Source: an uncultured Myxococcales bacterium (GTDB taxonomy: Bacteria; Myxococcota; UBA4151). Taken from it: a DNA stretch of 17,197 bases. The translations under genes and the position numbers were made by a program. Each line of letters starts with the position of its first letter. Within the stretch, counting starts at the first letter, position 1. This document shows, piece after piece, positions 1-17,197 of the stretch. The notes beneath the pieces were generated by a model. That model was not told where the DNA came from. It saw only the letters and a program-made list of their open reading frames with translations, and made no database searches. The stretch is taken from NCBI GenBank assembly GCA_964013405.1, contig CAXGWI010000069.1, forward strand, positions 1 to 17,197, in the 5' to 3' direction.

Positions 1-26
1 CGGCGGGCGTTCCAACCGAGAACACC

Positions 27-1187
27 ATGCTGTTAACCCTTATCTTTATTTTCCTGACGGCCTTGGTCGGCATCGTACTGCAGCGGCGCCGACGGGACCG
101 CTGTTTGAAGGACTTTGAGGCCTACCGAGTCACCGTTGAGTTTACCGATGGGACCTTGGTCTGGGGACGGCTGTCGGTTTTCCCCCAAGATATCGAACTC
201 TTCTACCCTCAACCCCATGAAGACAAGCGGGGGCATAAGGAATATTCTTACGTCCTTTTTGCCGAGCGCATCGGTGATGTGCAGGCCATCTACCGCTACC
301 ACGACGAGCTGTCGGAGGCCCACCAAGCCGAGCGCCGTCGGGAGATCGAACGAACCTGGCGCCCCTCCCTGGCCCGGCGCACCTGGCGGGGCTTGCGCAA
401 CATGCTCAACACCTTTGGCGACGCCTTTAATCAGTCGGTCGGGGTTTGGTTGAGCGCGGCCAAGAAGGGTGGGGGGCGGATCGTCAGTTCCCAAGACAAG
501 CACTTGGCTCAGATCGGCAAAACGGTTCTTGGGGCCGCGGCGAATGCCTTTGAGCCGGTCCTCGAGCGCTATATTGGTCGCCGGGTGGTGATCGAAGAGC
601 TCCGCGGCGAGGATTGGGTCGAACACATCGGTGTGTTGAAGGAATACACCGCCCAATGGATCGAGCTGCTCGATTGTCGAGACGAGGACGATTTCGAGTT
701 CAGCTTGAAGGAAGTCGACCGCCTCCGGCTCAACCGGGACTTGGATTTTATCGTCAAGACCAGCCCACCGGGCCCGGAGGAAACCCCCACGCCTAACCTG
801 AGTCTGCGGCTGGAGAATCACGGGACTGAAGAGTTGATCGTCAAGCGCTTTGAAGCGCCGGATTATCGCCATGAGATGGGTGCCTTGCTGCCCCCTGGTG
901 GTAGCTTGGAAGAGCTGTTGACCGATCTACCACCGAGCCTGTTTCAGGCGGTGGATCCGGAGCAGTTACCCGACGAGATCGCCCTCAGGGGCACGGAACG
1001 CCTGGGCGATGACGAAGTGGAGATTCGCCCCGATGAGCAACCCGCGTTGCCCGATCTTCGGGTCGTGGTCCAAGGGGTGCGTGAAGTCGACCGGCTCCTG
1101 CCCCGCTCTCGGGCTGTGCTCCGCCATGGGGGCGAGCCAGAAGAGAGTTGGTTCGAGAGCCTGCGTCGCAAAAAGATGGATCCGTAA
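27..1187 (+). CDS. Membrane-anchored hypothetical protein with two putative Sm/LSM-like beta domains
   Basis: 386-aa ORF. An N-terminal hydrophobic helix (MLLTLIFIFLTALVGIVL) is followed by a basic stop-transfer (QRRRRDR). Two segments resemble Sm1 motifs (LKDFEAYRVTVEFTDGTLVWGRL; LERYIGRRVVIEE..EHIGVLKEYTAQWIELLD). The CDS is well supported; the fold call is tentative. Confidence 0.8.
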   Translation: MLLTLIFIFLTALVGIVLQRRRRDRCLKDFEAYRVTVEFTDGTLVWGRLSVFPQDIELFYPQPHEDKRGHKEYSYVLFAERIGDVQAIYRYHDELSEAHQAERRREIERTWRPSLARRTWRGLRNMLNTFGDAFNQSVGVWLSAAKKGGGRIVSSQDKHLAQIGKTVLGAAANAFEPVLERYIGRRVVIEELRGEDWVEHIGVLKEYTAQWIELLDCRDEDDFEFSLKEVDRLRLNRDLDFIVKTSPPGPEETPTPNLSLRLENHGTEELIVKRFEAPDYRHEMGALLPPGGSLEELLTDLPPSLFQAVDPEQLPDEIALRGTERLGDDEVEIRPDEQPALPDLRVVVQGVREVDRLLPRSRAVLRHGGEPEESWFESLRRKKMDP

Positions 1188-1257
1188 GCTAGCTGGTCTT
1201 GCCTTACTACCTCGCTTGGGGCCATGTTTCTCAGACGTTCACCGTGAGGGGGGGACC

Positions 1258-2055
1258 ATGCACGCTCACGTCGTCCTTATTTGCACGCTCGTGACCCTCA
1301 CCGCCTGTGGGCCCGGCGTGAACGATGCTGTCGAGCCAGAGCAGCCTTCGGGCCAAGCAGATCAGGATGGCGATGGCTTGAGCGACGCCCGGGAAGGCGA
1401 ACTTGGTACCGATCCCCAAAATGTCGACAGTGATGGCGACGGTTACTGGGATGGCGATGAAGTCGCAGAGGGTAGCGACCCAACGGACGCAGAGAGCCTG
1501 ATCTATGGAGGCCATTGGCCCTACAATCCCCGGAAGGATCAGATTGCAGATCCAGGCTGGGACAGCACACCGGCTGTGGGTACAACACTGCCTCGCTTCA
1601 AGGCCCTGGACCAGTATGGCGAAGAGGTGGACCTCTACGACTTTGCACTTCAAGGCCGACGCATCGCGCTGGAAGTAGGCACCCGCCATTGCTCTCCTTG
1701 CAAGGGCTTGGCCGAGTTCTACGCCACAGGCGATGCCAGCGTCATGGATGAATACCCCTGGTTTCGGCGTCCTGACTACGAGGATGTCGGGCGGCAAATC
1801 GAGGCGGATGAAATCTATTGGGTCACGGTGCTTTTTACCTCGGGCTCACCCATGGACCCCTTGGACAATGTCTGGTGGCATGAGCAATGGCCCAATCACA
1901 AGATTGCTGTCCTCTTCGACGCAGACCGTCAGTTGAAAGACTATCTTGGCGTGGTCGCCATGCCGCACTTAGCGGTCCTCGACGAGCAGATGCGCCTCGA
2001 AGCCTACAGCACCGGTGGACCCACCGTCGGGTTTCGACACTTGATCGGACAGTAA
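1258..2055 (+). CDS. Lipoprotein with bacterial thrombospondin type-3-like Ca-binding repeats and a C-terminal thioredoxin-like (CxxC) domain
   Basis: Start moved from 1009 to ATG 1258, which follows a GAGGGGGGG RBS and opens a signal peptide with lipobox LTAC. Repeats read DQDGDGLSDAREGELGTDP and DSDGDGYWDGDEVAEGSDP. The redoxin-like part has F..LDQYGEEVDLYDF, HCSPC and a cis-Pro-like AMP. Confidence 0.85.
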   Translation: MHAHVVLICTLVTLTACGPGVNDAVEPEQPSGQADQDGDGLSDAREGELGTDPQNVDSDGDGYWDGDEVAEGSDPTDAESLIYGGHWPYNPRKDQIADPGWDSTPAVGTTLPRFKALDQYGEEVDLYDFALQGRRIALEVGTRHCSPCKGLAEFYATGDASVMDEYPWFRRPDYEDVGRQIEADEIYWVTVLFTSGSPMDPLDNVWWHEQWPNHKIAVLFDADRQLKDYLGVVAMPHLAVLDEQMRLEAYSTGGPTVGFRHLIGQ

Positions 2056-2060
2056 ACACC

Positions 2061-3077
2061 TCAGCGATAGGTGATCACGACCCCAGACATATAGTAGTAG
2101 GGTTCGCCCCCTTCGCCGGACCAGGTGTAGGGTTCTAAGTCGTAACTGATCTGTGCCGTCTCGCCGACCCAGGAGCGACTGATGTCCATGTCCCAGGGAA
2201 AGACTTGGGCGCCCGGGCACCAGCCGGCCCGGTCGTACTGCCAGGTGCCCATCTGCTGCCCATCGGTGCGGGTCCGTTCACAATCGTCCCGCCAGACGCG
2301 CCGGCTAAAGACATCACCGTTGACCGTGTAGCGATGTTCTTTGGCGCAAAACTCCGCACAATTCGCAGGCCCACCGAAACCATGCCCGGTGATGAATGAG
2401 CGTAGCTTGATGCTGTGGGGAACTCCCTCGATGGGCACCGTCACGGGCGCCACTTGGCTGGCAATGGGATTATCGGCTCTGCCTGACTTGTACGAGAGAT
2501 GGGGCCAGATGGGGATGACTTGGTCCGGTTCCGGATCGGGTGGGGCGCCGCCCAAGAACTCGAAGCGAGCATCGAAGAGCCAGCCTTCCCCTTGCTCGTG
2601 ACCCGGTCCGACCCAAGTATCGATATAGACCTCAAGGGTTTGGGTCCCCGTGAGGAGGGGGCGTACATCGGTCAGGTCGGATTGCCACTCGAAGCCCACC
2701 CGGTAGGGGGTGATGAAGCGGTCGATCTCTACCGTGCGGGCCTCGTCCGTACCCGGGTTCTGCACCACGCCGAAGCTGCCGTAACGATCCCAGTGATCAC
2801 AGCGCCGGTTGGGGCAGTGCAGCCGAAAGTAGCCGGTGATCACATTATAGGTCACATCGGGACCGGGGAACTCCACCTCCACTTGAACCTTGCGACGGTT
2901 TTCCCCGCCCCCAAAGTAGATATGCTCGCTGGCAAAGGCGACGATCTCGGTATCGTCGCCCCAGGGGCGCTCTACGGGGCCTGCGTCGGCCCCTACGTCG
3001 CCTGGTGTCTGGGGGCTTGGTGTCGGACAGGCCGCAAGGCAACTGAGCGCGGCGGACACAAGGATCAAACGGGCCAT
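2061..3077 (-). CDS. Peptide-N-glycosidase F (PNGase F)-like lipoprotein
   Basis: AAGGAG RBS and lipobox LAAC. PNGase F-type motifs CDHWDRYG, EIDRFITPY, ITGHG, CAEFC and GTWQYDRAGWCPG are present. Confidence 0.85.
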   Translation of the reverse strand: MARLILVSAALSCLAACPTPSPQTPGDVGADAGPVERPWGDDTEIVAFASEHIYFGGGENRRKVQVEVEFPGPDVTYNVITGYFRLHCPNRRCDHWDRYGSFGVVQNPGTDEARTVEIDRFITPYRVGFEWQSDLTDVRPLLTGTQTLEVYIDTWVGPGHEQGEGWLFDARFEFLGGAPPDPEPDQVIPIWPHLSYKSGRADNPIASQVAPVTVPIEGVPHSIKLRSFITGHGFGGPANCAEFCAKEHRYTVNGDVFSRRVWRDDCERTRTDGQQMGTWQYDRAGWCPGAQVFPWDMDISRSWVGETAQISYDLEPYTWSGEGGEPYYYMSGVVITYR

Positions 3078-3153
3078 GGAAACTCCTTAGCTTCAGTCTG
3101 CATGAGGGGGGGGCGGGGCCGCAAGGCATCGACCTCGGGCTTGGAGTGCTCCA

Positions 3154-4563
3154 TCACTTGAGCTGTTGCCAGTCGTGTTCCCATGAAGCCAACTTTGCCT
3201 TTTGGACTTTACCCATGGCGTTACGCGGCAAGGCCGACAGAAGCAGCCACCGTCGCATCTGTTGGTACGCCGGGAGTTGGGCGGCCACATGCTTCGCGAG
3301 GTCGGACAGCATGAGTCCTGTTTCATCCTGGGGCACCACTGCTGCGGCGACGAGTTCGCCCCACTCCTCATCGGGAAGCCCCACCACCGCAGCCTCCTTG
3401 ACCTGGGGATGGGCGCAGAGAACCTCTTCCAACTGCACGGTTCCAATGCGCCAGCCGCCCGACTTGATCCAATCGATACTGCGACGTCCCCGGTGATAGA
3501 GGTAGCCCTCATCATCTTCCTCCACTTGATCGCCGGTGAGGAACCAACCATCGGTGCTCCAGGCACGCTGCGTTGCGGCAGTATCCTGCCAATAGCCGGC
3601 CATCAGGCACTGCCCCCGAACCTGCAATTCCCCATCCACCAAACGATGCTCCACCCCCGACAAGGGCTTGCCGATGCTGCCCTCTCGCCGTTCTCCAGCG
3701 TAAGGATTAGAGACCGTGATCAAGGTCTCACTCATGCCATAGCGCTCCAGAATCCGCTGGCCCGTGAGCGCTTCAAAAGCAGCCAACCGGTCCGGGCCCA
3801 GGGCAGCAGAACCGGCGGTGCAAAGTCGGGCGGCGCGAAATCCGGCCGCCGCTTCCGGATGTTTCTCCAAGTAGGCAATGAGGCGGTGGTACATGGTCGG
3901 AACGCCCATAAAGATCGTTGCGGAGTGTCTGGTCATCGCCTGGCACAGGGACTCAGCATCAAACCGGGGCAGCAAGGTCGTCTCCACCCCCCGCAGCATG
4001 GCCCCGAGAACTCCAATGCCAAGGCCGTGGACATGAAAGAGGGGGAGGGCCAAAATTTGATGATCGGCTGGCCCCCAGTCCCACAGCGCCGTGAGTGCCC
4101 CGATTCCGGCCAAGAGGGAACGGTGGCTGTGGAGAACGCCCTTTGGCGCAGCCGTGGTCCCCGAGGTGGAAAGAATCCAGGCGGGATCGGAAACCATCGG
4201 TACCGGGGGCCCGGCCCGGTCGTTCTCAACTCCCCAATCCCCTGAATCAAGGATCACCTTCGGTTGGGTCAGCCCCAGCCAATGTTCGAGCCCTGAGCCT
4301 CGAAGACCCGGGGCAATGGGGACATGAATGAAACCACCCCGTAGGTGGGCGAGGATGGCAACAGGCAGGGAAAGGCTCGCTTCCATTCGACTGGCGACCC
4401 GATCCCCGGGGAGCAATCCAGCACCCTGGTGTCCTTCCAACAAGGCCTCGGCTCTTCGGTCCAGTTCCCGCCAGGATAAAACTTGGTCTCCCAAGCGGAA
4501 AGCGACCCGGTCGCCTCCCCCCACCAGTTGCTTCTCGATCTGTTCCAGTAGTGGGCTCGTCAT
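3154..4563 (-). CDS. AMP-dependent acyl-CoA synthetase, MatB/ACSF3 (malonyl-CoA synthetase)-like
   Basis: ANL-superfamily motifs STSGTTAAPKG, LPLFHVHGL, GVPTMY, GSAAL, ERYGMSET, WFLTGD, IKSGG and LPRNAMGKVQK. The likely start is ATG 4563 (MTSPLLEQ). Substrate is not established. Confidence 0.88.
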   Translation of the reverse strand: MTSPLLEQIEKQLVGGGDRVAFRLGDQVLSWRELDRRAEALLEGHQGAGLLPGDRVASRMEASLSLPVAILAHLRGGFIHVPIAPGLRGSGLEHWLGLTQPKVILDSGDWGVENDRAGPPVPMVSDPAWILSTSGTTAAPKGVLHSHRSLLAGIGALTALWDWGPADHQILALPLFHVHGLGIGVLGAMLRGVETTLLPRFDAESLCQAMTRHSATIFMGVPTMYHRLIAYLEKHPEAAAGFRAARLCTAGSAALGPDRLAAFEALTGQRILERYGMSETLITVSNPYAGERREGSIGKPLSGVEHRLVDGELQVRGQCLMAGYWQDTAATQRAWSTDGWFLTGDQVEEDDEGYLYHRGRRSIDWIKSGGWRIGTVQLEEVLCAHPQVKEAAVVGLPDEEWGELVAAAVVPQDETGLMLSDLAKHVAAQLPAYQQMRRWLLLSALPRNAMGKVQKAKLASWEHDWQQLK

Positions 4564-4644
4564 GGGCCGTGCCTGCCACTGGCAGGAGCCCCTGCCAAGG
4601 GAGGAGCTCTTGACGGCACGAGGCACAACGGAGGAGAATGGGCT

Positions 4645-5223
4645 ATGCGCTGGCTTCTTTCATTGGCTCTCCTCAGCATCGGGCTCGATGCCACGGCCCA
4701 TCCGCTGTTGCCGCCGAGCACCTTGCGACCGGCCCAGAAAATCCCCCTGCCAGGGCCGTTGAAGAAGCAGCTCAACTCCATCTTAAAAAAAACCTCCTGG
4801 AAGTTGGTCGGCTATCACCTTTGGGACGAGAGTGAGGGGGAGTACGTCGAAGTTGCGAAACGCCGCGACCACATCGATGAAACGGTCGAGACTTGGCTCT
4901 TTCGCCCCGACGGCACCTTTCGACACATCATGTCTAAAGACCTCTGGTTCACGGGGAAGTGGCGAATCATCGAAGGGATCGCCGTGGGGCCCAAGGGTGG
5001 GGTGGTTGCCGCGCCAGAGCATCCATACTTCGTGATCGAGACCATGAATGTTCGCGGTTCAATTCCCAGCTTAAAGCGGAAGAGGGATTGGTTTATCGGC
5101 ACGTGGTTAGATGGCCGGCGGGGCCTGATTTTGTACTATGTGGGCCAAAAATGGCAGCGGAGTCACCGGAATAGCCTAAAGCAGGCGCACCGTTTCGAGC
5201 CTGTTCGCTATGGCGAGCGCTAA
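4645..5223 (+). CDS. Secreted hypothetical protein, possibly a lipocalin-like beta-barrel
   Basis: GGAGGA RBS at 4630-4635. Signal peptide ends in ATA-H. The pattern 'L..TSWKLVG...ETWLFRPDGTF...FTGKWRI' is typical of lipocalin-like bacterial domains. Confidence 0.7.
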   Translation: MRWLLSLALLSIGLDATAHPLLPPSTLRPAQKIPLPGPLKKQLNSILKKTSWKLVGYHLWDESEGEYVEVAKRRDHIDETVETWLFRPDGTFRHIMSKDLWFTGKWRIIEGIAVGPKGGVVAAPEHPYFVIETMNVRGSIPSLKRKRDWFIGTWLDGRRGLILYYVGQKWQRSHRNSLKQAHRFEPVRYGER

Positions 5224-5290
5224 CGAGCAACACCCCCTAAACTTTTGCTTTTCTGGACCTTTAGAACACTCCTCGTGTACTAAAAGGGCT

Positions 5291-6208
5291 ATGACGCTTA
5301 CCATCGTCATCGTTGTGGTCGTCATCGTCGTCGCAGTGGTCGCGGCCCAGTCGAGGTCTAAGTCCGGCAGCGATTCGGAATTTGCCCCCGATGTCTTTTT
5401 GTCGGCGAAACTCGCCCGGCGAAGGATCGAACAGGTTTGTCGACGCAGTGAGCACGTGCAGACAAGGCACCTTGAACAGCTTAAGGAGGCCCTTGATACG
5501 GGCCTAGAAACCTTCGCCGAGAGCCTGGAAAAGAAACTCCTCTGGATCTCGCTGGTTGCACCTTTCATTCCGTCAAAACAGAAGCAGCTCGAGGAGATGG
5601 TTGGGGCCTTGGTGCTCGAATGTTTCCCCGATGAAGCTCGCTTGTCCTCCGCCCTGCGCCCCACGGAAGAGATCGACATGGAAGTGGAGCGGAAGGTGAT
5701 TGATGCCCTGTCGAAGGCGCAGTCTTTGCTTCGGAGTCAGAATATCCCCACGGCCGGTGTTCCCAGTGCCGATGAACGGACCGTCTCGATCATCGATGAT
5801 GTGGAAGGTGGCGTGACGGCGGTGGGGCTCTATGAGGCCTGTCGCAGTGTCACCGTTGAATCCTGCCTTGAGGTGGCGGGGGTGACCGCTGACGCTCATT
5901 TTCCCGGCGGCATGTCGACCCCGGTCGCAAAGGCCGCGTTTAGTATGATGATGGGCTTAACCTTGGAGCAGGGTCAGGCAGCAGGTGTCACCAGAGAAGC
6001 TGAAAAGGTGCGCCGGGTCTTCTACGACCAACAACCCCTGAACACGCTGAAGACCAATGTCTCGGAGCGCACCCAGGAGCGGGTCGACGGCGTCCACGAG
6101 CAACTGCAAATCGTTGCAGTGCAGGCCCGTATCGCAGCGAGGAATCATTGGATGGCAACCATCGACCGTTGGGAACGGGAAACCCTCAGGAATCTCGATT
6201 CCGTCTGA
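5291..6208 (+). CDS. Hypothetical protein with N-terminal membrane anchor and a predicted alpha-helical body
   Basis: Start placed at ATG 5291 (MTLTIVIVVVVIVVAVVAA), after an AT-rich intergenic stretch. The 305-aa product has amphipathic helical character and no recognised family motif. Confidence 0.72.
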   Translation: MTLTIVIVVVVIVVAVVAAQSRSKSGSDSEFAPDVFLSAKLARRRIEQVCRRSEHVQTRHLEQLKEALDTGLETFAESLEKKLLWISLVAPFIPSKQKQLEEMVGALVLECFPDEARLSSALRPTEEIDMEVERKVIDALSKAQSLLRSQNIPTAGVPSADERTVSIIDDVEGGVTAVGLYEACRSVTVESCLEVAGVTADAHFPGGMSTPVAKAAFSMMMGLTLEQGQAAGVTREAEKVRRVFYDQQPLNTLKTNVSERTQERVDGVHEQLQIVAVQARIAARNHWMATIDRWERETLRNLDSV

Positions 6209-6220
6209 TGTCGCCGCCAC

Positions 6221-7231
6221 CTAACGCTTGAGTAGATAGAGATACTCTCGGTTGCGGGTGTGGGAAACCGTGCCCACTTTCTCCCCAGCCGGGTTGTGAA
6301 TACCGATCTGCGCGCCGACATAACGCCGGAAATCATGCTCGAAGGTCTGCAAATTGCCCCGCGTACTCAGTAGCGATTCCATCTGCTCCCGACCGATAAA
6401 GCCCTCGTCGGAAAAGCTGATCAGGATTTTGGGGGCCTGGACGGCATCGATCAGCGCTTCGAAGGCTGCAAAAGCCCTAGGCCGGGAGTTGTAGGGACTC
6501 TTCCGCTCCCGAACATCAACCCGTTTTCGAGCCACACCGTAGACCTCAGGGTCATCCCAACGGACGAGGGTCTCCCAGAGGTGATAGTTACCCAGGTACT
6601 TATGCTGATTATAGGGGGGATCGAGATAGGCCAGGTCCGCTTCAACCTGCCCGGCCGTTTCCAAGGCATCTCCATGATAGACCCGACCTGGTCCCGCTGC
6701 GGCTTGGGGGAGTAAGGAAGGGAGTCGGAGTTCGATGTCCTTGTGAGCCCGAGGAGCCCACTCCTTCAGATAGGCCATCTGGACACCGGTGGTTGAATCG
6801 ACCCGATCGGCCGCTTCCATGAGGGCCGTGAGCAGAACCGCTTCGAGGATAGGTTCGAGTTGCCAGGCCTGGATCTGATGGCGCATCGCCTCGATACGGG
6901 CGCCGTTTTTGGCTTGGAAGAAGCGGCTTTCAACACAATAGGTCTGGGTGAACTTGCCCGGTGTCCCCGGCAATGCGTTGAGCTCTTCGATCAGTCTTTT
7001 GGCCGGCGCCGCGTGGCGCTCCTCATCGGCCTCCACATAACAACGGGCTAAGGTCGTAGCATAAGCGTTAAGGTCGTTCGCGTGCACCTGATAGCCAGCG
7101 CCTTTCAGGGCATGTCCGACGCGGGCCGTCCCGGAAAACAGGTCGAGCACCGTTGCCACGCCATCTAAGGCATCCACCCGAGCAAGGATGGCTGGCAGGA
7201 GGGTGCGTTTGGAGCCGAGGTACTTGATCAC
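6221..7231 (-). CDS. N6-adenine DNA methyltransferase, D12/Dam-FokI-like class, orphan
   Basis: The start is GTG 7231 (MIKYLGSKRTLL). It has SAM-binding motif I DLFSGTARVG followed later by catalytic motif IV YLDPPY (alpha-group order). The start overlaps the upstream stop (GTGA). Confidence 0.92.
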   Translation of the reverse strand: MIKYLGSKRTLLPAILARVDALDGVATVLDLFSGTARVGHALKGAGYQVHANDLNAYATTLARCYVEADEERHAAPAKRLIEELNALPGTPGKFTQTYCVESRFFQAKNGARIEAMRHQIQAWQLEPILEAVLLTALMEAADRVDSTTGVQMAYLKEWAPRAHKDIELRLPSLLPQAAAGPGRVYHGDALETAGQVEADLAYLDPPYNQHKYLGNYHLWETLVRWDDPEVYGVARKRVDVRERKSPYNSRPRAFAAFEALIDAVQAPKILISFSDEGFIGREQMESLLSTRGNLQTFEHDFRRYVGAQIGIHNPAGEKVGTVSHTRNREYLYLLKR

Positions 7232-8154
7232 GAATTGTGTGCCTGACGGTACAGCCAGACCTGGATGCCCAGGCTCGCGAGGATCATTGGGGTCGCAATC
7301 CAACAAATCGGTGTGGGGGCAAGAAGGGAGGCGCCTACGAAGAAGCCGTGCCAGATGAGCGTTGCCGCAAGGAGGGGGCGATCCGCGGGTCCTTCGGGCA
7401 CCGGACGGGCTCGGAGGACCATCACGAAGCCAGCGATCAAGAAGAGGATCAGGATCAAACCATCGCCTAAGCCGAGGAAGCGAAATGCGTGATAGGGGAG
7501 AAAGAGCACAAAACCACCCACCAAGGTCAGTAGGGCCGTGATGCCAACCCACAGAGCCATCGATACGCCGCCAGGACGGCGCCGAGCGTCTGCCCACCGG
7601 ATGAGTACGGCGATGAGACCATGGAACAGGAACATCCAAAGTGTGGAGCTGTAGGGCACGCCGAGCCACCGACTCATGGTGGTCAAATGGGGCTTCCAGG
7701 CCCACCATGGCATGGTCGGGCCGACGAGGTCGTAGGGCGTGTACATGATGACGGCGAGGAGGCCGACGGCAACCCCTTCCAGGGCCAAAGGCAGTTGAAA
7801 GCGTTCGCCCATCTGCTGGGCCACGTAGACCACCACTTGATAGACCATACAAATGTAGAGGGGGAGCCGGTGATGATACAACATCACCGAGAACTGTTCG
7901 TGGGCGAAGTTGTCGACCGTGTTGTAGACGATCAACTCTAGGATCGTGCCGTAGACGAGAATGCACAGCCAGGCGAACATGGGCCGGGTGCGTCCCTGGC
8001 GCCAATGATGGAACCAATGGAGGCAGGTGAGCAACCAAGCGGCGCAAACAGCGCCTTCAAGAAGGCCAATATGCAGGGGGAGATCGGCCGGAGGATTGAA
8101 GTCGACCCAGGGAAGACTGCGGTCGATCTCAGGCATGCGCAGCATATCTTCCAC
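7228..8154 (-). CDS. Polytopic membrane protein, DUF7802-like (distantly CruF/carotenoid hydratase-like)
   Basis: 308 aa with about 8 hydrophobic segments. Motifs G..LE, DNFAH, RLPLYI..VY and PYDLVGP...WWAW......RWLGVPYSS recall the DUF7802 family and the two GVP-type motifs of CruF. Family call is from memory. The start could also be ATG 8145 or 8136. Confidence 0.7.
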   Translation of the reverse strand: MEDMLRMPEIDRSLPWVDFNPPADLPLHIGLLEGAVCAAWLLTCLHWFHHWRQGRTRPMFAWLCILVYGTILELIVYNTVDNFAHEQFSVMLYHHRLPLYICMVYQVVVYVAQQMGERFQLPLALEGVAVGLLAVIMYTPYDLVGPTMPWWAWKPHLTTMSRWLGVPYSSTLWMFLFHGLIAVLIRWADARRRPGGVSMALWVGITALLTLVGGFVLFLPYHAFRFLGLGDGLILILFLIAGFVMVLRARPVPEGPADRPLLAATLIWHGFFVGASLLAPTPICWIATPMILASLGIQVWLYRQAHNS

Positions 8155-8157
8155 GAC

Positions 8158-9027
8158 TCAGCCCACCACCGCTTGTTCAGGTCCTTTGGACCGGCTTCTC
8201 CGACGGGGCTCAAGGCGGGCGAGAGCCCGGGCAGAGACGGCCGCCCGGGAGTAGTCCATACGCGGGGAGCGATGGTCCTGATCCACCAGAAAGCGCTCCT
8301 CACCGTAACGCTCATCCTCCCGGCGCCAGCTGCCAAAGATCCAGTCCCAGAGGTGCATGTTCTGGGTAAAGTTCACATGAAAGTAGATATGGTGATCATC
8401 GTGAAAGGCCGCGGGGGCTTGCCAGGGAAAGACCGAATGGAAACGCACACCGCTATGATCCAGCACCGAGACCACCTGCTGGTAGATCAGGATGAGGATC
8501 ACCCCTGCTGGATGGAGCGGGAACAGAAAGATGGGCACCAGGCTAAAGAACTGGAAGGTGGCGAGCTCGACAGGATGGACGGCCAGGCTTGTAAAGGGGG
8601 AGGGCGTTCGCCAGCGATGATGAATCCGATGAATCCGGCGATAGAGCGGCCGAAGGTGCAGCGCTCGGTGCCCCCAGTAAAGGGCACAGTCGACAAGCAT
8701 AAAATAGAAGATGGTGCTGCCGATGGTATAGGCCCAGCCCCAGGTCTCCACCTCGAAGTAGAGCTGGGACCAGCCCCCGGTGCGGATATGGTACATGATG
8801 AAACCGCTGACCACGCTGGCCCAGGTCATGTTCAGTGTACCCAGGCGAATCTCTTCCCGCCGCAGGCGTGCTGGCGAAGCTCGATCCGGTTGGGTCTTCC
8901 ACTGATCGAGGGCCTCCCGGCGCCGCCGATAATATAACCATTCGATCAAATAGGATGGGCCCAGATAGAGGAAGAGGCCGCCCCCCACGGTCATCGCCAT
9001 GCATTCGCTAAGGAGGGTCCAGTCCAA
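8158..9027 (-). CDS. Sterol desaturase / fatty acid hydroxylase superfamily di-iron membrane enzyme
   Basis: His boxes YWGHRALH, IHRIHH and FHDDHH, plus PSPFTSLAVHPVE, DHSG and WDWIFGS. Start is TTG 9027 (GGGAG 11 nt upstream) or ATG 9000/8994. Confidence 0.9.
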   Translation of the reverse strand: MDWTLLSECMAMTVGGGLFLYLGPSYLIEWLYYRRRREALDQWKTQPDRASPARLRREEIRLGTLNMTWASVVSGFIMYHIRTGGWSQLYFEVETWGWAYTIGSTIFYFMLVDCALYWGHRALHLRPLYRRIHRIHHRWRTPSPFTSLAVHPVELATFQFFSLVPIFLFPLHPAGVILILIYQQVVSVLDHSGVRFHSVFPWQAPAAFHDDHHIYFHVNFTQNMHLWDWIFGSWRREDERYGEERFLVDQDHRSPRMDYSRAAVSARALARLEPRRRSRSKGPEQAVVG

Positions 9028-9074
9028 CTTGTTTTATGCTCCCGGTCGGGGGGTGCAGCCCCAAAGAGGGCTCG

Positions 9075-9083
9075 ATGTTACCA
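9075..9083 (-). promoter_or_regulatory. Possible extended -10 promoter element for the desaturase operon
   Basis: Minus-strand TGGTAACAT (TGn + TAACAT) about 50 nt upstream of the desaturase start. No clear -35 element. Confidence 0.3.
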
Positions 9084-9102
9084 CGACCTATGGCGACTCA
9101 GG

Positions 9103-10641
9103 TCAGTTGGCCGGGCGAAGGTGGAAGCCACAGCGTACCCAATGGCCGCTCACGTCGTCTTCCTGTCCCGACTTCGTCAACTTCACCACGTAGTCCTGTC
9201 CGCCTTCAATGCTGGCGTTCTGGATATAGACCATCTCGGCGCCCTCGGTATCCTGAGCGATGCGGTCGCCGCCCCCCGCAGGCCACAGCTCCGCCTTCAA
9301 GCTCCGGATCCCGCTGCCAGCCAAACGGCTGCGGCATACAACGCTGATGCGCCCCTCCGTTTCGAGGGCGCTCAGACCAAAATGGTCCACATCATCCGCA
9401 CCCAACTGGGCGAGAATGAAGCCAGACCGCCGACCGCCACCTTGGTCGGCCAGTTCGACCATTTCAGGCGTTGCGATGTCGTTGTTGGTTTCTTCTGCTG
9501 CCTCGGGAACATTGTCGCCGCGCAATCGCAGGGTCATGACATAGAAGTCATTATCGCCGGGCGGCACCGCGATGGCTGAGCCCTGGCTCGGGTGGTTCAC
9601 CCAAAGCAGATAGTCTCCGGGGGGCAAAGCCGGTTCAATCCCAGTCACTGTGCGACTGTAGCGCACCCGAGCAATGGTCCCCGTATTCGCCGCGTCGGTG
9701 ATCCAAATTCGACCGACGGTGGAGGTGGACCCGTTACCGGAGACGCCGGCGGCTTTCACGTCGACTTCGAGATGACCAAGGACCTCTTCGCCTTCGGCCG
9801 GCTCCGCCACACTAAAAGCGTAGACATCGACATCTTGGGCATCGGTGAGACCGCCCAGGATGTAGCCGGAGCCACTTGCCGTCCAGCCCAGCTCCTGGGC
9901 CGTGGCTTCGTCGTTGCCGGCCTCCATATCCACGTTCACCTGAGTGGCATCCATGTTCATGGTGGCGGCGACGACTCGGTACGTGAAGTTGGTGCCACCC
10001 CGGGGGTTCTGGTTCAGAGCCCAAGTGCTGCGGTCCTGCACTTTAAGGTAGTAGTTACCCGTGTACGGCAGGCGCAAAATCATCGAACTGTCCGCGGCAT
10101 TGCGCTCCGCCAAATTATCGTTTTCAGCCAACTGTATCTGCTCCGAGTCATAGAGCGTGATCACTGTATCGAGGAGTTCATCTTGGTCGTTGGGATTGGC
10201 CTCTGTGTAGGTCGTAATCCAGACCCCAGCCTCCCCAGCGAACTTGTAATAGTCGACGTCACCGGCCGGATCGATGACGCCGTTGAAGCCCCGGTTGATG
10301 GTGATCGTCTCAGCCGTCTCGAAGGAGTCGTTGCCATCACCCTCTAGCGTACAGTCGCTGGTGCAACCGTCCCCGTTGGTGCTGTTTCCATCATCGCATT
10401 CCTCATCGTCTTCTACGGCGCCATCACCACAGACGGCCCCCAACTCGATGCGGCAGCGGGCACTGCAGCCATCCAGATTACGTCGATTACCGTCGTCGCA
10501 TTCTTCACCGGGCTCTTGCACGTTATTGCCGCACTCAGCAGCTGGACCGGCATCACCCACCGGCTCGGGATCGGCTGGGGCCCCAGGGCATGCACATAAA
10601 ACCAACAGTGCGGCGCAAGTTACGAAAGGCTTCAAAGACAT
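9103..10641 (-). CDS. Lipoprotein with two myxococcal Cys-rich (DUF4215-type) repeats and PPC-like beta domains
   Basis: Start at ATG 10641 ([18 protein letters not shown], lipobox). It has two CGxx..EECDDGN....DGC...C repeats. These are followed by three acidic modules that each begin N(D/N)...A and contain D(V)DxY/F ([62 protein letters not shown]). Confidence 0.82.
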
Positions 10642-10652
10642 AGAATCGACAC

Positions 10653-10721
10653 CCTCGGCTGTTCTGCGCCGGTTTATAGTCGATCCAGCCGGGGGAGGAC
10701 AGCCCCCACGCACAGCCGAGG
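10653..10721 (-). promoter_or_regulatory. Inverted repeat / RNA structure between the serC stop and the downstream RBS
   Basis: Perfect 10-bp arms CCTCGGCTGT (10653-10662) and ACAGCCGAGG (10712-10721), with an internal G5/C5 hairpin (10691-10707). There is no U-tract. Confidence 0.5.
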
Positions 10722-10725
10722 CCCC

Positions 10726-11841
10726 TTAGCCGCTGTGCTTCGAAGCAAAGTCCTCGAGAAACTCGGCCAGCGCCTCGACCCAATCGAGGGGGACCGCGTT
10801 GTAGATACTTGCACGGATCCCACCGACGCTACGGTGGCCCTTCAGACCACTCATCCCTCGGGAGCCGGCTTCTTCCACCAGGCGTTGCTCCAAGGCTTCG
10901 TTGGGCAGGCGCCACACCACATTCATCGCGCTGCGATCTTGCTGTCGGACCGGGCAATGATAGAAATCCGAATGGGCTTCGATGACCCCGTAAAGGCGGG
11001 CGGCTTTGGCCTCATTCCGGGCCTTCGCGGCTGCCAAGCCGCCCCCTGACTTCAGGAGTCGAAGCACATTACGAACCATGTAGATGCTGAACGTCGGTGG
11101 GGTGTTGAGTAGACTGTTCTTTGCACCATGGGCGCTGTAGCGAAAGATGTTCGGAATCGAGCTGTTACCCGCAGCCATCCAGTCCTTGCGAAGAATCACG
11201 ACCACCACGCCGCTCGGGCCAATATTTTTCTGGGCACCGGCATACACGAGGTCAAAGCGCGAGAGGTCGGTGGGCTGCCAAAGAAAGTCGCTGCTCATGT
11301 CGCAGACGAGGGGTAAGGCTCCACAGTCTGGGTAGCGGCTGCCATAAAGTGAATCGTACTGGACGCCGTGAATGGTCTCGTTGCTGGTCACGTGAAGATA
11401 AGCGGCCCCCTCGAGGCCCTCCACCTGTTCTGGCAGCGAAGTGAAGTCGCCGGTCTCGCCACCGGGGTTCGCGAGGACTGCGCGAGCGCCCCGCCCGGCT
11501 GCCACCACCTGGGCTTCCTTAAAGGCCTTCTCGCCCCAGGCCCCCGTGACGAGGTAGGCTGCTTGACCCCCCTCAGGCAGGAAATTCATGGGCACAGTTG
11601 CAAACTGCTGCGTGGCTCCCCCCTGGAGCAGCAGCACTTGGTGCGTCTCCGGGACGGCCAACAACTCGGTGAGCAGCTCGATGGCCTCATGATGGACCCG
11701 GTCGTAGTTCGCGCCCCTATGACTCTGCTCCATGATCGACATGCCAGAGCCCTCAAAATTCAAGAGCTCATCCCGGGCAGCTTCTAAGGCTTCGACCGGT
11801 AGAGCAGCCGGTCCGGCGGAGAAGTTGTAACTACGGTTCAA
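10726..11841 (-). CDS. serC: 3-phosphoserine/phosphohydroxythreonine aminotransferase
   Basis: Motifs [52 protein letters not shown] (PLP lysine), NTPP and [18 protein letters not shown] start with a GGAGG RBS. Confidence 0.97.
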
Positions 11842-11894
11842 GGTCCAAGCCTCCCAATGCTTTCGCCTGCCTCTTGGACCGAATTGCCCCCCCC

Positions 11895-11923
11895 TTCAAG
11901 GGCTGCCTTTCTTCGGCTAGACT
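11895..11923 (+). promoter_or_regulatory. Putative sigma70-type promoter for the Cys-rich lipoprotein gene
   Basis: TTCAAG (11895-11900), a 17-nt spacer, then TAGACT (11918-11923), followed by a GGAG RBS and ATG 11945. Confidence 0.35.
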
Positions 11924-11944
11924 CTTTGGGGGAGAGTCGGCTCC

Positions 11945-13285
11945 ATGCGCACTGTTTTTGCGGGAATTTGCACCCTGTTACTGCTGGCCTGTGGTGAGAC
12001 GAAGGTGGACGCACCGGGGATGGCTCCCCAAGGAAATGATGCCGGGGCTACAGTCCAAGATAGCGGCCCGGAACCCAGCGATGGCGGATCCCTCGATGGG
12101 GGTGAAGCCGTCGGGAACGCAGATGACGATGGGGGCAGAACGCCCCGTGACGCTGGGCGAGCGACCGATGGGGGCGAGCGCCCGCCACTTGAAGATGGCG
12201 GGGGCGCCAGCCATGACGGCGGCGTCATCGCCGCTCAAGACGCTGGGGCTATAGTCAGCGCTGATACCGGCGCACCAGAGGTGGTCGATGCGGGTCCTGG
12301 TCCCTGCGAGCCTGGGGAGACCTACTGCAGGGATGATCGCTTACTCCGCTGCCTTGCGGACGGAGACAGCGAGCTCATCATGGATTGTGAGTTGGAGGGC
12401 CACCATTGCTATTCGGGCGCCTGTCATCCTCGGATCTGTGGCGACGGATTCGTCGACCCCGACGAGGAATGCGACGACGGCAACGGCATCGAAACGGATG
12501 CCTGTACGAGTGCCTGCCGCCTGGCTCGCTGTGGCGATGGCCATGTCCAAGAAGGCGAGGAATGCGATGATGGGAACGAGCGGGACCAAGATTTCTGCAC
12601 CAACCGTTGCACTCGCCCCCGCTGTGGTGATGGCATTCGCCAGGCCGGCGAGGAATGCGATGACGGCAATGTCATTCCTGGCGATGCTTGTACCCACCTA
12701 TGCCGCAATGCCCGTTGTTCCGACGGTATCGTCCACGAGGATGTGGAGGCATGCGATGACGGGAACCGAATCAACGAAGACAACTGCACGAACGCCTGCC
12801 TGGAGGCCCGTTGTGGCGACCGAATTCGGGGCCCCGGCGAGGAATGCGATGATGGCAACGCTGTCGACGGCGACTGGTGTACGAATGCTTGCCAACGGGC
12901 CCGTTGTGGCGATGGCATTCCTGGGCCCGGTGAAGCCTGTGATGATGGTAATGAGGACAACGACGACGATTGCACCCAACTGTGTCGAGATGCGGCCTGT
13001 GGCGATGGCTTCATTCAGAACGATGAAATGTGCGACGACGGTAATCGGATCAACGAAGACGGTTGTACCCGTAACTGCCAAGAGGCCCGTTGTGGCGACC
13101 GGATCATCTGGCGGGGTGTGGAAGAATGCGATGATGGCAATGAGGAGCCCGGTGATGACTGCACCGATGTTTGCCGCCGATGGCGCTGTGGCGATGGGAT
13201 CATCAACGTTCGGCGGGAGGAATGCGATGACGGCAACCGCCGAGATGGGGACGGGTGCTCGTCGGTCTGCCGGCGAGAGCCTTAA
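11945..13285 (+). CDS. Lipoprotein with DxG-rich linker and nine myxococcal Cys-rich (DUF4215-type) repeats
   Basis: Lipobox LLAC, a low-complexity D/G/A/P linker, one different Cys module (CEPGETYC...C...C...C...C), then 9 tandem CGDG.....E.CDDGN....D.CT..C units running to the C-terminus. Confidence 0.9.
12437..13282 (+). repeat. Nine degenerate coding tandem repeats of about 93-99 bp (Cys-rich repeat)
   Basis: Recurrent TGTGGCGA(C/T) and GAATGCGA(T/C)GA(T/C)GG(C/G/T)AA, in frame with the 31-33-aa protein repeat. Confidence 0.9.
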
Positions 13286-13337
13286 TTCCTAGGGGCATTT
13301 CCGCAGGGAGCTGGCGGTCCAGACATCCAGTCAGGGA

Positions 13338-15614
13338 CTAGGCCCAACTTGGGACAGTCGTACGATGCCGGCGGCGACATTGCACAGCGGTGACCGCGGC
13401 CATGTTGACGATCTCACTCACCGTTGCACCCCGCTGCATGATCGTCAGAGGCTTTGCGAGCCCCAAGAGGATGGGACCAACGACTTCGGCGTCGGAGAGT
13501 CGTTGCAGCAGCTTGTAACTGATGTTCGCGCTCGCGAGATTAGGCATCAGAAGAACATTGGCTTCGCCATCGAGGCGAGAGAAGGGAAAGAAGTCTCTCT
13601 GAATTTCCCGATCCAAGGCGGCATCGACCTGCATTTCACCTTCGATGATCAAATCTGGGCGCCGGTCATTCACCAACTCCACAGCGGCCCGCATCTTTCG
13701 AGTCTCTGGGCGACTCACAGCGCCAAAGTTTGCGTAAGAAACCATCGCCACCCGCGGTGTGATATCAAAGTCCGCCACTTGATCGGCAGCGAGAATGGCA
13801 ATTTCTGCCAAAGCCTCCGCGTCCGGATCGAAATTAACGGTGGCATCGCAGATGAACTTTACGCTGTCTCGGTACACCAGCATGTACATGCCAGCGACAC
13901 GTCCGACGCCTTCACGGGGTCCAATGATCTCCAGCGCGGGACGAATGTAATTGGCATAAGAATCGCTGACGCCACAGATCACTGCGTCGGTCTCGCCATA
14001 ACGCAGGGCCTGCATGGCAAAACCGCGACGGCGACGGGAGACCGCCTCGGCACCGGTCGCGGTGGTCCCTAGACGGCAGCGTTCACGAAACCATTCCCGG
14101 GCAAAGTCCGCCGCCCGGGGATCGTTCCAGGGCGTCGCAATCTCGATACCGTCGAGGTCGAGTCGATGCTCCGCTGCCCAGTCTCGGATGGTCCGTTCAT
14201 GACCGAGGAGGGTGGGGCGGCAAATGCCTTCATCCCGGGCATAGGCAGCGGCTTTGATCATCCGCCCTTCCTCGCCCTCACTAAAGATCATGCGCGGGCA
14301 GATGTTCCGAGCCCGGGCAAACTCAGAACTCAGAACCGCATGGGTCGGCGAAACTCGGGTTTTGAGTTGCTCGGTATAGGTCGCCCGGTCGAAGTCCTGG
14401 ATCCGGGCAACCCCCGAATCGACAGCCGCCTGCGCCACGGCCGGTGCGACCCAAAACAAGACACGGGGGTCGAAGGGTTTGGGAATGATATAGTCCGGTC
14501 CGTAGGTGATATTCTCTTCACCGTAGGCTTCTGCCACACTCGGTGGAATATCCTCATGCGCCAGCTCCGCCAAAGCCTGGGCTGCCGCGAGCTTCATCGC
14601 TTCGCTGACCGTCCGGGCACGGGTATCCAGGGCGCCCCGGAAGATAAAGGGGAAACCCAGAACATTGTTCACCTGATTCGGGTGGTCACTACGACCGGTG
14701 GCGATGATGGCATCATCACGGGCCGAGCGGGCTTCGGCATAGGGGATCTCGGGGTCGGGATTCGCCAAAGCAAACACGATGGGGCGGTCGGCCATCGAGC
14801 GAATCATCTCTTGAGACACCAAGCCTTTCACCGAAAGACCCAGAAAGAAATCCATGCCCTTCATCGCATCGGCGAGGGAGGTTAGATCTCGATCCGTGGC
14901 CCATTCGGCCTTGGCAGGTGGCAGGTTCTCGCGATCGCTACGAATCACCCCTCTCGAGTCGCAGAGGACGATGTTCTCTTTACGAACGCCCAACGACACG
15001 ATGAACTCAGTGCATGCGATCGCAGCGGCACCGGCACCGCTGACGACCATGGTTAGATCTTCGAGCTTTTTATCGGCTAACTGGACGGCGTTGATCAGCG
15101 CCGCACCGGTAATGATCGCGGTGCCGTGCTGGTCATCGTGAAACACAGGGATGTCGAGGGATTCTCGTAGCCGTCGCTCCACCTCGAAGCATTCCGGACT
15201 GCGGATGTCCTCAAGATTGATGCCCCCGAAAGTTGGCGCCATCGCCGTGATCGCTGCCACCATCTCATCCGCGCTGTCCGCTTGGAGTTCGATGTCAAAG
15301 ACATCGATATCCGCGAAACGTTTGAAGAGGACACCTTTGCCCTCCATGACCGGCTTGCCAGCCATCGGACCAATGTCCCCGAGCCCCAGAACGGCGGTGC
15401 CATTCGTGATCACAGCGACCAAATTCCCTTTGGCCGTGTAATTATAGACCTGATCGGGGTCCTTATGAATCTCAGTGCACGGTTCGGCGACGCCCGGCGT
15501 GTAAGCAAGGGAGAGGTCTCTGGCAGTCTGGCAAGCCTTGGTCGGCACCACTTCGACTTTACCCGGTCGACCTTCAGCGTGATAGGCGAGCGCTGGTGTT
15601 TGCTTGTTCTTCAT
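13338..15614 (-). CDS. maeB: NADP-dependent malic enzyme, hybrid form with C-terminal phosphotransacetylase-like domain
   Basis: Motifs [58 protein letters not shown] and [10 protein letters not shown]. The PTA-like tail has [22 protein letters not shown] and GPILLG. Start is ATG 15614, overlapping the metG stop (ATGA). Confidence 0.96.
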
Positions 15615-17197
15615 GATGCTTCTTCCCGGTTCGCCTCTACGAGGGCTTCCAGTTGCTGGGGAGTGATTCGCTCGGCGAGGCGCTGAAAAGCCGCAACTTT
15701 GCGGCAGCCGAGTGGCTCGTCGAGGGCCTCGATGGAATGAAGTTCGATGCCCACGATGGCTGCCAGTCGCTGACACAGTTCAGGAACGATCGGCTCGAGG
15801 GCGACGGTGAGTTGGGCGACCACGCCGACGGCTCCGCTCAGAATGACTCTTGCCGCCTCTGGATCTTCTTTGAAGACCGCCCAGGGCGCTTTTTCTTGGA
15901 GGTACTCGTTAGCTTCTTCCGCCGCTGCGAGGATACAGCGCATCCCTTGATGATACTGAAAGGCGGCAAAGTGCTGATTTGCTCGCCTTAGACGCTCTTT
16001 GTTGCCCTCGATCATGGCAAGACCTTCTGCATCTGGCTCGCCAAGTTCGCTGTCCAGCTTCTTGTTCAGAAAGCCCAGGGCTCGGCTCGCCAGATTGACG
16101 ACCTTGTTGACCAACTCGCCATTCAAGGTGTTGGAGAAATCTTCGAAATCCAGGTTCAGATCATTGGCTTCATCATTGAGACGGCAGGCATAATAGAAGC
16201 GCAAGTATTCACAGGGGAGATGGTCCGCCCATTGCCGAGCCGTAATGAAGGTCCCTCGACTCTTTGACATCTTCTCGCCATCCACTTGAAGGAAGCCGTG
16301 AACGTGAATCCGATCGGGCAGGCCCCAGCCGCTGCCCATCAACATCGCAGGCCAGAACAGGCTATGAAAGTAGACGATGTCCTTGCCGATGATGTGGGTT
16401 CGCTGGGCTGCGTCGCCACGCCATAGATAGTCGGGGTCCTCTTTGCCCTGCTGCGTCGCCCAGTGCCGAGCCGTGCTGATGTAACCGACAGGTGCATCGA
16501 GCCAGACATAAAAATACTTGTCTGTCTCTCCAGGGATTTCAAAGCCAAAGTAGGGACCATCTCGGGAGATATCCCAAGGCTTGAGTCCTTCGTTCAACCA
16601 GCCCTTCACAAAATTATGAACCGCCGGTTGCAAAGCCCCCTCCATCCACTGGGCTAAAGAATCTTCATAACGAGGAAGATCAAAGAAGAGATGCTCAGAG
16701 CTTCTTGGGCTCGGCTCATTACCACAAAGCGCACACGCGGGCGCCCCAAGTTCGCTGGGGTCGTAGGTGGCACCACAGAGCTCACAGTTGTCTCCGTATT
16801 GATCATCCGCACCACATTTCGGGCATCGACCACGCACAAAGCGATCGGGCAAAAATCGCTCATCGTGTTCACAGTACAGGCCATCGACTTCGCGCCGAAG
16901 AATCTCGCCTCGATCCTTTAAAGCCTGGTAAATGGAGCCACTCAGTGCCCTGTTCTCCGGCGAGTGGGTGCTGTGGAAGGCATCAAAGGTGACCCCGAAG
17001 TCAGCGAAATCACGAAGAAAGCCCGCCCGGGCACGCTCCACCAGTTCCTCGGGCTCAATCCCCTGTTTGTTTGCATTCAACTCGATGGGCGTGCCGTGGC
17101 TATCGGCAGCACAGAAGAAATAGACTTCTTCACCGGCCTGCCGCCGCGCTCGAACGTAAATGTCCGCCTGGATATACTCCACAAGGTGACCCAAATG
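15611..17197 (-). CDS. metG: Methionyl-tRNA synthetase (5' end outside window), short form without C-terminal tRNA-binding appendix
   Basis: The window edge reads HLGH (HIGH motif). Other motifs are DSHGTPI, Zn knuckle CPKC..CELC, WDISRDGPYFG, YVWLDAPVGY, IGKDIVYFH, KMSKS and the anticodon-binding NEYLQEKAPW. Confidence 0.97.
   Translation of the reverse strand, partial: HLGHLVEYIQADIYVRARRQAGEEVYFFCAADSHGTPIELNANKQGIEPEELVERARAGFLRDFADFGVTFDAFHSTHSPENRALSGSIYQALKDRGEILRREVDGLYCEHDERFLPDRFVRGRCPKCGADDQYGDNCELCGATYDPSELGAPACALCGNEPSPRSSEHLFFDLPRYEDSLAQWMEGALQPAVHNFVKGWLNEGLKPWDISRDGPYFGFEIPGETDKYFYVWLDAPVGYISTARHWATQQGKEDPDYLWRGDAAQRTHIIGKDIVYFHSLFWPAMLMGSGWGLPDRIHVHGFLQVDGEKMSKSRGTFITARQWADHLPCEYLRFYYACRLNDEANDLNLDFEDFSNTLNGELVNKVVNLASRALGFLNKKLDSELGEPDAEGLAMIEGNKERLRRANQHFAAFQYHQGMRCILAAAEEANEYLQEKAPWAVFKEDPEAARVILSGAVGVVAQLTVALEPIVPELCQRLAAIVGIELHSIEALDEPLGCRKVAAFQRLAERITPQQLEALVEANREEAS

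What the first reader, a model, noticed from the sequence alone, without database searches (positions are those of the whole stretch)
7228..9027. Sterol desaturase-family enzyme paired with a DUF7802/CruF-like membrane protein: candidate undescribed sterol/isoprenoid side-chain modification module
Seen: the two genes are co-oriented and only 3 nt apart. The first has all three His boxes of the FAH/sterol desaturase superfamily. The second is a roughly 8-TM protein with polar residues in motif-like settings (G..LE, DNFAH, PYD..G...WW.W, GVP.SS). Established: this oxidase superfamily includes ERG3, ERG25 and Tetrahymena DES24, which is needed for phytosterol C-24 dealkylation; CruF proteins are membrane hydratases of isoprenoid double bonds; some myxobacteria make sterols. 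From memory and unverified: both proteins resemble uncharacterised invertebrate families rather than ERG3 (desaturase tail PWQ...FHD.HH.YFHVNF...WD...G..R..D..Y.E..F; DUF7802 in insects and nematodes). Inference: an oxidase plus an acid-catalysis membrane enzyme could desaturate or epoxidise and then hydrate or cleave a sterol side chain. If so, this operon would link two orphan families and might point to poorly defined steps of animal phytosterol dealkylation.
Basis: partly seen in the sequence, partly recalled or inferred. Interest (0 to 1): 0.78.

Follow-up and report, generated by a model that had tools for sequence, protein, structure and literature searches.

The report
Candidate bacterial phytosterol dealkylation gene pair
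A bacterium with steroid-breakdown genes carries a widely conserved pair of membrane-protein genes, an iron oxidase and an uncharacterised DUF7802 protein that insects and nematodes also have, which likely clips the side branch off plant and algal sterols and so would point to a long-missing enzyme that animals use to turn plant sterols into cholesterol.

Summary
Observation confirmed: a three-His-box PF04116 oxidase (9027-8158) followed by a DUF7802 protein (to 7228). The pair behaves as a unit. DUF7802 is the next gene in 55 of 60 informative metagenome loci, and both genes are missing together at the syntenic site of a congener. DUF7802 is a CruF homologue (HH 96%) with two near-invariant acidic residues, and occurs in insects, a nematode and amphioxus. 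The context is sterol-related. A Rieske/SCP2 gene lies nearby in 21 of 80 loci. In three loci the oxidase is fused to a DHCR24-like domain. One operon (L044) reads oxidase-DHCR24-like, DUF7802, second DHCR24-like: four activities matching the four-step phytosterol dealkylation pathway. This genome shows no sterol cyclase or DHCR24 but has steroid-catabolic clusters. Best reading (0.45): epoxidase plus epoxide lyase removing the C24 branch. Against it: no animal relative of the oxidase was found, DES24/ERG3 could not be compared, older work suggests a P450 lyase, and no activity is shown. Not found in print or earlier in this scan (94, 95, 139).

The parts
8158..9027 (-). Membrane di-iron oxidase, fatty acid hydroxylase/sterol desaturase superfamily (289 aa, TTG start); proposed sterol Delta24(28) epoxidase
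   Evidence: PF04116 E 9e-25; family alignment; starred clade 97/87 with the DHCR24-like fusions; model pLDDT 86.7, best fold match SCS7p, weak at Z 5.7
8656..8670 (-). His box 1, HRALH (residues 120-124)
   Evidence: sequence; conservation
8617..8631 (-). His box 2, HRIHH (residues 133-137)
   Evidence: sequence; conservation
8389..8403 (-). His box 3, HDDHH (residues 209-213), followed by the family signature FHVN
   Evidence: invariant in 37 of 37
7228..8154 (-). DUF7802 membrane protein, CruF homologue (308 aa from GTG 8154; 304 aa from the likelier ATG 8142); proposed epoxide lyase
   Evidence: PF25085 E 1.6e-19; hhalign to PF04240 proteins 96.45%, E 1e-9, with 10 controls at 0.13% or less; model pLDDT 94.1
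7936..7938 (-). Glu69 (304-aa numbering), candidate catalytic acid; aligns with a Glu in the CruF-family profile
   Evidence: E or D in 103 of 105 non-gap rows; alignment
7729..7731 (-). Asp138 of the PYD..G motif, candidate catalytic acid; aligns with the CruF-family DP motif
   Evidence: D in 110 of 111 non-gap rows; alignment
7233..9101 (.). Extent of the two-gene cassette: the stretch with no counterpart at the syntenic site of congener G001 (336 nt there instead of 1,869)
   Evidence: flanks 4695-7232 and 9102-11906 match G001:C25:5680-8212 and 8549-11349 at 70-73%

Best explanation
The two genes form a conserved, mobile sterol-linked cassette that likely removes the C24 branch from plant and algal sterols: the di-iron oxidase would epoxidise the Delta24(28) double bond of fucosterol, isofucosterol or 24-methylenecholesterol, and the CruF-like DUF7802 protein would protonate and cleave that epoxide to give desmosterol plus a small aldehyde. 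Shown here: the gene pair, its conservation and joint loss, the CruF homology, the conserved acidic residues, and the sterol-type neighbours and fusions. Inferred: a sterol substrate, the side-chain position, and the epoxidase and lyase roles. In this genome there is no DHCR24, so the straight-chain product would feed the resident steroid-degradation clusters. In locus L044 two DHCR24-like domains would add the first step (dehydrogenation) and the last (reduction to cholesterol), as in insects and nematodes.
For: 1) Pairing: DUF7802 is adjacent in 55 of 60 loci with at least 400 nt downstream, in 43 of 48 clusters at 90% identity and in 17-19 of 22 at 70%, across oxidases 32-90% identical. It also holds in Porticoccaceae. 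Both genes are absent together from the syntenic site in G001. 2) Side-chain pointer: in 3 of 80 loci the oxidase is fused to a PF01565 domain that JGI names delta24-sterol reductase. L044 reads fusion, DUF7802, second DHCR24-like gene with abutting or overlapping stops and starts. L053 has the fusion plus a second DHCR24-like gene. The two FAD types are 34-40% identical. The window oxidase shares a starred clade with these fusions. The four parts match the dehydrogenase, epoxidase, epoxide lyase and reductase pathway set out in PMC3124498, which also proposed the second DHCR24 paralogue as the dehydrogenase. 3) Sterol context: Rieske-KshA_C(-SCP2) hits in 21 of 80 loci, 16 distinct at 90%. 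KshA_C genes occur in 6 of 7 pair-bearing genomes tested, against 22 of 151 and 23 of 121 overall. The own genome has FadD3-family, ChsH2-type, SCP2 and related genes. 4) Chemistry: DUF7802 is homologous to the acid-catalysis CruF family, and an FAH-type enzyme, AltSQE, epoxidises squalene (PMC8172173). Tetrahymena C24 de-ethylase DES24 is of the same short-spaced FAH subfamily (PMC9485055). 5) DUF7802 occurs in Timema, Uranotaenia, Callosobruchus, Daktulosphaira, Halicephalobus and Branchiostoma. None of the four insects among them is in a DHCR24-less group named in section 3.1.1 of the preprint (its Table 1 is an image and was not seen). DUF7802 is fused to an FAH domain in a diplonemid and a dinoflagellate.
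Against: No activity was measured. No animal-named relative of this oxidase was retrieved, and the preprint finds no novel FAH gene in Tribolium, so the animal epoxidase may be another protein. The eukaryotic DUF7802-FAH fusions use a different FAH subfamily (48-56 bits against 277 or more). Older work cited in the preprint points to a P450 for epoxide cleavage in Spodoptera. The three DHCR24-like fusions lie in one clade, probably one event, and only 1 of the 3 (L044) has DUF7802 beside it. DHCR24 was not found in the own genome or five other pair-bearing genomes. Five of 60 loci lack the neighbour, including L046, a close sister of DUF-bearing L039. An actinobacterial DUF7802 relative sits by a PF10118 gene, not this oxidase. 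The KshA_C co-occurrence rests on two lineages, and 20 of 22 KshA_C-positive Porticoccaceae lack DUF7802. The animal sample is six named taxa and not systematic. The DHCR24 group-1/group-2 assignment is untested.
Confidence: 0.45

Rival explanations
1. It is a sterol-tailoring pair with different chemistry: the oxidase desaturates or hydroxylates the side chain or ring, and DUF7802 hydrates or isomerises the double bond as CruF does, giving 24- or 25-hydroxysterols or shifted alkenes with no C-C cleavage.
For: CruF homology points directly to hydration. Weak lycopene-cyclase hits in 5 of 112 members. Enhygromyxa salina makes 25-hydroxycholesterol (PMC10202945). DHCR24/DWF1-type enzymes can isomerise and reduce Delta24(28). 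All the sterol context fits equally well.
Against: It does not explain two different DHCR24-like domains flanking DUF7802 in L044, or why sterol-auxotrophic insects and nematodes keep DUF7802.
Confidence: 0.28
2. DUF7802 is a non-catalytic sterol-binding or scaffold subunit, and the oxidase alone does the chemistry, for example C5 desaturation beside the Neverland-like C7 desaturase, or a one-enzyme DES24-type dealkylation.
For: The best fold match for the DUF7802 model is the mycobacterial Insig homologue MvINS (Z 8.0, rmsd 2.9, 135 residues; next row 5.6). A Rieske-SCP2 gene lies directly upstream in many loci. Five loci lack DUF7802. JGI labels many of the oxidases 'lathosterol oxidase' (automatic).
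Against: Two near-invariant membrane-region carboxylates align with those of the CruF family. Z 8 for a helical bundle may be a common arrangement (note). Automatic names are not tests.
Confidence: 0.13
3. The substrate is not a sterol, but a carotenoid, another isoprenoid or a membrane lipid.
For: CruF acts on carotenoids (established; PMC4717167 seen as a search listing only). A carotenoid-type gene cluster, identified by reading the sequences and not scanned, lies about 1.6 kb from the pair in L006. The immediate neighbours in the window are unrelated to sterols.
Against: The carotenoid neighbourhood is not kept in L004 or L005. No carotenoid gene family recurred among the neighbour clusters listed, whereas DHCR24-like, Rieske-KshA_C and SCP2 domains did.
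Confidence: 0.09

Closest known systems
Phytosterol C24-dealkylation pathway of insects and C. elegans (sitosterol, fucosterol, 24,28-epoxide, desmosterol, cholesterol; PMC3124498, PMC11591786)
   Same: Four membrane steps. L044 carries four candidate activities, including two DHCR24-like paralogues. DUF7802 is present in insects and a nematode.
   Different: Only DHCR24 is identified in animals, and no bacterial version was found in the papers searched. The window genome has only the middle two candidates. No animal relative of this oxidase was found.
Tetrahymena DES24, C24 de-ethylase (described in PMC9485055 and PMC8172173; the primary paper PMC3067464 was not held)
   Same: Short-spaced FAH/desaturase with three His boxes, linked to sterol dealkylation.
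   Different: Orthology was not tested because no sequence was available. No partner like DUF7802 is mentioned in the passages read.
CruF carotenoid 1,2-hydratase family (PF04240)
   Same: Homologous core of 143 columns with aligned Glu, Asp and GVP motifs.
   Different: 16% identity, below the Pfam cut-off. DUF7802 has its own DNF.H.Q and WW.W motifs and extra C-terminal helices, and no recurring carotenoid neighbours.
AltSQE, alternative squalene epoxidase (FAH-type; via PMC8172173)
   Same: Precedent for isoprenoid alkene epoxidation by this superfamily.
   Different: Acts on squalene in sterol synthesis. No cyclase was found in the pair-bearing genomes tested. Not compared by sequence.
ERG3/SC5D, ERG25/SMO and CH25H sterol oxidases
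   Same: PF04116 and His-box spacing.
   Different: Not compared directly. This family has its own tail (P..FHDDHH..FHVN) and a dedicated DUF7802 partner.
Actinobacterial-type steroid side-chain and C/D-ring catabolism (FadD3, ChsH2, Ltp, KshA-like)
   Same: The host genome has such clusters on contigs C45 and C17.
   Different: The pair lies apart from them. The known route for C24-branched chains is carboxylation and retro-aldol cleavage (recalled), not epoxidation.

Membership tests
FAH/sterol desaturase superfamily (PF04116) | Pfam score above cut-off and three His boxes | tested here: met
   88 bits against 31; His boxes conserved
FAH/sterol desaturase superfamily (PF04116) | SCS7p-like membrane di-metal fold | tested here: inconclusive
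   best of 48,161 chains is SCS7p, but only Z 5.7, rmsd 4.4; Foldseek found nothing at E 0.001 or below
ERG3/SC5D, ERG25, CH25H or DES24 orthologue | Groups with the characterised enzyme in a tree | not testable with these tools
   no reference sequences came from any call; the tree has none
DUF7802 (PF25085) | Pfam score above cut-off | tested here: met
   70.5 bits against 27.4, profile positions 64-209 of 425; a short-type member
CruF (PF04240) | Pfam score above cut-off | tested here: not met
   no hit for the window protein; 4 of 112 family members hit weakly, best E 3e-5; L039 member 24 bits against 25
CruF (PF04240) | Homologous core with conserved acidic residues (works-like test) | tested here: met
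   hhalign 96.45%, E 1e-9; unrelated, reversed and 8 shuffled controls 0.13% or less; E/D69 in 103 of 105, D138 in 110 of 111
CruF (PF04240) | Location in carotenoid gene clusters | tested here: not met
   no recurring carotenoid genes among neighbour clusters; one unconserved case, L006
Phytosterol C24-dealkylation pathway | Conversion of C28/C29 sterols to desmosterol via a 24,28-epoxide | not testable with these tools
   needs an enzyme assay
Phytosterol C24-dealkylation pathway | Linked DHCR24-type reductase | tested here: inconclusive
   present in L044, L053 and L066; not found in G000, G002, G003 or G401-G403
Phytosterol C24-dealkylation pathway | Fused FAD domain is the group-2 (Y7A5A.1-like) DHCR24 paralogue | not tested
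   34-40% identity between the two types fits the published group 1 vs 2 range of 34-42%, but also group 1 vs 3 at 33-42%
Phytosterol C24-dealkylation pathway | Both genes track dealkylation ability across animals | tested here: inconclusive
   DUF7802 in six named animals, with no absence data; oxidase not found in animals
De novo sterol biosynthesis cluster | Oxidosqualene cyclase in the genome | tested here: not met
   PF13243 in 0 of 1 (94% complete) and 0 of 5; rings in 2 of 14 controls

The most novel reading that the evidence does not exclude
DUF7802 is the long-sought fucosterol-24,28-epoxide lyase of insects and nematodes. Bacteria carry the same pathway as an operon: locus L044 spells out all four steps (DHCR24-like dehydrogenase fused to a di-iron epoxidase, DUF7802 lyase, DHCR24 reductase), and the window's pair is the core C-C-cleaving half used to unbranch algal sterols before degradation.
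Probability: 0.33. Interest if true: 0.95.

Novelty: new variant of a known kind. Interest (0 to 1): 0.82.

Why it matters
The steps of phytosterol dealkylation have been known since the 1970s, but a 2024 review calls DHCR24 the only confirmed reaction (PMC11591786) and a 2025 preprint says the upstream enzymes cannot yet be identified. These bacterial operons and fusions name concrete candidates (DUF7802 as lyase, the second DHCR24 paralogue as dehydrogenase), each testable with one expression assay. If right, this gives a first function to DUF7802 and a new C-C-cleaving activity for the CruF fold. It would also name a pathway step that PMC3124498 regards as a pest-control target, and show that bacteria can turn C28/C29 sterols into C27 sterols, which bears on sterane biomarker ratios. 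Even if the chemistry differs, it is an undescribed and widespread sterol-linked module.

Tried and rejected
De novo sterol synthesis: rejected, no cyclase. D12 DNA methyltransferase as a third member: its start overlaps the DUF7802 stop, but it is kept in G001 where the pair is absent, and no such family recurred among neighbours. Placing the oxidase against ERG3, ERG25, CH25H and DES24: no reference sequences were obtainable, and the DES24 paper was not held. PMC3124498 supplements were not available and bioRxiv supplements are closed, so sequence tables there could bear on the DHCR24 grouping. Solved structures: no sequence relative of DUF7802, and only remote FAD oxidases for the fused domain. 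Foldseek gave nothing significant for either model. Whole-record searches behind L044, L046, L053, L066 and L086 were not possible, so DUF7802 elsewhere in those genomes is unknown. Plasmids: no member of the oxidase family (4 distant hits) and no match for the L044 DUF7802. Viral contigs: 2 loci for the oxidase alignment; the stronger (L112) has no DUF7802-sized membrane neighbour among its listed ORFs, which were not scanned. Sequencing runs: only small shares. One RNA-library contig of 245 nt covers 8127-8371, which does not show transcription. My Pfam scan of the Tsukamurella DUF7802-like ORF was probably in the wrong frame (0 families), so its identity rests on tblastn (44.7%, E 4e-44). 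The Spearman 0.54 between oxidase and DUF7802 pairwise identities (741 non-independent pairs) is expected from linkage alone and is not used as evidence.
Full report
Observation. The window has two minus-strand ORFs at 8158-9027 (289 aa) and 7228-8154 (308 aa from GTG; 304 aa from ATG 8142, which fits homologue starts better), 3 nt apart by the GTG start. The first is PF04116 (E 9e-25) and the second PF25085 DUF7802 (E 1.6e-19); neither matched NCBIfam. The His boxes at 120-124, 133-137 and 209-213 are conserved in 37 homologues. The genome (3.9 Mb, 94% complete) has one DUF7802 and two PF04116 genes. It is probably a myxobacterium; this is inferred from myxobacterial repeats and the names of homologues. 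It is probably marine, since short pieces 99-100% identical occur in runs labelled marine metagenome, though the best run may be the source sample.

The pair is a unit. Of 80 metagenome loci fetched with the oxidase alignment, 60 have at least 400 nt after the stop codon. In 55 of these DUF7802 is the next gene, within 100 nt (54 co-oriented, 1 convergent). The 20 shorter loci were set aside; 7 of them still show the start of DUF7802. After clustering, 43 of 48 groups at 90% identity and 17 (all members) to 19 (any member) of 22 at 70% carry it, over oxidases 32-90% identical. The misses are L046, L053, L054, L066 and L086. The background rate is low: PF25085 is in 4 of 401 genomes of the phylum, exactly the four with a strong oxidase match (about 395 bits; two 142-bit hits fall outside the family), and in 2 of 151 Porticoccaceae, where the pair sits at about 50% identity among unrelated neighbours. 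In the congener G001 both flanks align while the 1,869 nt holding the two genes shrink to 336 nt. So the cassette is gained or lost whole, and the overlapping D12 methyltransferase is not part of it.

What DUF7802 is. A profile search found 513 representatives at E 0.001 or below. Of the 150 listed I looked up 15 by name. These include Timema, Uranotaenia, Callosobruchus, Daktulosphaira, Halicephalobus, Branchiostoma, Durusdinium, Yihiella and Artemidia; the Atlas also gave Nematoda and Actinomycetota clusters. The family profile aligns to PF04240 (CruF-family) proteins taken from 13 loci at 96.45%, E 1e-9, over 143 columns, while an unrelated membrane family, the reversed alignment and 8 shuffles score 0.13% or less. 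Glu69 (E/D in 103 of 105) and Asp138 (110 of 111) align with the CruF-family acids and are kept in the animal members. The model is confident (pLDDT 94.1). Its best structural match is the Insig homologue MvINS (Z 8.0), a weak lead by that tool's own note. In a diplonemid and a dinoflagellate DUF7802 is fused to a PF04116 domain, but one of another subfamily (long-branch warning).

Sterol context. A Rieske-KshA_C protein, mostly with a fused SCP2 sterol-carrier domain, is hit in 21 of 80 loci (16 distinct at 90%; some show only the SCP2 tail at a contig end), usually directly upstream. P450 genes lie near the oxidase in 4 loci. In L044, L053 and L066 the oxidase is fused to a PF01565 domain; JGI names the L044 protein delta24-sterol reductase (P0252), and its motif likeness to DHCR24 is my recollection. 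The three fusion hits are these same proteins, not extra cases. L044 continues with DUF7802 and a second DHCR24-like gene, with abutting or overlapping junctions. L053 has a convergent second DHCR24-like gene. L066 has a Rieske, a weak EBP-like gene (E 0.025), a P450 and a methyltransferase. The fused and free FAD types are 34-40% identical. The window oxidase is 38-39% identical to the fused oxidases and shares a starred 21-row clade with them (97/87). The fusions fall in one subclade, probably one event.

The host degrades rather than makes steroids. No PF13243 was found in G000 or five other pair-bearing genomes, and no DHCR24 (only weak, partial FAD-oxidase hits). Contig C45 has two KshA_C Rieske genes, a ChsH2-type gene, SCP2, a P450, PRK07937 and PRK07798 above cut-off, and EchA19-, KstR- and HsaB-like genes below cut-off. 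Contig C17 has FadD3-family, PRK07831, PRK07938 and PRK08290 genes above cut-off. Reading these as the Ltp, FadD19, IpdF and EchA20 steroid genes is recalled. KshA_C is in 6 of 7 pair-bearing genomes tested (missing in G403), absent from pair-less G001, and present in 22 of 151 and 23 of 121 genomes overall. This is two lineages only, and most KshA_C genomes lack the pair, so the pair is an accessory.

Mechanism. PMC3124498 (passages and section 23 read) gives the animal pathway as dehydrogenation, epoxidation, epoxide-lyase cleavage and DHCR24 reduction, and proposes the second DHCR24 paralogue as the dehydrogenase. L044 holds four matching parts. An FAH-type enzyme can epoxidise an isoprenoid alkene (AltSQE; PMC8172173 passages), and DES24, needed for C24 de-ethylation, is a short-spaced FAH protein (PMC9485055 passages). 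Epoxide cleavage needs protonation and a carbocation rearrangement (recalled), which suits a CruF-type acid. I therefore infer epoxidase plus lyase. In the window genome the two-gene form would suffice for algal sterols that already carry the Delta24(28) bond, handing an unbranched chain to the catabolic clusters. All enzymatic steps are inferred. No electron-donor gene was seen in the cassette.

Against. No animal-named oxidase was among the 44 and 40 hits listed (word-limited, 7,995 candidates scored in the second; most hits unnamed). Relatives were bacterial, protist-like (unnamed) or giant-virus. The preprint 10.1101/2025.04.14.648839 (abstract, passages and section 3.1.1 read) reports few arthropod FAH genes and old evidence for a P450 in epoxide cleavage. 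Only one locus has all four parts. An actinobacterial DUF7802 relative neighbours a PF10118 gene instead. The genome's Ltp-like genes may already handle branched chains (recalled). Hydration or isomerisation (0.28), a non-catalytic binding role (0.13) and a non-sterol substrate (0.09) remain open.

Novelty. 'DUF7802' gave 0 papers. The search including 'PF25085', 'epoxide lyase' and 'fucosterol epoxidase' listed 23 papers, none with PF25085 and none naming such genes in title or abstract start. Searches listed no description of this pair. The library lacks most subscription journals. Passages of PMC10070321 and PMC10202945 on bacterial sterol genes do not mention it; their supplements were not read. 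PMC11591786 (passages) calls DHCR24 the only confirmed step. PMC8471071 (passages) adds nothing on upstream enzymes. Earlier scan notes hold no DUF7802 finding and no look-alike sequence.

Verdict. A real, widespread and, as far as these searches reach, undescribed sterol-linked two-gene module. C24 dealkylation is the best-supported function (0.45). Its extension to the missing animal lyase stands at about 0.33 and is directly testable. Interest 0.82.

Noticed in passing
window 6221-7231 (-): D12-class adenine DNA methyltransferase whose GTG start overlaps the DUF7802 stop (GTGA). It is kept in congener G001, where the pair is absent, so it is a bystander.
   Followed up: yes
L096 (G000:C45:848-19713) and L144 (G000:C17:758-14088): Actinobacterial-type steroid side-chain and C/D-ring degradation clusters in a small, probably myxobacterial genome; related two-Rieske clusters occur in Porticoccaceae G401 and G402.
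   Followed up: partly
L066 1771-8701: Low-GC bacterial locus with a weak EBP-like gene, a Rieske-KshA_C gene, the oxidase-DHCR24-like fusion, a P450 and a methyltransferase: a larger sterol-remodelling cluster with no DUF7802 in view.
   Followed up: partly
L039 vs L046: Sister oxidases share TetR and P450 neighbours, but DUF7802 lies between oxidase and P450 only in L039: a natural single-gene difference.
   Followed up: no
L042 4798-5922 (-): DUF7802 is inverted (convergent) yet still abuts the oxidase.
   Followed up: no
L037, L045, L081 and others, just upstream of the oxidase: Rieske-KshA_C oxygenase of about 500 aa fused to a C-terminal SCP2 domain.
   Followed up: partly
proteins P0172, P0188: Unnamed, eukaryote-like DUF7802 proteins fused to N-terminal GFA (formaldehyde-activating family) domains. 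Of interest because dealkylation of C28 sterols would release formaldehyde (inference).
   Followed up: no
proteins P0111, P0204: Timema gene models join DUF7802 to a long Cys-rich N-terminus, probably merged gene models.
   Followed up: no
L112 5049-5990 (+): A giant-virus contig carries a distant member of the oxidase family next to a capsid-like gene (named by reading, not scanned).
   Followed up: partly
L114 6065-8120: In Tsukamurella a DUF7802 relative follows a PF10118 'metal-dependent hydrolase' gene and a TetR gene: a different partner in actinobacteria.
   Followed up: partly
protein P0010 (AYM54387.1): The named myxobacterium Phaselicystis flava has a member of the oxidase family and could be a test organism; its neighbours were not seen.
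   Followed up: no
window 2061-3077 (-), 9103-10713 (-), 11945-13285 (+): A PNGase F-like protein and two DUF4215 cysteine-rich repeat proteins.
   Followed up: no
L088 1840-3813 (+): DUF7802 with a C-terminal extension of about 300 aa and no further Pfam hit.
   Followed up: no
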